Virus record (IMG/VR): IMGVR_UViG_3300022752_000023
Coordinates: 32,001 to 96,000 of that record
Length of the DNA stretch: 64,000 nucleotides
Reading direction: 5' to 3' (one strand)
From: a virus
In this document: positions 1 through 64,000 of the stretch, piece after piece
Layout of the letters: the number at the start of each line of letters is the position of its first letter
Numbering within the stretch: the stretch's first letter is position 1
The notes under the pieces: generated by a model
The model's database searches: none
The model's input: only the letters and a program-made list of their open reading frames with translations
Told to the model about the DNA's origin: nothing
Program-made: the position numbers and the translations under genes

Positions 1-302
1 TCGTGAAGCGCGTAGTGGCTGCGCAGCTGATTATCGGCTTGCGGCGTCAAAATCGTCCGCCGCCAATCGTTTCTGGGTTCGCCCATGACGATCGGACACC
101 AGTCGATTTTTTTGACGTCCGTGTGATGCCTATTGGCGATCTTGGCCGCGTAGCGCATACACGACAGCCAAGCGGACGGTAAAAACATAACGCGCTGGCT
201 CGGGTCGCGATCAAAGCAAAAAATGACTTGGCCGTGCCGCCTCTTTTTTGCCGCGCCAAGACACACACGGTTGAACCGGATTTTGATAGTTATTTCTTGC
301 AT
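1..302 (-). CDS. Partial ORF (runs off the left edge), putative RAMP-superfamily (Cas7/Csm3-like) protein
   Basis: Manual translation from the ATG at 302: MQEITIKIRFNRVCLGAAKKRRHGQVIFCFDRDPSQRVMFLPSAWLSCMRYAAKIA...HYALH(E/D), with no stop before base 1. It starts 2 nt after the upstream stop. The strand ending in LG and the RD-x4-hxhPS-x4-hR pattern resemble the first two RAMP motifs. Confidence 0.5.
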   Translation of the reverse strand, partial: MQEITIKIRFNRVCLGAAKKRRHGQVIFCFDRDPSQRVMFLPSAWLSCMRYAAKIANRHHTDVKKIDWCPIVMGEPRNDWRRTILTPQADNQLRSHYALH

Positions 303-303
303 G

Positions 304-1245
304 TCACGGCTGCTTCTTGCTCATATGCTCTGCGTACGCTGCGCGCTCAGTCGGCGTCTTGAAAAACATGTTAGGCGCGAACAACCCGTCTTTCGCACCA
401 CGACGCATCTCAAGACCATCAAGCCAGTTGTACCGCAAATAACGCACAAACGCCTGCGAGGCGCGCAGATCACCTTTAGTGCCGCCGCGGACGGCTTTGT
501 GAATGCGGTATAAAAAGTTTGCCGGATTTTGCAGATCAACTTCCGCCGGGTCGACAGTTTTCCACGCACGTAAAACATTTGCGCAGCGCAGTTCTCGACT
601 TTTGTGTAGCAAGCGCGTAGGCGTAGATACGTACTCCTGCACTTGTGGCGTTAAGCCTAAAAACAGTTCGAGCTTTGCCGCCCGGTCGGGTGCTTTTCGG
701 TCAACGTACCAGCGCGGATCAACAATAGTAGCCAGTAGCTGCGCCGCGACCTCTTCGGACAACGTCGGTATGAACATCAGCGCCTTGTGCGCCGGGTGCA
801 TACGAAAATACGTTTTTGCCGCGTCGTCAAAAACGAAGTTTGCTCGCTGCAGCCGACCGAGCATGGCGTACGTCGGATAGTCGTGCACGGAGAGTTTGTG
901 CCACCCGCCGGCCGCCGGCGCAACGTCTACGCTGCGCATCCGGCGCAGCACAATCTGCGGGTCATAAATGTCGTCTGCCGTGTGTAAAATATTCGGCCCG
1001 GCCACCTCGACGCGATTGATCTCGTTTTTGTAATGCCGCAGATACAGCGCAGAAATTAGCTCTGCGTTTTGCGGCAAACCCAGCACACGAACCTGCACAC
1101 CCATGCCATTAAGAACCGGAGAAAGTAAAAACGAATCTAACAGCTGATCAGAGTTTGTTGCCGGGCCGATGCCGACTGAAAACCAGATCCGCCCATCTGT
1201 GTGCGTGTGCAGTTTGATTACGTTTTCATCAACTACGCTGTACAT
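304..1245 (-). CDS. IS110-transposase/Nop5/Tas-like protein, apparently lacking the DEDD catalytic residues
   Basis: LMFIPTLSEEVAAQLLATIVDPRWY...KLELFLGLTP matches the IS110 C-terminal/Nop pattern LxxIPGhGxxxAAxhhAxIGDxxRF...LxxYxGLxP. The N-terminal part has RNase H-like strand/helix spacing (VRVLG...VEVAGP...DIYDP). Confidence 0.55.
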   Translation of the reverse strand: MYSVVDENVIKLHTHTDGRIWFSVGIGPATNSDQLLDSFLLSPVLNGMGVQVRVLGLPQNAELISALYLRHYKNEINRVEVAGPNILHTADDIYDPQIVLRRMRSVDVAPAAGGWHKLSVHDYPTYAMLGRLQRANFVFDDAAKTYFRMHPAHKALMFIPTLSEEVAAQLLATIVDPRWYVDRKAPDRAAKLELFLGLTPQVQEYVSTPTRLLHKSRELRCANVLRAWKTVDPAEVDLQNPANFLYRIHKAVRGGTKGDLRASQAFVRYLRYNWLDGLEMRRGAKDGLFAPNMFFKTPTERAAYAEHMSKKQP

Positions 1246-3382
1246 GCCGTAACTCCGGGGCCTCTAGTTCAATTGCCGATTCAAACAAATGCGACAGATT
1301 GATTGCGTGCGTAACCAGCAAGCACTGCAAGCCTTTCGCGGTAGACAACTCGCGTAATTTTTCAAGAACCGGCGCTAAAGCCTGAATACGCGGCTGATCC
1401 AAAGACGCGGTCGGCTCATCCAAGGCGAGGAGCCCGATTTCTTCTGCAAACATGGCGTTGACGGCGACGCGAAACGCAAGTGCCAAGACCGTCTTCTGCC
1501 CGACAGATAATCGTTGAGCGACTTGTCTTCGCCCGTCGAAGAACTCGGCAATAAAGGTTGGTGTTCCATCCGCGGCTACCTTGATAACAAAGTTAACTCG
1601 AAACACCTGCAGCAGCTCGTTAATCGCGGACTCTAACCGCTGTAAGTTGCGTTGCGCTACGAGTCGCGGCGCGTTCTTTAACGCCTCTCGCGCCTTCTCG
1701 GCAACGCCCGACCAACTCCGTAATTTTTTAGCGCGCTCCTCTTGCTGCCGAACATCCGCTGCCTGCTCATCTAGTCGTTTCTTCTCAAACAAAATTTGCG
1801 CGCGCTGATCTGATAAACCCGTCCGCGTCTTCAACTGCGATTGCAGCTGTTGCAGCCGTGTCTGCGCCATATGTGCGTCCGCCTGCGTTGTCGAAATTTG
1901 CGCTAGATCGTCCTCTAGTTGTTTTTTACGCGCACGTAAAGCCTCAATGGCGCCATTCACCTGCGCCCGCTCTTCGCGAGCTTTCTGCGCTAACGGCTCA
2001 ATCTCTTTTTTAACGCGCTGAAATTCTTCGTAGTCGACGACCGCCTGTTGTAACTCGTCCTCGCTTAGATCTGGCGGTTTTACGGCCAGTAAATCTTTTT
2101 CCGCTGCGTCAAGCTGCTGCTCCTTCGCTTCGCGCGCTTTCTGCCGTTTTTCCCAATCCTGCCACACACCCTCTTTAAACGCCTGACGGCTAGCGGCATT
2201 TTTCAATTCCGCCAGCTCTTCTTCCATTTTAATAAGATCTGCTTTGTATTGTTCAACCTGCGCGGCAAGTTGAGACGACGGCGTGTGGCACGTCGGGCAT
2301 TCGGCTACGCCCTCCGATGAAAACATATCAATAAAACGCTTCGCTTCTTTAATGCGCTGCTCACGCGAGTGTTGATCGCGCCGCATCTCTTCGGCTGTGG
2401 GCTGTCCGGGCTTTTCAGGTTGCTGGTCTTTCTCTCGCTCGGCGGCGAGTTGCGCGCGAGTAAGCTGAAAGTTTTCCTTGGCTTTGGCAACGCTCTTGTA
2501 GCTGGCCCAGTGCCCCAGCGCGACTCTCGCCGCAGCGTGCGACTCTTCTTGCCCGTTTGCCGCGGCCGTCAGCGCGAGCAAGTCAGCGTCGTACTGCGCC
2601 GACGCGTTTACAAGATCGTCTAACTTTTTCTGCTGCTGCTCCAGTTGCTGTTCGAGCTTGGCCAGCTCACTGGCGCCGCGGTCACGTGCTTCCCACTGCT
2701 GAATCGTCGTCTGGTCGGCCCGCATAAGCGACACAATGTCATCAGGATTTGGCAGTTGCGCAATTTGAGTAGACAACTCGGCCGCCTGCTGTGCCGCAGC
2801 GGCAGCCTGCGTCGCTATTTCGTCCGCGGTTTGAACAATTTCAGGAATGTTTAACTTTGATAGAGACTTGCCAATCACGTCTTGACATTTGTCCGCGCGA
2901 GCAGTGTTAAACAATCGCTGAAAAAACTTATCTGTGTCAGTTTGATTGTCGTCGATAAACGAAAAAATCTCGGTCTGCGCGACGATGATAAACCGACTAA
3001 TAAATTTGGCGTCGACACCAAGCAACTTTTCTATGCCGGCAGTTACGCTCTTATCGCCGCGGCCGATTTCTTTACCATCAACTACCAACGTCGCCTGCTC
3101 CTTTTCGGGCAGCAGGTGCCGCGTCACGACGGCGATATGGCCGTTGTGCTCAAATTCCAGCGTGGCGTACGCCGGTTCGCCTTCGCGGGCATATTGCGAA
3201 ATGTTGTCGGCTTTCACGCCGAAGTTTGGATTCTCGCCGGTCAGCAGCCACCGAATCGCGCCGAATAAGCTGCTCTTGCCAGAACCGTTTTCGCCGAGAA
3301 TCGCTACCAGCCCGCGGGTAAACTCACACACTCGATAGCGGTGGTGTACCCAATTCTTCACTTCTAGTCGCAAGAGCTGCAT
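1229..3382 (-). CDS. sbcC: Rad50/SbcC-like SMC ATPase (T4 gp46-like recombination nuclease subunit)
   Basis: Walker A GENGSGKSS, long coiled coil, central CPTC zinc hook, signature LSVGQK, Walker B/D-loop LALDEPTASLD and H-loop LVTH. Confidence 0.93.
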   Translation of the reverse strand: MQLLRLEVKNWVHHRYRVCEFTRGLVAILGENGSGKSSLFGAIRWLLTGENPNFGVKADNISQYAREGEPAYATLEFEHNGHIAVVTRHLLPEKEQATLVVDGKEIGRGDKSVTAGIEKLLGVDAKFISRFIIVAQTEIFSFIDDNQTDTDKFFQRLFNTARADKCQDVIGKSLSKLNIPEIVQTADEIATQAAAAAQQAAELSTQIAQLPNPDDIVSLMRADQTTIQQWEARDRGASELAKLEQQLEQQQKKLDDLVNASAQYDADLLALTAAANGQEESHAAARVALGHWASYKSVAKAKENFQLTRAQLAAEREKDQQPEKPGQPTAEEMRRDQHSREQRIKEAKRFIDMFSSEGVAECPTCHTPSSQLAAQVEQYKADLIKMEEELAELKNAASRQAFKEGVWQDWEKRQKAREAKEQQLDAAEKDLLAVKPPDLSEDELQQAVVDYEEFQRVKKEIEPLAQKAREERAQVNGAIEALRARKKQLEDDLAQISTTQADAHMAQTRLQQLQSQLKTRTGLSDQRAQILFEKKRLDEQAADVRQQEERAKKLRSWSGVAEKAREALKNAPRLVAQRNLQRLESAINELLQVFRVNFVIKVAADGTPTFIAEFFDGRRQVAQRLSVGQKTVLALAFRVAVNAMFAEEIGLLALDEPTASLDQPRIQALAPVLEKLRELSTAKGLQCLLVTHAINLSHLFESAIELEAPELRHVQRS

Positions 3383-4496
3383 CGTTAGGTTCTCCTGTCA
3401 TGTATTTTGAAAACTGTACATCAAGCTCTTTGTTTGCGTCTTCAGCTGCAAGCAACGCCGCAGCCAGCTTATAAGCGTCAGTGCCGGCGCCTAGTAAATC
3501 ACCGAGCGCCGACAGTAAATCATTTTTGGCAACATCACGTGTGCTCGCGCGTTTGTCGCCGTCGTCCTTGTTTGTCAGCGCCTCACAAAATACGTGGGCC
3601 GACTCGCCAAGCGCGGTGACGAGGCGGATGTACGCGTCAGGTAGCTGTTTGTTGAACTTGACGCGCACAATCGGCTTAGCAATCTCGGCAGGCAGCTCGG
3701 CAAACTCGCACATATCTTTGATGTCGCGCTCAAACTGCCCGGCACACAAGCTATCCAGCAACTCCTGCTCGCGCACGCTGTAGTTGATAAACCGGCGTGT
3801 CTTAAGCGGTACCGGCCAAAACTCAAAGCCGCCGTCGTGCGTGTCGTTGATTACAAAGAAAAACTTTGACGGATCTTCGCCGCAATCTTGCATGCAGATA
3901 GAACCGGGCGACAGCATTCGAATCGGCTTCCCCTGCGCGTTGGTGCTTTCCACGGTTTTAGTGACGTGAAAGTCGCCAGCCAACACGGTCTGAACATGAT
4001 GCACGTCAGTCAACTCGCATTCGGTGCGGCCGACGTTGCCCATGAAATCTTTCCAGACTTGATGCACGATTAAAATATCTGTGTCAGCCGGAACTTCTTT
4101 GAACGCGGTCTGAATCTCTCCGCGCGGAAGCCAGTCGAGCCCGTATACGCGAACGCCATTGATGGTCACAGTTTGTTTGTGAATGTGTCGTGACCATTTG
4201 TGTACGCTCAACCACGGCGCATTCCGATCATACTCGTGATTGCCTTGAATATAGTAAACATCCAAGTTTGCGACCTGCATCCGACTCAGTCCGTTGCACA
4301 GTTGCGCAATTGGTCGCGCGGAGTTGCTTTTCTTTTCCAAAACATCGCCGCCAAGAATCAGCGGCAGCCGATGTTCGACGCAGTAGTCAATAATCTGATT
4401 GAAGCTGTAATACGCGTCGCCATAAATGCCGGGACGCGTTGACCATGCGCCGTCTTCGAGATGCAGGTCGGCGGTAAAAACGAAAAGAGGTTTCAC
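3324..4496 (-). CDS. sbcD: Mre11/SbcD-like metallophosphoesterase nuclease (T4 gp47-like)
   Basis: Motifs ADLH, GGD, GNHE, HQ and GDFH, then PGS. It lies next to sbcC. Confidence 0.92.
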   Translation of the reverse strand: MKPLFVFTADLHLEDGAWSTRPGIYGDAYYSFNQIIDYCVEHRLPLILGGDVLEKKSNSARPIAQLCNGLSRMQVANLDVYYIQGNHEYDRNAPWLSVHKWSRHIHKQTVTINGVRVYGLDWLPRGEIQTAFKEVPADTDILIVHQVWKDFMGNVGRTECELTDVHHVQTVLAGDFHVTKTVESTNAQGKPIRMLSPGSICMQDCGEDPSKFFFVINDTHDGGFEFWPVPLKTRRFINYSVREQELLDSLCAGQFERDIKDMCEFAELPAEIAKPIVRVKFNKQLPDAYIRLVTALGESAHVFCEALTNKDDGDKRASTRDVAKNDLLSALGDLLGAGTDAYKLAAALLAAEDANKELDVQFSKYMTGEPNDAALATRSEELGTPPLSSV

Positions 4497-4505
4497 GCGC
4501 TGCTC

Positions 4506-5120
4506 CTAATCTTCATCTTCTTCGTAGTCATAATCTTCGTCGTCATCAAAATACTCATCTTCGTCGTATTGCTTGGTGTAGTTTTTAGTTCCGTACGGTA
4601 ATTGCCAGTACGGATTGACCGGCGTGTCAGTCATGTCTGCGCCGTAGTCAAACGGTTTAAATAGCTTTATCAGCGTAGCGATATACGATCCGATGATTTT
4701 TGGCAGTTTATTAACGTCTATCGACTGAATCGTGTGCGTCATTTCTTTCCACGACTCAGGCTCGCCGCTGAAAAATCCGTCGTCTTTCTTTTTGCCTTTT
4801 GGCGTTGTCGTAACGACTTTGAAAAACGAAAGCGTAAACAGCTCCGCCAGCTGCGCGGTTGACGGCGCCGGTAGGCTGAGCGCCTTTGGCGGCAGACGAT
4901 GTTTTTTCTGCAGAGCTAAAAGCTCTGTATCAAAGTCTGCATGCATTTCCTGCAGGGCTCGCGCCGTTCGCGCAGCGGCAACAATCTCTTTGATGCCGAA
5001 ATTGTCTGGATTCATCAGCTCCAGAACGGACCAGAGCAGGTGGTAGTCGCGTTTCATCGCGGCTACGTACGTCCGAATAAAGTGCTGCTCAGTTTTAGAG
5101 ATATTATTCGGATTGAACAT
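4506..5120 (-). CDS. Hypothetical protein with acidic C-terminal tail
   Basis: 204-aa ORF collinear with neighbours, ending in DEDEYFDDDEDYDYEEDED. Confidence 0.7.
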   Translation of the reverse strand: MFNPNNISKTEQHFIRTYVAAMKRDYHLLWSVLELMNPDNFGIKEIVAAARTARALQEMHADFDTELLALQKKHRLPPKALSLPAPSTAQLAELFTLSFFKVVTTTPKGKKKDDGFFSGEPESWKEMTHTIQSIDVNKLPKIIGSYIATLIKLFKPFDYGADMTDTPVNPYWQLPYGTKNYTKQYDEDEYFDDDEDYDYEEDED

Positions 5121-5154
5121 GCGGCAGCCTTGATTACACGCACGTAACTTTAAA

Positions 5155-5391
5155 TCATTCGCCGTCGGGCGGCGGATTGTCGATCACTTTTGCAATAATA
5201 CCATCTCGCTCAAGATCTTGCAGCAATGGTTCGAGCCGCCGCAGATAACCGCACAACATCGACATCCAGTTGACAAGTTCTTCCGGCTCACGCTTTAAAA
5301 ACTTCTCTTTCAGTTCATCTTCTGTAAGGTGCTCAACTTCTACGTTTTTCCATTTGCCGTCGCGTTCTACGCGCAGATAAGCGCCAGTCAT
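5155..5391 (-). CDS. Small hypothetical phage protein
   Basis: MTGAYLRVERDGKW...; the start overlaps the upstream stop (ATGA). Confidence 0.7.
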   Translation of the reverse strand: MTGAYLRVERDGKWKNVEVEHLTEDELKEKFLKREPEELVNWMSMLCGYLRRLEPLLQDLERDGIIAKVIDNPPPDGE

Positions 5392-5621
5392 GTGCAAGAC
5401 TCCGAAGAAACACACCCGTCTAATTTGAACACCGCCTTAAAAGTATCAAACGCCTTATCGGCGCGCATGCGTGTCATAGAGGCAATACCGATCAAAACAT
5501 TTGCAACGTCGTCAATGTCGATGTCTTCTTTTTCCAAAATACGCTCGACAACGATATCAAGGTCGTCTGCCGTGTTGTGGAGATTTGTGATATCCGTTTC
5601 TAATTGAAAGCGATCAGCCAT
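5388..5621 (-). CDS. Small hypothetical phage protein
   Basis: MADRFQLETDI... with a GGAG Shine-Dalgarno upstream. Confidence 0.7.
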   Translation of the reverse strand: MADRFQLETDITNLHNTADDLDIVVERILEKEDIDIDDVANVLIGIASMTRMRADKAFDTFKAVFKLDGCVSSESCT

Positions 5622-5674
5622 GATTAACTCCAAGTAAACAAAATTAGTCCGCAGCTCAACCGTCAGCCTCCGAA

Positions 5675-5750
5675 TAGCCGGGGTGAGATTCGAACTCACG
5701 ATCTCTAGCTTATGAGGCTAGCGAGGACGACCAAACTCCTCTACCCGGCG
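5675..5750 (-). tRNA. tRNA with CAT anticodon (Met; partial initiator features)
   Basis: Cloverleaf with acceptor CGCCGGG/CCCGGCT (position 1:72 unpaired), D stem GAGG/CCTC (A11:U24), anticodon arm CTAGC-CTCATAA-GCTAG and T arm GTGAG-TTCGAAT-CTCAC. CCA is not encoded. Confidence 0.92.
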
Positions 5751-5763
5751 TCTTTAGTCAAAA

Positions 5764-6297
5764 CTACATAAAAGTAGTTCGAAACGGTTTGTGTTTTATA
5801 TTGTTGCCGCGTGGTATTTCAGAAAACTGGCGACCAACAAATTTTAACCACTTGTGCACAGCGCCAACGGGAATAGAGTGCACAAGTGACACGCAATCCA
5901 TATACACGCGCTGGGAGCGCGGCGTGTTTAATTTTGTTGTTGCGTACTCCATAGCTTGATCTTCATGGTGCACAAAAAATTCCAATAAATCTCCGCCGGG
6001 GACTAAACATTTCCAGTAATCAGCACGATGCTCTAAATATTTGTCTTCATCTACGGCAAAGGCCCCAAAAATAGAGTCCAGCGTTGTATCATCGTTTGAA
6101 TATTGTTCTGCGTCTTCAAATGCCACGGCAGTTTTTGTGTAACGATACTCACACATGTTGCACGTATCGTAAAACAACACAACCTCATCGCAATTTACAA
6201 GAACAGTCAAAAATTCATCGACAGTATATCTATACGCACTACTTTTTAAATCACGAGGTACTTTTTCGCCCGTAGTTTTAGTTTTTTGTTTCGTCAT
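5764..6297 (-). CDS. Hypothetical protein, AT-richer gene between two tRNAs
   Basis: ORF from MTKQK...; visibly lower GC than the flanks. Confidence 0.65.
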   Translation of the reverse strand: MTKQKTKTTGEKVPRDLKSSAYRYTVDEFLTVLVNCDEVVLFYDTCNMCEYRYTKTAVAFEDAEQYSNDDTTLDSIFGAFAVDEDKYLEHRADYWKCLVPGGDLLEFFVHHEDQAMEYATTKLNTPRSQRVYMDCVSLVHSIPVGAVHKWLKFVGRQFSEIPRGNNIKHKPFRTTFM

Positions 6298-6395
6298 AAT
6301 GCCGGGTTGAGATTTAAACCTAGTCAAAAATTTTGTGTTAATAACAACATTTGTCCAAACTGCCACAGTCAAACATCGACATTTGCTGGTCGAAA

Positions 6396-6466
6396 TTCGG
6401 GGACTAGGATTCGAACCTAGAATAATCCGTCCAAAGCGGATTGTGATACCATTTCACCATCCCCGA
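6396..6466 (-). tRNA. tRNA-Gln(TTG)
   Basis: Acceptor TCGGGGA/TCCCCGA, anticodon arm ATCCG-CTTTGGA-CGGAT and T arm CTAGG-TTCGAAT-CCTAG. Confidence 0.93.
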
Positions 6467-6477
6467 GCCGCGCATTG

Positions 6478-6640
6478 AATCCCTTCATTTACGTATCTTC
6501 TGGCGCACACCTCGGATACCGTCATGACAAGCGTCGCCAGCTCGTGGTTATGACCCACTCACGGTTTGGGTGCCGGACCGTCGGATGATTGCAACGGCTT
6601 TAGCGACCAACTGGGGCACCGGCATGCCCACCGGGATATC
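6478..6640 (-). ncRNA. Candidate structured ncRNA (~160 nt) directly upstream of tRNA-Gln
   Basis: ORF-free, with multiple helices: ATCCC/GGGAT closing, GGTGCC/GGCACC, GCCGT/ACGGT, GTGG/CCAC, CTGGCG/CGCCAG, and a possible GTATC/GATAC pseudoknot. Confidence 0.45.
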
Positions 6641-6918
6641 TAGTCTTCTTTGGTTGTTGCGTTGTCCGTAAAACTAACAAACTCGCCGCCGTCGTCGTTA
6701 AAGATTAAACCGGGTTCGCCGCCGTCTAATCCCTGTGCCGCGCGCGTCGCATACTTTTTCAGTAAGTTGTAAATCTTGGCGCCGCGACGATCGCCAAATT
6801 TGATGCAGAGCAACGCTTCTACCGTCAAATACTCTTCGTATCCCTCTTCGACGTCGTCCTCTTCGTACGGGTTCTCGTCGTCAATAAACCCGCCAAAATC
6901 AAAATTTTCGTTTTGCAT
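6640..6918 (-). CDS. Small acidic hypothetical protein
   Basis: 92-aa ORF with a D/E-rich N-terminus and a GAGG Shine-Dalgarno. Confidence 0.7.
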   Translation of the reverse strand: MQNENFDFGGFIDDENPYEEDDVEEGYEEYLTVEALLCIKFGDRRGAKIYNLLKKYATRAAQGLDGGEPGLIFNDDGGEFVSFTDNATTKED

Positions 6919-6927
6919 AGTATCGCC

Positions 6928-8085
6928 TCAATAAATAACAGTCAATGAAACAACGCAATCGGTTAGCGGAAACAGATAAACACCACGAGCTGAAAACTGT
7001 CGTGGGCGCTCCAATCGCATTACGACGCGGCCGGAGTGCAGCAACGTAGCCACAACATAAGACCCGGTTGACGAGACTGCCGCGTCGATTGAGATAACAT
7101 AATCGGTGTCCGGGACTGGCACCTGAATAGACGCGCCGTGCGCGCCTGTTGCGCCTGTGATTCCGAGCGTAGCAGCTTCTTTTGCGCCGTCAATAACGCG
7201 CTCTAACGACGCGACATCGTCTCGAAGCACGACCGCATAGTGCGCTGGTTTTGTAAACTCGCCTAGATAGCCCGAACGCTCAATCTGTTTGCGCTGCGCT
7301 TCGCTGATCACAGCGGCAATCTCTAGATGCCGCGCAGCGATACTGACATACGCCAGTAACGCCGGGCAGATTGACGCGTAATCTTCTGCAGTGTTGGTGC
7401 CAGTGACCGAAGGAGCAGACCGCGGAGAAACAGGAAAAAACTCGCCCGTTTCCAACAGCAAAAAATGCGTGTTCGTACCGTTGTCGAAAGACATGCCGCG
7501 ATAAGCCGGGCCAACCTCGCCGCTTGGTAATTTGTCACGAAAACTGACGAGGCTGGCCGATAATGCCGAAGCCATTGTGTCCGTAAACTGTGCCGGATTA
7601 AACACGCGCGCAAGCATACGCTCGTTGTAAATCTCTGGAGCACTTGGGTTCACAGTTTGAGTATTTTTGTAAGACTCGGCAACCTCGGCGATTACGGCGT
7701 CAAAGATATCTTGCGCCGGCACGTCTGGATCCGCGAGGCCGTTTTCCACCAAATCGGCAAATAGCGTCAGCGCGGCAACCAAAACGCCAGCCGTATCTTT
7801 TGCTTCCGCGCCGTATTGTTTGGCGATCGCCGGGCCGCGGCCGAGAACCGCCTGCGTGATCGAAAAAGGTACGGCGCCCCAGTTAATGTTTCCGGTCGTT
7901 TGCGCTAGTTGGCTGAGCGCTTTGAAAAACGCCGGATTTTTTGTCGGCAGCTGCGCTTGGCGAAAAAGTTCAAGCGTGCACGCCAGTAGTTTTAGCGCGC
8001 TGTGATCATCAGCGGCTTTGAATTTACCCAGAAACTCCCGAATAAGACTCGACGGTTTTTGTAATTTGTCCACTGAATACTCCAT
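6928..8085 (-). CDS. Hypothetical protein (385 aa)
   Basis: Long ORF collinear with the operon; no recognised motif. Confidence 0.75.
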   Translation of the reverse strand: MEYSVDKLQKPSSLIREFLGKFKAADDHSALKLLACTLELFRQAQLPTKNPAFFKALSQLAQTTGNINWGAVPFSITQAVLGRGPAIAKQYGAEAKDTAGVLVAALTLFADLVENGLADPDVPAQDIFDAVIAEVAESYKNTQTVNPSAPEIYNERMLARVFNPAQFTDTMASALSASLVSFRDKLPSGEVGPAYRGMSFDNGTNTHFLLLETGEFFPVSPRSAPSVTGTNTAEDYASICPALLAYVSIAARHLEIAAVISEAQRKQIERSGYLGEFTKPAHYAVVLRDDVASLERVIDGAKEAATLGITGATGAHGASIQVPVPDTDYVISIDAAVSSTGSYVVATLLHSGRVVMRLERPRQFSARGVYLFPLTDCVVSLTVIY

Positions 8086-9241
8086 CGCAAACGTTTAAAA
8101 GTGTCATCACGTTCGATTTAAAGGTGCCTGAAATGTTGTGTGCTATGCCGTGGTGGCTATTCACATATGGTGCAAAAGAAGGTTGAACGTGACTATCAAT
8201 AAGAACAGCGTGAAAATTGGGCGCGCGTTCGCTGTCAGAAAGCGCGCAACGTGCTTGAAGAAACAAATGCAGGCCGCGCATAACGTCGCCTATAAGCAAC
8301 ACTACACCGCCTTGTGTTGCACATAACTGACGAACTTGTTCGGCAAATACCAACAGATCTACATAAGTGGCCGCGCCAAAAGCAGCGCCAATCTCTGCGC
8401 CCGGACCGTCCGGGTAAATGTGCCCGGCCATTTCGCCCAACTCTACGTGCACTGTCGCCGGCACACCCAGCGTGTACGCCGAGTGCAGCAAACTGCGGTC
8501 TTTCTCGGCACGCGGCGAGTAAGCCCAGCGCCCGACAGCCTCGCCATAGCCGAGCCCCTGATTCGCGGCCAAGCGGGCCACGTAGTTCAGGTCGTGCGTC
8601 ATGCCACGTTCAGACACGAGAATGTCAGCTACTAATCCTGCGCCGGTTGTCGCGACAGCTGTGACGTATTTTTTTCGCAGCAATTCTATGGCGGTAATAC
8701 CGGCGCCGGCATGGATCGCCAGCGCCGATATAAACAACAAAACTGGTTGGTCGGCAACGCGTGCGTTGTGAATTAAACTTGCCACGTCAACGTGCGCGGG
8801 CGTAATCAAACTCGGCTTGTCAGCCAACACTGGCGGCATTGCGTCGCACGGCGGAGTCGCCGCCCGTAGAGTGTCGAATACAGGAAAAGAACTGTTTAGC
8901 CGAAGCGGAAGCTGAAGCGCGCCGGGATGTTCCACGGTTGTGCCGCGGAGCATTGGTCCGTTGCCCCACAGCAACCAGTCTGGACTGACGTGCGTATGGC
9001 TAAGAATTTGCGCCAGCAACTGCGCTGAAATGGCATACTGGCGTTTGAATACTTTACCAAGATGTGTCGAGTCTAGTTCGATAGCCCGCGCAAACGCCGG
9101 CACGTTGTTATCAAAAAGCGTAGCGCACACATACTCAAGGCGCTGCATCCACGGCTGGTCCAAGTGAGTAAGCTTGCGCCTGTTCTCGTCGCGCTTCTGC
9201 CGCTGCAATTCGCTGAGGTGACTGCTCTTTCTTCTCGGCAT
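8024..9241 (-). CDS. XRE/CI-type HTH fused to a deoxyhypusine-synthase-like domain
   Basis: N-terminus FARAIELDSTHLGKV...QILSHTHVSPDWLLWGNGPM is CI-like. C-terminus PVLLFI...VTAVATTGAGLVAD...GLGYGEAVG...SLLHSAYTLGVPATVHV...GGVVLLIG follows the DHS-like fold pattern. Confidence 0.6.
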   Translation of the reverse strand: MPRRKSSHLSELQRQKRDENRRKLTHLDQPWMQRLEYVCATLFDNNVPAFARAIELDSTHLGKVFKRQYAISAQLLAQILSHTHVSPDWLLWGNGPMLRGTTVEHPGALQLPLRLNSSFPVFDTLRAATPPCDAMPPVLADKPSLITPAHVDVASLIHNARVADQPVLLFISALAIHAGAGITAIELLRKKYVTAVATTGAGLVADILVSERGMTHDLNYVARLAANQGLGYGEAVGRWAYSPRAEKDRSLLHSAYTLGVPATVHVELGEMAGHIYPDGPGAEIGAAFGAATYVDLLVFAEQVRQLCATQGGVVLLIGDVMRGLHLFLQARCALSDSERAPNFHAVLIDSHVQPSFAPYVNSHHGIAHNISGTFKSNVMTLLNVCDGVFSGQITKTVESYSGVSG

Positions 9242-10232
9242 GATTTGCCTTTCGTTTTTGCTGTATGACTAGTCGTCGTCCGGTTTTCCGCAGAATACCG
9301 GTGCCGGCGAGCAGCCTTATGCCGTGAACAGCACGCAAAACAGCGGCCACCAGTTCATCATATCCGTCCAGCAATTGCATCGGGTAGCGATTGAACTCGC
9401 CAAACAGATAGAAAAACTCGGTCTCGGGTTGATCATGACAATCCGAAACCTTGACTGACTTGATGTACGTCACACGGCTACCGCGAACCCGAACGCACGG
9501 TAGTTTTGTTTTTGGGGCGTGCAGAAAAAACTGTCGCGCTTCTATCAGCCAGCCGTTGTCCTGCGGAACTATCGCCAGTCGCCACATCGACCCGAGTAGT
9601 TTGCGGTTCAGCTGCTTTGTGCACTTGTCGTAGGCAGTTCGTTCTTTTTGCAGCTCACCCCACAGCAATCGTTCGTACGTTTTTACGACATCGAGGCCGC
9701 AGCCGATACGTGGATCCCAGTCAGGTGCGGCCACAAATCGTGCAGCCACCCGGCACGTAGCAATAAGCTTTGTCGCCTTGTTGTGCCGGCCGATCGCTCG
9801 CAACTTTTTACGTACGTCTCGATACTGCGCGGAGCTTATTCGAGCGTAACAAAAAGGACACACATGCGACCGGTTGCACGGACGAAACACCGCGCTCTTT
9901 TTCCACCGAAAAAACATGTAGGTAGGGCGGCAGAACAGGCAACGCTGAAAAGACAGTCGAAAGTTTTTGAAGTCAAAATCAGCGGCGTCAGGGTCTGTTT
10001 CGCGGCCGACGGGAAACCACAGCGCACGAATTGCCAGTTCTTTGAGTTTAATTGTCCACCGCTGCCGAACCGTGTTTGTGCGCCCAACAACCGCGTCGTG
10101 TGTTTTGGCGCCGTTTAAACCCAGCACAAACTGCTGAGCAAACACGTGCGCCATTCGGACGCTGACACGGTGAACGCGCCAATTTTTTATCTGATAGCGG
10201 CGGACGAACCCCGCAAAGTCGATGAGCGCCAT
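9135..10232 (-). CDS. Basic Cys-containing protein, possibly a degenerate rolling-circle Rep-like protein
   Basis: CLFC and PCNRSHVCPFC resemble the zinc-binding N-terminal region of Rep_1/IS91-type proteins. No HUH motif is visible. Confidence 0.35.
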   Translation of the reverse strand: MALIDFAGFVRRYQIKNWRVHRVSVRMAHVFAQQFVLGLNGAKTHDAVVGRTNTVRQRWTIKLKELAIRALWFPVGRETDPDAADFDFKNFRLSFQRCLFCRPTYMFFRWKKSAVFRPCNRSHVCPFCYARISSAQYRDVRKKLRAIGRHNKATKLIATCRVAARFVAAPDWDPRIGCGLDVVKTYERLLWGELQKERTAYDKCTKQLNRKLLGSMWRLAIVPQDNGWLIEARQFFLHAPKTKLPCVRVRGSRVTYIKSVKVSDCHDQPETEFFYLFGEFNRYPMQLLDGYDELVAAVLRAVHGIRLLAGTGILRKTGRRLVIQQKRKANHAEKKEQSPQRIAAAEARREQAQAYSLGPAVDAAP

Positions 10233-13200
10233 TACACGTCACCTTTAATAGCGCGCAGCCGAAGAATTTCTTTGCACGCCTCCGTCATCGCCATGCCAAT
10301 AACTTTTGGCACGCAATCGTGGCGCGGTGCCTTAGTTTCGGCCGCGTATTTTGTGAGCGCGTCCATTAAATATGTATGCGCAAGCGTTGACGCGTCTTCG
10401 TCCGTGACGGCCTCTGCTGTTGTGGCCAGCGAACTCAAATAGTCCGCCGTTTCAATCGCAAGTTTTGCGCCGTCGGCACGCGGTTGTTTCGCGGCCCACA
10501 GGGTTAGCTGCTGCTCCAATTTGCGCAACGCCGCTACGTTACTCATAAGTTTCCCCACGAACAATCAGCTGGCAATTTTTGCGGCTGACTAAACGTTATG
10601 TTTGTGACTTCTTTTATGGCGTCAAACAAAACAGCGGGCCCGGTGAAACTACCTTTTGTCCCGTCTTCAAATTCAAGCGTCACTGTTTGAAACATATCGT
10701 CACGTTGCTTGGGCGTTTTAACCCAAGCGCCGGCTGACGTGACGAACTGTTCTTTTGATTTTGCCGGTTTTTTCTTAGGTCGTTTTGCCACAATTACCTT
10801 TTTTTCTTTGGGCATTCCTTGTAGCCGCACACAGCGCATTTGCCCCACTGACCGACACGATTCTGGTCGCAACCGCTGCACCAAAATGTGCCGCGCTTAG
10901 TCCGTTGCGCTTTTTGCCGGTTGTTCAGGGTCTTGTCGTTTCGCATGTTCCGGCTCTGCTGATTTCAATAAATCACGAAGTACGGTGCGCATCATCGGCG
11001 TTATTTCAACGTTTGTTGGTAAATCTGGAAACGCCGGCGGTGCGGATAAATAAGCTAACAAGTCCGATTCTTCGTCGGTCAGCGTGTTTTTTGTTTTTGG
11101 CGGCTCTGGTTCTTTAGGTGGCGCGCCGTGGTTGTCTACAAACTCACACGCTGATGTCGCCGTCACAGCATATTGATATTTAACCTCGTGCCGAACAAGT
11201 CGAGTTTCTAAATCCCACGGGCGCGGGATTGGTAAGCGGATCGGCGCGTAAGGCGTAGCCGCAGCATTAACAAAATCGTTTTCGGCTGCCGCGAGAAACC
11301 ACCACCGCAGTGCTTGCGCAGATTCGTAGCTGAATAAACCTAATTTTTCTAACTGCCCAGATCCGTCCCAGCAACCGGGAACAGGCACGCCCTTTTCACC
11401 ACGTGAAAATGATATCCGTGTCCATTTCTCGCCAATCATGTTGCCCAGAACAAACGTCGGCTTTGAAAGTGATCGCGCCTCTACTGAATAACCAATCGTC
11501 GTGCCAGACCCGTTACCGCGGTCTGTCTTGTATCCTTCTTCAAGTTGCATTGATTACCTTTCGCTCGTAAGTTTTTGCGAGGTTGCCGTACTCATTGCAT
11601 AAAAGAGTGTCGTCCGTGCGCGCGTCATGGGGAAACACCCACTCGCCGCACGGGCACTCTTCGCCGGACGGAGACGCATGATCTCGGCTGGCCGACTCCC
11701 ATTTTTCACTGCACGCGTCACAGTGAAATATCCGCCAACCAGCCGCGAGTGGTCGTTTCATTTTGTACGCTCCAGCAACGCCCGCAGCGTGGCGGCGTTC
11801 CTGTCCGACTCGTCGGCCACTCGCTCGTCGTTGTCTCGCCAGTGCTGGGCGTGTTCCTCCCACTCCTCGGCCGCAGACTGAATCAAAAGTCGCTCCGCGT
11901 CGGTGGGCCGCAGCCGTTCAATCTCGGCTTCTAGTTTTGCAATTGCGATTTTGTCTGAAACAATAGCGCGCCGCAACCAATCTTCATCGTCGATATGCGT
12001 GGGTTCTTCGCTGTTAATTACCGCCTGTAGTCGACGAACTTCGGCCGCGAGTAACGCTATCTCGCGATCATCCGGCCGAGATGCTTCAATTACGTCAGGG
12101 TCGATTCTCATTTCGTTCTCTCCAGTAGGCCGCGAAGTATCTTAGTTATTTCCCTGCAGCGCTCATTGCAACCGTCATCGTATGAATCAGCGGCTTCCTT
12201 AATCGTCGCCCGCTCTTCGTCGGTGAGCGTGGGCGGCAAATAACACGCCTGTACGTGATCCAAAAAGTGCTGCCACGCGTTATCTGTTCCGGGCGGCATT
12301 GTAGTGTTTTTGCACGGAACAGGTTCGTGTTGCGCAATATACGGACGCATGCCGTCAATAATCGCAATAGCCGCTTTAATTGTCGTGCTTATTGCGTAAC
12401 TATTTGCTTCAGGCGGCATGTTAACTGGCCGCGTAGTGTCCATAAAACCTTCGTGTGCCTGCCACAATAGATTGCGGGCGACTGAAATTAAATGCCGGGC
12501 GTCAGGGTGTAAGTGATTGTTTTCACTCATTTTGTTGTCACTATTTCGCCGCCCGAGTAATCGCCGCCGGTTACAACCGTCTTAGTGGCGAGCACTTGCA
12601 CCTTCGGCTTTGGCGGAATACGACCAAACCAGATACCGCAGCCGAACAGGCAGAGCCGCATTGCCGGCGCAGAAGATACGCCGATATGCAGTACATAACC
12701 CAGCCCCATCCATTCAAATCTGGCGCCCCAACGCCGCGTCGTATCAAAGTACGTTGTTGTAACAGTCCATGCAGTCGCGGTCATTGTTTATACCTTTTTG
12801 CGTTTTCGTGTTGGTTTGACGGCTATGTACATTTCATCAATTAGGTCGTGCACTATTGGGTCGCAGTCGACGTAGCGATACGGTACGCAGCGTGTGTTTT
12901 TCAGAAACTTGCGGACGAGCGCTTTCAGTCGGCGCAACTCTTCTTTTGCGCTGTTCATGTCACGCGTCTCCAACAATCTCTACAGCCACCTGTTTGCTGC
13001 GCTTTTGCCGCTCCAACCATTCGCGTTCTTTCTCAAGATGGCGCTTGGCCGCGTCAATAGAATCAAACGTCATGGGGCTTCCCGTAACCGAGCCGCTGTA
13101 ATGCTCGCACAGCCGTTTTAAATAACAAGTCCACCAGCCCCAGCGATATGCAATTTTCCACCACTCTTCGCCGTTGCCGTCCGTGAACTTGACAAAAAAG

Positions 13201-13579
13201 TATTTACGCGTGGGGCAATAATCAGTCCACAGGTACGACTTTTCACCCGTCACGACGTACATTGATTGTCTCCAAGTTTTTTCAGCAGGCCGCGAAGCGT
13301 AGCAGCATGAGACTCAAAAAAGGCTTTTCGCGCCACCGAAACAACCTCTAACGCCCAGTCTGATAGCGCGTCTTCTCCGGCAATAATAGCTTCACGCTCT
13401 TTGTCAGTAATTGGCGCGTCTATTTGAACAATCACTTTACCGCAACACGCCGACAACGTGGCGTCCTGCGCCGCAAGGCGGCGGACAGCTTCCGTGAGTC
13501 TGGCGATCTCGGCCCGCTGATCTTGAATAATCTGGTCGGCCTGCTCCCAAGACATAATCACAGTATTTGGGTCAAGCAT
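10232..13579 (-). CDS. Array of about 10 small overlapping hypothetical genes (10232-10546, 10543-~10815, 10897-11550, 11540-11761 Zn-ribbon, 11758-12111, 12108-12530, 12527-12784, 12788-12976, 12960-13262, 13250-13579)
   Basis: Head-to-tail ORFs with ATGA-type overlaps, typical of phage early/accessory regions. Four share a TD(E/A/K)E...LRxLL module. Confidence 0.65.
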
Positions 13580-13668
13580 TGTTCACCTATCGTAACCTCT
13601 GAAATAAAAATAGATAAACGCAATCGCGATCGCGGCGCCGCAGATCTCCGACACCCAGTTACACACAA

Positions 13669-13977
13669 TCATGATGCCTCCTTCACAAAGATACCCTCTG
13701 GCGTCAGCGTGCCTTTGCGGTCTTTGATCTGCTCATACGCCATTGCAAGGCAGTATTCGGGCGTGATGCCGTGTAGCTTGCAATACAGAATGAGCGTCAC
13801 AAGTACGTCGCCAACGCCGTCTACGATCGCTGTGGCGTCGCCCTTGAGTGTGGCGTCAGCCAGCTCTCCCAGCTCCGACATCGTCTTCATCAGCTGCGCG
13901 GTCGGATTGCTGTTGGGAATGATCTTCCTGTCCATCGCCCACTGAATCACCTTCTCTTCCAGTTCCTGAAACGTCAT
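13669..13977 (-). CDS. MazG-like nucleotide pyrophosphohydrolase
   Basis: QLMKTMSELGELADA...IVDGVGDVLVTL...AYEQIKDRKG is a phage MazG-like pattern. Confidence 0.88.
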   Translation of the reverse strand: MTFQELEEKVIQWAMDRKIIPNSNPTAQLMKTMSELGELADATLKGDATAIVDGVGDVLVTLILYCKLHGITPEYCLAMAYEQIKDRKGTLTPEGIFVKEAS

Positions 13978-14463
13978 TACAGCGTCCTTGTTGTTTGAGA
14001 TAATCCATCTGCGCTAACAATATCTGATCGTGAAGCGAGAGTAGTTCAAGTGAATACTCACGCAGTTTATGCTTCAGCCGCTCGTACTCGGGCCGAAGAA
14101 GATTAAGCAGGGCGAGGATGTTCCGCATTTCTTGCGGAGTTAACTCGCCCATCGCCAGCCGAATGGCCTGCTTATCGCCGGCCCAGATCTGGTCAAGATT
14201 CACTGCCGCCGGCTCCCTGCGACGAACGGCACGCGCCGTACACTGGCTTCAACTGTGTTTTGCAGCTCGCCGTGTTTGGCGACCACGTCGGAGAGTGCGG
14301 CGAGCCTTCTGGCTGCGGCCACGGCAGCGGAGGCCACGGCAGAATCGGCTGCCACGGCGATGTGACAGTACGTCCCAGTTTCGTTTCAAGGCTGTTCAGT
14401 CGCGCCTGTAGCGCTTCTAGCGCCGACCGCAGTATCTGCAGCTCTGCCCGCAGTTCTGCGACA

Positions 14464-14979
14464 TCAAGCGCCAGATCCGCCTTCTTGACCTTCGGGCGCG
14501 GCGATTTCTTGCGGCTGTGTTTCTTCTGTAATTTCTTCGCCATTAAGCTGCTCCTGCATCTTGGCAATTCGAGCACGCACTAACTCTATGGCTTGCTCGA
14601 CACTTTCAACTTCAATAAACGGGAGCTTGGCCTGTAGGTGCTCCCATTTAGTCGGACCTACGCCGGCTACATTAATCTCGCCGGGCTCTTGACTTCCAAA
14701 CTCTTCCAGCAGCGCAACAGCGGTGGCGGCTTCGCGCGACGGAAAAACCAAAATTCGGTTGTCAACGTCGGAGAAAAACTTCACACCGGTTCGATCGCAA
14801 ATCACATAGCGCACCGCAAATTCACCCGTGTCGATGTAGCTCATGGCTTTAACCGGCGCAGAATAACTTACGCGATTCTGCGGCGCATCCGGGCTGTGGC
14901 AAGTTTTAAACTTTTTACCGCTGCCGCAGGGACACCGGTCGTTACGTTTGATAATGCTATCTTTGCGAATCGTGCTCAC
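14464..14979 (-). CDS. SEC-C motif protein
   Basis: N-terminal RNDRCPCGSGKKFKTCH. Confidence 0.8.
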   Translation of the reverse strand: MSTIRKDSIIKRNDRCPCGSGKKFKTCHSPDAPQNRVSYSAPVKAMSYIDTGEFAVRYVICDRTGVKFFSDVDNRILVFPSREAATAVALLEEFGSQEPGEINVAGVGPTKWEHLQAKLPFIEVESVEQAIELVRARIAKMQEQLNGEEITEETQPQEIAAPEGQEGGSGA

Positions 14980-15265
14980 GAAAAACCTCCGTGTCGCCGT
15001 TGAGCTGAATTAAACGTCGGCCAGAAGAACTAGACTGGGCCATTGTCTCTTTTTCTCTGGACTGTGCAATACGCAACCAGTTCAACCGGAAATCTTCAAT
15101 CGTGACCCCTTCCCGCGGCAGCAGCAGGTCAATTGTCATGCGCGTCGGGCCGTAGCCGCCGGCCTGATGCATTGCAACGCCAATGACCTGCGCATTAAAC
15201 AACAGCGCAATGCCTTCCTGAAGCTGCTCTAGCGGGTCGGAGTTCGATTCAAACGGCGCCCTCAT
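14957..15265 (-). CDS. Hypothetical protein
   Basis: 102-aa ORF overlapping both neighbours. Confidence 0.6.
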   Translation of the reverse strand: MRAPFESNSDPLEQLQEGIALLFNAQVIGVAMHQAGGYGPTRMTIDLLLPREGVTIEDFRLNWLRIAQSREKETMAQSSSSGRRLIQLNGDTEVFREHDSQR

Positions 15266-15963
15266 GGTTCGACCGTCACCTGCGCCGTCGTCATTAGCAA
15301 GCCGGCACGCATAGTCGAAATACCGTGAATGGTAATACGGTCGCCCACAATGATTGTGTCGCGGTATTGGACGCTCAGCCGGTCAGGCGCGCTCGGATCC
15401 GGGTAGATCATTTTGGGCGCGCCCTCCGCAAGCACTGTCGGCCCGCTTGTGGTCAGCATCGGCTCCTCGCGCGGAATCGTCACTACGCCGGGCGTTGTCA
15501 TTGTCGAGACCTCGGTTGAAAAAGACGTGAAAGCATAACCGGCCGGGAGGGCCATACAACGTAGCGTTCGGAGGAAACGGGCTGTCAGGGTGGTCTGAAT
15601 TTTTAGCGGAAAACTGATGAACCGTGTGAAACGTGTTTTGGTTGTCAGACATGCTGCACTCGTGTGGCGCGGATTATGTTGTCATAATCAGTGGCGCGCC
15701 GTTTGTAGGGGGGTAAATTGGGTCAAAAATTGTGCGTAACCTATTGACGTCATTGAACTTATGACGACGCATTTAAGCGTTTTTTGTCCGAATTGTGTGG
15801 ACCTAGAGTAAGTCCTTCGGACTTACAAGGACACAAGGACATCATTTTTTTTGATCGTGTAGGCATCATTTTGGATGTCTACTGCATGATCGGGGGGTTG
15901 TTCAATTCACGTTGGGCAAACTGGGTAATTTGCCCTGACGTTTGGATAGCAAAAAAAAGAGAT

Positions 15964-15996
15964 AGCGTAGGGGCGGGTTTTTCCCGCCCCTACGCT
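15964..15996 (-). terminator. Rho-independent terminator
   Basis: 14-bp perfect stem AGCGTAGGGGCGGG/CCCGCCCCTACGCT followed on the minus strand by ATCTCTTTTTTTT, about 20 nt after the 16017 stop. Confidence 0.8.
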
Positions 15997-16016
15997 TAAA
16001 AAATCCACGCTGTTTG

Positions 16017-17138
16017 TCAGCGGGTGATGCTGGCCGTCCGGCGCTGAATTGGAATCGGCAGCGGAAAGCTTCCGTCGTGGTTGAGCGCCTTGATGCGTCG
16101 GCTGGTCGCTTCACGGTGCTGCGCCACGTTGTTCCACGTGCGGATGCACATGGCGAGCATGTTGATGCCCTCGATACGCGAACCGCCGGGGCGGCTCTTG
16201 TCGCGGATAATCTGCTCGCGCAACTGGTGCACGGGAGACTTTTCATCCAGATTGGCGCCAAGCGCTAACCCACGCACAAACGCGTTGGCGGCAGAGTTAG
16301 ACTGCATTTCCGAGATGATAGCGTGAGCGGTTGCAATAACAGCCAGCGACACCAGCGCCCGTGTCGGAGGAATACCGAGGCCGCTGCAGTATTCAACAGA
16401 TTCCTGTAGCTGCGGAGACAGCTGAAACAGCCTGAGCACGCGGTTATTTGGCAGGCGATCGCGCAGATTCTCCATGTAGAACGGATTATCCGGCGGCAGT
16501 TCCTGCGTCATGTTCATGTACTGCGCCTGCAGCCTGATGGCATGACTCCAGACGCTCTCGTTGACGTCCAGCAGGTCGACGGTCGCCAGCTGAGCGCCGA
16601 CGTACAGCGTATCGCGCGTTTTACGCGGATTGCCGCAGTCAAACGTATCGAACACGCTTGGATGGAGCCCAATGACCGGGATCATCAGCAGCGGTTTGAC
16701 TTTCTTTCCAGAAGACCGGCCAGCGGCAAACGCGGCGATCACGCTCTGCAGCGTGTGCTGCTTGTCCTGCATTGCCGTGTTCGAAAACGGCAGCGTCGAC
16801 GAGACGCCGTTAAACCGCCACTCGCCGTTCAGGATCGTCTGCGTCAGCGCACGAATATTCGGCTTGCTGGTCTTTCTGTTTGCCGTGTTATACGGCATCA
16901 GCGCTTCAGCGACGACATCGTCAACCGCGATTGGCACAAAGCTGTCCAGTCGCTGCGGCCTCCGCCGCGGATCTCCTTCCGGCAGCGGGTTGCCATCTGC
17001 ATCAACCGTCGGCCCGGGCAACGTCGCCGGCAGCGTGCGCCGCGCAGGATCAGGACACTCACGCTGCAGCATTTCCAGCGCCAGCAGGTTTTGATCGTCA
17101 AGATAAGGCCAAAAACGTGATTGTTCGTTCCTTGCCAT
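16017..17138 (-). CDS. ParB/Srx-like (DGQHR-type) domain protein, variant motif
   Basis: NTANRK...ILNGEWRFNG...LPF...MQDKQHTLQSV corresponds to the N..NR...G.W..NG..I.F...L.DGQHRL.A pattern of phage ParB-like proteins. Confidence 0.6.
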   Translation of the reverse strand: MARNEQSRFWPYLDDQNLLALEMLQRECPDPARRTLPATLPGPTVDADGNPLPEGDPRRRPQRLDSFVPIAVDDVVAEALMPYNTANRKTSKPNIRALTQTILNGEWRFNGVSSTLPFSNTAMQDKQHTLQSVIAAFAAGRSSGKKVKPLLMIPVIGLHPSVFDTFDCGNPRKTRDTLYVGAQLATVDLLDVNESVWSHAIRLQAQYMNMTQELPPDNPFYMENLRDRLPNNRVLRLFQLSPQLQESVEYCSGLGIPPTRALVSLAVIATAHAIISEMQSNSAANAFVRGLALGANLDEKSPVHQLREQIIRDKSRPGGSRIEGINMLAMCIRTWNNVAQHREATSRRIKALNHDGSFPLPIPIQRRTASITR

Positions 17139-17145
17139 TTTTATA

Positions 17146-17412
17146 TTACTCCTTGGGTGAAGAAACAGCCTTTGAAACCGGAATAAACGCAGAAGCAATT
17201 ACACGCAGCTGTTGCCCGTCGATTTCGACCGGCACAAGTTCGTCGTTTACAAGTTGACGCACGATCTTCGGGCCGCGTGTATTCCCGCACAAGATGCTTT
17301 TTCCTGTGCTACTGGGTTTGCGTTTATCTTCGGGGATCAGCGGAATGCGCAACACAATGACGTCATCTTCAAGTGTTGCCACAATTGCGCCGATCGGACT
17401 CTTGCTCGGCAT
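17146..17412 (-). CDS. Small conserved phage protein (PSxTGKS motif)
   Basis: IVLRIPL...PSSTGKSILCGNTRG. Confidence 0.6.
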   Translation of the reverse strand: MPSKSPIGAIVATLEDDVIVLRIPLIPEDKRKPSSTGKSILCGNTRGPKIVRQLVNDELVPVEIDGQQLRVIASAFIPVSKAVSSPKE

Positions 17413-17478
17413 TTTGCGTTCTTTGCCGCGCATTACGGTTGGTTTTAACGAAATTTTTTCCACAAAGCACAAAGGTGG

Positions 17479-17814
17479 TTAGGCAACTACTTCCGGTTCG
17501 TTGCTGGGTTCCGGTTCTGCCGGTGCTTCAACTTCCGGCAGCATGTCATACAGCCCCATCTCCATATCGAGGATCATGGGGTTGGGTACGTCCGAGCCGC
17601 CGTATATTAAGCAGCGAACGTGCGGCTCGGCTGGTTTGCCGGCAATATGCTCGTGCAGCATCGAGAACGTGATGATGTAAAACCGCTCTGCCGGCAATCG
17701 GTCGATAAGCTCCTGCGGCAGCGATCGGTTGTATTTCATTACGTCGCGCGACAGATAGTTAATACGGTCAAGAAACTCTTTGTCTAAGTACTTGTATTTT
17801 TTGACTTCAGCCAT
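17479..17814 (-). CDS. Hypothetical protein
   Basis: 111-aa ORF in the gene array. Confidence 0.65.
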   Translation of the reverse strand: MAEVKKYKYLDKEFLDRINYLSRDVMKYNRSLPQELIDRLPAERFYIITFSMLHEHIAGKPAEPHVRCLIYGGSDVPNPMILDMEMGLYDMLPEVEAPAEPEPSNEPEVVA

Positions 17815-17819
17815 TGCTG

Positions 17820-18077
17820 TTAGCGTTTGCGCTCCTGTTGCGCGTTGTGAAATTTGATGATGGCGTCTGCTGCCTGCTTGGATTCGGCGTCACTGTATCC
17901 TTCAAGCTTGACGCGTTCTTTGACGTAACGGTGTTCAAAAGACGAATGATCTGGCTCAAACGTAGCGTGCTGCGGAGCCGGCGCTTTTATCGACCCAACA
18001 ATTGACGCCATGATTCCAATAATCAGCGCCACGATAAGTACCGGCCAGCCAAATCCGCCGTTGTTGTTTTGATTCAT
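17820..18077 (-). CDS. Small membrane-anchored protein
   Basis: N-terminal hydrophobic helix WPVLIVALIIGIMASIV. Confidence 0.65.
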   Translation of the reverse strand: MNQNNNGGFGWPVLIVALIIGIMASIVGSIKAPAPQHATFEPDHSSFEHRYVKERVKLEGYSDAESKQAADAIIKFHNAQQERKR

Positions 18078-18362
18078 GTGTTTACCTTTCTGTGCGCTTT
18101 GTCTAACGCTTCAACTGCTTTTGTTAGTTCGGGCATCCGTTCATCGTCGTCAAACATACCGTCGCCTTTTGTGTTGGCTTCGTACACAGTTTCATCGCCG
18201 CAGTTTGGATAATCAGCGCGAAAGCGACCGTGCCGGAGTCGCAAATAGCCGGCTTGTTTGCCGTTGCCGTCTAGCACGTCGTACTGCTCGGGGCACGCCA
18301 TTGATGTTTGCTTAAGCGTGTAACCGCCGATGCGAAGATCAGGTTCGTCCCAGTTTGGGTCA

Positions 18363-18623
18363 TTATGCGTCACTTGGAGGCTCCATGTCGCTAGTGCTGA
18401 TGTTGGGAAATTGCTCGCGAAACTGCTTTTTGGTCCAGAAGATATCTTTATGCCCCTCGGCTGCTAGCTCCATGTCGGTTTCCATAGGGTAGTGGCGCAA
18501 AACGCGAAGCGCGCGCTGCCTGATTTCTCTGGGCACTTTCGGCGTTTTCTTTGGGTCCAGCAGGTCGTATAAGAATTCGCGCGCGTATTTAACAGCGCGG
18601 AATCTTTCGTCGGGCATAGTCAT
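18363..18623 (-). CDS. BPSL0761-like small phage protein
   Basis: MTMPDERFRAV...TPKVPREIRQRALRVLRHYP. Confidence 0.7.
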   Translation of the reverse strand: MTMPDERFRAVKYAREFLYDLLDPKKTPKVPREIRQRALRVLRHYPMETDMELAAEGHKDIFWTKKQFREQFPNISTSDMEPPSDA

Positions 18624-18816
18624 TTTTAATCTTTTTCCTCGTCTTCGTCGTTGCGGTAATAACCTTCGCTGGCGTCTACAAGTTCCATAACGCACGCCGA
18701 GTGTTCTACGATATTTTGTTCGTCAATCCAGTCGAGTGCTTGCGGTTGATGCGCAAACGGCCCGTGAATTGAATAACCCATTTCAGGGTTGCCAACAACT
18801 GCCACCCATCTAGGCA

Positions 18817-19266
18817 TTATGTTTCCTCTTTTGGTTCATTTTCCAGTTCATCACCTTTGCGGTTTTTCACCGGTGTATAGCCGTTTTCATCGGCCTGCGC
18901 CGGCGACAATGTGCGCAGCCAATACCCGGTTGAGCACATCTCACCTTTATTGCCGGTGACTTCGCAGATGTTGTACGACATAGCTTCTGCCATGCTGCAC
19001 ACGCCTTCTACATAATCGTCGCCGCCGTTGTAGTACAGCCGTAACCCGCCAAACTTTTCTTTGATTTGTACAAACTCAACAGGCGGGCATTCCGGGCGAT
19101 ATTTTATGTGGTTTGCAATACACGCGCACGCGTTGTAAAGCAGGTCAAACCATCCGTCGCCACACTCGCAGCCAAAACACATGAGCGATTCGGTCGGCGG
19201 TTTTTCTGCTCCTTTAAACAGCTCGGGGAATTTTGCAACAAGCTGCAGCTCAAGTTCGTCTCTCAT
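18817..19266 (-). CDS. Conserved phage protein (QxKEKFGxLRxY family)
   Basis: ECGDGWFDLL...VQIKEKFGGLRLYY...SYNICEVTG. Confidence 0.75.
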   Translation of the reverse strand: MRDELELQLVAKFPELFKGAEKPPTESLMCFGCECGDGWFDLLYNACACIANHIKYRPECPPVEFVQIKEKFGGLRLYYNGGDDYVEGVCSMAEAMSYNICEVTGNKGEMCSTGYWLRTLSPAQADENGYTPVKNRKGDELENEPKEET

Positions 19267-21415
19267 TTTTTCCGTCCTTGGGTTTACGGGTTTTGACGGG
19301 TTTTCTTGCTGCACGTTCAAATTTTTGCAGCAGGTCGACAATGGCGTCTTGCACGTCAAACGTTTTGCCTAGCTCGTCAAACGCAGATGGTTCGCGTAAA
19401 TATGGATCTTCTTTGCAGCCTTTAAACGCCGCGTTGTACTCGCGAATTAGCTCGATTTTGCGCGCGCCAAGTGCCGAGTTAACAACTCTGAGCGCTTCGT
19501 AGGCTAACTGCGCTTCTTGCGCTGTGAGTTTCATGTTATTCAGCCATCGCGACAACGCGCCGACTGTTTTTCTTTTCTGTTAGAGTAACCGGCGCGACGT
19601 GCTTGAGTTGTGAGCCGGGAATCAGTGCCGCCATGTGCCGCAAGAACGTCTGCTCAAATTCGGCTTTGGTCAAATCGGAGTAGGTGCCCATGCTGCCTTT
19701 GTGATAAACCATTTCGCCGCGATAAAGCAGCTTTCCTTCTTTGGTCATACGGCAGCGCCACGAGCACACACAACCAGATCGACGGTTCCACACCTCAAGA
19801 CCGACTATGACGTCTTCTTTGCGTACGTATTTACCGCATTTGCCGACCGGAATTTCCAGCTCTTCGAGGTCCTGATCGTAGTGTGGCACTATGATATCTT
19901 TGGCGCTTTCCCACACAGCTGGAATACAGGTATCCATAAAGGCCGCGTGCTGTCTGGCGAGCTGGTCGTCTTTCTTTTTTTCTTTAGCTATTAGCTCGTC
20001 GCAAACTTTTCTTTGCGCCGCGACTATTAAACTTAAAAGCTCATGGTTCTGTTGTTCCACTTTTGTCCTCAATAACATCCCAGCCGATATGCCGAAAGAC
20101 GCGCTGCGTCGCGCGAAAGTCGTCGCCGTCGTCGAGTCCGGGTACTATCAGCACGAGGGTTTTGTTTTTCTTATCAATACGGAACGTGGTGCCTGATCTA
20201 GGAATTCCCCACACCGCGTCTTGCGCAGCAGCCGCCACGAGACTGCGACACCACATCAGCACTGACTCGGACGGATTATCTAGCTCAAAATTGTTATTGA
20301 GCGCTACCATCGGATTTCGTTTCTCCGGCGGTCAAGGGTTCAGTCTTAAAGTAGTTGTTAGCAGCTGCGGCCCGGATATAGTCGCCCACCAAAAGGTCGT
20401 GTCCAACCTCGATTGCGGCGAACTTGGCCAGCGTTTCATCCAGATACTCCGCGTCCATAACAAGCGAATCTGGCCACGACGCTGCTTCCTCGGCGTATAG
20501 TTGGTCCGCGCCGTTGGCTTTGTAAAACTTTATTACTTCGTTGCGGTAGAACTCTTCTGCCGCTGGGCCGCGTAAAATCTTGGTTTCAACGGCTGCCTCT
20601 GCCGTGTTGTCGTCGTCATCGTGCGCGTCAGCGAGACGGAGCGTGCAGAGACAGCCCGAAAGTTGCGCGATAATTGTCGCCACGGTTTCGTCGTCTTGTT
20701 TTTCGCAGAAGCTGCTGGCAAAAGCCCGCAGCAGCAGCTCTTCGATAAGCTCTGCGGTTACTGGTTCTTTGTTTGCAACCAGATACTGCAGCCGTAAATC
20801 TTCTCTGCTCATACAGAACTCGCTTCTGGTTTAGGGTCGAGGCGCTTGTGAAGCTCGTCGCGCCACACATATGCCTGCGAGCCGCGGCCAAACTTGGTTG
20901 GGCAGTTGATATCAAAATCGCGGATCATGCTGGACAGCGCGTCTAGTCCGTAGATTCCGCGCATCTGGTTGACCGGTTTGCCGTCAGGCCCAGAGATGGT
21001 GTACTTCGGGTTACTGAAATCGCTCTCGTAAATCGTGGTGCAGCGGTCGACCATTTCCTGCGGCACGCCTACGTCCAAAAACGCTTGTGGTTCAAATATC
21101 GTGTGGCCGTCGCAGATGTCTGCTGCGGCGAGCACAATGTGCGCGGGAATGTCAGTCCATTTGATGGTATGACCTTCAGTCATCTGTCTGCTCCTCGCAT
21201 ATGCTGTCGTAGTTCTGCTCGTCGTCGCTGCTGAGCCCTTCGTATTCGGCGATGCAGCAGCCGCACACAAGCCGATTGATCCATCGATGTGCGTCATCTA
21301 CCTCGATCTCTTCGCCGCAGGCGGCGCACGGAATGATCGTGTCTTCTAGGTAGGCTAGCAGCTTTTCTTCGTCCTGCAACGCGGCGTCTTCGACGCTGTC
21401 GTGGATAGAGTGCAT
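19250..21415 (-). CDS. Array of small hypothetical genes (19250-~19534, 19536-20078, 20041-20310, 20294-20812, 20809-~21183, 21176-21415)
   Basis: Overlapping head-to-tail ORFs on the minus strand. Confidence 0.6.
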
Positions 21416-21430
21416 GATTGTTTTCCTAGC

Positions 21431-21463
21431 GCCCGGGCGGTAGTTTTTGGCTACCGCCCGGGC
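21431..21463. terminator. GC-rich hairpin (terminator or processing site)
   Basis: 13-bp stem GCCCGGGCGGTAG/CTACCGCCCGGGC in an intergenic gap; no clear U-tract. Confidence 0.5.
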
Positions 21464-21482
21464 AATGGCCTCGGTTTAGATA

Positions 21483-22106
21483 TCAGTCCCAGACGCGGAT
21501 GACGGTGTTGTCCCGGGCAACCGTACGCTGGTAGGTGATCCGATACGTGCCCGGCGGCAGCAGCCAATCGCCGTGCTCCGGGTGCGTGATCGTATTGGCC
21601 TTGGTCAGCCGGAGAATCGGACCCGCAAACGTGAGCATCGCGAGCGCGTCTTGAGCGGTCACCATGTTCGACGGCGCGTTCGGATTGGTCCGGCGCTCGG
21701 CCCACTCCGCCTCCTGCAGGCGCGGCCGCCAGTTCGGCTCCGCAGTGGAGATGCCGCGCATCTCGGCGAGCTGCGCAAACATCTCGCGCGAGTTGGCTTC
21801 TACCGGGCTGTAAACAGTCGCGCCATCGCCGTGAGCCAGACAGTGCCGGCTGCCCTTGGTGTTACCCTCGGCAAGCTGCAGCGGGAATACAGGCTGCAGC
21901 ACACGCGTATAAAGCAGCGGTGTTCCCGAAACGTCGTCGATCTTCTGGATATAAATGTCGCCCTGTCGCGCGGCGTCGCCAACACTGGCCGCCTCGGGGA
22001 ACTGCTGCGGGGCGTCGTTTTTAATCTGCTCAACAGCCGCGGCGGCGGCGCGAAGCCGCGCCACCGTGGCGTGCGAAACTGGGGCGTCAATAACAGCTGT
22101 ACTCAT
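21483..22106 (-). CDS. Conserved phage protein (RQGD...LAEG...H...HxEH family), usual partner of DUF6745
   Basis: ARQGDIYI, LAEGNTKGSRH and ITHPEHGDWLLPPGTYRITYQR. Confidence 0.7.
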   Translation of the reverse strand: MSTAVIDAPVSHATVARLRAAAAAVEQIKNDAPQQFPEAASVGDAARQGDIYIQKIDDVSGTPLLYTRVLQPVFPLQLAEGNTKGSRHCLAHGDGATVYSPVEANSREMFAQLAEMRGISTAEPNWRPRLQEAEWAERRTNPNAPSNMVTAQDALAMLTFAGPILRLTKANTITHPEHGDWLLPPGTYRITYQRTVARDNTVIRVWD

Positions 22107-22126
22107 GAAAAACTCCTTTGTGTGAT

Positions 22127-23557
22127 TTAAGATGCACCAATAACTCGAACCGGATTGGCCGCGTACGGAACACGCGCAGTGGTTCCCGCATCCGCCATCC
22201 AACTTTGCGCCTCGGCGCAACTACTAATATTGCGCGGTACGCTAAGAAAATAACGCCTACCCGTGGACCGACAGAACAACACCATTCGGTTTTGACCGGC
22301 GCTGTTTTCATGCCCACGCGGCGGACCAACCAGCATCTCGGTTGTGTTATCAATATCGTTAACACGGCTGTCGAGAATCGGGCAGTCTGCCTCGGCAATA
22401 AATCGATCCCAACCAAACTTTTCAATAGCAAGCCGGCGTGTTTCTTCGTTACGAATGCGCATGATGTGCGCCGTCGATAGTTGCTCCGGCTTTTCGACAA
22501 TCGTTCGGCCGGCTTCGTTCATAAAGTGTCCGTCATTGAACCACAGCTTCACGCCGTCGGCCCACTGGACTGCCGGCCCGGTCGTGCTGTGCAGATTGTC
22601 AGCCTCGTTTAACGCAATACGCGGACGATCAGCAAGAATGATGCACGACGACTGAAACGCAGCAAACGCTGTGCAGTGATGAAACACTTCGTGCTCCCAC
22701 GTCGTTGCTGGGTCGTCGATCTTCAAAATCTTGCACAGAATTTCAGCGTCGATTGCCTGCGGTACGCTGCCGAGAAAAACTCCGTCGGCTGCAAGCGAAT
22801 CAGTTGGGTTGATTAACTCGTCAATTGACACGACTCGATTCAGCTCGCCGATAGCTCCGGCGGTTGAGCTGCTGTCAAAAATGATTTTGTTGGCAACCTC
22901 AGACACTTTCTTTGCTGTTTTTAACACTTCGTTGTTGCGCATCGTCCCGTCCCAGCTACGAAAACTTTCCGTGACTGAACCGAGACCGATAGTGTCGTTA
23001 AACATTGAGCGAAAAAGATTGACTGTAATGGACAAGTTATTTGTCTTGTACATGACAATGTCTTCTACGCTTTGCCCGCGATTACGCCACCAGCGTCGTG
23101 ACAGTCCAAAAGAGTTTGCAACGAGCTTTTCGTTCGACATGTACTCTTTGCGAATTGCCCGCAACCACGTTCGGGTAAACGCGTTGTTTTGCATGTTGCT
23201 CCACCACCGGCGGCGGTCGCTATTCCAACCGAGCAACGAGTCTTTACGCAGCGGACGAATAAACGAGCTGTCAATCTCAAGCTCGCGGCACAGCTCTTTC
23301 GCGTATGTCTTTGTCATCCGGCCGCGTACTACAGCCATTGAAATCATGAACGTGACGGGAGACGCAGCTACGTGAAAAGTCACGGGGCTTTTCTTATAGC
23401 GATCTGACCGAAACGAACCTAAACCGCCTTCGTAACCGGCGCGAAGTATTTCTGCGGCTTTATTGTGGTTCGGTTGGCCGGCGTGAATAGTCTCAAGCCA
23501 GCGATCGATCGTGTTTTCAACAATGGTTCGAGTTGCTTTGGAGATCTTAGATTTCAT
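22127..23557 (-). CDS. DUF6745-like protein
   Basis: IILADRP...LHSTTGPAVQWADGVKLWF...IRNEETRRLAIEKFGWDRF...CRSTGRRYFLSVP. Confidence 0.7.
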   Translation of the reverse strand: MKSKISKATRTIVENTIDRWLETIHAGQPNHNKAAEILRAGYEGGLGSFRSDRYKKSPVTFHVAASPVTFMISMAVVRGRMTKTYAKELCRELEIDSSFIRPLRKDSLLGWNSDRRRWWSNMQNNAFTRTWLRAIRKEYMSNEKLVANSFGLSRRWWRNRGQSVEDIVMYKTNNLSITVNLFRSMFNDTIGLGSVTESFRSWDGTMRNNEVLKTAKKVSEVANKIIFDSSSTAGAIGELNRVVSIDELINPTDSLAADGVFLGSVPQAIDAEILCKILKIDDPATTWEHEVFHHCTAFAAFQSSCIILADRPRIALNEADNLHSTTGPAVQWADGVKLWFNDGHFMNEAGRTIVEKPEQLSTAHIMRIRNEETRRLAIEKFGWDRFIAEADCPILDSRVNDIDNTTEMLVGPPRGHENSAGQNRMVLFCRSTGRRYFLSVPRNISSCAEAQSWMADAGTTARVPYAANPVRVIGAS

Positions 23558-23558
23558 G

Positions 23559-24014
23559 TTAGATGGTGGTTGCCATGATTGGGTCAACAAACCCGCAGTT
23601 TAGCGTGCTGTCTGTCAGCACAATTTCAAATGTTTCAAAATGATCGCAGTTCTGTACCCAGCTGCGCGGAATATTAATTACTTCGGCAAAGTCATCGCCG
23701 CCGACAAGCTCGCGGCTGTTGTCGTAGTATTCGTCGTCTGTATTTGGGTTGCAGTGCTCGGCGTAAACAACGTGCGCGCCGCTGGCGACGCCCTCGACGT
23801 CTCTCGGGATACCGTTGCTCATGAGGTATACGCCGCGATCGTGCACAAACACTAATCCGGGGCCGACGGGGGTGCGCGTTTCCGGCGGCTCTAATCCAAG
23901 CTCGCGAAACTGCTCGTCCGTCATGTTCTCGTGGCCCATGTCAAACTCTGTCGCAGCGTATGCGTGCTCAAGGCAGCGCTTTACCTCCGCGGCTTTAAAC
24001 CTTAACACTGGCAT
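23559..24014 (-). CDS. DUF3085-like protein
   Basis: LVFVHDRGVYLMSNG...VVYAEHCNP...GGDDFAE. Confidence 0.8.
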   Translation of the reverse strand: MPVLRFKAAEVKRCLEHAYAATEFDMGHENMTDEQFRELGLEPPETRTPVGPGLVFVHDRGVYLMSNGIPRDVEGVASGAHVVYAEHCNPNTDDEYYDNSRELVGGDDFAEVINIPRSWVQNCDHFETFEIVLTDSTLNCGFVDPIMATTI

Positions 24015-24369
24015 CGTCTAGCTCTTTCTCTAGGTTTTTACCTCTACCAAACATCCACGCATCGCCGTCTTCCGGTCGAATGCGGCGCAGCCAATCAGCA
24101 ACGCTCGGGATGTAGCCAAGGTCTTCGTTGACGTGCTGCTCGCCGATATACCGTACCGGCACGACGCGCCCGTCAGAATTCGTGATTACTTTTCCGAAGA
24201 TTCGTTCTGATAAGAAAATCCCTTCGGAATGGTGCCGCAGCGCGCGATGACGAAAATCTGCTATATGCGCCTTGGACCCATCAAACCATTCGTGGATAGC
24301 GAGATAGTCGTCTACCTCGCCTCCCCACTTGCGCACTGACGACAGCGCGTGGTGGTACGGATGTGCCAT
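23995..24369 (-). CDS. DUF6915-like protein
   Basis: MAHPYHHALSSVRKWGG...IHEWFD.SK...RHRALRHHSEG...EQHVNEDLG.IPS..DW. Confidence 0.8.
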   Translation of the reverse strand: MAHPYHHALSSVRKWGGEVDDYLAIHEWFDGSKAHIADFRHRALRHHSEGIFLSERIFGKVITNSDGRVVPVRYIGEQHVNEDLGYIPSVADWLRRIRPEDGDAWMFGRGKNLEKELDDASVKV

Positions 24370-24579
24370 TAGTCTCCTGTGTACAAATCCAGCACAGACG
24401 CAAGAGCGCTGTGTGTCGCTGACCAGTCCATTTTTTCTTCTGCAATTTCTGCCGCGCGCTCCCAGTCTTCGTTGTCTTCGCGGTTAAATTGATCTGCAAA
24501 CCACCACGCCGCGATAACGTTTCTGACTCCGCTTTTTTTGGCAGCTTGTAGTTTTCTTATTGCTTCGTCGATGGTCATA

Positions 24580-25023
24580 TCACCACTCGTTTTCAGTGGT
24601 GTTTGTTTCCATGATGCGCTCGTTGTGCTGATGTTTAATCTTGCATTTGAGCGTGTCGATTTCGATCTCGCCAAAGCTGCCTTCGTTGATCTCCCAACCG
24701 CCCGGAAGAAGATCCCAGAGCGTTTCAGAAAACTCCTCAAGCCTTTCGAGCGAAATGATGGGCTTGGCGTCAGTGCCGGTCGGCGTTGCGTACTGCCGTT
24801 TGAACTCTTCGAAATAAACTCTGCGGCCGTTTGTAGAAGCTTCCATAGCTTCGCTGTCGTGCTGTGCTACGGGGTCGCAGAACCAGAAGCAGAGTTCTTG
24901 AAAATCCCCAGAATCGCCGCTGCCGTCATACGACGCGACTACACGTGTCACGCCGACTGCAGTAAACAGCGGGCAGATTTCTTTGAGCGTTTCAATTGGC
25001 GTTTTGACTTTGGTTTTTGCCAT
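24580..25023 (-). CDS. DUF6878-like protein
   Basis: VVASYDGSGDSG...GWEINEGSFG; this family is commonly next to DUF6915. Confidence 0.75.
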   Translation of the reverse strand: MAKTKVKTPIETLKEICPLFTAVGVTRVVASYDGSGDSGDFQELCFWFCDPVAQHDSEAMEASTNGRRVYFEEFKRQYATPTGTDAKPIISLERLEEFSETLWDLLPGGWEINEGSFGEIEIDTLKCKIKHQHNERIMETNTTENEW

Positions 25024-25024
25024 G

Positions 25025-25525
25025 TTAATAAGACGCGTACACCGTGCAGGGTTTACCGGTTTTCTTTTCCTTCTCCTCAGCAAGCGCGACAAAATTTTGA
25101 AACGACTTGACCACGCGATCCGCAAGGTTTGGGTCGCCGTATAGTCGCGTTTGCCGCTCACGCACAGCTTCCTCGACAGTCATTGGTCTGGTTGTGTCGC
25201 TTCTGATGTTTCCGCCTTCCACGACTTCGGCGCCGGTTGACTGCACCATATTCAAAAACATTTCAGCCAGCTGATGGCCTTCAGCTGTCATCGCGGGCTC
25301 TGTGACATGCGTCAGCCGCTCTCGCATGATTGCGGCTGGAATTTCCGCGCGGCAGTCATCGGCCTCGAACGCTTCGCGTACGAGAATGCGTGTGGCATAC
25401 GGCCCGCCGTGATACGCTTCGCGCAGATAGCCGACGTGGCCGGACGTAGTCGAAAAGCCGGTGGCTTGCGCTGACTTTTCTTCCTCATCCATTCCTTCCC
25501 ATTCCAGATAGATATCAATACCCAT
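25025..25525 (-). CDS. Hypothetical phage protein
   Basis: MGIDIYL...GYLREAYHG. Confidence 0.7.
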   Translation of the reverse strand: MGIDIYLEWEGMDEEEKSAQATGFSTTSGHVGYLREAYHGGPYATRILVREAFEADDCRAEIPAAIMRERLTHVTEPAMTAEGHQLAEMFLNMVQSTGAEVVEGGNIRSDTTRPMTVEEAVRERQTRLYGDPNLADRVVKSFQNFVALAEEKEKKTGKPCTVYASY

Positions 25526-25772
25526 TACTTGCCCCTCTTCTTTTTGCAGTTGAGTGCGGCGGTCATGTCAGACTTTGAGGCGTCGCTAATGTCGAGCGAG
25601 CAGCCACTGTCTTTGTGTGTCAGTACTATTTTTTTATCGAGCTTTTTGATGTCAGCAAGAACGGCAGCAGTTTCGGCAGCCGCCTCGTCTACAGCCTCGA
25701 TGACGTATGTTTCTGCTCGGGTGCGAGAAATGCGAACATGGAAATAAGGCATTGTGTCCTCGGTAAATAAAG

Positions 25773-25808
25773 AGAGGGCGCCGGGAGAACTAACCCCCGG
25801 CGCCCTCT
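25773..25808 (-). terminator. Rho-independent terminator
   Basis: 13-bp stem AGAGGGCGCCGGG/CCCGGCGCCCTCT followed by CTTTATTT on the minus strand. Confidence 0.7.
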
Positions 25809-25840
25809 ACAACTAGCTGTTGTTAATTACTGCCGGCAGT

Positions 25841-26164
25841 TCACTGGCAGCAGCAGCCACGGCAGCCACGGGCGCGAACCACGCGGGCCGGCGCCGTCAC
25901 AACGCGCACCGGAACCTCGACGACCGCGCGAGTGACCGTACGCGTCCGCTCGATCGTCCGACCGAACAGGGCAGCGCGGCACGAGCTGCGGCACGAGCTT
26001 TCCGTGCGGCAGGTGCCGTTGGCGCACGCTGGCGCCGCGTCCGCGACCACCGCCGGAGCAGCGGCCGCGGGCTGCACCAGCACGCTCTGGGGCTCGCCGG
26101 CATCGCCAGCAAACGCAACGGACGAAACGAACGCAAGGACCACAGCTGCAAAACAAGACTTCAT
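25841..26164 (-). CDS. Small secreted Cys/Arg-rich protein of planctomycete style
   Basis: Signal peptide MKSCFAAVVLAFVSSVAFA, then ACANGTC...CRGCCCQ. It has an AAGGAG Shine-Dalgarno and its own terminator. Confidence 0.65.
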   Translation of the reverse strand: MKSCFAAVVLAFVSSVAFAGDAGEPQSVLVQPAAAAPAVVADAAPACANGTCRTESSCRSSCRAALFGRTIERTRTVTRAVVEVPVRVVTAPARVVRARGCRGCCCQ

Positions 26165-26233
26165 GTCAATCTCCTTGAACTACCGAACAAATATTGCCGC
26201 ACGCGCGGCAATAACCTGCTCAGCGATACTATC

Positions 26234-26299
26234 TGTATAGCTGAACAGGATTTTGTTGCAACCCCAAAATCCAAAATAGATTTTGGGGAGTTTTGTCAA
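26234..26299 (-). promoter_or_regulatory. Putative sigma70-like promoter with an adjacent inverted repeat
   Basis: TTGCAA-16nt-TATACA, with an upstream TTGACA and the inverted repeat CCCCAAAATC/GATTTTGGGG at 26262-26288. Confidence 0.4.
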
Positions 26300-26308
26300 A
26301 ATGCGTAA

Positions 26309-26578
26309 TTACTCGCGCACTACGTGAACGTTGTACCAGAACATTTTGTCGTTGAGCCATTTGGCCTCGGCGGCGAGTGCGTCTGCGCGCGACTCAAAGT
26401 TGCGCAGACACGGCCCGCCGACTGGCGATAAATCTGCAATCCACTGTCCCGGAATTGTCGGGTCAGGCTCGACGTGACTGGCACGTTTGATATCAAGCTC
26501 ACCCAGCGCTTTTAGGTTGATCTCTTCGCCATAGAGACACTGCGCTGAGCCGTTTGGGCGAATGTATAGTTGCAGCAT
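26309..26578 (-). CDS. Small conserved protein of the DUF1257/DUF2997/AAA cluster
   Basis: CLYGEEINLKALG.LDIKRASHVEPD...WIADLSPVGGP.L..F..R..AL.AE..WL. Confidence 0.7.
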   Translation of the reverse strand: MLQLYIRPNGSAQCLYGEEINLKALGELDIKRASHVEPDPTIPGQWIADLSPVGGPCLRNFESRADALAAEAKWLNDKMFWYNVHVVRE

Positions 26579-26579
26579 G

Positions 26580-27578
26580 CTACATCGACATCAGGCGGCG
26601 AGAAGGTATTAGCTCGTTCATATTGACGGGTCGCGGCAAATGCGCCGCGGCGGCAGGTGTATACAAGTTTTGCCGCCGACGCTCAGACCGAGACACGTTG
26701 TACGCGTTAAATTGCGTGACGTTGTCAATGATTGCGCCGGCAAACAAAGCGTCGTCGTGTACGTCTTCACGCGTGTAGGTTTGCGTCGGGCCGTCATACG
26801 TAGGTCGAAAAATGATATGACCGCCTGCTACAACCGCGTGCCCGCGAAACGCCAGTAGCGCGTTGATTTGTTCGACGTTTGCGATGATGGCGTAATCGAC
26901 AACTTTCAGCCGCGAACGTTCGAATGTCGGGTCGTTTTGCTCTCGCGAGTAGATTGACACCTGCATCAGTTTGCTGCCTACGACCTGCGCTTTCCCGGCA
27001 ATAGTGACAAAGCCGCGAAGAACGGAGCTGCTGATTTGCGCCTCACCGCCGACGTACGCCTGCCCTTCCAGCGACGTTTGAATTGCAATAGCTTTTCCCG
27101 AAATACCGCAGTGACCGCGCAACGTGCAACTGATAACGCGGGCGTTGTCTCGGATAAAAGCGTTTTCATACGCTGTGGTCGAGCCCGAAACGATGCCGCC
27201 GTACACGCGCGCTTCGTTTGAGAATTGGCAGTCGTCCATCACGCGCGCGCGCCCGCTGATGCTCGCAAATTGGTTCAGTTTTACGTTTCCGCTGACGTGC
27301 GCGTATCCGCAGATCTGGGCCCGATCATGTACGCGTACGTTGCCCTCAACGCGGGCATTGTGATACACCTGCGCCAGTTTGTAAACAAAAACCGAATCGG
27401 CAACTTTCGCGGTATCTGCTACCCAGCCCTCGCCGTTAACGTGGCGATGCGCAAACACGCGGCCGTTACCGTCTTTGAAATCATGCTTTGACGCCCGTTT
27501 CTTCTTTGGTTTGACCGCGGCCATCACCTCTGCCGCCGCATCTAGTACGGCGACAGAGCTGTCTTTTTGTTCCTCCAT
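26580..27578 (-). CDS. Hexapeptide-repeat (left-handed beta-helix-like) protein
   Basis: Repeated AxVxGx-type units: AQVYHN ARVEGN VRVHDR AQICGY AHVSGN. Confidence 0.75.
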   Translation of the reverse strand: MEEQKDSSVAVLDAAAEVMAAVKPKKKRASKHDFKDGNGRVFAHRHVNGEGWVADTAKVADSVFVYKLAQVYHNARVEGNVRVHDRAQICGYAHVSGNVKLNQFASISGRARVMDDCQFSNEARVYGGIVSGSTTAYENAFIRDNARVISCTLRGHCGISGKAIAIQTSLEGQAYVGGEAQISSSVLRGFVTIAGKAQVVGSKLMQVSIYSREQNDPTFERSRLKVVDYAIIANVEQINALLAFRGHAVVAGGHIIFRPTYDGPTQTYTREDVHDDALFAGAIIDNVTQFNAYNVSRSERRRQNLYTPAAAAHLPRPVNMNELIPSRRLMSM

Positions 27579-28525
27579 CACGACTCCATCGGAAGGACAC
27601 GCCGTCTTGGCGCGTTTGTGATCATGCTGTCTAGCGCCGTCTTTACCTCACCCATTTGCTGCGTCAGGCTTTGCCGCAGGTTTGTGTTCTTACGAAGATC
27701 CGCGACATCCACGCCAGACACGATGTTGGTCGCCTGCTCAATGAGCCTGTCGAGCTGTGCGTTAGACCGCACGTTCATACGCCGAAAGTTTTCAGAGAAC
27801 TCTTTGAAATTCTCGATTGCCGACGCCTTGAACGTCTTTTTCGTGCCATCGGGCTCGTCGGTCAGCCGCTCGATGAGGTGGGCGATCATGTCCTGCAGCT
27901 GCTCAGCAAACGCGTTTTCGGCCATAACGACCGCCGTTTCGAATCTGTGCTGTACGCGCTGCTGTTCTTGCTGATAAAGCTCAGGATTGAACGTCATCAG
28001 ATAATTCGGCGGCTCGACGGGCGGATACTCCCATCGGATATCAAATACGCCCTCCAGCGACGTCGGATAGTCCGCTGGGTTGTATAAGTCGCCAAGCTTT
28101 TCGCGGGCAGCTGTTTTGAGTGTTTCGTACTCCAGCTGTAAGTTTGCCGCAGCCGCGACTAGCTGCTCCTTGTATTCGCGCATCTTGTCTTCAAACGCGC
28201 CAATGTCCGATTGTTTAATCAGTCGGACACCGTCCTGCGGATAGGGCAGTGTCATTGAGCGCCAGTAAGCTGACGCTTGGCTCTTGAGCGTTGTTAACAC
28301 GCGATATGTCGTGTTCTTTGTATCAATCAGCCGTTTCGACGCGGTGACTAGATCAGTCGCGGCGTGAAACGTGTCAGCAGCTTGTTTGGTCTGCGCATCT
28401 GAAAGCTTGCGCTGCGTACCGAGCCACGAGAACGACAGCTTGACCGCGCCCATCGTCTGGCGCAGTTCGTCAGCCGTTCGCTCTACTGCTGCGGTTTCTG
28501 CTGGCGTTGTGTCTGTTGTAGACAT
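27578..28525 (-). CDS. DUF3150-like protein
   Basis: AVKLSFSWLG..RKL...SKRLID...TLPY...GVRLI...LGDLYNPADYP; located in the AAA ATPase cluster. Confidence 0.6.
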   Translation of the reverse strand: MSTTDTTPAETAAVERTADELRQTMGAVKLSFSWLGTQRKLSDAQTKQAADTFHAATDLVTASKRLIDTKNTTYRVLTTLKSQASAYWRSMTLPYPQDGVRLIKQSDIGAFEDKMREYKEQLVAAAANLQLEYETLKTAAREKLGDLYNPADYPTSLEGVFDIRWEYPPVEPPNYLMTFNPELYQQEQQRVQHRFETAVVMAENAFAEQLQDMIAHLIERLTDEPDGTKKTFKASAIENFKEFSENFRRMNVRSNAQLDRLIEQATNIVSGVDVADLRKNTNLRQSLTQQMGEVKTALDSMITNAPRRRVLPMES

Positions 28526-29116
28526 TCAGTCTTCCTCTTCGTCGGCTGTTTCTGCTTCATTGTTCACCCACTCGTCGATTCCGAACGCATTCACAAGCCC
28601 TTTTGGGAGCTTGGTTAACTCGTCTATATTGCGTGGAATACTAAACTCCTGAATCGCCCCATTTTGATATACGCCACAAAACCCTACGCCCGGCTCAAAG
28701 CAGTAGGCTGTGATATCAAAACCCTCGGCGGCGTGTAGGTGGTCAAAGAATTGAATTGGCGGCGACCATGCAGAATCAAACGTCAATGTGAGCTGTTTGG
28801 CTTTTGCGGATAGCCGCTTTGGCGTCTGATCCGTCTCGCGGCCGACATCCCACTTTGTTCCCCAGTGACCTATCTGCCAGTCATACCAATTCTTCGCCCC
28901 ATACAACTCCATGTTTTGCTGCTCCTGCGCTTCTAAAGCTAGTTGCGCCGTAGACCCGGATGGGCCGGCGCAACCGGCGATAGTCGCTTTCAGTTCAGCC
29001 GGGCACGGTAAAAACGTACTCATAAGACAACCACTGTTCCATGCGCGCACCAACTTGTGCAACTGCTCCGGGTCGTTGTGTTTAAACGTAACTTTGTTGG
29101 CGCACCAGTTAGGCAT
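28526..29116 (-). CDS. YubB/DUF1281 ferredoxin-like domain protein
   Basis: MPNWCAN...NWYDWQIGHWGTKWD...FDSAWSPP...EPG.GF.G. Confidence 0.8.
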   Translation of the reverse strand: MPNWCANKVTFKHNDPEQLHKLVRAWNSGCLMSTFLPCPAELKATIAGCAGPSGSTAQLALEAQEQQNMELYGAKNWYDWQIGHWGTKWDVGRETDQTPKRLSAKAKQLTLTFDSAWSPPIQFFDHLHAAEGFDITAYCFEPGVGFCGVYQNGAIQEFSIPRNIDELTKLPKGLVNAFGIDEWVNNEAETADEEED

Positions 29117-29126
29117 GATTTGGCGT

Positions 29127-29162
29127 GCAATCCGCAGCTGCGGGGCGTTGCCGCCCCGCAGC
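29127..29162. other. GC-rich intergenic hairpin
   Basis: GCTGCGGGGCG-TTGC-CGCCCCGCAGC between the ATPase stop and the yubB-like start. Confidence 0.55.
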
Positions 29163-29179
29163 CGCAGTCTTGCTAGCAC

Positions 29180-31473
29180 TTAGCCCTTTGCGGGTGCCGC
29201 GACGCGACGCGGACGTGACGACGTGACAGCCGGCTTACCGACACGCGTGTAAATACCGCGGTTGTCAGCCGACAGGCAGCGACCCTCAGCCCAGTTCCGC
29301 AGCCGCTCGATCTGCTCAGCCGACGTCACCGAAATCGGCACGACGTTCTGGGCAGCTTCAACGAGCGGAATGTCAAGCAGCGCTGCGAGCCTGCAGCACG
29401 ACTTGATCTCGGCGCCGGTCCAGTTGGTGTCGTCCGGCTTATCCTGTGCGGCGTCGACACCGAAATGCTTCAGGTAGATGTCCCAGATTGCCGCGCGCTG
29501 TTCGGCGCCCGGCAGATCTACAAAGAAAATACCGTCGAAACGCTCGGCGCGAGCAAACGGCGCCGGCAGCTGGCTGGCGTCGTTGCAGGTGCCGATAAAG
29601 AACACGTCCGACGTGTGGTCATTCAGCCACGTCAGGAGCGTACCAAACAGGCGCGCAGAAACGCCGCTGTCGGTCTGCCCGGATGAGCCTACGCCGGCGA
29701 GACCCTTTTCGATTTCCGTTGATGTTACGAATTAGCCGTTTCCGCTAATTCTCCTGTATTTTCATACAGGACCAGACTATGTCATCTTGTAGCGTCGCAC
29801 ATTGCATCGGTTGCACAAACCTTTCGATGCGTGCGGCGAAGTGGTTAGTCCGCAGGAAATGCATGCTTCGTATTGCGTGCTCCAACGGCCATTTTTTAAT
29901 AGTTTTGGTGTGGCGTATTTTGCTGTGCGTGCTGCCTGCAGTTCTGTTTTGTGTTCTAACAAATGACAGCGTCTACAGACAGTTTCAAGATTGTCTAAAG
30001 CGTTGTTAGGGTTTTTATTCCCTCGCCCTAGACGATCTTTGTGGTGCACGACAAGTTTTTTCTTTTTGCCGCAACGAGAACATTGTTGTTCGTCGCGTTT
30101 AATTACGGCTGTTCTTTCGCCGTTAAAATGTCGTTGTTCGCGGTAATTTTTTCGATACTGCAAACAATCGGCGTGGTTGTCGTAATACCATTGTTTTTTG
30201 GTGTTGGCTATGCGTTGACGATTTTTGTCGTCGTTGCGATAGCATTCCAAATAACAGATTTTGCACAGTCCTTTTGCCATATGCAGCCGTTCGGTCAGGC
30301 CGCACGATTGGCAACAGGAATATTTTTTTGACCACATCTCAAAACTCTACTACAAGGCCCCCATTTCGAACCCACTTGGGTCCTACGATCTTTCGATCTA
30401 GTCGTTGAACCTTCCAAGTATATTGCTACTTGGCTTGGCTGCAAGTTGCCCGGCTTACGCTGAGGGGTTTCTTGCAATTAAAGGGCTTTTCACTGATTTG
30501 TCGCCAAATCAGGGGACTGAACTCAATCCACAAACAACACGCACGGAGCCATTGCGTCAACCTGCTTGAGCGCGCGACGCATGTTACCCTCGGACTCGCC
30601 CACGAACTTGCCCATGAGCGAACCGAAATCCAGCATTACGGTCGGACGACCGACTTCGTTGCCAAGTGCTTTGGCAAACTGCGACTTGCCGCAGCCCGGA
30701 GGCGACAGCAAAAGAACGCCCTTGGGGCGCTTGTCTACGTTGGTTTCGCCTTGCCGCCGCATGGCGCGCAGGCAGAAACTCTTAAGGTTTTCGAGGCCGC
30801 CAAGATTCTCAAAGTTGGCGTCGCCACGATAGAGCGTCATCGTACCGCTCTTTTCAAGCGTCTGCGCCTTGATACCCCAGATCGTATCGGGCGACAGCTT
30901 GTTGTTGCGCACCAGCGACAGCGCGAACGCGTTCTCGGCCTCCTGCCGAGTCAGGCCGCGCGAGGCGTCAACCACCGCCGCGACTTCCTGCTCGGTCGGC
31001 TTGGCGAACGGGGAGCCGTCAGGGAACAGCTCGGTGCACACGGTCTTGAGCTGTTCCAGATCCGGCAGCTCGTGATGCACCACGGTAAACAACTTCTCTA
31101 CCTCGGGCTGCAGCTGCAGCACCGGCGCGACGATAATGATATGTTTACCCTCGCCCTTACCCTGCACGACGCGGTTTGCAAGTGCCTGCAGCACCTCCGG
31201 GTTGCCGAGAAACCGGTGAAAGTTCTTCAGCACAATAAGCATGGGCTGCTTGGGCTGCGGCTGATCAAGAAACCGCAACGCCTGTAGCGGGCCGGGAGCC
31301 TGCGCGTTCCCCGAATAAAGCTGGCGGTCGATGTCCCAGACATCGAATCCCCATTCCTTCTCTTCCGTTACACGACGAACCGACGCAATCGCGTCGTCGC
31401 ACTCCTGTGATTCAACCCAGATGCCGGAGAAGCCGGCGCATACCAGCTCCTTGATTTCTTTTTCGAGCGACAC
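29180..31473 (-). CDS. Ycf46-like AAA ATPase, spliced (exon 1 31473-30526, exon 2 29716-29180; about 494 aa)
   Basis: Exon 1 has Walker A SPPGCGKS and ends CVLFVD. Exon 2 begins EIEKGL and contains sensor 1 GTCN and the Arg finger RAERFD. Joining them restores Walker B LFVDEIEK in frame. Confidence 0.9.
29717..30525 (-). mobile_element. Group I intron (809 nt) with internal HNH ORF
   Basis: The 5' exon ends in U, and P1 forms GGAU/GUCC with a U.G pair. Core elements are P AATTGCAAGAAA, Q AACTTGCAGC, R GTTCAACGACTA and S AAGATGACATAGTCT. There are P9 hairpins and a terminal G before GAA ATC. Confidence 0.92.
29777..30337 (-). CDS. Intron-encoded HNH homing endonuclease with duplicated flanking zinc-finger modules
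   Basis: CSRCG...LVVHHKD...NNALDNLETVCRRCH. The pattern WSxxYxxCxxCGLTxxxHxxKGLCxxC occurs at both termini, and the stop codon lies within the S element. Confidence 0.9.
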   Translation of the reverse strand: MWSKKYSCCQSCGLTERLHMAKGLCKICYLECYRNDDKNRQRIANTKKQWYYDNHADCLQYRKNYREQRHFNGERTAVIKRDEQQCSRCGKKKKLVVHHKDRLGRGNKNPNNALDNLETVCRRCHLLEHKTELQAARTAKYATPKLLKNGRWSTQYEACISCGLTTSPHASKGLCNRCNVRRYKMT

Positions 31474-31514
31474 TTGTTGCCTTTGATGTTGTTTTGTGTG
31501 TGGGCCAGTTATTG

Positions 31515-31706
31515 TCAGTTACTTTCAGCGATTTGCTCGTCGTTGCTGGCGGTATAGAACTCGCCAGTCAGTTGCTCATCCACCTTTGCGCCTAGCGCCT
31601 GTTCCAGCGCCCGCGTGGCATCCTGACACGAACTGCCGGTGAAACCGCTCGTCTCGATCTTGGTGCCGCCCTTCGGGTCGACAACGATATGAATGGTCTT
31701 CGACAT
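31515..31706 (-). CDS. DUF2997-like protein
   Basis: MSKTIHIVVDPKG...IETSGFTGSSCQDATRALEQALG......TGEFY. Confidence 0.85.
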   Translation of the reverse strand: MSKTIHIVVDPKGGTKIETSGFTGSSCQDATRALEQALGAKVDEQLTGEFYTASNDEQIAESN

Positions 31707-31708
31707 GT

Positions 31709-32074
31709 TTAGAAACCTCCCGTCAGGCTGAGTTTGACCGAACCGTCCGGCAGCATTTCCTCGAACACCGAGTAGCCGCCCTTCTGCGCTTCGTAGATCG
31801 CCTTCTCGACCGCGTACGCCTGCAGGAACCTGTCCAGCTCTTCCTGCTTGCCCCACGCGCCGTTGTAGTTGTCATAGTTCGCGGCGCCGGTTTCCGTATT
31901 GAACACAGCCGGGAACTGCCAGCCGGGAAGCTTTACAGCGAGACCGTCCGCCGACTGCCCGGCGAAAAGAACGTGATGACCGGCCTTCGGCGTCTCAAGG
32001 CCGAGACGCTTGCAGGCCGCCTCGACGGCAGCCGCGTCTTTTACTTCCGTCTTGATCTGAACGATATGAGACAT
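31709..32074 (-). CDS. DUF1257 (Ycf35-like) protein
   Basis: MSHIVQIKTEVKD...ACKRLG...FLQAYAVEKA...GY...E...DGSVKL. Confidence 0.8.
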   Translation of the reverse strand: MSHIVQIKTEVKDAAAVEAACKRLGLETPKAGHHVLFAGQSADGLAVKLPGWQFPAVFNTETGAANYDNYNGAWGKQEELDRFLQAYAVEKAIYEAQKGGYSVFEEMLPDGSVKLSLTGGF

Positions 32075-32075
32075 G

Positions 32076-32396
32076 TTAGCCTCGATGATCCTTTTCTTTT
32101 AGGTAGTGTTGAAGTGCGCACACAATTGTGCTTTCAAATATCTCGGGCGTTATGTAGTCAGTGCCCGCAAAATACGCTAATACTGCGACCGCAGCGTCGC
32201 GGTCATATATCGATTTAAAAACGCGCGGACCGTGTGGCGTGTCTAGCCGATACTCTGCGATGTCGTGTAGTGTGACGACTTCGGGTATAGCTATTACTTC
32301 GCTATATTTACGGCGTAACTCGTTTAATTCATCGAGCGCCGACAGGATCCGTTCGCGATCTTCGTCAAAACTGTTCTCGTCGGTATACGGCGTCAT
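32076..32396 (-). CDS. Hypothetical protein
   Basis: 106-aa coupled ORF. Confidence 0.6.
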   Translation of the reverse strand: MTPYTDENSFDEDRERILSALDELNELRRKYSEVIAIPEVVTLHDIAEYRLDTPHGPRVFKSIYDRDAAVAVLAYFAGTDYITPEIFESTIVCALQHYLKEKDHRG

Positions 32397-32701
32397 CGAT
32401 ACGCCACAACCTCAGCGCGCGTTTCTACCCAGACATGCGCGCCGCAAGCAAGCGGCGCGTCGGGCGAGTAGACCACGCGAGAGTCGCCGCGCACATCTAC
32501 GTTTGCTGCGGCATACGTTTTGTTGCGCCACTTTATTGTCAGCGGCGGAACACGTACGTTTTGCTTTTTATTGTCGCGAATAATGTGCTGGTTAACGTGA
32601 ATACGTTTGATCGTACCAGCCGTCATCGTCATTTCATCGGCGTCGCCCGGAAAACGCAGCGGAATACGGGGCTCAAGTAGGCAGACGTCTTCTGTCGCCA
32701 T
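32393..32701 (-). CDS. Conserved small phage protein
   Basis: IKRIHVNQHII..N...PPLTIK...SRVVYSPDAPLACGAHVWVET. The true start may be near 32632. Confidence 0.75.
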   Translation of the reverse strand: MATEDVCLLEPRIPLRFPGDADEMTMTAGTIKRIHVNQHIIRDNKKQNVRVPPLTIKWRNKTYAAANVDVRGDSRVVYSPDAPLACGAHVWVETRAEVVAYR

Positions 32702-32765
32702 TGATAAAGATATTTATCCGCGTCGGTGCGGTCTTCCATGACCACCACCGGACGCAGAAAATTTA

Positions 32766-33644
32766 CTACGACATCATGGAGCGTAGCTGCTTGTGCTCCG
32801 CCAAGATTTCTCCGGCGGTGTCGTAGCAACCATCGCACGCCGCCAGAAACGCCGTGGCGGCCTTTAGCTGATCCATCGGCAGCGTCGCGGAGCCAGACGG
32901 CCCCTTGGCTACCGGGCGCTTCGGCGCAACCTTGGCGGGCTCCGTCTTCGCGTGCTTTCGGCGCGCCGCGTCGCGGCTACGCTCCTCGCCGGCTGCGACA
33001 GCAACCGCCGGGCCGCGCCTCCCAGAAGCAACGCCCGCTTTCTTCAACAGCTGGCTCACCTGCGCCGGGCTCACCGTCACGCGCTTCTTAGCAAGCGCCG
33101 CTACGATGTCCACGCCACGCAGCGAATCACCAGACTCTTGCCGACGTTCGATCTCCTCGCGGATGTGATCGGCGCCGCTCTTCTTCTCGGCCATGTCCTT
33201 CACCTTCCTTTTTGTGGTCCTCGTCGCCTTTGGCGATTCGACCGGGTCATCGTCTTCGTCGACCTCCACAGTGGAGTCGACAGTGTCGTCAGAAACCTCG
33301 TCGCCTTCTTCGGGCTCATATTCAGTTTCATCGTCGTCAGCATCCGCAATTTCGTCTTCGGGCAGTTTTGCTGCCGTCTCGCGGATGTCTTCACTACCTT
33401 CGTCTTCGTATTCGGTCTCTGCTTCAGCGTACGCATCGTCGTCATCAACCGAATCCTCTTCAAGCTCGGCGTCGACGTACGCGTCGACTTCCTCGTCGTC
33501 ATAGTCTTCTGGCGTTGCGAACCGCATCCGTGTGGTTCCTTTCTCCTTCTTCTTCTCTTTCTCTGCAGATGCCTTGCTGGTTGCGCCCGGCAGTGGTTTT
33601 CCCCACAGATTAGCCGGACTCACAAACTCTTCAGCCTTGGCCAT
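32766..33644 (-). CDS. Protein with a long acidic tract and a C-terminal planctomycete-type basic DNA-binding-like domain
   Basis: About 95 residues of D/E-rich sequence, then KSGADHIREE...DIVAALAKKRVTVSPAQVSQLLKK...QLKAATAF. Confidence 0.65.
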   Translation of the reverse strand: MAKAEEFVSPANLWGKPLPGATSKASAEKEKKKEKGTTRMRFATPEDYDDEEVDAYVDAELEEDSVDDDDAYAEAETEYEDEGSEDIRETAAKLPEDEIADADDDETEYEPEEGDEVSDDTVDSTVEVDEDDDPVESPKATRTTKRKVKDMAEKKSGADHIREEIERRQESGDSLRGVDIVAALAKKRVTVSPAQVSQLLKKAGVASGRRGPAVAVAAGEERSRDAARRKHAKTEPAKVAPKRPVAKGPSGSATLPMDQLKAATAFLAACDGCYDTAGEILAEHKQLRSMMS

Positions 33645-33732
33645 AGCGTCCTCTCCTAAAGCGCCGCCAGTCGAAACACTTCGACACTGTGTGCGGCTAA
33701 ATGAAAAATACACGGCCGAAAACAAAAAGCAA

Positions 33733-34152
33733 CTAGCGTGACTTTTTTCGGCGGCGCGGTTTCTTTTTGACCGCGAGTTTCGGCTGGGTTTTAGCGCCAA
33801 TGTTGTATTTTGGCGGGACGACGCAATTCTGCTCTCGCAGTGTTCCGTCATTTAAGTGAGGCCACTTTTCAAGCGAGTGGATCGCGCCGATTAGATTCCA
33901 CGTAGCGTGTCCAAGATGATCTTCGGATCGGTCTCCGCCCAAGAAGTTGTAGATGTGCGCGATGGCGTGGTTTAGTAGGTCCGCCACCGGCATTCCGTTT
34001 TCCCAGTTATACGGGCCGAACTTTTCTGCGCCTTCATTATAGGTTTGCGCGAGTGCTCGCAAACCTATTGGCGATATCAAGTCGTAGCGCACCGCGTCAC
34101 AATCTGCACTGCGTACGGCGCCTGTGGTGTACTCGTGGCGTTCGTTGCTCAT
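33733..34152 (-). CDS. dATP/dGTP diphosphohydrolase (DUF5664-like)
   Basis: TGAVRS...RYDLISP...GAEKFGPYNWENGM...NHAIAH...EDHLGHATWN. Confidence 0.85.
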   Translation of the reverse strand: MSNERHEYTTGAVRSADCDAVRYDLISPIGLRALAQTYNEGAEKFGPYNWENGMPVADLLNHAIAHIYNFLGGDRSEDHLGHATWNLIGAIHSLEKWPHLNDGTLREQNCVVPPKYNIGAKTQPKLAVKKKPRRRKKSR

Positions 34153-34460
34153 TCGAGAAAACCTTCTGGGCGAAAAGCAAAATAGAAGCGCGGATCGTCG
34201 TTGAACGCAACTGTGCCGCGTACGCCGTCCACCTTGCGAATTACGTGCACATACGGCGAGTCGAAGTGCGACACCTCGAACATGTCTAGCAGTTGCCCGC
34301 TATCCCAGACTTGTTCGCCGTATTGCGTTTGCAGTACTGTGCGAATTTCATCTGGTCCGCGAAGGGCAATTTGGTCTTTGATAACATTGCGCAGCATTAC
34401 GTGCCCAATGTCCAGCGGGATTTGCGCTGCCAGTTCTTTAGCTTTGGGTGGTGTCGGCAT
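34149..34460 (-). CDS. Small conserved protein
   Basis: VWDS..L...FEV..F.SPYV.V.RK.DG.RG...F...PRFYF. Confidence 0.65.
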   Translation of the reverse strand: MPTPPKAKELAAQIPLDIGHVMLRNVIKDQIALRGPDEIRTVLQTQYGEQVWDSGQLLDMFEVSHFDSPYVHVIRKVDGVRGTVAFNDDPRFYFAFRPEGFLE

Positions 34461-34836
34461 TTGGTTGTACAAGCTTGTCCAGTTCTTCTTTCTGTTGTTT
34501 GATTTGCTCTGCGACATGCGCCGCGTACTGGTCAAGCATCCTAAGCTGGCCGACAAGATCTTTGTGCACGTCGACGCTGAATAGCGCGAGTCGTCGTAGC
34601 AGCATGAGTAAGCTGGCGGTAAACGGCGGCTCTTTGCTGCGCAGACTCAGAAGACCAGGCGGTGCGTTTTCTGGTTGCGATGTCCACAAAGGTACGAGGG
34701 CAAGACCGTGCAGTTCTGGCACGGCAGCCATGACTTCGTTGCAAAATTCTTCTCCGCGCCGCATAAACTCTACGTCGAACGGTAAACGGTCAGATTGAAT
34801 TTCAGGGTGCTGTTCAGGTTGCTGCGGCGTATCCAT
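34438..34836 (-). CDS. Hypothetical protein with C-terminal coiled coil
   Basis: 132-aa ORF with an AAGGA Shine-Dalgarno. Confidence 0.65.
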   Translation of the reverse strand: MDTPQQPEQHPEIQSDRLPFDVEFMRRGEEFCNEVMAAVPELHGLALVPLWTSQPENAPPGLLSLRSKEPPFTASLLMLLRRLALFSVDVHKDLVGQLRMLDQYAAHVAEQIKQQKEELDKLVQPNADTTQS

Positions 34837-34849
34837 TAAACATCCTTTG

Positions 34850-35197
34850 TTATTGCGTGTAGCGCGATTCTTTTGGGAGCATGCCGTCGATTACGTTACC
34901 GAGGCGTGTCGCGGCGAGACTGTACACCACTACGCGAATGGCAGTCTCGACCATACCGCCAATTCCCGTTCCTGCCAATAGCAGCAAAAACAGGTAAAAT
35001 GGCGCGTGATATGACTTGCAAAACGGGCAATTGATCAGCTCTAAAAGCTTTCCCTTTGCCGTGTTGTAGGGTGTCACATCTTGGAGCGCTTGCGCGTACG
35101 CTCGCGCCGTTTCAAACAGCGACCCCTTATGCCACACTTCGATGATTGCCCCGGCGGCGAGTGTGACAGCCAAAAAGTCTAAAGCAGTTATTGTCAT
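34850..35197 (-). CDS. DUF1360-like membrane protein
   Basis: Hydrophobic helices plus ELINCPFCKSYH. Confidence 0.6.
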   Translation of the reverse strand: MTITALDFLAVTLAAGAIIEVWHKGSLFETARAYAQALQDVTPYNTAKGKLLELINCPFCKSYHAPFYLFLLLLAGTGIGGMVETAIRVVVYSLAATRLGNVIDGMLPKESRYTQ

Positions 35198-35821
35198 CGC
35201 CTTTTACGCTTGGGTTGATCTGCGGTGTAGCCGTTCATAAAACAAGCGCCACTATAGATCGCGCCGGCAGCCATGAGTAGGCCAGCGATACCGACCTGCG
35301 ACATTGCACAGATGCCAGCAAAAAGCATAAGCGCAGTGTAACTAGAGAAAGTTGCGTGAGGATCTGGTTGCGACATTATGGTGCCTGACTGTCGCCGTGC
35401 GGCCACACCTGCGTACGGGTTGTGTCCGGCGCGGCTGGGTTGAATTGATAGTAGGGTAGCGGCAACGGCGCCTCAAGTTTAAGATGGTTCACGGCGTTAT
35501 CCGGCAGGTAAATCTGCGGACCGGGTCCGCGTCTGGTACCTTCCGTATAAATTTGTTTGCGTTCTTGGTACAGCTTTGCAGAGCGTCCGACGTTAGCCAT
35601 ATAACCTCCAATGAGTACGCGCCCGGGTCACCGTTTAGTATACCCGGACGCGCACCAATCACTTGCGAGTCGTTTCTTTGGCTGCTGCGGCCGCGACCTG
35701 ACACATGTAACCTATTACATTTGCCAGCCCGAAAAGACCGTAGACGAAAACATGCCCCGTGTACTTGAGGCTGTCTTCGACCCATTGAAACTCTGACTCG
35801 CTACCGCTGTTATTGTGGTTC

Positions 35822-37738
35822 ATGGATAAACCTGATCAAACAATTACTGAAGCAATTGACATGCCTTCCACGGGCGTGCAATCGCTTCTACAAGAATTAA
35901 TCTCAATCGATGTGACGGATGTGCAATCTGTTCACGCGCGAGCAGCTGTTTTGCAGCAGCTCGCGGGGCAGCACGCTTTCCCGTCACTCGAACCAATTTT
36001 GCCGTTGGTGTTGAACCTAAATGGACGGCCGTACAGTATTCAACACCATTTTCCTTTTTCCCCACTTTTCCGTTTACTCACACCAAAAAATCAGGTGTGG
36101 TGTACGGGGCGGCAGGTATCAAAATCGACCAGCCTAGCAGCGCACGGAGTTGTGGTGGCCAACTCTATTCCGTTTTTCAAAACGTTATTTATTACACCGC
36201 TGTACGAACAGATACGACGGTTTTCAAATAACTATGTGCGTCCGTTTATCGACCAGTCGCCAGTGAAATCACAGTGGTCCGGCACATCAACTGAGAACTC
36301 GGTGCTGCAAAGATCGTTTAAGAACAACTCGATGATGTTGTTCAGCTTTGCGCTTTTAGATGCGGATAGAGTTCGTGGTGTGTCTGCAGATCGAGTGTGC
36401 ATCGACGAGGTGCAGGATATGGATCCTGACCACGTTCCGATTATTCAAGAAACCATGTCGTATTCACGATGGGCGACTAGTTATTACACGGGCACGCCGA
36501 AGACGCTAGATAACTTAATTTACGGCTTGTATAAACGATCATCACAGGCCGAATGGTTTATACCGTGTCATTCTTGCAAGCATTGGAACATCCCTGCGCT
36601 TGAATATGACCTCGATAAAATGATCGGCCCGTACAGTATTCATATCAGCGAGAAGTATCCGGGCACCGTTTGCGCTAAATGTCAAAAGCCGGTCAGTCCA
36701 AGACATGGCCGGTGGGTGCATAGATATCCCGAGCGCCGCTGGCAGTTTTCCGGGTATCACGTACCACAGATGATACTACCGCTTCATTTCTCCGACCCTG
36801 AAAAGTGGTCAACTCTATTGTTGAAGAGGGAAGGCTTCGGGAATATGACCCAAGCCCAGTTCTACAACGAAGTAATGGGAGAAAGCGTTGATACCGGACA
36901 GAAGCTCATCAGCGAAACTGATTTGAAGGCTGCGTGCGTGCTAGACTGGGAAAACAAGAAAGATCCAGACCCTAAATGCTTTGCAAATCTTTCGCAATAC
37001 AAACACCGCATTCTTGCGATCGACTGGGGCGGCGGCGGAGAAGCAGGTATTAGTTTCACCGTGCTTGCTGTGCTGGGGTTCCGCCCGGACGGGACTATCG
37101 ACACGCTGTGGGCTAAGCGCCTGCTCATTGGCGGCGATCATTTAGCCGAAGCTGTTGAATGTATGCGCTGGTCTAACTTGTTTAATTGCGATTTTGTCGC
37201 TCATGATTACACCGGAGCCGGCACGGTCCGCGAAACAGTCATGGTGCAGGCTGGGTTTAACTTAGAGCGAGTCATGGCGATGCGGCTTGTTCGCTCCGCA
37301 TCCCAAGATTTGATGGTTTTCAAACCGCCGACAGAGATCAATCATCGGGCGCACTATAGCCTCGACAAAACGCGGTCGTTGCTGTACACGTGTCAGGCGA
37401 TCAAGCTGAAGCAAGTCAGATTCTTCCAGTATGACTGGTCGTCGCAGGATTCGCCGGGCTTGGTGTCGGACTTTCTTGCGCTGGTTGAAAATAAAGCCGA
37501 GTCTAGACTAGGCGGCGATATTTATACCATTACAAGGAACACGTTGTTGACTGACGACTTCGCGCAAGCTGTTAACCTAGGCTGCGCCGCTCTTTGGCAC
37601 GTGAATGACGCGTGGCCCAATTTCGCGGAGATCGCCGGCGTAGCGCGGTTAAGCGAGCGTACTGTCAGGGCCGAGACGCCCGTTGATGACGACTGGGCGG
37701 ATGATCCCATCGGGCGAAGCTACTTTGGCGGATACTAG
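35822..37738 (+). CDS. terL: Terminase large subunit (lambda gpA-like)
   Basis: Walker A GRQVSKST, Walker B CIDEVQD, coupling motif GTP, Zn motifs PCHSC...CAKCQ, FYNEVMG, and nuclease motifs AIDWGGG and DDFAQA. Confidence 0.9.
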   Translation: MDKPDQTITEAIDMPSTGVQSLLQELISIDVTDVQSVHARAAVLQQLAGQHAFPSLEPILPLVLNLNGRPYSIQHHFPFSPLFRLLTPKNQVWCTGRQVSKSTSLAAHGVVVANSIPFFKTLFITPLYEQIRRFSNNYVRPFIDQSPVKSQWSGTSTENSVLQRSFKNNSMMLFSFALLDADRVRGVSADRVCIDEVQDMDPDHVPIIQETMSYSRWATSYYTGTPKTLDNLIYGLYKRSSQAEWFIPCHSCKHWNIPALEYDLDKMIGPYSIHISEKYPGTVCAKCQKPVSPRHGRWVHRYPERRWQFSGYHVPQMILPLHFSDPEKWSTLLLKREGFGNMTQAQFYNEVMGESVDTGQKLISETDLKAACVLDWENKKDPDPKCFANLSQYKHRILAIDWGGGGEAGISFTVLAVLGFRPDGTIDTLWAKRLLIGGDHLAEAVECMRWSNLFNCDFVAHDYTGAGTVRETVMVQAGFNLERVMAMRLVRSASQDLMVFKPPTEINHRAHYSLDKTRSLLYTCQAIKLKQVRFFQYDWSSQDSPGLVSDFLALVENKAESRLGGDIYTITRNTLLTDDFAQAVNLGCAALWHVNDAWPNFAEIAGVARLSERTVRAETPVDDDWADDPIGRSYFGGY

Positions 37739-38819
37739 AAAATCCGCCAGCAATAGTCTTCGATAAATTTTTTCATCGGGCGGTAGTCGCGCATCTTTGC
37801 GTTTTCAATAATGTCGATGACTTCTCGTGCGACGTCGGCTAACGCCGCGGCCGCTTCAGTGCAGTCCATCGACGAGTCGTACAGTTCCCAGCCAGCGCCC
37901 GATCGAGGTATGGCTGGTTCTTTACCTTCAAACGCGTCGACGAGTAGGCGCTGAAATACGCCGTCTGGTTCCGTATCTAACGCGCCAAACTTGCGATATT
38001 TTGTTTGAGTGTGCTCAAACCTACGAATCGCTGCCTGAAGTTTCTCCACCGTCAGCGTCATTGGAGTCGTTAATAGAGTTGACAAGCTCCATTCCCTTTT
38101 CGGTTATTGAGAAGTTGAAATCGTTTTTCTCGCAGTCGTATTCGGCGTCGAGAAAACCGCGCTGCACACCGACGCGCATGATGTTCGAGATTACGCGCGC
38201 ACCGAGCGCACGAAACAGCCGCAGCATTTTTGTTTTGTACTCTTCAAACGAGTTGGCGCCGATACCGTACGCTCCGTCGGCTTGTACGTCCGACAGCTCG
38301 CGCACGATTTGTTCGACCTCCCAGACTTCCAAAAACTGCCGCTGATATTCAAGCGAGCATTCACTTTCAGTCGGCTCTTCGTTTTGCAGCTTGGCGATGA
38401 GGCCGGCGAACATGATTAGCACGTGATCGCGCAGATCTTCAATCGACCCGCAAATACGGCGTGCGGGCTGCTCTTCGTCTTCGTAGTCTTCGAACATAGT
38501 TACCTCAAGCCGTTTCTGCGGCAAGGCGGGCGGTGGCGAGCGCTGCGTCGTAATTACCGCGCGCAATCATACGCGCGTGCGCGGCGTCGCGGCACTGCCC
38601 GAGATAATCAGAGTAGTCTGCGTCGGTGTTGACGAGCGCTTCCGCAGAGCTGAAGCTGTGCGGTTTGCCGGTCAGCGGGTTGTCGCCGCTCTTCATGATC
38701 CGCTCAACCGCGGCCATCTTGACGGAGATGCGGTTATCTTCAAGCTCCGACTCGCGGCGCACGGCGTCGGCGAGGGCGACAGCGGCGGCGGTAATGTTAT
38801 CAGCAAAGTTCTTAGCCAT
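37735..38819 (-). CDS. Three small hypothetical genes (37735-38085, 38021-38497, 38505-38819)
   Basis: Collinear ORFs with Shine-Dalgarno sites, converging on terL. Confidence 0.65.
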
Positions 38820-38835
38820 GTTAATTCCTTACGTG

Positions 38836-39258
38836 TTAGAGAGTGTGTCGTCTACGAAAACCGTGATCTAACTCCATTTGCCGCGCGTCAACTGGCGCAG
38901 CGTCTGGATGTTTTTCTTTGACGTGCATGCTCAACGCTACCGCTGAGCGAAATTTTGTTTTGCATGTGTCGCAGCTAAACGGTTTTTGACCCAGATTAGC
39001 CGCGGCGACTTTTTCTGCCTTTTTGTATGAGCAACCCGTGCGGCGCTTGTGGCTTTCTTCAATCTCTGACAAACCACCGCCGCAAGCGTTACACCGCGGG
39101 GCAGACGCACGCTGCGTTTCAAGAAACCCAAGGTAGTTGAGTTTGTTGCACGAAATGCAACGCATGCTGATTAGATTGTGCCCTGTAAGAAGCACGCTGC
39201 GCTTACCGCTACCGGTTGCGCTTTTTCCACCGAAATCGTTTATTCGCTTTCGGGCCAT
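38836..39258 (-). CDS. Zinc-ribbon plus classical C2H2 zinc-finger protein
   Basis: CISC...CNACGG and GQKPFSCDTCKTKFRSAVALSMHVKEKH. Confidence 0.75.
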   Translation of the reverse strand: MARKRINDFGGKSATGSGKRSVLLTGHNLISMRCISCNKLNYLGFLETQRASAPRCNACGGGLSEIEESHKRRTGCSYKKAEKVAAANLGQKPFSCDTCKTKFRSAVALSMHVKEKHPDAAPVDARQMELDHGFRRRHTL

Positions 39259-39494
39259 TGTTGGCGTTCTTGCCTCGTGGGAATCCTTTTCGGGTATTTC
39301 TCTGGATGACAAACCTGACAACGCGCGCGAGTACAACCGCAGCTCCGCAAAGTTTTACGATACCGTCCAGCTTCGCGCGCGGTTTGTTCTGCGTTTTCAA
39401 CCCAACTACCAAACTCCAACCACCCGGCATTAATTTGTCGGTGCTGTTTTACTCGGCGTTCGATGATGTGTTTTTCGGCGTGGTAGCGTTTCAT
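39240..39494 (-). CDS. Small basic Cys-rich phage protein
   Basis: CGCTRARCQVCHP...PTRQE. Confidence 0.65.
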   Translation of the reverse strand: MKRYHAEKHIIERRVKQHRQINAGWLEFGSWVENAEQTAREAGRYRKTLRSCGCTRARCQVCHPEKYPKRIPTRQERQQWPESE

Positions 39495-39497
39495 GTT

Positions 39498-39950
39498 TTA
39501 TCTGCCGTCTGTTTCGCAGTAGATTACAAATGTACAACCGCACTGCTGCGCAAGCCTTACAACGTTTGGCGCGTACACAGAGACGATTTTTGTTTTGTCT
39601 ATTTTGTTATCAGCGATTAACGCTAGAAGACCCAGCTTTGCAATTCCGCGTCGCCGGTATTCAGGGTCAACAAAACATTCGACCGTTTGTACAACTGTCG
39701 GGCGACCTTTGAAATTTTCGGTCCACGGGCGCGTTCCAACCCAGCCTGCTAGCGTTTCGTCTACCCAGATGAGCGCGAGGGCCATTTCTGGGTGCGGCTG
39801 CTCGTGATTGACGTGCAGATAACGCTTAGCGAGTTCTTTTTGAATTGAGCTGTCGCTGCCAGAATCCGGCCACGACAATCTTGTCATGATCGCCGTCACA
39901 TCGACCAGCCCGAGGCGGTTGATATCTTTGATTTTGATCGAAATATCCAC
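39498..39950 (-). CDS. GNAT-family acetyltransferase
   Basis: Motif A CFVDPEYRRRGIAKL. Confidence 0.85.
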   Translation of the reverse strand: MDISIKIKDINRLGLVDVTAIMTRLSWPDSGSDSSIQKELAKRYLHVNHEQPHPEMALALIWVDETLAGWVGTRPWTENFKGRPTVVQTVECFVDPEYRRRGIAKLGLLALIADNKIDKTKIVSVYAPNVVRLAQQCGCTFVIYCETDGR

Positions 39951-39972
39951 AGCTGGTCCTCCGTGACCAACT
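39951..39972 (-). promoter_or_regulatory. CsrA/Rsm-type hairpin over the GNAT Shine-Dalgarno
   Basis: AGTTGGTC-ACGGAG-GACCAGCT immediately before the GTG start. Confidence 0.55.
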
Positions 39973-39988
39973 ATGGAGTATACATTAG

Positions 39989-40192
39989 CGCGGTAGGCGG
40001 GAGTCGAACCCGCTGCAGTAGATTTTCGGCCCGTCCGTCATTTCGGCAATTAAGTATGCGCACTTTTGCACACCGGAGATCAATCCGGCGGTAAATCACT
40101 CGCTCGCATACACCGGCTTCGTCCGCTCAGGTGATCAACCCATATCCGTCTACTGCATCAAGCGTTAAGCGCGCGCCCCGCGCATCTACCGC
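39989..40192 (-). ncRNA. tRNA-like (tmRNA-like topology) RNA of 204 nt
   Basis: Acceptor GCGGTAG/CTACCGC, T arm GCGGG-TTCGACT-CCCGC, and a 9-bp TGCAGTAGA/TCTACTGCA helix enclosing about 125 structured nt. It lies 4 nt downstream of tRNA-Thr. Confidence 0.7.
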
Positions 40193-40196
40193 AAAG

Positions 40197-40267
40197 AGCC
40201 CCCAGAAGGAATCAAACCCTCATCGGCTGATTACAAATCAGCTGCATTATCATTATGCTATGGGGGC
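40197..40267 (-). tRNA. tRNA-Thr(TGT)
   Basis: Acceptor GCCCCCA/TGGGGGC, D stem GCAT/ATGC, anticodon arm GCTGA-TTTGTAA-TCAGC and a variant T loop TTTGATT. Confidence 0.88.
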
Positions 40268-40690
40268 ATTTTTATTTGGCCATTTGAACTGTTTAGCTGT
40301 TTTTCGTCTGTGGCAATTTGCGCAGCGAACGACGCATTTTTTTATTTCGTGTGCTACGGCTTTTGCGCTGCAGTTTTTAAGTCGCGACACACTGTTTAGT
40401 TTTTGTCCGCGAACGTGGTCAAATTCTAGTACAACCGGATCGCTTTCACCGCAATCGACGCAGGGGTGTGTGCTTAAATATTCGCAGATAAACTCGTGCG
40501 CTTTGTTTCGTGCTGCTCGACGATTTAGTTTTATGTACTGCCGCCGGTGCGGGTGCTCGGCGTAATGCTCGCGATCGTACTTTTGTTTGCACGGCCGGCA
40601 CATACTTGCGCAACCCGTCTTTGTTGCCGCGCGTTTTTGAAATTCTGTATACGGTTTTGTTTTTTTACACCGCGTACATTTTTTTTGCAT
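40253..40690 (-). CDS. Free-standing HNH endonuclease overlapping the tRNA-Thr 5' end
   Basis: CTRC...CRPC; PCVDCG...LEFDHV...EIKKCVVRCANCHRRKT. Confidence 0.9.
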   Translation of the reverse strand: MQKKCTRCKKTKPYTEFQKRAATKTGCASMCRPCKQKYDREHYAEHPHRRQYIKLNRRAARNKAHEFICEYLSTHPCVDCGESDPVVLEFDHVRGQKLNSVSRLKNCSAKAVAHEIKKCVVRCANCHRRKTAKQFKWPNKNAPIA

Positions 40691-40747
40691 GTCGTCGTTC
40701 CTCCATGAACGTACGACAATTTTAACAATTACAAATCAAGACTACAA
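40690..40747 (-). promoter_or_regulatory. Promoter (TTGTAG-17-TAAAAT, extended -10) plus a Shine-Dalgarno hairpin for the HNH gene
   Basis: TGTCGT(A)CGTTC-ATGGAG-GAACGACGACA reaching into the ATG. Confidence 0.55.
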
Positions 40748-40748
40748 G

Positions 40749-41216
40749 TCATTTAAAGGCTGTTATTAAACCAGTTGGCCAATGGTACGGCAAGTCGATA
40801 GGTTCTTGCCAACCGAACCGCGAATAGTGGCGAAAGTCTTTGCGCAGTAGATTGCTGCGGTGGCTGGCATGAAACTGCGCGTCGCCAATCCACGGCGGAT
40901 ATACGTTGCGTTCGATTGTGTCGCGCAGCGCTGTGTAGCTGTCCATGAACTGCGGGCACAACGTATCGTTAAACCCGCGGCGTATCCATTCGCGGCACAC
41001 GACTATGGCGTATACGGTTAGCGCTGTCTCGTATCCAGCCCACATGCGCACGGCCGGATGATTGCGCCAGCTACTTGTTCCGGGCTCGTGTTCTCCTACC
41101 GGAACGCCAAGGCAGAGTAGGATCTGCTTACATTCAACCCTTTGCTTGCCGAGCCTTTTGTTATCAAGGCAAGCGGCCGAGTGTTTAAATCTCGGCAGCG
41201 GCAGGAAAGTTTGCAT
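40749..41216 (-). CDS. Pyrimidine-dimer DNA glycosylase/DenV-like (MSMEG_6728 family)
   Basis: MQTFLP...LDNKRLGKQRVE..QIL...WRNHPAVRMWAGY...EW..RG..D...PPW.G....H.SHRSNLLRKD..HY. Confidence 0.9.
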   Translation of the reverse strand: MQTFLPLPRFKHSAACLDNKRLGKQRVECKQILLCLGVPVGEHEPGTSSWRNHPAVRMWAGYETALTVYAIVVCREWIRRGFNDTLCPQFMDSYTALRDTIERNVYPPWIGDAQFHASHRSNLLRKDFRHYSRFGWQEPIDLPYHWPTGLITAFK

Positions 41217-41220
41217 TTAA

Positions 41221-41535
41221 TCAGTCGTCAAACTCGTCGTCAAAGTTTTCTTCGTATTCAGGGTCGTCATCCTCTTCGTCCTCGTATTCTTCGTCCCAGT
41301 CTTCGTCGTCGTCACCCCACTCTTCGTCTTCCTCGTCTTCTTCTTCGTCATCGTCGTCTGTGAAGACGTAGTTGGGTTTTGGAAGATCAATGTCGCTGTC
41401 TTCATCGTCGTCGTCATCGTCGTCGTTGACAAATTGCCACTCTTCTTCGATGAAGTCATCATCGAGTCCGTCGTCATGGCGGGCGGCTGTCTCATCTACT
41501 TGGCGGCGAAACGACGTCGATTCAAAGTAGCGCAT
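41221..41535 (-). CDS. Extremely acidic small protein
   Basis: 104 aa, mostly D/E, with interspersed aromatic residues. Confidence 0.65.
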   Translation of the reverse strand: MRYFESTSFRRQVDETAARHDDGLDDDFIEEEWQFVNDDDDDDDEDSDIDLPKPNYVFTDDDDEEEDEEDEEWGDDDEDWDEEYEDEEDDDPEYEENFDDEFDD

Positions 41536-41537
41536 AG

Positions 41538-44170
41538 TTATCCAATGTCCCGGGCAAGGTCAGCGGCAGGTAATAAATACTGATCGCACCAACTACTATC
41601 GACGAGAATACCCGGCAGGTTGCGCACAGCTTCCTCTCCGCCGAAAACTCCGCGACGCGTCAATAGTTTAACAAGCCACAACCAATTTGGGGCTATAGCT
41701 TTTTGATCGTAAAAATAGCGGTCGATTGCCCGCTGGTTCAGCCACCAGTGCGTTTTTTTACGCACAATGTAGTTTCCGGGTTGACCAACTTTTCTCGCGC
41801 GCGGCAAAACCGCGAGCGCGCCCGTCTGTACGGCTTTTGTTAACTCGTCGAAAAAGGCCGTATCTGCTTCGTTTTGTGTGATTAAATGGTTCTGTGCGTA
41901 TTCCAGTTGAAACGCGTCTCCGTACGTCTCTAGCAGCCAGCCGTGCATATCGGTCAGCGCGGCCAGCGTGGTGATTGGGTTTGAAAGGCTGATGCGCATA
42001 CGCTGGCGTAGCGCTCGCTGGATGTACGCCGGCAAGATATAAGCTAGCGGCGTAAAATCTGTTGTTGCCGCGGCGGCGCCTGTAATTATTTGCCAGCCGT
42101 ATGTTGGCGCAACTGTTGCAGCTGTTGGCGTCAAATGAACAAGCACCGGCCTGTTGTGGCACCGCGGGACTGTAGGGCTTAGGCTTGCCGCGTCAAATAC
42201 GCTGGCTACGGTTGTTGGCCACTCTAGCTCAGCCGTGCGCTCATACACTGCGGCGCTGACGGACGCGCGCCGCAAGATATCAATTCGCTGATGCGGGCAC
42301 CCGAGCGCAGCGGCGACACCGAGCGCAGCTGTAAATCCATCGCCTGCGATACCGGTAGCGACGGGGTCGCGGCGCAGTACGGGGTCGACAAGGTTTGCTG
42401 TGATCGCCGCTGCGACGGTCCATACAAATGCGTTCTCTGGGCTGGGCGTAAGGAACTGCCTAATTGCGGGCGGGGCTACAGCGACCGGTTCATGAAACAC
42501 AGCGTGTTTATTTTTTTCACTGGGCTGATTCGGCGCAGACGGGGTGCCGTCGGCGGCCAGTTCGTAGTTTGCAAAACGGAACACGTTAGCTCGCTCGTCC
42601 CAACCCAAGCGGTTAGAGACGCACACGAGTTCTGGTTTGCTCAGCCCGATCGCTATTAGATGACTGCGGCTGTTCCAGCGGCTGTCGTACAGCATTACTT
42701 TTTTATGCGACGCAACAACTGCGGCGGCGTACGATAACAACCCGGCGCGTTCAATTTTTGACGCGCTGTCGGCAAACGGTATTTCTTCGCCCGCTAGATA
42801 GATTGTTCCGGTGTATGTTTTTTCTCCGTCATCGGCTTGCGTTATTTTGTTGATAACAATATTCGCGTCGCAAATATGCTGGTTTGTGACACTCCACCAT
42901 CCGTCCGCCTTTGGAATGACGGTGCGCTGCCACGGCTGCGGGATAGTCGGTGTGATGTTTTTTGATGTCTTGACGTGTGTCAGTACGCGGTCCGAAAAAC
43001 CGGGTGAAAAATTTTTGCCGATTTTTGTCAGGAACGGTACGAGCTTATCTGGCGGTATTGTGAGCCGAGTAGCGAACGAGTGTGCAGCTATCTCGCTCAT
43101 CTGACTCAACGCGCTGGCGAGTCGCGTCTGCCACGTTTCCGCGTTTTTACGAATCGATACCAGCCGACTCATGGCTTCTGTCGCCAGTCGGTTTTTTAGT
43201 CGTTGGTTTTGCGCAACTATCGCCACATAGCCGCGAGCATTAGCCCGCGACTTATTAACTCAGGCGATACCGCGTGGCTTTGAAAAATACGCGGGACCGG
43301 AGTAAACGCGCACCAACTTCCGCCCCAGCTGTTCGCCTCGACTCCGGTGTAGCTCGCCATGACCGGCAGTAGCGGCAGCCCGTGGCGTAGCATTTCGCAC
43401 TGCATGCTCAGCGCCCACATCGGATCGTCGACAACGAATTGCGTGCTTTTCAACGGCTCTGTCGCGGGCGATAACGCCGTGCGCAGCAGAAAGTATCCAG
43501 CTTCTGGCCGGCTGCGGCGGTATTGATTTAGCGCGATGAAATTTTGTTTGGCCGTAAATTTTTCATCGTACTGGACGACTAGAAAACCCGTCAGTCGGCC
43601 GGGTAGATCGTAATACGGAAACACGAGGCTGGCGCTGTTATCGCGCAGGGGGCTGATTAGCGGTCGGCGAACAAACCGCTGCAGTGAATCCAGCTGTTCT
43701 TTATACGCAACTCCGACAAAGCCAGCTGCGTTGATTTCTGGATATACGCCAAGCTCGCGAAGGCGGCAGGCGATAATATCGTCGTGATGCCCCCAGATTT
43801 GCGCCTCAACGTCGAACCAAAACTGCTCGAATTTTTCAAAGCGTTCGATGGCCCGGGCGTACTCATTTGCGGCGTTATCTTTTTCTGCCGGATTTATGGC
43901 GTTTAATTCGATAAATCTGGCAATAGCGCCGTCTGGGGTTGTATTCCATAATGCCGCGCTAAACGTTATGATATCTCCATGGGCCAAGCACGAATTACAA
44001 TGTAGCCAGATCCCGTTTGTGCTTGCGTCGTCGAACAGGTGTAGCGTATTTTTTTGACATAGCGGACAGCTGACGACGGCCGGGAAAACCAACTGGTCCG
44101 GCGCGATGCCCAACGCCGACAGGGCAACAGCGTGGTGTTGGCGGCCAATTAAACAGGTAGGAAATCCCAT
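41538..44170 (-). CDS. Primase-like/replication protein split by an apparent frameshift near 43245 (ORFs 43217-44170 and 41538-43226)
   Basis: N-terminal CPLC...HCNSC..HGD zinc-binding domain and LVFPYYDLPGRLTGF resemble DnaG-like proteins. The downstream ORF has a DUF927-like RLGWD...F.F motif. Confidence 0.5.
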
Positions 44171-45350
44171 GACAAATACCCCGCTCGATCAGGCACATGA
44201 CGTTAGTGGCCGCGAAACACACCGGCTCACCACCCTGTACCCGCAGCCTGATTTTGTTAAGAATGCCGCGCAAGACAGACTTAACGGGGCTGCGGATTTA
44301 CCACGCCATTTATACGCTGACCAGCGCCATAAACTTTATCCGTGCCATACCGCCCCTGCAACATGGCTGTCGGCGCTTTTCTTTGCGGACAAGCAGGCGC
44401 AGTTCTCGCCGAACGACGCGGCGGCTATTAAAACTAGGATACACCAAGCGGCTGAGTATTTTGGTATTCGCGGGGCCGTGGCCGAGATGGAAGAGAAGGT
44501 CGCGGCCAGCGCCACCCAAGATATCAATACCCTGCCGGACTCGGAGTTTGCCGTCGTGTGGGTTGGCGAGGACGGCTCAAAGGAGCGTCACTGGCCGCTG
44601 CGTAACGCCGAGGAAGTTAAGTTTGCGGCTGCGCATTTCAAGGCCCACCGCGACGATTTCGTATTTGACGACCGACATGTAATCGCCACAAAGATCCTCG
44701 AAAAGGCGGCGCAATACAGCGCGGATGTTTTGGGGGCTGAGGGTTCGCTGGAGTTGGCTGCTGGGCTCGGGGCCTGCGCCGCCAAGGTAGCGAGCGACAT
44801 GATCAAAGACCGCGTACGGCTCACCCGCCGTCAGCACGCGCAGCTGGCTGGTGAGTTGTCCAAGTTAGCCGAGGTTATTGACCAGAACCCGGAAAGGGCT
44901 CGTACGGTTGAGATGCGGCTAAAGTTGGCGAGCGCGGTCGATAACTTCGATCGGAGCACGCAGCTCCATCGCCTGTATGCCGCCGGCGGGTTACCGCGGC
45001 CGGAAGAAGTCTTGTTTGCGATCACCGAAAAGGTGGCGCGCGACTTCTTGGAAAGCAATGTCGAAACCACCACGGGTAACGTATACGCGCTAGACGATCT
45101 GGAGAAACTAGCCGTAGACGACGTGCGCGAATGGCTGGGTGACGACTTTGCGGACGCGGTAAGCGCCGGGGGCGTCTACATGGACCGCGAGAAGCTGGCC
45201 GCGATTGTGCCCACGCTCGACCGCGGTATGGCCACTATGCTTGACCGGTTGATGCAGGAAAAGTCTGCGGCGCCGGTCGTGAAGTCAGCGTCGGCGACTG
45301 ACAGCCTTCTTCCGCTTGCCCGGCTTCATGAGCTTGCGGCTGGCGGCTGA
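44169..45350 (+). CDS. Putative virion/head-associated protein with two DUF6582-like repeats
   Basis: YADQRHKLYPCHT and LPDSEFAV...RHWPLRNAEEVKFAAAHF, plus multiple KxA motifs. Confidence 0.5.
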   Translation: MTNTPLDQAHDVSGRETHRLTTLYPQPDFVKNAAQDRLNGAADLPRHLYADQRHKLYPCHTAPATWLSALFFADKQAQFSPNDAAAIKTRIHQAAEYFGIRGAVAEMEEKVAASATQDINTLPDSEFAVVWVGEDGSKERHWPLRNAEEVKFAAAHFKAHRDDFVFDDRHVIATKILEKAAQYSADVLGAEGSLELAAGLGACAAKVASDMIKDRVRLTRRQHAQLAGELSKLAEVIDQNPERARTVEMRLKLASAVDNFDRSTQLHRLYAAGGLPRPEEVLFAITEKVARDFLESNVETTTGNVYALDDLEKLAVDDVREWLGDDFADAVSAGGVYMDREKLAAIVPTLDRGMATMLDRLMQEKSAAPVVKSASATDSLLPLARLHELAAGG

Positions 45351-45794
45351 CGCTTTCTTTTTTGGCTTTCGCTTTTTTACCGGCGGATTAAATAGCGTCC
45401 GTATACGGCTCAGTACGAACCTATCGGTAGTCCGCTTATAGTTTACGTCGTCCCACGCTTGATCGACTTGCTCGATACCGCGCCGCGAGGCTTCGATGTC
45501 GTGGGCTAAACTGTAGGCGGGGTTGTGCCATTTAAACGCCGCCTCTTTTTTCTCGCGCGTGTCGCACACCGACATTTCAAATACTTCGTGTGTGCGCCGG
45601 TCGATGATCATTTGCGCGCTGGCGACGATACCAAATATACCCTGATGTTTTGCTTCGTAGACTGCGTCAACAATCGCCGCGTTGTCGCCGTAACACGACC
45701 AGCAGTAGTCCACGACTTCTTGAATGCTGTAGTTGCAGGCACGAAAAAATTCAGCTATTCGCGCCAGACCGGCGTGATCTATTTTGATGCTCAC
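45285..45794 (-). CDS. Hypothetical phage protein
   Basis: YCWSCYGDNA...FEMSVCD...WDDV.Y; the GTG start overlaps the upstream TGA. Confidence 0.6.
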   Translation of the reverse strand: MSIKIDHAGLARIAEFFRACNYSIQEVVDYCWSCYGDNAAIVDAVYEAKHQGIFGIVASAQMIIDRRTHEVFEMSVCDTREKKEAAFKWHNPAYSLAHDIEASRRGIEQVDQAWDDVNYKRTTDRFVLSRIRTLFNPPVKKRKPKKKASAASRKLMKPGKRKKAVSRRR

Positions 45795-45921
45795 TTGAAA
45801 ACTAACTCCTTCAGTTTTGTTATCAATTCGCGCACACCCCACCGGGTCGGCGCCGGCACTGCGCGCGCCGGCACTTCGCCCGGCTCAATGTTTTGAGAAG
45901 ATAAGCCGCCCGACTGTTCGG

Positions 45922-46212
45922 CTAACCCGCTTCGACAGTATTCGAGGTAGAGTTGCCAGTTGTCGTAAGAATCTCTGTCTTCGGCTCGTTCGTATGGGAT
46001 GTAGGGTGGCTCGTCTGGGACTCTGTCGTTCCAGCCCATTGCTTTTTGTCCTTCTTTTTAGTTCCGTCAATTAACTCGCCGCGCACTATCGTTGTTGTTT
46101 GCGGCGCAGTTAATCCAATCTTGACTCGATCGCCTGTGATTCCCAAAACTTTCACAACGATTCCGTCGCCAATTACAACTTCCTGTTCTTTCTTCCTTGA
46201 GAGTACAAGCAT
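45922..46212 (-). CDS. csrA: Carbon storage regulator CsrA/RsmA homolog
   Basis: MLVLSRKKEQEVVIGDGIVVKVLGITGDRVKIGLTAPQTTTIVRGEL, with the Arg44-equivalent conserved. Confidence 0.93.
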   Translation of the reverse strand: MLVLSRKKEQEVVIGDGIVVKVLGITGDRVKIGLTAPQTTTIVRGELIDGTKKKDKKQWAGTTESQTSHPTSHTNEPKTEILTTTGNSTSNTVEAG

Positions 46213-46222
46213 CGTGTCACCA

Positions 46223-46894
46223 TCATGATGTGGCCGAACCTTGTAGCATTTTTACGACATACTCCGTGTTGCCGTTTTTTAGGTCCAGCGCGGTCAGTTG
46301 TTTGATAAGTAAATCCGTCTTCAATCGAATCGACTGGTTGATGTCTTCTGTCTTTCCGGCTTCAAGATCGTAGACCGCGTTAAACATCGTCGGGTCATCT
46401 GAGAAATCTGCGATATTCGGGCTTACCCGGGCAGCCCGCAGTGCAATGCGCAGGATATCCGGCGCGTTAATAATGCCCTCGCTGTCAAGCACAGCGCCGA
46501 TATAACCGCGAACTTCATCTGTAAACGGTTCAGGGTCGTCGTCTTCGGGCGGACTGATTAGCAGCGCCTCTGTGATTCCCCACGCCACTTCTTCAGCGTC
46601 TGCGGGGTCCCACATATCTGGTCGGTATGTGTCGCCGCCCATGACGTTGCAAAATGTCACAAAATCCGGCAGGCTCTTAAAGAACTTGTCGGTCGTGAGA
46701 ATCTGGATCGCCACCAGCAGCTTGTCGAGCGACAACTGCGGCAGTTCGACGTCAAACTCTTCCTCGATTTCGAGGGTGATTGTTGCCGGATCCCAATCCA
46801 GCGCTTCCACGCCGAACTTATCCAGAAACAGTGTCAGTAGGACGCTCGCAAACGTCTCCCTGCTTTTCCACGCTTCTTGCGCTATGGTTGTCAT
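46223..46894 (-). CDS. Conserved large-phage hypothetical protein
   Basis: LDKFG.E.LDWDP.T...EVAWG..E...F.DEV..YI...L..EG...AP.IL. Confidence 0.7.
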   Translation of the reverse strand: MTTIAQEAWKSRETFASVLLTLFLDKFGVEALDWDPATITLEIEEEFDVELPQLSLDKLLVAIQILTTDKFFKSLPDFVTFCNVMGGDTYRPDMWDPADAEEVAWGITEALLISPPEDDDPEPFTDEVRGYIGAVLDSEGIINAPDILRIALRAARVSPNIADFSDDPTMFNAVYDLEAGKTEDINQSIRLKTDLLIKQLTALDLKNGNTEYVVKMLQGSATS

Positions 46895-47378
46895 TGAGTC
46901 CAGCCCTGCTTTTGATGATCTGCACGCCCCGGCGGTACAGCTCACTTAGATTATACGCGATCGTCTCCAGCGGACGGCGCGGCAGAAAATCGCATGGCTC
47001 GCCGGACTCTAGCGAGATCCAGCCCATAGCGCCGGTCCACGTGACGTGCCGGCCGTCCGCGAACGCGAGCGTGGCGGAGCAGTCACCTTGGATATCTTCG
47101 ACGGGCAGGTCCATCTCGTGTCGAGTCTGGCGCAGCAGTTCGCCGATCATCAGCCGCTGTTCGCCCGACAGGAAATTTAGGTTTTCCAGCATGTCGGCAA
47201 GTAGCAAATAAAACACGGCCTCCGTATCGACAACCATCCCCGGGCTGTACGTCCACTGACGCTTTAAAACAGTCGTAAAAACGTTGCGAATTTGTAGCTT
47301 GCTTATTTTTACGACCTGCACTACCATGTCGAGCGTCAGGTCTACTTCTTTCTCGGAGGTACTTATGTCTGTGTCCAT
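46818..47378 (-). CDS. Hypothetical protein
   Basis: ORF collinear with the downstream gene; the start is uncertain. Confidence 0.55.
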   Translation of the reverse strand: MDTDISTSEKEVDLTLDMVVQVVKISKLQIRNVFTTVLKRQWTYSPGMVVDTEAVFYLLLADMLENLNFLSGEQRLMIGELLRQTRHEMDLPVEDIQGDCSATLAFADGRHVTWTGAMGWISLESGEPCDFLPRRPLETIAYNLSELYRRGVQIIKSRAGLNDNHSARSVEKQGDVCERPTDTVSG

Positions 47379-47643
47379 TATTGACGGCCTTTCTAATATC
47401 ACGCAGGGTCGTGCTGAGATCGTCGTCAGCGCCGATGGTATCGAGGAACTGCTGGCTGCTGCAACCGCTAATATGGTACTGCAGAAGGCTGCTGAGGCCG
47501 GCCTGCACCGCCCGGGCGTTTCTAGCGCCAGCGGGCCGTACCCGGTTGACGGCGAGGGCAAGACCGACGACGAGCTGATGATGGGCAAGCGCGGCCCTGT
47601 CGCGGGCTACCGCCGAGATTTTGTTATCTTGGCGTCGCTCTGA
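47365..47643 (+). CDS. Small hypothetical protein
   Basis: GGAGGT Shine-Dalgarno before MSVSIIDGLS. Confidence 0.65.
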   Translation: MSVSIIDGLSNITQGRAEIVVSADGIEELLAAATANMVLQKAAEAGLHRPGVSSASGPYPVDGEGKTDDELMMGKRGPVAGYRRDFVILASL

Positions 47644-49030
47644 TCAGGCGCGGGCGTGGCGGTGACGATAAAGCTAATCGCTCTGTCAGGCTTGCCGCGT
47701 TTGAACGGAACGATAGTAAAGGTCTGCTGCTCTGTCGCAACAAGAAAGCCTAGGCGCTTTTCTAGGTCGAGGTGCGCGTCAAGATTTATAGTTTCTGCCG
47801 CATTTATGGCGGCTTTTTCGCTTTTAAACAAACCGATCATTTTGTCGCCATAGCCATACCGGTTTCGCCACATAACGAGATAGCCGCTAATGCCGTTGCG
47901 TAAGGCGGAGGGTGTGTATTTTTTAAGCCTATGACCTTCCAGATACGTTGCTGGTCGTCGAGCTAACGTTGGGTTGCGGGCTTTTGCGGCCGCTTGCTGT
48001 GTTTTCTTTCCACCCGAGGCGCGCGGAGCGCGCCTCTTCTTTTGCGTTTTTGACATTTCAGTCCTCTACTCCAAACTTGTCGATGTGCGCCAGTCTGGCG
48101 CAATAGAACTCCGCTACGAGCCCGGCTACGTCGCCGAACCGTTTGACCATGTCGGGAATTACCTGCTCGTTAAACACGCGCATAATAACTTTCCGAAACT
48201 TGGCTATCGCTTCTTTTGTGTAGCCCTCTTCTCGCGCTTTCTCTGCGGCTTTGCGGACATCGGCATTGCCGTCGAGTTGCAGTTGAAGATAAGCCGGGTT
48301 TACAAATTCGATTATATGCCCGTATACCTGTCTAACTTCGTACGAGCACGGGACGTCGAAAACGCCGCGGCCGGGCCAGCGTTCTCCGTTAACCGCGTCC
48401 TCTGACAGATATCGCAGCTTTCCCAGCGTCCAACCGAATGCCGCCGCGTCATCATTCGGTTCAGCCATGACAAAGGCTGGTTTTGGCGCTGGCGGTTGTT
48501 TGTCAAGTTTTGCTTTGCTTTTACGCGCCATAATTCACAATAGCTAAGAAAAATCGTGAGGGGTTAGTTCTGACTGCGTAGCCGGGGAGTCACATCAGCC
48601 GTCAAGGACGAACTAGATGTGCCCCGACTACACAGTCAGAACACGCTGCGGATTAGTCTCCGCAGTTGCAAGCAAGGTACGCATGGTACTGGGCTATAGC
48701 CTCAATATTAGGATCGATCTCTTTAAAAAATGGCCCAACATCATCCGTGGAGGCCATCTCACCCCGAAACATCGCGGTCGTATATTCGTGATACAGCCGG
48801 GCCATATCTCCGCGCAGTTTCTTCTTGGTGAATTTAAGCACGCGCTCCTTCAGAAAGGCAGCGCGTTCCCAGAAGTTCGGCAGCGCATCAAGCTGGTCCC
48901 GAAACTTCTCTGCAGTCTTCTCGAAAAGTTTATGCGCCCTATCAGGAACAATCTGAAACTCAGGCGCTGACTTCTTGCATCGAGCAGTGACTGCAAGGCG
49001 GATTTGCTCCGCCGGGGGCGAAAGAAGCAT
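47607..49030 (-). CDS. Three hypothetical genes (47607-48056, 48058-48531, 48653-49030)
   Basis: Collinear ORFs of 125-157 aa. Confidence 0.65.
48567..48642 (-). ncRNA. Long rod-like hairpin RNA element (76 nt)
   Basis: GTTCTGACTGTGTAGTCGGGG...CCCCGGCTACGCAGTCAGAAC pairs fully on the minus strand using G.U wobbles, with an inner CACATC/GATGTG helix. Confidence 0.55.
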
Positions 49031-49320
49031 GCGTTAACTCCCTTGTAACGCTGTGAAGAAGAGCTGCTGATACGACACAGCAGCGACAATAAATATGCCG
49101 CGATTTTGGCAAAAATTTAGTCGCCGTTCGGAGTTTGCGAAAAGCGAAAGTGCCTGTCATTACAGGACTTACGGCGCGATTAGTCGTGTTCTGGAAAATG
49201 GAAAATGCAATCGCCGCCCCGCGCTGCCTAAGAGCATGAAGCCCGGAGGTTACGTGGCACGTAACCTTTCGGCAGACCGCAGGGCGGCGAAAGATCGCAG
49301 CCTACGCGTGGCAGGTGCGG

Positions 49321-50803
49321 CTAGAAAGTCAGCTGCACAACTTGGCCTCCCGCGTTAATATACACAACGCGGATCTTTTTGGCGTCGAGCAGCGATTTGA
49401 GCTGTGTCTTTTTTTCCATACTTAAACCGGCAAGACACGATTTAATTTGAGCCATGGCGCTGCGGCGTTTTTCTTGTCGTTTTTGCGCGCACGCACTGCA
49501 ACCGTTACCGTTCGCCCGAAATAAATCGCGCTTGTTGTAAAAACAAGGGATGGACTCCGCGTACGTGGGGTCGTTCAGTAAAGATATTATTGTGCTGTCT
49601 TCGAGCACTACCATATCGCGCATAACAACCTCACGGAGGCGGGGCTTGGACAGGCGGCGGACCGATCCATGTTTCTCCGCCCGGCAAAAGTGTGTCTGCA
49701 ATATCGAGCGTATCTTTGAGTCGTTGAACGTCTTCGACGACATCTTCGATAAACGCTTTGACTTCAGCGCGCGACCGTAGCAACACGTCGACATAGTTCA
49801 GTCGAAACCACGCCGGGCGATGATTCGGAATTGGGTCGTCTTCGGGATACTCTTCTAGATCGGTCGGGGAACATACGTGATCAAATGCGCCCACCTGTTC
49901 GTTTGCGCCCGGCTTGAGCGGCAGCATCTGGTACGCAAAGATCTTGGTTGGCATGTCTACGGCGTCACTGGCGGTAATGCGCACACGAATGCCGTCAGTC
50001 GTGTCAAAGTTATACCGGCTGACTTGCCACGAAAGTTTGACGCGGCGACCGTTATTGGGCGCAGGCGGCGGGTCGATATTGGGCGTGTAAAAATTCAGCC
50101 CGAGCGTTTCCGGTAATTCGATAATACCGTCGATTGGATCGGGTTGGCAGTTTGTCATGTTATTCCTGCTCCGGTAAAACGCGGGCGGCAACGTTAACAA
50201 TGCCCGGCGTGGTTGATCGCACGTACGCCAGTGCTAGACCCGCGTCGTCGGTTGGGCCCGGTTGTGTGATTTGAGCGGTGGGCACGTCGGCCACGATTTC
50301 TACTTGGCGGCCGGCGACGGGTCGATTCCAGTGGTCGCGTAACCGAATTTTGACTACCGCTGCTTTTACGCCGTTTGCGCGCACTTGCGGTTTCGAACCG
50401 TACAACAGCTTCGAGCGCGTCGGGCTTACGTAGCTCATGGGTAGGTGTGCCTCTGCGGCGCCGTGCCGTCCGGTGGCGCATAATATATTGTAACACCCGT
50501 CGTTTCGTTGTTTGGTGTTTTAGCGACGAACTGAATAAATTGTCGCATCAGTTCTTGGTCGCTTTCTTTTGACGCGTTTAAAATATCAATAAACGCGGTC
50601 ACGCACGGCGTTAAAACGTTGTTATCCGCGCGGCAGCGACAACCACGTTCTTTTGCCGATTGATCGTAAGCAGCGTGGCAACTCTCGAATTTTTCTTTTA
50701 ACGCCAGCATTCCGGGGACGGCTGTAAAGAACGCATCCTGCCGCCCAAACTGCATTATGTTATCGCGGCTAATCGAAATCATGCGCGTAATACGCGGCGT
50801 CAT
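49321..50803 (-). CDS. End of the structural operon: 50435-50803, 50160-50438 (Big_1/invasin-like Ig domain), 49631-50158 and 49321-49623
   Basis: 50160-50438 reads VRANG..AAVVKIRLRD..NRPV.G..V.......TDDAG.A.AYVRSTTPG.V.V.A, a Big_1 pattern. Two of the others carry CxxC/CxC motifs. Confidence 0.65.
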
Positions 50804-50855
50804 AACGTGGTCCTCGGGGTTATGGTCGCATTCTAATCGGTATGTACAAATGACG

Positions 50856-51758
50856 CTATGCTTGTGCGGCGGCTTTAACGGCCGCGCGTAATGTCGCGTT
50901 TGTTTGTAGCTCAGAAATTAGCTGAGCTAACGTTAGTTCACCGTGCGGCCCTGTCGGCCCTGTGGCGCCCATGTTGCCGCACGGTCCCGTAGCGCCCGTA
51001 TGCCCCACCCCGCTCGGCCCGGTAACACCTTGCGGCCCGGCAGGGCCTGTAACGCCGCGTGGACCGGTCGCGCCCTGAATGCCGGTGGACCCCGCGGACC
51101 CGCGTTCGCCCGCCGGACCCCGAGACCCCGTCGCACCTTGCGGGCCTTGTGCGCCCTGCAGTCCGCGAGCGCCCTGCGGCCCCATTAAACCCTGCGGCCC
51201 AATTAAGCCCTGCGGGCCTTGCGCGCCCTGTGGACCGCGATCCCCCGTCGGACCAGTCTGCCCGCGGGGGCCGGTCGCTCCGGTCGCTCCGGTGACGCCG
51301 GTAGTCCCGGCGGGGCCGTTTGTGCCCGGCAGCCCGCGGGGGCCTGTCGGGCCTGTAGGGCCTGTGGGGCCTGTGGGGCTTCGCGGGCCGGTAGGACCTG
51401 CCGCGCCCGTAGGTCCGGTAGGACCTGTCGCGCCCATACGCCCAGTAGGACCTGCCGTGCCCGTAGCTCCCGTGGCGCCTGTTGTACCGGTGACCCCTGT
51501 CATGCCAGTTACGCCGATTCTCCCGGTCGGCCCGGTCAGTCCGGTTGCGCCTCTGTCCCCTTTGTTTCCCGTGGTTCCCTGCGGCCCTTGCGGTCCGCGC
51601 GCGCCAGCCGGACCCGTCGGACCGATTGGTCCCGGATCTCCTTGTGGCCCTTGCGGGCCCGCGGGACACACGCCGCAGCCGTTGGTATTAGCCAGCGGCG
51701 AACCGCCATACGGCACGAACTCAATCTGGTCGTCGTCGTTATTTAACTGGTCTGTCAT
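50856..51758 (-). CDS. Collagen-like fiber protein (300 aa)
   Basis: About 240 residues of near-continuous Gly-X-Y after CGVCP, then a C-terminal helix. Confidence 0.85.
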
Positions 51759-51759
51759 G

Positions 51760-54700
51760 TTATGTATTTAAAATTGCGCGCAACGCGTTTTGGAGGTTTG
51801 TGTTTGACCCGAGCTGCGCAATAAATTCATTTAAAAACGCGGACGATTTAACGAGTTCGGCAACGTTAATTGTGATACTGCCGTTGATGTTATTTGTGTT
51901 TGCGGTAATTGTACCGCTACCGAACGCCGCTGGTGTAAATGTAATTATACCGCTTGTCGGTATCGCGCCGGTTGCGCCCTGCGGGCCTGTTGCGCCAGTA
52001 GCGCCTACATTTCCGCACGGGCCTGTCGCGCCGTTCGCGCCCGCCGGACCCCGAGACCCAGTCGCACCTTGCGGTCCTGTGTCGCCGCGCGGACCTCGCG
52101 GGCCGACAGGCCCTGTTACACCACGCAGCCCCTTTTCGCCTGTTAAACCTGTAACGCCGGTTGCGCCCTGCGGCCCGGGCAAGCCTGTACAGCCGGTTGC
52201 ACCTTGCGGGCCAGTTTGTCCCGTTATACCGGTTGCGCCGGTAATGCCGTCTAAATAAACAACTGTTTCTGTTCCATCTAAAACAACTACCGCGCCGCGT
52301 GGACCGGTCGCGCCGCGCATACGACCAAGATAAGTCCAGTAACCGGGCACAACATCGTCGGCGCCGCGCCACACATATGTAAACGTGTTTAGATGATCCA
52401 GCGGGTCATCGTTTAATTCGATTGACCACGCGTCGCCCGCTCTAGGTGTCTGACTAACCCCAGCTTGATTTATTATTTTTGTCGGCAAATCGTCGACCGA
52501 ATATAGCGGCGTTAGGTAAAATGTTTGATCTGACGGCGTGGCTGTCCAGATATAAGTACCAGAATAAGCAGGTAACGGGTTTTCAATTAGACAGCCAAGC
52601 TCGCCAATTTTGTTGATGTCGCCGTTAATAAGAACTTGCGCAATAACTGCCGTAAACTCTTCACTAAATTCTCTGTTTTCATCAATAACAGCTTTTACTG
52701 TGTCGCAGTCGTACAGCGCATTATTGCCAATGTAAAACCAACCAGATTCTTCTGTAGTTGTTTTGGTGTTGCAAAAAAGGCCGTCGGGGGACAGCGGCAA
52801 ATAAATGTACGCGTCGCCTTCCTGCGCGGGATATTTCGCGTTGCGAAACGCCGCACTTGCAATGAATTTTACTTCCGGGTCTTCTATTGCGTTTATTTGC
52901 TCATAAAATTCGTTGGTTTTTTGGGCCCCGCGGGCCGATAGATATACAACACTGCCGCGAACAAACGGCGCGCGTGCATTGCTATTCGGGTTGTTGCGGT
53001 TCGAACCGCTATGTCCAAATTTATAAGGAAAGTCATACGCGACACCGAGCATGCGTACACCCACAGCGTCAGTGCCGTTGCGGCCGTCGCGGCCGCGTCT
53101 ACCGCCGGCCGGGCCTTGCGGCCCGGCCGGGCCTCTGGCGCCGGTGGCCCCGGTGGCGCCAGCGACTCCTGTCGCGCCTTTGGGGCCGGTATAGCCAGTT
53201 AAACCGCGGACGCCTGTCGCGCCGGCGGGCCCTTGCGCGCCGTTAGTGCCGTTTATACCCGCAGGGCCTGTGGCACCAGTCGCGCCGCTTGGTCCGGTTA
53301 TACCTCGGGGCCCCGTCAAGCCGGCGGGGCCTTGCGGGCCTGTTGCGCCTTGCGCGCCGGTATTACCTCTTGGCCCGGCGGAGCCGGCCCGACCGGCTGG
53401 GCCTTGCGGGCCTGTTGCGCCCCTATTTCCTGCGGGGCCTGTAGGGCCTGTTGGGCCTGTTGGGCCCTGACTACCTGTGGCGCCAGTCGCGCCGCGAGCG
53501 CCTGTCGCGCCGGCGGCGCCAGCATCGCCTGTACAACCCGTCGGCCCCGTTTCGCCTTGCGGTCCAATAATACTAATACCGGGAACGCCCTGCGGACCGA
53601 TGGCGCCGGTGTCACCCTTCTCGCCCTTTTCTCCCTTTTCGCCTTTAAGTCCTTGCGGCCCCTGCATACCCTCCATGCCCGTAAACCCTTGCGGGCCGCG
53701 GGGGCCGGGAACACCTTGATTGCCTTTATCGCCTTTATCGCCTTTATCGCCTTTTTCTCCTTGATCGCCTTTATCGCCTTTATCGCCTTTATTGCCTTTA
53801 TCGCCTTTTTCTCCTTGATCGCCTTTTTCTCCTTGATTACCGGCTGGTCCCGTCGGGCCCTGTTCACACTTACCGCCACCACCGCCGCCGCTGCTGCTGC
53901 TTGGACAAGCTGTTGTGTTTAAATTAATGTTAACCGTTAATTCGCCGCTCTCTAAGTTGTAGTCAATCGTGCCTGTGCCTATTCCGGTTGGTGTAATGTT
54001 TACTGTGCCGCCAGATACACCGGTCGGAATATACGCGTAGCCGCCGACTTTGTACTTACACCAATCGGTTTCAAGTAGGTCGACAAAAATTTCTGGTGTG
54101 CCGCCGCCGTACGGCCGCATTTCTATGTGGCTGCCTTCAAATGTTGGTACACATGGTTTTGGGACATAGATACCCAGTTCAATGTCGTAAATACACGTAG
54201 GCGGCTCATCAGGCGACGAGCCTTCAATAGGTGTCGGTAGCACACTCGCCGTGCCGTATGGGTCGCCGTCTGTTTCTACAACATCAACATTAACTCTAAT
54301 TTCTGGGCACGGCGCCGGCGGGCACTTTGGTATCCAGATGTACGGCGTCAGCTTGAACTCACAAAGATCAAGCTGCTCTACCAGAATCTCAGCGCGCGGC
54401 TCGATGCCGCAGCCCGTCAGCGCAATACCCTCACTGCCGTGGATCTTCGGAATACACGGTTTTGGTATCCCGATATACAGCGGCAATACAACGTCGCAGA
54501 AATAGCCCGGATCAAAATTGAACACCGGGCCGGCGGCGAACGCGTACGGATCGGCCTGCGGCGGCAAGACGTTCATGTCCACCACGAGCGATACAGTCGT
54601 GCATGGTGGTTTTGGAATCGGAATAAACAGCTCAATATCAATTTCGTAACAACATACTGGCGGATCGTTTGTGCCGCGTTTTTCGTCGTATTCGGCGCAT

Positions 54701-57120
54701 TTTTGGATATCAAATTTGATTTGTTGCTGTACGTCGTACCCAACGGCTGACTGCAGATTTTTTACTCTGAATTGTGTGCACGGCGGCCGCGGTGTTGGAA
54801 TATCAATGTGTATATCAAACAAAAAGTTGCACGTGCCGGGGTCGTCGCATGTCGGCGGCGTTGGGACGGGGAAGAGGTTGAAAAAGCTAAGCGTGTTACT
54901 CAACCGGCCACCCGGGCCGTCTTGATAATGACTGTTGACGGTTAAAAAACGTGAAATGATCGGGCAGCGCGGACGAGGAATAGGCACTACGATTTCGAGT
55001 TCAATTTCAAAATCGCAGCGTTCTGGTTGATCGCAGCCCGCCGCCGGTGTCGGATTTTTTGTAATCTCAAAACGCGACTGCCCGGTCGCGCAACTTGTGC
55101 CCGCAAAACCTGTTTTAACTGTAAACAGTTTTTTTGTGATCTCAATGCACGGTGGCGGCGGGATCGGTACGACAATTTCTAGTTCGACGTCAAAATTGCA
55201 TTGATTTGGTGTGTTGCAGTCACCTTCTTGAGGGTCTGGAGTAATTTCAAAACGATTTGTTTTGCCTTGTACGCAAACAGAATTACTAAAACCTGTTGAT
55301 ACTTCAAATGTTTTGACATTAATGTTTGGACACGGCGGCTGCGGAATTGGCACATCAATTGTCAACTCAACGTCAAATTGACACTGATCTGGTGTATTGC
55401 AATCTCCGTCTATATGGTTCGGCGCAATCTCAAACTTTGAACTGCTGTTTGTGTCGCAATTTGGGTCGTCATATTTGACATTAACTTCAAATTTTGTGGT
55501 GTTAATTATTGGACAAAACGGGCGCGGAATTGGGACGATAATTTCTAGCTCGACGTCGAAGTTGCATTGATTTGGTGTATTGCAGTCACCTTCTTGCGGG
55601 TCGGGCGTGATTGTGAACGTTGACCCGCGTTGCGTGCATGTAGCGTCACTAAAACCCGTAATAACGTTTAACGTCGGCGGGTTAATTACCGGACACGGCG
55701 TGCGCGGAATTGGGACGACAATTTCTAGCTCGACGTCGAAAGCGCATTGATCGTGATTATTGCAGTCTCCCAGTGTGTGATTTGGAGTGATCGTAAAAGT
55801 TGAGCCGCCTTCCGCACAGGACGAATCACTAAAACCGGTTTTTACTGCAAGCTTTGATGCGTTAATTATTGGGCAAAACGGCCGCGGAATTGGAATGTTA
55901 ATTTCAAGTTCGACGTCAAATTCGCAGCGGTCTGGGTTGTTGCAGTCGCCGCGTGTGTGGTTTGGACTAATGACAAACCTTGACGGATCCACAGAGCAAG
56001 CGCCATCATTAAACGATGTCGTGATGCTCAGTATGGGTTGATTAATTGTCGGGCACGGGGTACGCGGGATCGGTACATTAATTTCAAGTTCAAAATTAAA
56101 TTCGCACTGCTCGGGTGTATTGCAGTCGCCGGCTACGTGATTTGTTGTGATTTCAAATCGGTTTTGATTTGCTCCGTTAACGCAAGCAAAGTCGGAAAAA
56201 CCTGTCCTGAAAATGAGGGTTGGCGGATTTAAAATCGGGCACGGCGTACGCGGAATAGGAATCAAAAGCTCAAGCTCAACGTCAAATTGACATTGATCCG
56301 GCGTGTTGCAGGCGGTGTTGCCGGGTGTGTGGTTCGGCGTGATGCTAAAAAAGTTTTGCTTATCGTCTAGGCAGGGCGAATCAGAAAAACCGCTGTCGAC
56401 CGAAAATTTTATGAGATTGATTGATGGGCACGGGGTGCGCGGAATGGGTATAGCGATTTCAAGTTCGACCTCAAACTGGCACGGGTCATCTGTAGTGCAG
56501 TTGCCCGGCGTAATAACAGGGTTAATCGAAAATTTGTTTTGCTTACCTAGCAGGCACACGTCATCTGCGTACCCTAAGTACACACCAAAATCGGCTATAA
56601 AAATTTGCGGGCACGGTGTTTTGGGTACCGGGATTTGAAGGTCCAAATCAATAACAAATTCGCACTGATCAGGCGTATTGCAGTCGCCCGGGGTAATGAT
56701 CGGCGTGACGCGAATTTCGCTTCTGGGTGTAATGCAGTCTTGATAACCAACTTCAAGGCCAAACTCACCGGCCGTAATTGTCGGGCACGGCGTACGCGGG
56801 ATCGGGATATTGATATCAAGCGCGACGTCGTAGCGGCACGGATCAATATCTTGTCGCGTAATTGTCAGTTCGTTTTTTGGCGGCGGACAGCCGTCGTTGC
56901 CCTCGTCGACAAAGTTGACGCCGATAGATGTCAGCGTCGAAAAATCTGGACAGCGTGTGCCGACCTCTGTCGGGGGCTCGCGCGGAATGATTGGCGCTTG
57001 GCACCCGTAGATCGGCGGCGGTAGCGGTTCAATTTCGCAGATTGACGAAATAAAATCGAAATCCACCTTCGGGGTGGGCTCAATCGGGCACTGCGAATTT
57101 TTGAAAAGATTTTCGAGCAT
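51760..57120 (-). CDS. Giant fiber protein (1786 aa): ~17 Cys-rich ~60-aa repeats plus two collagen segments
   Basis: Repeat IPIPRTPCP...GF.D..C...F.ITP...[16 protein letters not shown], Gly-X-Y tracts and GDAY/GDAW modules. Confidence 0.85.
53714..53841. repeat. 9-bp tandem repeat (TCGCCTTTA variants) encoding GDK/GEK/GDQ triplets
   Basis: Directly visible near-perfect tandem copies. Confidence 0.85.
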
Positions 57121-57121
57121 G

Positions 57122-58033
57122 TTAGGTGCAGTTAACTTGTGCGTTTGGTTTCTTTTGTACAGTGATTGTCCCGTCGTCGATCAGGATGTTAACGCCAGCG
57201 CCGCCGATTATGTTTACGTTTGCTCCGCCGACGCCGTTGATCGTTGAGATGATCTCGTTGCACGCGGGGCCGCCACTGTAGAATTTGCTGTCGGGCGGCA
57301 ACGGCTCGTTGGGGTATAGCGGTAATTCTCCATTATTTTGGCATAACTCGTCGCTTGTCGCGCCGGCACCAGCGCCCTTAGCCGCGGTCACAGCGAGTTC
57401 GTTTGCTCGGTCTGTTTGCGTAATCAGACAGTTATACCCGTCTTTTAATCTAATGTCGCCCTTCATGCAGCGCGCGTTTAGCAGAATCGGGCGCGCATCG
57501 TTTGTGCTGGGTGCGTCGCACGGCGGCACCGTAACCCGCGCGTAATTACCGACACTGATCGAACGCAAATACGTTTTGTTTAAATTCTGAATGCGGCTTG
57601 GCTCGACTTGATAATCGTTCGGTTGCAGTGTCCAAATACCGTTGACAGCCGCGCTCGCGAACGTGGCTGTTAATTTCTCTAACGGCCCGGTCACTAAAAA
57701 CCCAGACCAAATCGGTTCTTCTGCGCACGGGTTTGCGACATCTGCAGCCGACTCGCTGTGTTCTAACGCCCACTCGCCGGAATCGGACCGCGTGAACGAT
57801 ATCGTTGTGTTACTGGCATTTGTGCTGAACACAAACTCGAACAAGCTGCCGGTTTTTTTAACTGCCGACAACCACACCGTGTGCGCAGTTTCTTCGTAGT
57901 GCGCGTCTAACCCCATGATAAAACCGGCGTCAAGAATTGCGCTGGTCGGCAAGGCTGGTAGGGTAGCGGGCTTGTTGTAGATAAACGGATACGCGCGATA
58001 TTCGTTATCGTTGTAAAATCCGGGACGTGGCAT
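57122..58033 (-). CDS. Putative tail/baseplate protein (NxxRxYP family)
   Basis: FYNDNEYRAYPF...ILDA; C-terminal ISTINGV. Confidence 0.6.
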   Translation of the reverse strand: MPRPGFYNDNEYRAYPFIYNKPATLPALPTSAILDAGFIMGLDAHYEETAHTVWLSAVKKTGSLFEFVFSTNASNTTISFTRSDSGEWALEHSESAADVANPCAEEPIWSGFLVTGPLEKLTATFASAAVNGIWTLQPNDYQVEPSRIQNLNKTYLRSISVGNYARVTVPPCDAPSTNDARPILLNARCMKGDIRLKDGYNCLITQTDRANELAVTAAKGAGAGATSDELCQNNGELPLYPNEPLPPDSKFYSGGPACNEIISTINGVGGANVNIIGGAGVNILIDDGTITVQKKPNAQVNCT

Positions 58034-58812
58034 TAGATCACGCTCCTACCAACAGTATCGACAACAATTGTCTCGCCGTCAGGATAAATTCGCAACACGG
58101 CGTCTGGCGCCGCTTGATTTGTTGCGGTGAACGTAAAATTGCCGAACTCGTCCGGCCCGCACCCGTTGATGGTTTTTAAGTATCGCTTGTTCGGAAAATC
58201 GGCGCCCTGCTGCGGTTCGCAGAGAAAGCGACGAAATAACGGAACGCCGACGATATCGATACGAATGACGTGCGGCCCTTCTTGTCGCAGTACTACACCT
58301 TGATCGCCAACAAACCATATGTCGCCGGTAAGAAACTGCTTTGTCTCCGGGCGAATTGCGCGTACGCCCGGCTCATTGGCTGGAATAACGACACTACTTA
58401 CAAATTCAGTTTGATCTATTTCAAACGTGTAAGTACCGGTACCCCAACCAGAGAAGCGCGCTAACGCCGTTGGCGTCGACAGCAGCATGCCAGCGGGGCG
58501 ACCATACTGATCTTCAAAAAGCAACACGCCGTCTGTCGGCGGACTCAATGGGTTGTAGGTCGCTGCAACTCTCGCGCTTAGTTCTTCGTCGCCAACGTTG
58601 ATAATCACGCTCTGTGGCGCAATAACGATTGACGATATGTACACGCGTTGAAAACCACCAATGATAAAAAACGACGCGTCTATGAACGTATCCGGCGCAA
58701 TCTGTATCTCCGCCGCCGTCTCGCTTTGAAGACCGGCTGAATCGGCAAACGGGTAGCGCGAAGCTTCTTGTTCGTCGCGAAATTCTGGAAATAGGATACG
58801 TGCGCCAGACAT
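58033..58812 (-). CDS. Putative tail/baseplate protein (NxxRxYP family)
   Basis: FRDEQEASRYPF...FIDA; LKTINGCGPDEFGNF. Confidence 0.6.
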   Translation of the reverse strand: MSGARILFPEFRDEQEASRYPFADSAGLQSETAAEIQIAPDTFIDASFFIIGGFQRVYISSIVIAPQSVIINVGDEELSARVAATYNPLSPPTDGVLLFEDQYGRPAGMLLSTPTALARFSGWGTGTYTFEIDQTEFVSSVVIPANEPGVRAIRPETKQFLTGDIWFVGDQGVVLRQEGPHVIRIDIVGVPLFRRFLCEPQQGADFPNKRYLKTINGCGPDEFGNFTFTATNQAAPDAVLRIYPDGETIVVDTVGRSVI

Positions 58813-60542
58813 TATTGCACCACAAATTTGTTAAAAAACGTCGACGCTTGATTTGTGAACAAACCAATCGAGCCTGTTACTTCGCCGGGGTTGCTCAGGC
58901 TGGTTGTCCCGCTGACCGGATGCTCGCCGTTCAGCTCAGCTACCGAGAATGTCACTACAAGGCTGCTTCCGCTGAGTGCAAGACTGGCATACATTCTGTA
59001 CCACGTGTTAACTTTTGAGTTGTAGTTCACGGATAATTCGTCAACAAATACGCTGCCGTTGTATCGCAACACGCGCACTTTGCCGCGCGTGCTATCGAGC
59101 ATTACGACGACGTATCTCGTGACCACTTGACCCAGCTCAAGCGTTTGCACGTAATTCAACACAAGACCGCCGTTTCGTGCGGCGCCGTTTGTGCCTAATT
59201 TGAATTCGGTCATGATCGACTTGTTAAGCGCCCAATCTGTCGCACAGTTTTTGAGTACGGCGATATTGGTTCCACCGATACCCGTCGACAGGTAAGTACC
59301 GTGATTCGTAAGAAGCGCGCCTATATTTGAGTCAAACTCGCCGGGATCGCAATTTCCGCAGGTCGGGGGTGCGAGCGTTTCCTGCGACGAAAAGATGCCG
59401 TTTTTGGTAACAAAATACGCGCTTGGCTGACATGACGCAAAATCAATACATAACGGCGTTGGCATGCAGGCGTAATCTGGCGTATCAAGTGTTTCGTCTA
59501 CAACGAGATCAATCGCTTCGGTCGGATCTGGCCAACAGTATTCATCAATGACAATGTCTGTTTCGGCGTAGTTTGAACCATCCCAGCGGTACACGTTGTT
59601 TGTATCAAAAGCTAAATACAGCCGATTGAGTTCGCCGGCCGGCGGGAAGGAAGCACGGTTTGCGTATACGGTGATGTTTTCGCCCGTAGGCTCGCAGCAC
59701 AGATCTTGAAACTCTTGCGGCTGTTTTGGTTTATTGGCGTCGCATACGGCGCTCAACCCGGTGTCAGTCACGATGTCCGCGCCGCCGCAGTTTGCAAAGT
59801 TGATGGCGTTAAACCCATCAAAAACAATATCAATGTTCCCGTCACAATCGGGGGCGACGCCATTGATTGTTTCAATCGGTGTCTTCGGGCACGTCCCGCT
59901 TTCTGGGCGCTGCGCACACGGCCCAAGAAACGTTGCCAGCGGGTTATAGTCGCCCGTGACAAGAGAACTATCCAACCTGAATACAACGGCGGGGTACTCT
60001 ACTGAGTCGTACTGAATTGTTTCGTACTTCGCTATGACCGGCGACGTACCAATTACATTCACGACGCCCTGCAAAGATGTACCCAAATTGATTTTGCCAA
60101 TGGTGGGTATAGGTAACGGCCGATATGGGCGTGCGTTTCTCGGCTGTACTAATGTTTGACGCGCGGTACTGTAGCGCCCCACAAATGGCGTGTCGACGCC
60201 GGGCCCGAATACAACCCACCCAGATACTGCACCAGCGATTGGCGTGATGGCGTAGTTAACGTACGGCGCCGCCGGTTGCGGCACTGACACCGCGCACACC
60301 GTCTGGCCGCTGTCATCTACATTGTCAACGGCGCCAAACAACACCGTGACAATACCGGCCGATACAGTGAGGCCCTGTACGTAGAGATATGTGCCAAGAG
60401 ACGCCGGGAAACGAATGTGGCAGTCGACAATGATATCTTCACGAATAAACTCGCCGCGGTCGTCCACGCCCGTAGAAATATCATCGAGCGGATATCGCCG
60501 TGTCGATTGCAGGTTGTACCAGTTTTGATTGCGGATAGACAT
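58812..60542 (-). CDS. Putative tail protein (NxxRxYP family) with a C-terminal beta-sandwich/lectin-like domain
   Basis: WYNLQSTRRYPL...IVD; IETINGVAPDCDGNI; beta-rich C-terminus containing NTWYRM. Confidence 0.6.
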   Translation of the reverse strand: MSIRNQNWYNLQSTRRYPLDDISTGVDDRGEFIREDIIVDCHIRFPASLGTYLYVQGLTVSAGIVTVLFGAVDNVDDSGQTVCAVSVPQPAAPYVNYAITPIAGAVSGWVVFGPGVDTPFVGRYSTARQTLVQPRNARPYRPLPIPTIGKINLGTSLQGVVNVIGTSPVIAKYETIQYDSVEYPAVVFRLDSSLVTGDYNPLATFLGPCAQRPESGTCPKTPIETINGVAPDCDGNIDIVFDGFNAINFANCGGADIVTDTGLSAVCDANKPKQPQEFQDLCCEPTGENITVYANRASFPPAGELNRLYLAFDTNNVYRWDGSNYAETDIVIDEYCWPDPTEAIDLVVDETLDTPDYACMPTPLCIDFASCQPSAYFVTKNGIFSSQETLAPPTCGNCDPGEFDSNIGALLTNHGTYLSTGIGGTNIAVLKNCATDWALNKSIMTEFKLGTNGAARNGGLVLNYVQTLELGQVVTRYVVVMLDSTRGKVRVLRYNGSVFVDELSVNYNSKVNTWYRMYASLALSGSSLVVTFSVAELNGEHPVSGTTSLSNPGEVTGSIGLFTNQASTFFNKFVVQ

Positions 60543-60545
60543 GAT

Positions 60546-62744
60546 TTAACACGGCGCCTCTGTTTTACCTTCAGCGTTGCAGTGCAATGTTTGCGTGACT
60601 TCGGCAATTGCTGGTAGCGGCGGCAAACCGTCATCTAGGTTATTTCCGCAGTTTGTTAAGATCGGTTGCGCTGTGCTTAAATATGTGCCGGTCAGCGTAC
60701 CGGTGATCACGTATGGCCCGCGTGCGCGCGTACTTTCGGCTTCTGGATTATTCGGGTCATACTGGTTGAATTTAACACGAAACTGTACGTACGCGGAGTC
60801 GCCGGGTTTTAGTTGCGGCAACGCGGCCGAGTATTGAAAACCGCCGCCAGCCACTGAAATACCGACTGCGTTACCGCGTATTCCCGGCGCATACATAGTC
60901 GTGTAGCCGCATTCCAGTTCCGGCCTAACCGCGACAGATGTTTGCGTCTCTGGATCTGACAGCACCAGATCGCCGCTCACTGACAGGTTTAGTGTTAACC
61001 GTGTGGGTTCAACGCATTTGTCACATGGGTTACACAGCATCATGACGATGTCCAAATAAGGACACCGCTGCGGTACCATGATTAAACGTAGCGGGCGTTG
61101 AATGCTGCACGCACGCTGATCAAGCCAGCGCGCGATGTTGTTTTCATGCTCGGTTCGCACCTTCTCGGCGCGCTGGCCGATGAGTTTGTACCTGTAACTT
61201 GTTTCGTTCATGTATTTTGCCGTGTTGGCGTAGTCGTCGCAGCCGCAACACGGGACACAGTCGGCGCCAATTTGTTGTTGCGCCGTTGTTGACGGGTTAA
61301 CCGGGTGCGGCGCGGCTAGCCCGACAGTAACAGGCCGCCTAACCCATAAACAATCCGTCGCGCCGAATCTAAAATCTCCGTTTGTTCCCGCGACGCCGTT
61401 GATTTTTGTAATCGGGACGGCTGCGCCTTCTGGGCAGGCGCCGTAGCGGCCAAGTCCTGTGCCGGCTACTGCGCTAAAATTTACGCGGGTGATGTTTCGG
61501 AAATTTTTTGTTTCTGCCGGCGCGGCGACGATTTCGGTGTTGTACCCGTTTTCAAACTTAAACGCGCCAGCGTACCGCGGCGATGTTGTCTGCCCGTTGC
61601 GAACGCGCATAGACAATAGCCGCCGCGGCATCTTGTACACAGCGCGCTCGTCAATTTTGGCGTTCAACGGCGTCAGATACAAATCGTAAGTTTTTTCTGT
61701 GTCGTCATCAATGAACCCGTTGTCTGCGTCCGGCCACTTCTTGTGCGCGATTAATCGACATGTAGCGTTTTTCATGCGCCACTCAACCGCTGTATAAATT
61801 GTGTCCGAATCAAAAATCGCGCATGACGTCTCATTTTCTGCGGCAGTCGTGTCCACAATTACGCAGTTGTCTGCGTCCACCACGACGATATCAGCTTGAT
61901 GCGCTGGCGTAGGAAAATTTGCGTCTGGTGTGTTTTCGTTGCAACCAAAACCGTACAAGTATTTTATGCGCAATGGGTGTTTGGCTTTTTTTACGCTGTT
62001 GTCGTACTCGCCTTTGTCGTCATAGCTTAAATGAAAATCGGCGATTAAATAACTGATGTCATCTGACGGATTTACCAGCGGGTAATCAACACCGCTCTGC
62101 GGTTGCACAACGCCGACCCCGCGGCGGCTGCGAGCGTCAAATGCAAACTGGTTGTACGCGTTGATTGCGGTTTTTAGCGCAAGTTCAGCTGCAACAATCG
62201 CGGCTATGCGTATAGGTAACAACGCGGTATGCGTATTGATATCGTTTATTATGTAACCGCGCTCATTTTGTGCAGCAGCTATTTTTGCATATTGGGCCTG
62301 TATTGCATCAAGCAACCATTGCGGCGGCGAGTCCCCTTGTTCTTGCATACTCGTGACGCTATCGAGCAGGGCTTGTAGTTGCACTAACAGCGCTGCAATA
62401 AAAATGTCGATAAGCGTTAACCGAATATTTAATGCTTCTATTGCTTTTTCGCTTATTTCTTTTTCGGCTATAGCGAAATCGTATTCAAGTTGCCGAATAG
62501 TCTTGATGACCACAAAACGGCGCAATTGCTTGCAGTATCGTTCAAAAGCGTAAAGAAGCGGTGCACCGACTTCCAGCGCCGCAAGCCTGTTTGTTAGCGC
62601 GAGCAACTCGTCGTTTAACTGCGCAATTTCTTCCGCGCGTAATGCGTTTTGTTGCTCGCGTGCGAGTATTTCTTGCTCTAACGCCGGCACCGCGGCATTA
62701 CCGGCGAGATATTCATTCGTATATTGATGCGTAAACGCGCTCAT
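60546..62744 (-). CDS. Putative tail protein with an N-terminal coiled coil and Cys clusters
   Basis: About 200-aa helical N-terminus, then DYPL...IAD, ITKINGV...GDF and DCVPCCGC. Confidence 0.6.
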   Translation of the reverse strand: MSAFTHQYTNEYLAGNAAVPALEQEILAREQQNALRAEEIAQLNDELLALTNRLAALEVGAPLLYAFERYCKQLRRFVVIKTIRQLEYDFAIAEKEISEKAIEALNIRLTLIDIFIAALLVQLQALLDSVTSMQEQGDSPPQWLLDAIQAQYAKIAAAQNERGYIINDINTHTALLPIRIAAIVAAELALKTAINAYNQFAFDARSRRGVGVVQPQSGVDYPLVNPSDDISYLIADFHLSYDDKGEYDNSVKKAKHPLRIKYLYGFGCNENTPDANFPTPAHQADIVVVDADNCVIVDTTAAENETSCAIFDSDTIYTAVEWRMKNATCRLIAHKKWPDADNGFIDDDTEKTYDLYLTPLNAKIDERAVYKMPRRLLSMRVRNGQTTSPRYAGAFKFENGYNTEIVAAPAETKNFRNITRVNFSAVAGTGLGRYGACPEGAAVPITKINGVAGTNGDFRFGATDCLWVRRPVTVGLAAPHPVNPSTTAQQQIGADCVPCCGCDDYANTAKYMNETSYRYKLIGQRAEKVRTEHENNIARWLDQRACSIQRPLRLIMVPQRCPYLDIVMMLCNPCDKCVEPTRLTLNLSVSGDLVLSDPETQTSVAVRPELECGYTTMYAPGIRGNAVGISVAGGGFQYSAALPQLKPGDSAYVQFRVKFNQYDPNNPEAESTRARGPYVITGTLTGTYLSTAQPILTNCGNNLDDGLPPLPAIAEVTQTLHCNAEGKTEAPC

Positions 62745-62818
62745 GGTTTTGCCGTAAAATAAATTGCATTCATACTGCGCGTGCTTGCATAATCCGCAAA
62801 ATTATTACGCGGCGCGGA

Positions 62819-63760
62819 TTACAACGTTGAGCAGCCGGAGTCGCCGAGCTGGCTGCCCAAGACGACCAGACTCATTTGCGTGACCTCAGATCCGAGTCGC
62901 GTAATAAAGTTTTGCAACGTTGTAACGCCGTCGCCAAATCTGTTGATTTGATTAACAATGGCGTCTAGCTCGGTGCACCCGCAGCACGGTTGCGCGCACG
63001 TGTCTGCAAATTTCAGCCCGTTGCTCATGGGCGTAATTTGAATACAGTCATCAGGCGCAATTATGAAGTTACCGTCTGTGCTGCATACGCCGTTAATGCA
63101 CCGGATGCACGAACCAATTTCAGGTGTTTCGCAGTAGCATTCTTCGTTTAGGTTGGTGCCGGAAATTGCGTCAAAAATAATTTCTGTTTCAGTGGCAAAC
63201 GCTACTGCCGTGATTCGAACATTATTTCCGGCCACGAGCGTCACGTCGCCGTATATGGGCGCGCTAAGTTCGCCGTTGTTGGATACGCGCAGCCGGGTTA
63301 CCGCGCGCAACATCGGGCGAATCGCGTCCGGTTCGAGTTCGCCGGCGGCAAAAGAAAATTCGTATTGTCCGGGCGGCAGCTGATCGATTTCGTCGAGCGC
63401 GCCGAGAACGACGCGCCCGACACAGTCATCAAAATTGTCGACACCGCCCAACGCGTATGATCGGTTGGGTTGATAGTTACTGCGAATAATATTCGCTACA
63501 GCGACGTCAACTTCTGTTCCGTTGTCATCGTAGCCGACTGTGATATTAAAACCTGTCGGGGCAATGAGCAGATTTTTGATGAAAAATTTGTTGGGCGCAA
63601 AAGCCAGCCCCGAATGGATGGGTAGATACAGCGCAACGATAAAACTATCGGGCAACCGGATTGTTCCGGTTGTATCTGTTTTTGTGGCGCGCTCGGTAAG
63701 CGGGTAAGACCGCTGTGAGTTGTGGTTGAGCCACTGTAGGTTCCAGTTTCCAATCGGCAT
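62819..63760 (-). CDS. Putative tail/baseplate protein (NxxRxYP family)
   Basis: WLNHNSQRSYPL...FIV; IRCINGV...DGNF; DTCAQPCCGC followed by a coiled coil. Confidence 0.6.
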   Translation of the reverse strand: MPIGNWNLQWLNHNSQRSYPLTERATKTDTTGTIRLPDSFIVALYLPIHSGLAFAPNKFFIKNLLIAPTGFNITVGYDDNGTEVDVAVANIIRSNYQPNRSYALGGVDNFDDCVGRVVLGALDEIDQLPPGQYEFSFAAGELEPDAIRPMLRAVTRLRVSNNGELSAPIYGDVTLVAGNNVRITAVAFATETEIIFDAISGTNLNEECYCETPEIGSCIRCINGVCSTDGNFIIAPDDCIQITPMSNGLKFADTCAQPCCGCTELDAIVNQINRFGDGVTTLQNFITRLGSEVTQMSLVVLGSQLGDSGCSTL

Positions 63761-63772
63761 GGCGGCTCACCT

Positions 63773-64000
63773 TTATGTGTCGCTATAGACGATTCCGGTG
63801 ACGCGCAGTACGCCGATTTCTCCGTAAACGTTGTCTTCCGTACGCCCTATGGTGACGAGCACAGTGTCGCCTTCGTCCACAGAAAACTCATCGCTGTCGC
63901 GTTGAATTACGTGGTCAATATAGAGGTTTGCGGAAGAATCAAAAATAAGTGGCGCGTCTGTCGTCGCCAGCGCGATACCGTCAGCGCCTGTTCCCGGCAA
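63773..64000 (-). CDS. Partial C-terminus of an upstream structural gene
   Basis: Open frame entering from the right edge and ending 13 nt before the next start. Confidence 0.6.
   Translation of the reverse strand: MPGTGADGIALATTDAPLIFDSSANLYIDHVIQRDSDEFSVDEGDTVLVTIGRTEDNVYGEIGVLRVTGIVYSDT

What the first reader, a model, noticed from the sequence alone, without database searches (positions are those of the whole stretch)
304..1245. Domesticated, catalytically eroded IS110/Tas-like protein
It keeps the two-part IS110 layout (RNase H-like N-terminus, then the helix-hairpin IPxLxxxxAAxLLAxIxDPxxY and the GLxP motif). The DEDD acidic residues and the catalytic Ser after GLxP are not evident. 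It overlaps sbcC and has no flanking noncoding ends, so it behaves as a resident gene rather than an IS. It could represent an intermediate between IS110, Tas and Nop5.
Basis: partly seen in the sequence, partly recalled or inferred. Interest (0 to 1): 0.72.

Follow-up and report, generated by a model that had tools for sequence, protein, structure and literature searches.

The report
Array-less dead TasR-like phage protein
A core gene of an uncultured ~200-kb lake phage encodes a protein shaped like the RNA-guided TasR/IS110 enzymes; it has lost key cutting residues, has no guide-RNA array and does not move, and it sits fixed between the SbcC repair ATPase and a small Cas7-like protein, so an RNA-guided fold seems to have been taken over for DNA replication or repair.

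Summary
Its AlphaFold model (pLDDT 86.6) matches TIGR-TasR best (Z 10.7, 233 residues), then TasH and IS621. 38 of 63 diverse relatives hit NCBIfam's Tas model weakly; only 2 hit IS110. The window comes from a 144-kb virus record, 71% complete. The gene is single-copy and keeps one position: sbcD-sbcC-Tas-like-p165-helicase-DnaB-primase-UDG/PolA in 40 of 40 related loci. The SbcC-Tas-like-helicase order still holds at about 31% identity. By secondary-structure order the RuvC quartet reads H13/E80/D122/T125, and no member has Asp at the first position. S207 aligns with the IS110 catalytic Ser, but only 17 of 63 members keep it. No TIGR-like array was found in this genome or in four complete relatives. 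The next gene, p165, folds as a Cas7/Csm3 RAMP. I also found an unlisted ~170-nt structured RNA about 5 kb upstream, but some Tas-bearing relatives lack it. A 2026 preprint briefly mentions an array-less compact TasR clade in dense viral genomes, probably this one. This scan found the same family earlier on other DNA. Most likely it is a non-cleaving nucleic-acid-binding factor of the replication/recombination module; a hidden guide RNA is not excluded.

The parts
304..1245 (-). Tas-like gene (P0001, 313 aa), single copy, core phage gene
   Evidence: ORF and translation. Model pLDDT 86.6. Best folds are TasR, TasH and IS621. Family of 752 clusters at 50% identity.
886..1245 (-). N-terminal RuvC/RNase H-like domain (about residues 1-120). 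Putative active-site positions are H13, E80, D122 (just beyond this range) and T125.
   Evidence: Residues 1-112 match RuvX, YqgF, RuvC and the dead YqgF domain of Spt6 at Z 6-7. Column counts: position 13 H47/63 with no Asp; position 80 E41 Q17; position 122 D54 E6; position 125 T25 S22 A8. The mapping rests on secondary-structure order; hhalign found no N-domain sequence similarity to IS110.
307..885 (-). C-terminal Nop/IS110-Tnp-like domain (about residues 121-313)
   Evidence: TasH Nop domain Z 8.3-8.6 over residues 122-308. hhalign to IS110 over residues 139-253, P=0.0023. NCBIfam TIGR_Tas_endo hits at residues 120-225 in 38/63 members.
706..771 (-). Helix-hairpin-helix-like motif IPTL...DPRWY (residues 159-180)
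   Evidence: Aligns with the IS110 'IPGIG...' motif. D176-P177-R178-W179 are (nearly) invariant in 63 diverse members.
625..657 (-). GLTP motif (residues 197-200) and S207, which aligns with the IS110 catalytic Ser
   Evidence: hhalign pairs GLTP with GLxP and S207 with the Ser of the IS110 'S[ST]G'. S207 is kept in 32/34 close members but only 17/63 diverse ones.
1229..3382 (-). SbcC/Rad50-like ATPase; its 3' end overlaps the Tas-like start (translational coupling)
   Evidence: Pfam SMC_N, AAA_23 and SbcC_Walker_B; phrog_77 at 2.2e-35. The overlap is conserved in all loci. Synonymous-site conservation peaks only at the gene overlaps.
3324..4496 (-). SbcD/Mre11-like phosphoesterase
   Evidence: Pfam Metallophos; phrog_100.
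1..302 (-). First 100 codons of p165, a 165-aa Cas7/Csm3/Cmr4-like RAMP protein that runs off the window start (genome 31805-32302)
   Evidence: Model pLDDT 75. Foldseek gives 65 hits at E<=1e-3; all those listed are Csm3, Cmr4 or Cas7. VIA Z 10.2, 9.9 and 9.1. Present after the Tas-like gene in 40/40 loci and in the distant locus L060, but not detected in L045/L046.

Best explanation
P0001 is a divergent, array-less branch of the TIGR-associated (Tas) proteins within the IS110/Nop-domain superfamily. It has been taken over as a fixed core gene of the replication/recombination module of ~200-kb freshwater phages. It keeps the RuvC-like N-domain fold and the Nop/IS110-type C-domain with its helix-hairpin-helix and GLxP motifs. 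It lacks the first and fourth acidic residues of the RuvC quartet. It has no long coiled-coil-like helices, no TIGR array and no transposon ends. The gene is translationally coupled to SbcC and is followed by a Cas7-like RAMP protein and an SF2 (ResIII/Helicase_C) helicase. Shown: the fold, the family link to Tas, single copy, strict synteny, absence of arrays, and non-conservation of the catalytic positions. Inferred: it acts as a non-cleaving nucleic-acid-binding factor that recognises DNA, branched DNA or RNA:DNA hybrids. It would do so alongside SbcCD and the helicase during recombination-dependent replication or end processing, possibly together with the Cas7-like protein, rather than as a nuclease, recombinase or programmable defence effector.
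For: Fold: TasR 9mty Z 10.7 with 233 residues aligned over 8..309; TasH Z 8.3-8.6 over the C-domain; IS621 Z 8.4; ISCro4 Z 7.2. Sequence: 38/63 diverse members hit NCBIfam TIGR_Tas_endo (best 2.1e-9) and only 2 hit IS110. In the six-frame genome this ORF is the only place matching either model. hhalign to IS110 gives P=0.0023 over residues 139-253. Erosion: no Asp at position 13 in any of 63 members, E/Q at 80, T/S/A at 125, and S207 kept in 17/63. Resident gene: one copy in each of 5 complete ~203-205-kb genomes. The order sbcD-sbcC-Tas-p165-helicase-dnaB-primase-polA holds in 40/40 loci at 48-93% identity. Relatives at about 31-32% identity keep SbcC, the Tas-like gene, the helicase and, where the contig reaches, DnaB and UDG/PolA in the same order. 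No arrays: TRF and repeat scans of the 144-kb record and of four complete relatives show only coding (collagen-like, Ig-like) repeats. Synonymous-site conservation inside the gene is flat apart from the sbcC overlap, so there is no sign of an embedded RNA. Xu et al. 2026 (bioRxiv 10.64898/2026.09.09.750476) describe catalytically dead TasRs that still bind DNA. They also describe a divergent array-less compact TasR clade without a coiled coil in dense viral genomes.
Against: The active-site mapping rests on secondary-structure order, not on a residue-level superposition, and the N-domain shows no sequence similarity to IS110. E80 and D122 are largely kept, and H13, H116 and H150 are highly conserved, so a non-canonical active site is not excluded. 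No Holliday-junction resolvase (Endo VII, RuvC, RusA) was found in this record or in four complete relatives, which leaves that job open. Having two neighbouring proteins with folds from RNA-guided systems (Tas-like and Cas7-like) argues that an RNA may still be involved. No binding or activity data exist, and there are no isolates.
Confidence: 0.55

Rival explanations
1. It is still RNA-guided. An array-less Tas-like protein, perhaps with the Cas7-like p165, would load an RNA made elsewhere: a phage transcript, the ~170-nt structured RNA at 6466-6638, or a host RNA. It would use that RNA to bind specific DNA without cutting, for example as a repressor, as an R-loop or origin factor, or to direct SbcCD and the helicase.
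For: Dead TasR and TasA act as RNA-guided repressors, and stem-loop tigRNAs can be encoded at flexible positions; Xu et al. leave the guide source of the array-less clade open. The neighbour p165 has a Cas7/Csm3 fold, which is an RNA-backbone-binding fold. A conserved, covarying, unlisted RNA lies about 5 kb upstream on the same strand.
Against: No array or repeated unit occurs in five genomes. The 170-nt RNA is missing from the complete relative G044 and from the syntenic flanks of L014, L024 and L031, even with filters off, so it is not an obligate partner. p165 is not detected next to the distant members L045/L046. There is no coiled-coil-like long helix of the kind TasR uses to form the dimer that holds a dual-spacer RNA. 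There is no embedded-RNA signal in the coding sequence.
Confidence: 0.25
2. It is an active structure-specific nuclease, namely the phage's Holliday-junction or branch resolvase, using a remodelled RuvC-like site built from E80, D122 and conserved histidines.
For: The N-domain has a RuvC/RuvX-type fold. E80 (E41, Q17) and D122 (D54, E6) are largely kept, and H13, H116 and H150 are highly conserved. No Endo VII, RuvC or RusA was found in this record or in four complete relatives. The gene sits in the recombination module next to SbcCD.
Against: No member has the beta-1 Asp, which from general knowledge is universal in RNase H-fold nucleases. Position 80 is Gln in 27% of members. After TasR and IS621, the best N-domain matches include the non-catalytic YqgF domains of Spt6 and Tex. 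The Pfam searches cover only three resolvase families.
Confidence: 0.12
3. It is a counter-defence decoy. The phage copies of Tas-like and Cas7-like proteins would soak up or mis-assemble host guide RNAs (CRISPR or TIGR).
For: Both proteins have folds of guide-RNA-binding subunits and lack nuclease residues or arrays.
Against: Counter-defence genes are usually variable and peripheral. This gene is a deeply conserved, translationally coupled member of the replication operon down to about 31% identity. No PADLOC hit was found.
Confidence: 0.05
4. It is a working IS110-type insertion sequence.
For: It has the IS110-like fold and the HhH/GLxP motifs, and S207 aligns with the catalytic Ser.
Against: It is single-copy, always at the same site, overlaps sbcC and abuts the next gene, so there are no ends and no room for a bridge RNA. 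The DEDD quartet is incomplete. It scores 12 bits against a cut-off of 140 for the IS110 model.
Confidence: 0.01

Closest known systems
TIGR-associated TasR (TaTasR, PDB 9MTY; Faure et al. 2025, PMC12045711), especially the catalytically dead stem-loop TasRs and the 'divergent tas clade' without coiled coil or array (Xu et al. 2026, bioRxiv 10.64898/2026.09.09.750476)
   Same: RuvC-like N-domain plus Nop-type C-domain in about 310 aa. Best fold match of all solved chains (Z 10.7, 233 residues). There are weak but recurrent hits to the NCBIfam Tas model. It is phage-encoded. Loss of RuvC catalytic residues also occurs in PateTasR and CsTasR. A dense viral genome with no room for an array fits the preprint's description.
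   Different: It scores far below the Tas model cut-off (15 bits against 100). There is no TIGR array or repeated unit anywhere in five genomes, and no long coiled-coil-like helices. It is a fixed core gene of a replication/recombination operon coupled to SbcC, with a Cas7-like neighbour, a context I did not find in the papers read. Identity with the preprint's clade could not be checked because its table is not public.
IS110-family bridge-RNA recombinases (IS621, PDB 8WT6/8WT9; ISCro4, 9T56)
   Same: The same two-domain fold (Z 7.2-8.4, 213-242 residues aligned). The IPxL...DPxxY and GLxP motifs align with IPGIG... and GLxP. S207 aligns with the catalytic Ser.
   Different: The DEDD quartet is incomplete and the Ser is not conserved across the family. 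There are no flanking ends or bridge RNA. It is single-copy and immobile. Only 2/63 members touch the IS110 model.
Cas7-family RAMPs (Csm3, Cmr4, type VII Cas7), for the neighbouring p165
   Same: RAMP/RRM fold over nearly the whole 165 aa (Z 8-10). It has a conserved acidic loop (FDRDP) after strand 1, where, from memory, Csm3 and Cmr4 carry their catalytic Asp.
   Different: It is much smaller. It has no hit to any Pfam, PHROG or PADLOC model, there is no CRISPR array and there are no other cas genes. It is embedded in a replication operon.
Archaeal Mre11-Rad50-NurA-HerA operons
   Same: A Mre11/Rad50-type pair followed by an RNase H-fold protein and a helicase or ATPase in one operon. This is an analogy recalled from general knowledge.
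   Different: Fold searches place P0001 with TasR and IS110. NurA was not among the listed matches. The helicase here is SF2, not HerA.

Membership tests
TIGR-Tas (TasR) | Nop-type C-terminal guide-RNA-binding domain | tested here: met
   Met at fold level: TasR Z 10.7 (233 aligned), and TasH Z 8.3-8.6 over residues 122-308.
TIGR-Tas (TasR) | Score at or above the curated cut-off of NCBIfam NF052498 (100 bits) | tested here: not met
   14.9 bits, E=0.019, residues 131-202 only. 38/63 relatives hit below the cut-off, best 2.1e-9.
TIGR-Tas (TasR) | RuvC domain with four conserved acidic catalytic residues | tested here: not met
   The fold is present, but the positions read H13/E80/D122/T125 and no Asp occurs at position 13 in 63 members. 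The mapping is by secondary-structure order, so residue-level confirmation is still needed. Dead TasRs are accepted family members.
TIGR-Tas (TasR) | Coiled-coil dimerisation element | tested here: inconclusive
   The longest helix in the model is 25 residues (255-279) and no long helical hairpin is visible.
TIGR-Tas (TasR) | Associated TIGR array (dual-repeat or stem-loop units) | tested here: not met
   TRF and repeat scans of the 144-kb record and four complete relatives show only coding repeats. No embedded-RNA signal was seen in the coding sequence. TIGRFinder itself was not available.
IS110 transposase | DEDD RuvC-like catalytic quartet and catalytic Ser in the Tnp domain | tested here: not met
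   Two of the four acidic positions are lost. S207 aligns with the Ser but is kept in only 17/63 members.
IS110 transposase | Noncoding ends encoding a bridge RNA; several copies; mobility | tested here: not met
   The gene overlaps sbcC and abuts p165. There is one copy per genome at a fixed syntenic site.
IS110 transposase | Score at or above the NF033542 cut-off (140 bits) | tested here: not met
   12.2 bits; 2/63 members hit at E<=0.1.
Nop5/Nop56/Nop58/Prp31 | Pfam Nop domain (PF01798) match and a fold match to Nop5 | tested here: inconclusive
   No Nop hit in 63 members at E<=0.1. Nop5 is not among the listed fold matches, which does not exclude it.
Cas7 / RAMP (neighbour p165) | RAMP fold | tested here: met
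   65 Foldseek hits at E<=1e-3; all those listed are Csm3, Cmr4 or Cas7. VIA Z 10.2, 9.9 and 9.1.
Cas7 / RAMP (neighbour p165) | Sequence-model match and a CRISPR-Cas locus context | tested here: not met
   No Pfam, PHROG or PADLOC hit. No arrays.

The most novel reading that the evidence does not exclude
The Tas-like protein and the Cas7-like p165 form a small ribonucleoprotein, or an R-loop-binding pair, that brings SbcCD and the SF2 helicase to particular DNA sites. Possible sites are an RNA-primed replication origin, or host or competitor DNA. That would be an RNA-guided module built into a phage's core replication/recombination machinery.
Probability: 0.15. Interest if true: 0.9.

Novelty: new variant of a known kind. 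Interest (0 to 1): 0.6.

Why it matters
The known relatives (IS110, TIGR-Tas, box C/D Nop5) all use a guide RNA. This large family (752 clusters at 50% identity) keeps the fold but has no array, no mobility and an incomplete nuclease site, and it is as conserved and as fixed in position as the phage's polymerase, primase and SbcCD. It addresses an open question raised by Xu et al. 2026: are array-less TasRs guided from elsewhere, or not guided at all? The conserved operon context and the Cas7-like neighbour give concrete partners to test. If an RNA is involved, this would be RNA guidance used for a housekeeping job in a virus. If not, it is a clear case of an RNA-guided effector fold reused as a DNA-metabolism factor.

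Tried and rejected
P0001 gave no hit in several sequence searches.
- Pfam, PHROGs and PADLOC found nothing for P0001 itself.
- The PDB sequence search found nothing with P0001 or A1; with A2 the only hit was one designed repeat peptide at E=1.5, which is noise.
- tblastn of P0001 and two distant members against 50,697 phage records found no match, so no isolate carries it.
- No longer or fused forms were found, which is weak evidence.
- hhalign of the N-domain against IS110 found nothing.

Several leads did not hold up.
- The protein-atlas feature search pointed to DUF4123 (score 0.92). No sequence or fold result supports this, so I dropped it.
- 9/63 members hit phrog_4285 'transposase'; I did not follow this up.
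- The 170-nt RNA as an obligate partner is weakened. It is absent from complete relative G044 and from three other syntenic flanks with filters off.
- Folds of 6467-6610 and 39989-40196 were no more stable than shuffles.

Some tools or data were not available.
- No listed sequencing-run holder is on record as RNA, and read laying was not used.
- The held supplements of Faure et al. contain none of six contig or locus identifiers of this family. Identity with the published 'divergent tas clade' could therefore not be checked.

Full report
**Observation.** The window is bases 32001-96000 of a 144,420-base IMG/VR virus record that CheckV rates 71% complete. ORF 304..1245 (-) encodes 313 aa (P0001). 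The start codon lies 17 nt inside the upstream gene, and the stop is followed within a base by the next start. The upstream genes are SbcC-like (SMC_N, AAA_23, SbcC_Walker_B; phrog_77) and SbcD-like (Metallophos; phrog_100).

**What the protein is.** P0001 has no Pfam or PHROG hit. It has weak NCBIfam hits to TIGR_Tas_endo (E=0.019) and IS110 (E=0.074), both at residues 131-202. In a six-frame search of the whole record, this ORF is the only place that touches either model.

The family is large: 752 clusters at 50% identity, nearly all about 310 aa. Scanned one by one, 38 of 63 diverse members hit the Tas model (best 2.1e-9), always at the same motif region. Only 2 hit IS110.

An AlphaFold model built from 34 sequences has pLDDT 86.6. 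The fold searches gave the following.
- Foldseek's top nine chains are TasR, IS621 and ISCro4.
- An all-against-representatives structural search puts TasR first (Z 10.7, 233 residues over 8..309) and TasH second (Z 8.3, C-domain).
- Re-alignment gives TasH 8.6, IS621 8.4 and ISCro4 7.2.
- The N-domain alone resembles RuvX, YqgF and RuvC, and also the non-catalytic YqgF domain of Spt6 and Tex.

hhalign against six IS110 transposases that I fetched aligns residues 139-253 (P=0.0023). It pairs IPTL with IPGIG, GLTP with GLxP, and S207 with the catalytic Ser. The N-domain shows no sequence similarity to IS110. The similarity therefore reaches well beyond a generic helix-hairpin-helix, and the family lies nearest Tas.

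**Catalytic state.** By secondary-structure order the RuvC quartet falls at H13 (strand 1), E80 (strand 4), and D122 and T125 (helix after strand 5). This mapping is an inference, not a superposition.

| Position | Residues in 63 diverse members |
|---|---|
| 13 | H47, no Asp in any member |
| 80 | E41, Q17 |
| 122 | D54, E6 |
| 125 | T25, S22, A8 |
| S207 | kept in 17 of 63 (32 of 34 in the close clade) |

The model has no helix longer than 25 residues, so a TasR-type coiled coil is not evident.

**Context.** The gene is single-copy in five complete 203-205-kb relatives. In 40 of 40 related loci (48-93% identity) the order is sbcD-sbcC-Tas-like-p165-helicase-DnaB-primase-UDG/PolA-p454. Members at about 31-32% identity keep SbcC, the Tas-like gene and the SF2 helicase in order, followed by DnaB and UDG/PolA where the contig reaches. 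Synonymous-site conservation inside the gene is flat except over the sbcC overlap. No fused forms were found.

No Endo VII, RuvC or RusA resolvase was detected in this record or in four complete relatives. The DNA occurs in lake and freshwater metagenomes.

**The neighbour.** I followed a lead from earlier notes of this scan and modelled p165 (pLDDT 75). It matches Csm3, Cmr4 and Cas7 throughout: 65 Foldseek hits at E<=1e-3 and VIA Z 10.2, 9.9 and 9.1. A homologue follows the Tas-like gene in the distant locus L060 (hhalign 99.5%). None was detected in L045/L046.

**Guide RNA search.** No TIGR-like array occurs in this record or in four complete relatives. All sizeable repeats lie in collagen-like or Ig-like coding regions. 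Rfam finds three tRNAs, a group I intron and a DUF3800-VIII RNA.

Comparing intergenic DNA across five genomes exposed a conserved element at 6466-6638 (-), directly 5' of tRNA-Gln.
- A covariance model finds one copy in the window and 21 related loci and, in two complete relatives (G045 and G046), at the place two of those loci come from.
- 93% of cells pair, against 35-40% in the slid controls.
- 23 of 29 pairs show compensatory change.
- It matches no Rfam family.
- It is absent from complete relative G044 and from three other syntenic flanks even with filters off. It is therefore not an obligate partner of the protein.

**Literature.** Faure et al. 2025 define TIGR-Tas. Xu et al. 2026 show that dead TasR and TasA act as RNA-guided repressors. 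They also mention one divergent branch of compact TasRs, without coiled coil or array, in dense viral genomes, and leave its guide source open. That description fits this family, but identity could not be verified. This scan had already found the family on other DNA, with similar conclusions.

**Verdict.** The reading 'domesticated, eroded IS110/Tas-like resident gene' holds. The 'intermediate to Nop5' idea has no support. The most likely role is a non-cleaving nucleic-acid-binding factor of the phage's SbcCD/helicase recombination-replication machinery (0.55).

Noticed in passing
window 6466-6638 (-): Unlisted ~170-nt structured RNA directly 5' of tRNA-Gln, on the operon strand. It occurs once in the window and 21 related loci. 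93% of cells pair, 23/29 pairs are compensatory, and 0/500 shuffles reach this. No Rfam family matches. By eye there are also covarying long-range pairings (hairpin-1 loop GCCGG with CCGGC; ACCC with GGGU). It is absent from complete relative G044.
   Followed up: yes
window 29753-30535 (-): Group I intron (Rfam RF00028, 67 bits, full length) inside the phage genome. The host gene was not examined.
   Followed up: no
window 49213-49288 (-): DUF3800-VIII RNA (Rfam RF03075, 44.8 bits against 40.2) with a stable fold, z=-5.6.
   Followed up: partly
window 48542-48617 (-): Near-perfect 76-nt hairpin (about -60 kcal/mol for the 121-nt stretch, z=-8.1), conserved in two closer relatives.
   Followed up: partly
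window 39989-40196 (-), next to tRNA-Thr 40196-40267: The stretch starts GCGGUAG and ends with a tRNA-like T-arm plus the matching CUACCGC. This suggests a tRNA-like gene with an insertion of about 130 nt. ARAGORN and Rfam are silent, and it is not conserved in the four relatives by BLAST.
   Followed up: partly
genome 29248-31911 (-), just left of the window (L044:9248-11911): The SF2 helicase after p165 carries a LAGLIDADG intein (Pfam LAGLIDADG_3, Hom_end). Intein presence varies among relatives.
   Followed up: no
genome 22611-25772 (-) (L044:2611-5772): The family A DNA polymerase is fused to an N-terminal uracil-DNA-glycosylase-superfamily domain. The fusion is conserved even in distant relatives.
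   Followed up: no
window 51760-57120 (-): A 1786-aa ORF full of collagen-like 9-nt repeats and 180-nt Ig-like repeats, probably a fibre. It accounts for nearly all tandem repeats in the window.
   Followed up: no
whole record and relatives G043-G046: No Endonuclease VII, RuvC or RusA-type Holliday-junction resolvase was detected in ~200-kb phages that encode SbcCD.
   Followed up: partly

What the first reader, a model, noticed from the sequence alone, without database searches (positions are those of the whole stretch)
39989..40192. 204-nt tRNA mimic with a large structured insert replacing the anticodon arm
It has a perfect 7-bp acceptor stem and a canonical T arm, no normal D arm, and a 9-bp helix opening into about 125 nt with its own stems (GTATGCG/CGCATAC, CCGGA/TCCGG). 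The topology is tmRNA-like, but it lacks the G3.U70 alanine determinant, is much shorter than tmRNA, and shows no convincing tag ORF. The insert is too short for a group I intron. It sits in a tRNA-Thr transcript, so RNase P and CCA-adding enzyme could mature it. Possible roles are a decoy for SmpB, RelA or tRNA-targeting defences, a CsrA sponge (four GGA, two as ACGGA), or an RNA for the Nop/RAMP-like proteins.
Basis: partly seen in the sequence, partly recalled or inferred. Interest (0 to 1): 0.78.

Follow-up and report, generated by a model that had tools for sequence, protein, structure and literature searches.

The report
Phage tRNA-shaped RNA with large insert
A 204-base gene right behind a phage tRNA-Thr gene keeps the ends and elbow of a tRNA but holds a 144-base folded arm instead of an anticodon arm. 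It resembles the long-known, still unexplained tRNA-like stable RNAs of phages T5 and T4, and here it travels in a mobile HNH-endonuclease cassette.

Summary
Window 39989-40192 (minus strand) has a perfect 7-bp acceptor stem, a consensus T arm, a GC-rich D-like hairpin, an 11-nt linker and a 9(+3)-bp helix that closes about 116 nt of further hairpins. It starts 3-4 nt after tRNA-Thr(UGU).

ARAGORN and Rfam call neither a tRNA nor a tmRNA, and no other family matches.

Seven related phages lack it, and the indel ends coincide with the ends of the tRNA-like unit. One other phage (L259) carries HNH endonuclease + tRNA-Thr + this RNA at 96.5-100% identity while its flanking genes are only 81-85% identical. 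The three therefore move as one cassette. All five substitutions inside the RNA are compatible with the fold.

The closest known things are T5 RNA1/RNA2 and T4 species 1 RNA, tRNA-like stable RNAs of unknown function inside phage tRNA clusters. In IMG/VR I confirmed a large set of leucine-tRNA-framed RNAs with unrelated middles. Earlier reports of this scan described such RNAs on other DNA. This element fails that family's model because it lacks the Leu-type D arm. It does share its ends and a linker motif with two members.

The tmRNA, intron, Y RNA and CsrA-sponge readings are not supported. The function is unknown. It is a new member of a known kind.

The parts
40186..40192 (-). Acceptor stem, 5' strand (GCGGUAG)
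   Evidence: Pairs 7 of 7 with 39990-39996. The indel relative to related phages starts here.
40169..40183 (-). D-like GC hairpin (GCGCG-GGGCG-CGCGC, or a 4-bp stem with a 7-nt GGGGCGC loop)
   Evidence: RNAfold. It is not the Leu-type D arm of the large phage family.
40158..40168 (-). Single-stranded linker UUAACGCUUGA
   Evidence: Shares UAAYGCUUGA with L096 and L101 at the same place. CUUGA after the D arm occurs in only 1 of 99 Leu-framed RNAs.
40014..40157 (-). 144-nt arm. A 9(+3)-bp closing helix encloses four hairpins, and two apical loops carry UUGAUC.
   Evidence: Folds. The C172U and C178U changes in L259 turn G-C pairs into G.U pairs. No look-alike was found elsewhere.
39997..40013 (-). 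T arm GCGGG-UUCGACU-CCCGC, joined to the long helix with no variable loop
   Evidence: Local match to the Rfam tmRNA model at this arm, 16.6 bits, and 14.6 bits with model R1. L259 has G188A, a purine-to-purine change at T-loop position 57.
39989..39996 (-). Acceptor stem, 3' strand (CUACCGC) plus discriminator G; no encoded CCA
   Evidence: The discriminator is A in L259.
40196..40267 (-). tRNA-Thr(UGU), cassette allele
   Evidence: ARAGORN and Rfam, 64.9 bits. It is 100% identical in L259 and differs from the allele in seven related phages.
40253..40690 (-). HNH endonuclease gene, the likely driver of the cassette
   Evidence: phrog_2255, E = 1.4e-33. Absent from L002-L008. 96.5% nt identity to L259, against 81-85% for the flanking genes.
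39498..39950 (-). GNAT acetyltransferase gene, the downstream flank outside the cassette
   Evidence: Pfam PF00583, E = 7.7e-08. It follows tRNA-Thr by about 36 nt in seven related phages.

Best explanation
It is a gene for a tRNA-framed, non-decoding RNA of the same kind as phage T5 RNA1/RNA2 and T4 species 1 RNA.

Inferred mechanism:
- It is transcribed together with tRNA-Thr.
- RNase P cuts at G1, and the 3' end is trimmed and given CCA. Like the phage's three tRNAs, it encodes no CCA.
- The acceptor/T-arm stack and the D-like hairpin act as a processing and stability frame.
- The 144-nt arm is the working part. It most likely binds a protein or forms a compact domain, perhaps through a kissing contact between its two GAUC loops.
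- It cannot read codons.

Shown:
- The anatomy.
- The position 3-4 nt behind tRNA-Thr.
- The presence/absence polymorphism, whose ends coincide with the ends of the unit.
- Carriage within a recently exchanged HNH + tRNA-Thr + RNA cassette.

Not shown: expression, processing, and what the arm does.
For: - Intact frame and five perfect helices.
- The indel ends coincide with the ends of the unit in 7 of 7 related phages.
- L259 carries HNH, tRNA-Thr and W at 96.5%, 100% and 97.5% nt identity, while the flanking Pyr_excise and GNAT genes are 85% and 81% identical.
- All five changes in W fit the fold: one unpaired base, two G-C to G.U changes, one purine swap at T-loop position 57, and the discriminator.
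- GenBank annotates T5 RNA1 and RNA2 as 'tRNA-like stable RNA with unknown functions' inside the tRNA cluster. They fold as acceptor, D hairpin, long arm with insert, then T arm.
- T4 rnaC is similar, and its role is unknown (PMC3014915).
- IMG/VR holds at least 99 Leu-framed RNAs with 72 unrelated middles. ARAGORN calls none of them.
- W shares its acceptor stem, T arm and the linker UAAYGCUUGA with L096 and L101, which score 59-61 bits on that family's model.
- No sigma-70-like promoter and no minus-strand terminator lies between the HNH gene and GNAT.
- RNase P accepts acceptor/T-arm minihelices (established knowledge).
Against:
- Only one near-identical homologue exists, so there is no real covariation.
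- W changes at about the same rate as the HNH gene, 97.5% against 96.5% identity, so no extra constraint is visible.
- Fold z-scores are ordinary.
- Phages with the same HNH and tRNA-Thr allele do without it (L260, L261, L267).
- It fails the Leu-frame model apart from the T arm.
- U8 is replaced by A8.
Confidence: 0.55

Rival explanations
1. It is functionless hitch-hiking DNA: a tRNA-derived unit, or a chimera of tRNA pieces with an insertion, carried along by the HNH cassette. It may be transcribed and even processed, but it is not selected for any role.
For: - Absent from seven related phages and from phages with the same HNH and tRNA-Thr allele.
- The slot behind tRNA-Thr is a dumping ground. 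It holds a 3' remnant of the old tRNA-Thr in L260 and a small Cys/His ORF in L269-L271.
- W diverges at the same rate as the HNH gene.
- Fold z-scores are ordinary.
- No family was found for the insert.
Against: - Both acceptor strands, the T arm and five helices show no mismatch at all.
- Five of five substitutions in L259 are fold-compatible.
- Similar RNAs are kept in T5, T4 and many uncultured phages.
Confidence: 0.27
2. It is an intron-containing tRNA. Removing about 127 nt would leave a decoding tRNA.
For: With its threshold lowered to 80%, ARAGORN offers tRNA-Pro(UGG) with a 127-nt intron in the anticodon loop. The phage does have a group I intron elsewhere, at 29753-30535.
Against: - ARAGORN makes no call at the default threshold, even with introns allowed.
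- The proposed anticodon stem has 3 of 5 pairs and competes with a perfect 9-bp helix.
- There is no group I or other ribozyme match at E <= 10.
- 127 nt is below the size of known group I introns (my own knowledge).
- Bacteria have no protein-based tRNA splicing (established knowledge).
Confidence: 0.05
3. It is a reduced tmRNA-like RNA, acting in trans-translation or as a decoy for SmpB.
For: The topology resembles a tmRNA tRNA-like domain: acceptor stem, long helix, then T arm. The T arm equals the tmRNA consensus. A related phage encodes a true tmRNA (L072, tag GTFNSVPALAA).
Against: - G3-C70 instead of G3.U70.
- ARAGORN's tmRNA search is negative even at a lowered threshold.
- Rfam tmRNA gives 16.6 bits against a gathering score of 47.
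- There is no similarity to the related phage's tmRNA outside the T arm.
- No frame ends in a tag-like peptide (read from the sequence).
- No SmpB gene in the 144 kb held.
Confidence: 0.03
4. It is a protein sponge of a named kind: a CsrA sponge or a Ro60-bound Y RNA.
For: First-stage notes place a csrA gene at 45922-46212 (not checked here). W contains four GGA.
Against: - Four GGA is the number expected from the base composition.
- All four lie in or beside stems, not in hairpin loops.
- No TROVE/Ro60 gene in the genome.
- No YrlA match at W.
Confidence: 0.03

Closest known systems
Phage T5 RNA1 and RNA2 (AY543070 misc_RNA 30501-30644 and 32959-33083, 'tRNA-like stable RNA with unknown functions')
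   Same: They lie inside the tRNA cluster on the tRNA strand, with HNH endonuclease genes close by. Each has a 7-bp acceptor stem, a D hairpin, a long arm with an insert in place of the anticodon arm, and a canonical T arm. RNA2, like W, matches the Leu-frame model only at its T arm.
   Different: T5 RNA1 keeps a Leu-type D arm and a long variable arm and scores 47.8 bits on model R1. W is longer, 204 nt against 125-144 nt. W has a GC-only D hairpin, an 11-nt linker and no variable region. There is no sequence similarity outside the frame.
Phage T4 species 1 RNA (rnaC, AF158101 70908-71046)
   Same: It is a stable small RNA at the end of the tRNA cluster, with a T arm and paired ends around long inserted helices. 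Its role is unknown (PMC3014915).
   Different: It is 139 nt with different interior helices and a less regular acceptor stem. It gives only a partial 23-bit match to model R1.
Leucine-tRNA-framed RNAs of uncultured phages (model R1, built here from 72 IMG/VR sequences)
   Same: They combine a tRNA frame with an unrelated, exchangeable middle, and ARAGORN does not call them. The members L096 and L101 share W's acceptor stem, T arm and linker UAAYGCUUGA.
   Different: W lacks the invariant UGGCGGAAUUGGUAGACGC D arm. Its discriminator is G (A in L259), whereas the family mostly has A. Only its T arm scores on R1.
tmRNA tRNA-like domain
   Same: The order is acceptor stem, long helix in place of the anticodon arm, then T arm.
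   Different: W has no G3.U70, no tag frame, no pseudoknots that I could see, and a hairpin in the D region.

Membership tests
tmRNA | G3.U70 alanine determinant in the acceptor stem | tested here: not met
   The pair is G3-C70.
tmRNA | Tag reading frame with resume codon; recognised by tmRNA models | tested here: not met
   ARAGORN makes no tmRNA call at the default or at a lowered threshold. Rfam RF00023 matches only the T arm, 16.6 bits against a gathering score of 47.
Canonical or intron-containing tRNA | Cloverleaf with a 5-bp anticodon stem and a 7-nt loop, before or after removal of an intron | tested here: not met
   Rfam tRNA gives no match. ARAGORN is negative at the default threshold with introns allowed. 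At the 80% threshold it proposes a 3-of-5-bp anticodon stem with a 127-nt intron.
Group I intron in a tRNA gene | Conserved catalytic core (P3-P8, P7) | tested here: not met
   No Intron_gpI match at E <= 10 in 39800-40400. The same search finds the window's true group I intron at 29753-30535.
Leu-tRNA-framed phage RNAs (model R1) | Leu-type D arm UGGCGGAAUUGGUAGACGC | tested here: not met
   W has AUGCGCGGGGCGCGCGC there. These columns are invariant in 72 of 72 seed sequences.
Leu-tRNA-framed phage RNAs (model R1) | Full-length match to the covariance model | tested here: not met
   Only the T arm matches, at 14.6 bits, with filters on or off. The 155-nt middle may exceed what the model can span, so this is a weak negative.
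Leu-tRNA-framed phage RNAs (model R1) | 7-bp acceptor stem and T arm enclosing a middle that has no anticodon arm | tested here: met
   W also shares its ends and linker with the members L096 and L101.
tRNA-like stable RNAs of phage tRNA clusters (T5 RNA1/RNA2, T4 rnaC) | Gene abuts tRNA genes on the same strand | tested here: met
   It starts 3-4 nt after tRNA-Thr(UGU) on the minus strand.
tRNA-like stable RNAs of phage tRNA clusters (T5 RNA1/RNA2, T4 rnaC) | tRNA-like ends and T arm with a structured insert in the middle | tested here: met
   Compare the fold with those.
tRNA-like stable RNAs of phage tRNA clusters (T5 RNA1/RNA2, T4 rnaC) | Accumulates as a stable, processed RNA in infected cells | not testable with these tools
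YrlA / bacterial Y RNA | Ro60 (TROVE) partner gene and a match to the YrlA model | tested here: not met
   No PF05731 match in the 144 kb held. No RF02553 match at W.
CsrA-sequestering RNA | Many GGA motifs displayed in hairpin loops | tested here: not met
   Four GGA in 204 nt is about the number expected from composition. All four lie in or next to stems of the predicted fold.

The most novel reading that the evidence does not exclude
The frame is not just a handle. The long helix abuts the T arm like the variable arm of a class II tRNA, and the linker keeps the CUUGA of a tRNA-Ser(UGA) anticodon loop. The RNA might therefore be recognised, and perhaps charged, by a synthetase that ignores the anticodon, such as SerRS. 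Alternatively it might act as bait for a host tRNA-cleaving defence nuclease. Either way the phage would gain an anticodon-less aminoacyl-RNA or a decoy that the HNH cassette spreads among phages.
Probability: 0.08. Interest if true: 0.8.

Novelty: new member of a known kind. Interest (0 to 1): 0.36.

Why it matters
T4 and T5 have carried tRNA-like stable RNAs of unknown role for about fifty years. My scan shows that uncultured phages hold many more, and standard annotation tools do not call them.

This element adds three things:
- It is an unusually large example with a non-leucine frame.
- Its gain and loss can be read base by base against related phages.
- It gives direct evidence that such an RNA can be cargo of a homing-endonuclease cassette at a tRNA locus.

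It does not reveal what these RNAs do.

Tried and rejected
- Similarity to isolated phages: blastn of the region against 50,697 phage records gave no match.
- Other carriers of the 3' half: IMG/VR has one (L009, an odd unit inside a 26-tRNA array). GTDB genomes have none. Metagenome contigs gave 29 hits, mostly ordinary tRNA-His, Gly and Leu.
- A degenerate 3'-half scan found only ordinary tRNAs and att-like tRNA fragments.
- The motif ACGGAUAUG..CUGAGC..GGAC, shared with L009, hit only coding sequences elsewhere, so homology with L009 stays unproven.
- Scans for the 5' motif and for the two UUGAUC hairpins found nothing relevant.
- A scan for GCTTGA plus the T arm gave mostly tmRNA 3' ends and tRNAs, plus two further tRNA-framed RNAs (L247, L258).
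- The related phages have no copy elsewhere in their genomes and no Leu-framed RNAs.
- The weak match to their tRNA(UAG) covers only an anticodon-stem-like stretch and the T arm and is at chance level (E about 0.2).
- Antisense targets in the phage genome are at chance level.
- GATC is not avoided in the genome, so the two GATC loops say nothing about origin.
- Homologues of the HNH gene led to one more carrier (L259) and to several phages with an empty or differently filled slot.

Full report
**What is there**

On the minus strand, window 40192 to 39989 encodes a 204-nt unit that I call W. W position p corresponds to window coordinate 40193 - p. The sequence and RNAfold show these parts:
- a perfect 7-bp acceptor stem (1-7 with 197-203);
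- two junction bases, A8 and U9;
- a GC hairpin where a D arm would be (10-24);
- an 11-nt linker, UUAACGCUUGA (25-35);
- a perfect 9-bp helix (36-44 with 171-179), extended by 3 bp after an AAAA bulge;
- a consensus T arm (180-196) joined to the helix with no variable loop;
- discriminator G and no encoded CCA.

tRNA-Thr(UGU) ends 3-4 nt upstream on the same strand. The one correction is that a D-like hairpin is present.

**What it is not**

- ARAGORN calls neither a tRNA nor a tmRNA here.
- Rfam at gathering scores finds nothing. At E <= 10 it finds only the T arm, as a 16.6-bit local match to the tmRNA model.
- With introns allowed ARAGORN still makes no call. Only at an 80% threshold does it offer tRNA-Pro(UGG) with a 127-nt intron. 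That solution has an anticodon stem of 3 of 5 pairs, which competes with the perfect 9-bp helix.
- The tmRNA search is negative even at the lowered threshold.
- The pair at positions 3 and 70 is G-C.
- The 144-kb virus record holds no tmRNA, SmpB or Ro60 gene.
- Four GGA in 204 nt is about what the composition predicts. None sits in a hairpin loop of the fold, so the CsrA-sponge idea has no support.
- No stretch of the phage genome is complementary to W beyond chance.

**Presence and absence**

The window belongs to an IMG/VR record that is 71% complete. Its large terminase is less than 31% identical to that of any isolated phage.

Seven related contigs have GNAT proteins 64-84% identical to the window's. 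In them, tRNA-Thr is followed by the GNAT gene after about 36 nt. The extra 207 nt or so in the window begin exactly at G1 of W and end a few bases after the acceptor stem. W is therefore a discrete unit that was gained or lost as a whole.

**The cassette**

The gene upstream of tRNA-Thr is an HNH endonuclease (phrog_2255, E = 1.4e-33). The related phages L002-L008 lack it. In L003, L004, L005 and L007 the Pyr_excise gene runs straight into a different tRNA-Thr allele.

Homologues of the HNH protein led to L259, a contig from another sample. Nucleotide identities between L259 and the window are:

| Segment | Identity |
|---|---|
| HNH gene | 96.5% |
| tRNA-Thr | 100% |
| W | 97.5% |
| Pyr_excise (flank) | 85% |
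| GNAT (flank) | 81% |

The block HNH + tRNA-Thr + W has thus been exchanged recently between phages that are otherwise well diverged. That is the signature of a homing-endonuclease cassette with co-converted cargo.

L260 has the HNH gene and the new tRNA-Thr allele, followed by the 3' third of the old allele and no W. The cassette therefore landed inside the old tRNA-Thr gene. The slot behind the new tRNA is variable:
- empty in L261 and L267;
- the old tRNA-Thr remnant in L260;
- W in the window and in L259;
- a small Cys/His-rich ORF in L269-L271.

The five differences between the two copies of W are:
- U51C, in an unpaired stretch;
- C172U and C178U, each turning a G-C pair of the long helix into G.U;
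- G188A, purine for purine at T-loop position 57;
- G204A, the discriminator.

None of them breaks a pair. This is mild support for a maintained fold. It is no more than that, because the HNH gene has diverged just as little.

**Comparison with what is known**

Earlier AI notes of this scan pointed to T5 RNA1/RNA2 and T4 rnaC, and to a large family of leucine-tRNA-framed phage RNAs. I checked each lead myself.

- The T5 record annotates RNA1 and RNA2 as 'tRNA-like stable RNA with unknown functions'. They lie among tRNA genes and HNH genes. They fold as acceptor stem, D hairpin, long arm with insert, then T arm.
- T4 rnaC lies at the end of the T4 tRNA cluster and has a T arm and paired ends. 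A review states that the roles of RNAC and RNAD are unknown (PMC3014915).
- A pattern scan of IMG/VR asked for a Leu-type D arm followed 60-90 nt later by a T loop. Of these, 99 have good frames, with 72 unrelated middles, and ARAGORN calls none of them.
- I built a covariance model of that frame, R1. Its scores are:

| Sequence | Score on R1 |
|---|---|
| Metagenome units L101 and L096 | 61.3 and 59.4 bits |
| T5 RNA1 | 47.8 bits |
| True tRNA-Leu genes | 31-43 bits |
| W | 14.6 bits (T arm only) |
| T5 RNA2 | 16 bits (T arm only) |

 W lacks the invariant Leu D arm, so I do not file it in that family.

W is nevertheless linked to L096 and L101. They share an identical acceptor stem, an identical 24-nt 3' half, D hairpins of equal length, and the linker UAAYGCUUGA just before a long helix that abuts the T arm. 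CUUGA in that place occurs in only 1 of 99 Leu frames. Two further tRNA-framed RNAs with W's T arm turned up by chance, L247 and L258.

W is best described as a new, unusually large member of the broad known kind 'tRNA-like stable RNA of a phage tRNA locus'. It has a divergent frame.

**How it probably works**

All of this is inferred. No sigma-70-like promoter and no minus-strand terminator separates the HNH gene, tRNA-Thr, W and GNAT, so W should be on the tRNA-Thr transcript. An acceptor/T-arm stack is enough for RNase P (established knowledge). The lack of an encoded CCA matches the phage's three tRNAs, which points to CCA addition by the host.

The frame would then give defined ends and stability, and the 144-nt arm would be the working part. 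Its two apical loops both read UUGAUC. Since GAUC is self-complementary, the loops could kiss each other or pair with another molecule. This is untested.

Nothing identifies a partner, so the function is unknown. I put 0.55 on 'a processed, selected tRNA-framed RNA' and 0.27 on 'intact but functionless cassette passenger'. The intron, tmRNA and named-sponge readings share the small remainder.

**Limits**

- Only one near-identical homologue is known.
- Fold z-scores are ordinary.
- The host is unknown.
- The model test is weakened by W's long middle.

Noticed in passing
L260:1686-1875: After the HNH gene and the new tRNA-Thr allele lies the 3' third (T arm and acceptor strand) of the old tRNA-Thr allele seen in related phages. 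The HNH + tRNA cassette therefore inserted into the old tRNA gene and replaced its function.
   Followed up: partly
L269:1939-2247 (also L270, L271): The slot that W occupies holds instead a different sequence of about 300 nt with a small Cys/His-rich open frame, behind the same tRNA-Thr allele.
   Followed up: no
L111-L222 (IMG/VR): At least 99 RNAs have a leucine-tRNA acceptor stem, D arm and T arm but 72 unrelated middles of 60-90 nt. ARAGORN calls none of them. AGUCAGG is the commonest acceptor strand (37 of 99).
   Followed up: partly
L087:3215-3312, L102:2508-2611: These are class II-like tRNAs with Leu-type bodies, proline anticodons (UGG, GGG) and variable arms of about 28-35 nt. ARAGORN's default settings miss them. 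In L087 the sequence just upstream ends in a T arm and ...UCCACCA and looks like the 3' end of a tmRNA, though ARAGORN calls none there.
   Followed up: no
L009:2420-2575: An unclassified unit of about 156 nt sits between tRNA-Met and tRNA-Ile in a 26-tRNA array. Its T arm and 3' acceptor strand are identical to W's, but only 5 acceptor pairs form. It may be a decayed class II tRNA.
   Followed up: partly
L072:929-1269: A related phage (about 205 kb) encodes a full tmRNA with tag GTFNSVPALAA next to its tRNA genes. The window's record has none in the part held.
   Followed up: no
window 29753-30535 (-): A group I intron (Rfam, 67 bits) with a long insertion in a peripheral loop.
   Followed up: no
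window 49213-49288 (-): A match to the DUF3800-VIII RNA motif (44.8 bits; gathering score 40.2).
   Followed up: no
window 39972-39984 (-) and L002-L008 about 2968-2985: The motif GUAUACUCCAU(G/A) is conserved just upstream of the GNAT ribosome-binding site in related phages. It marks the right edge of the variable slot and could be a phage promoter or a processing signal.
   Followed up: no
L247:10157-10277 (-), L258:538-682 (-): Two more tRNA-framed RNAs (121 and 145 nt) have 7-bp acceptor stems, W's exact T arm and no anticodon arm. ARAGORN calls neither.
   Followed up: partly
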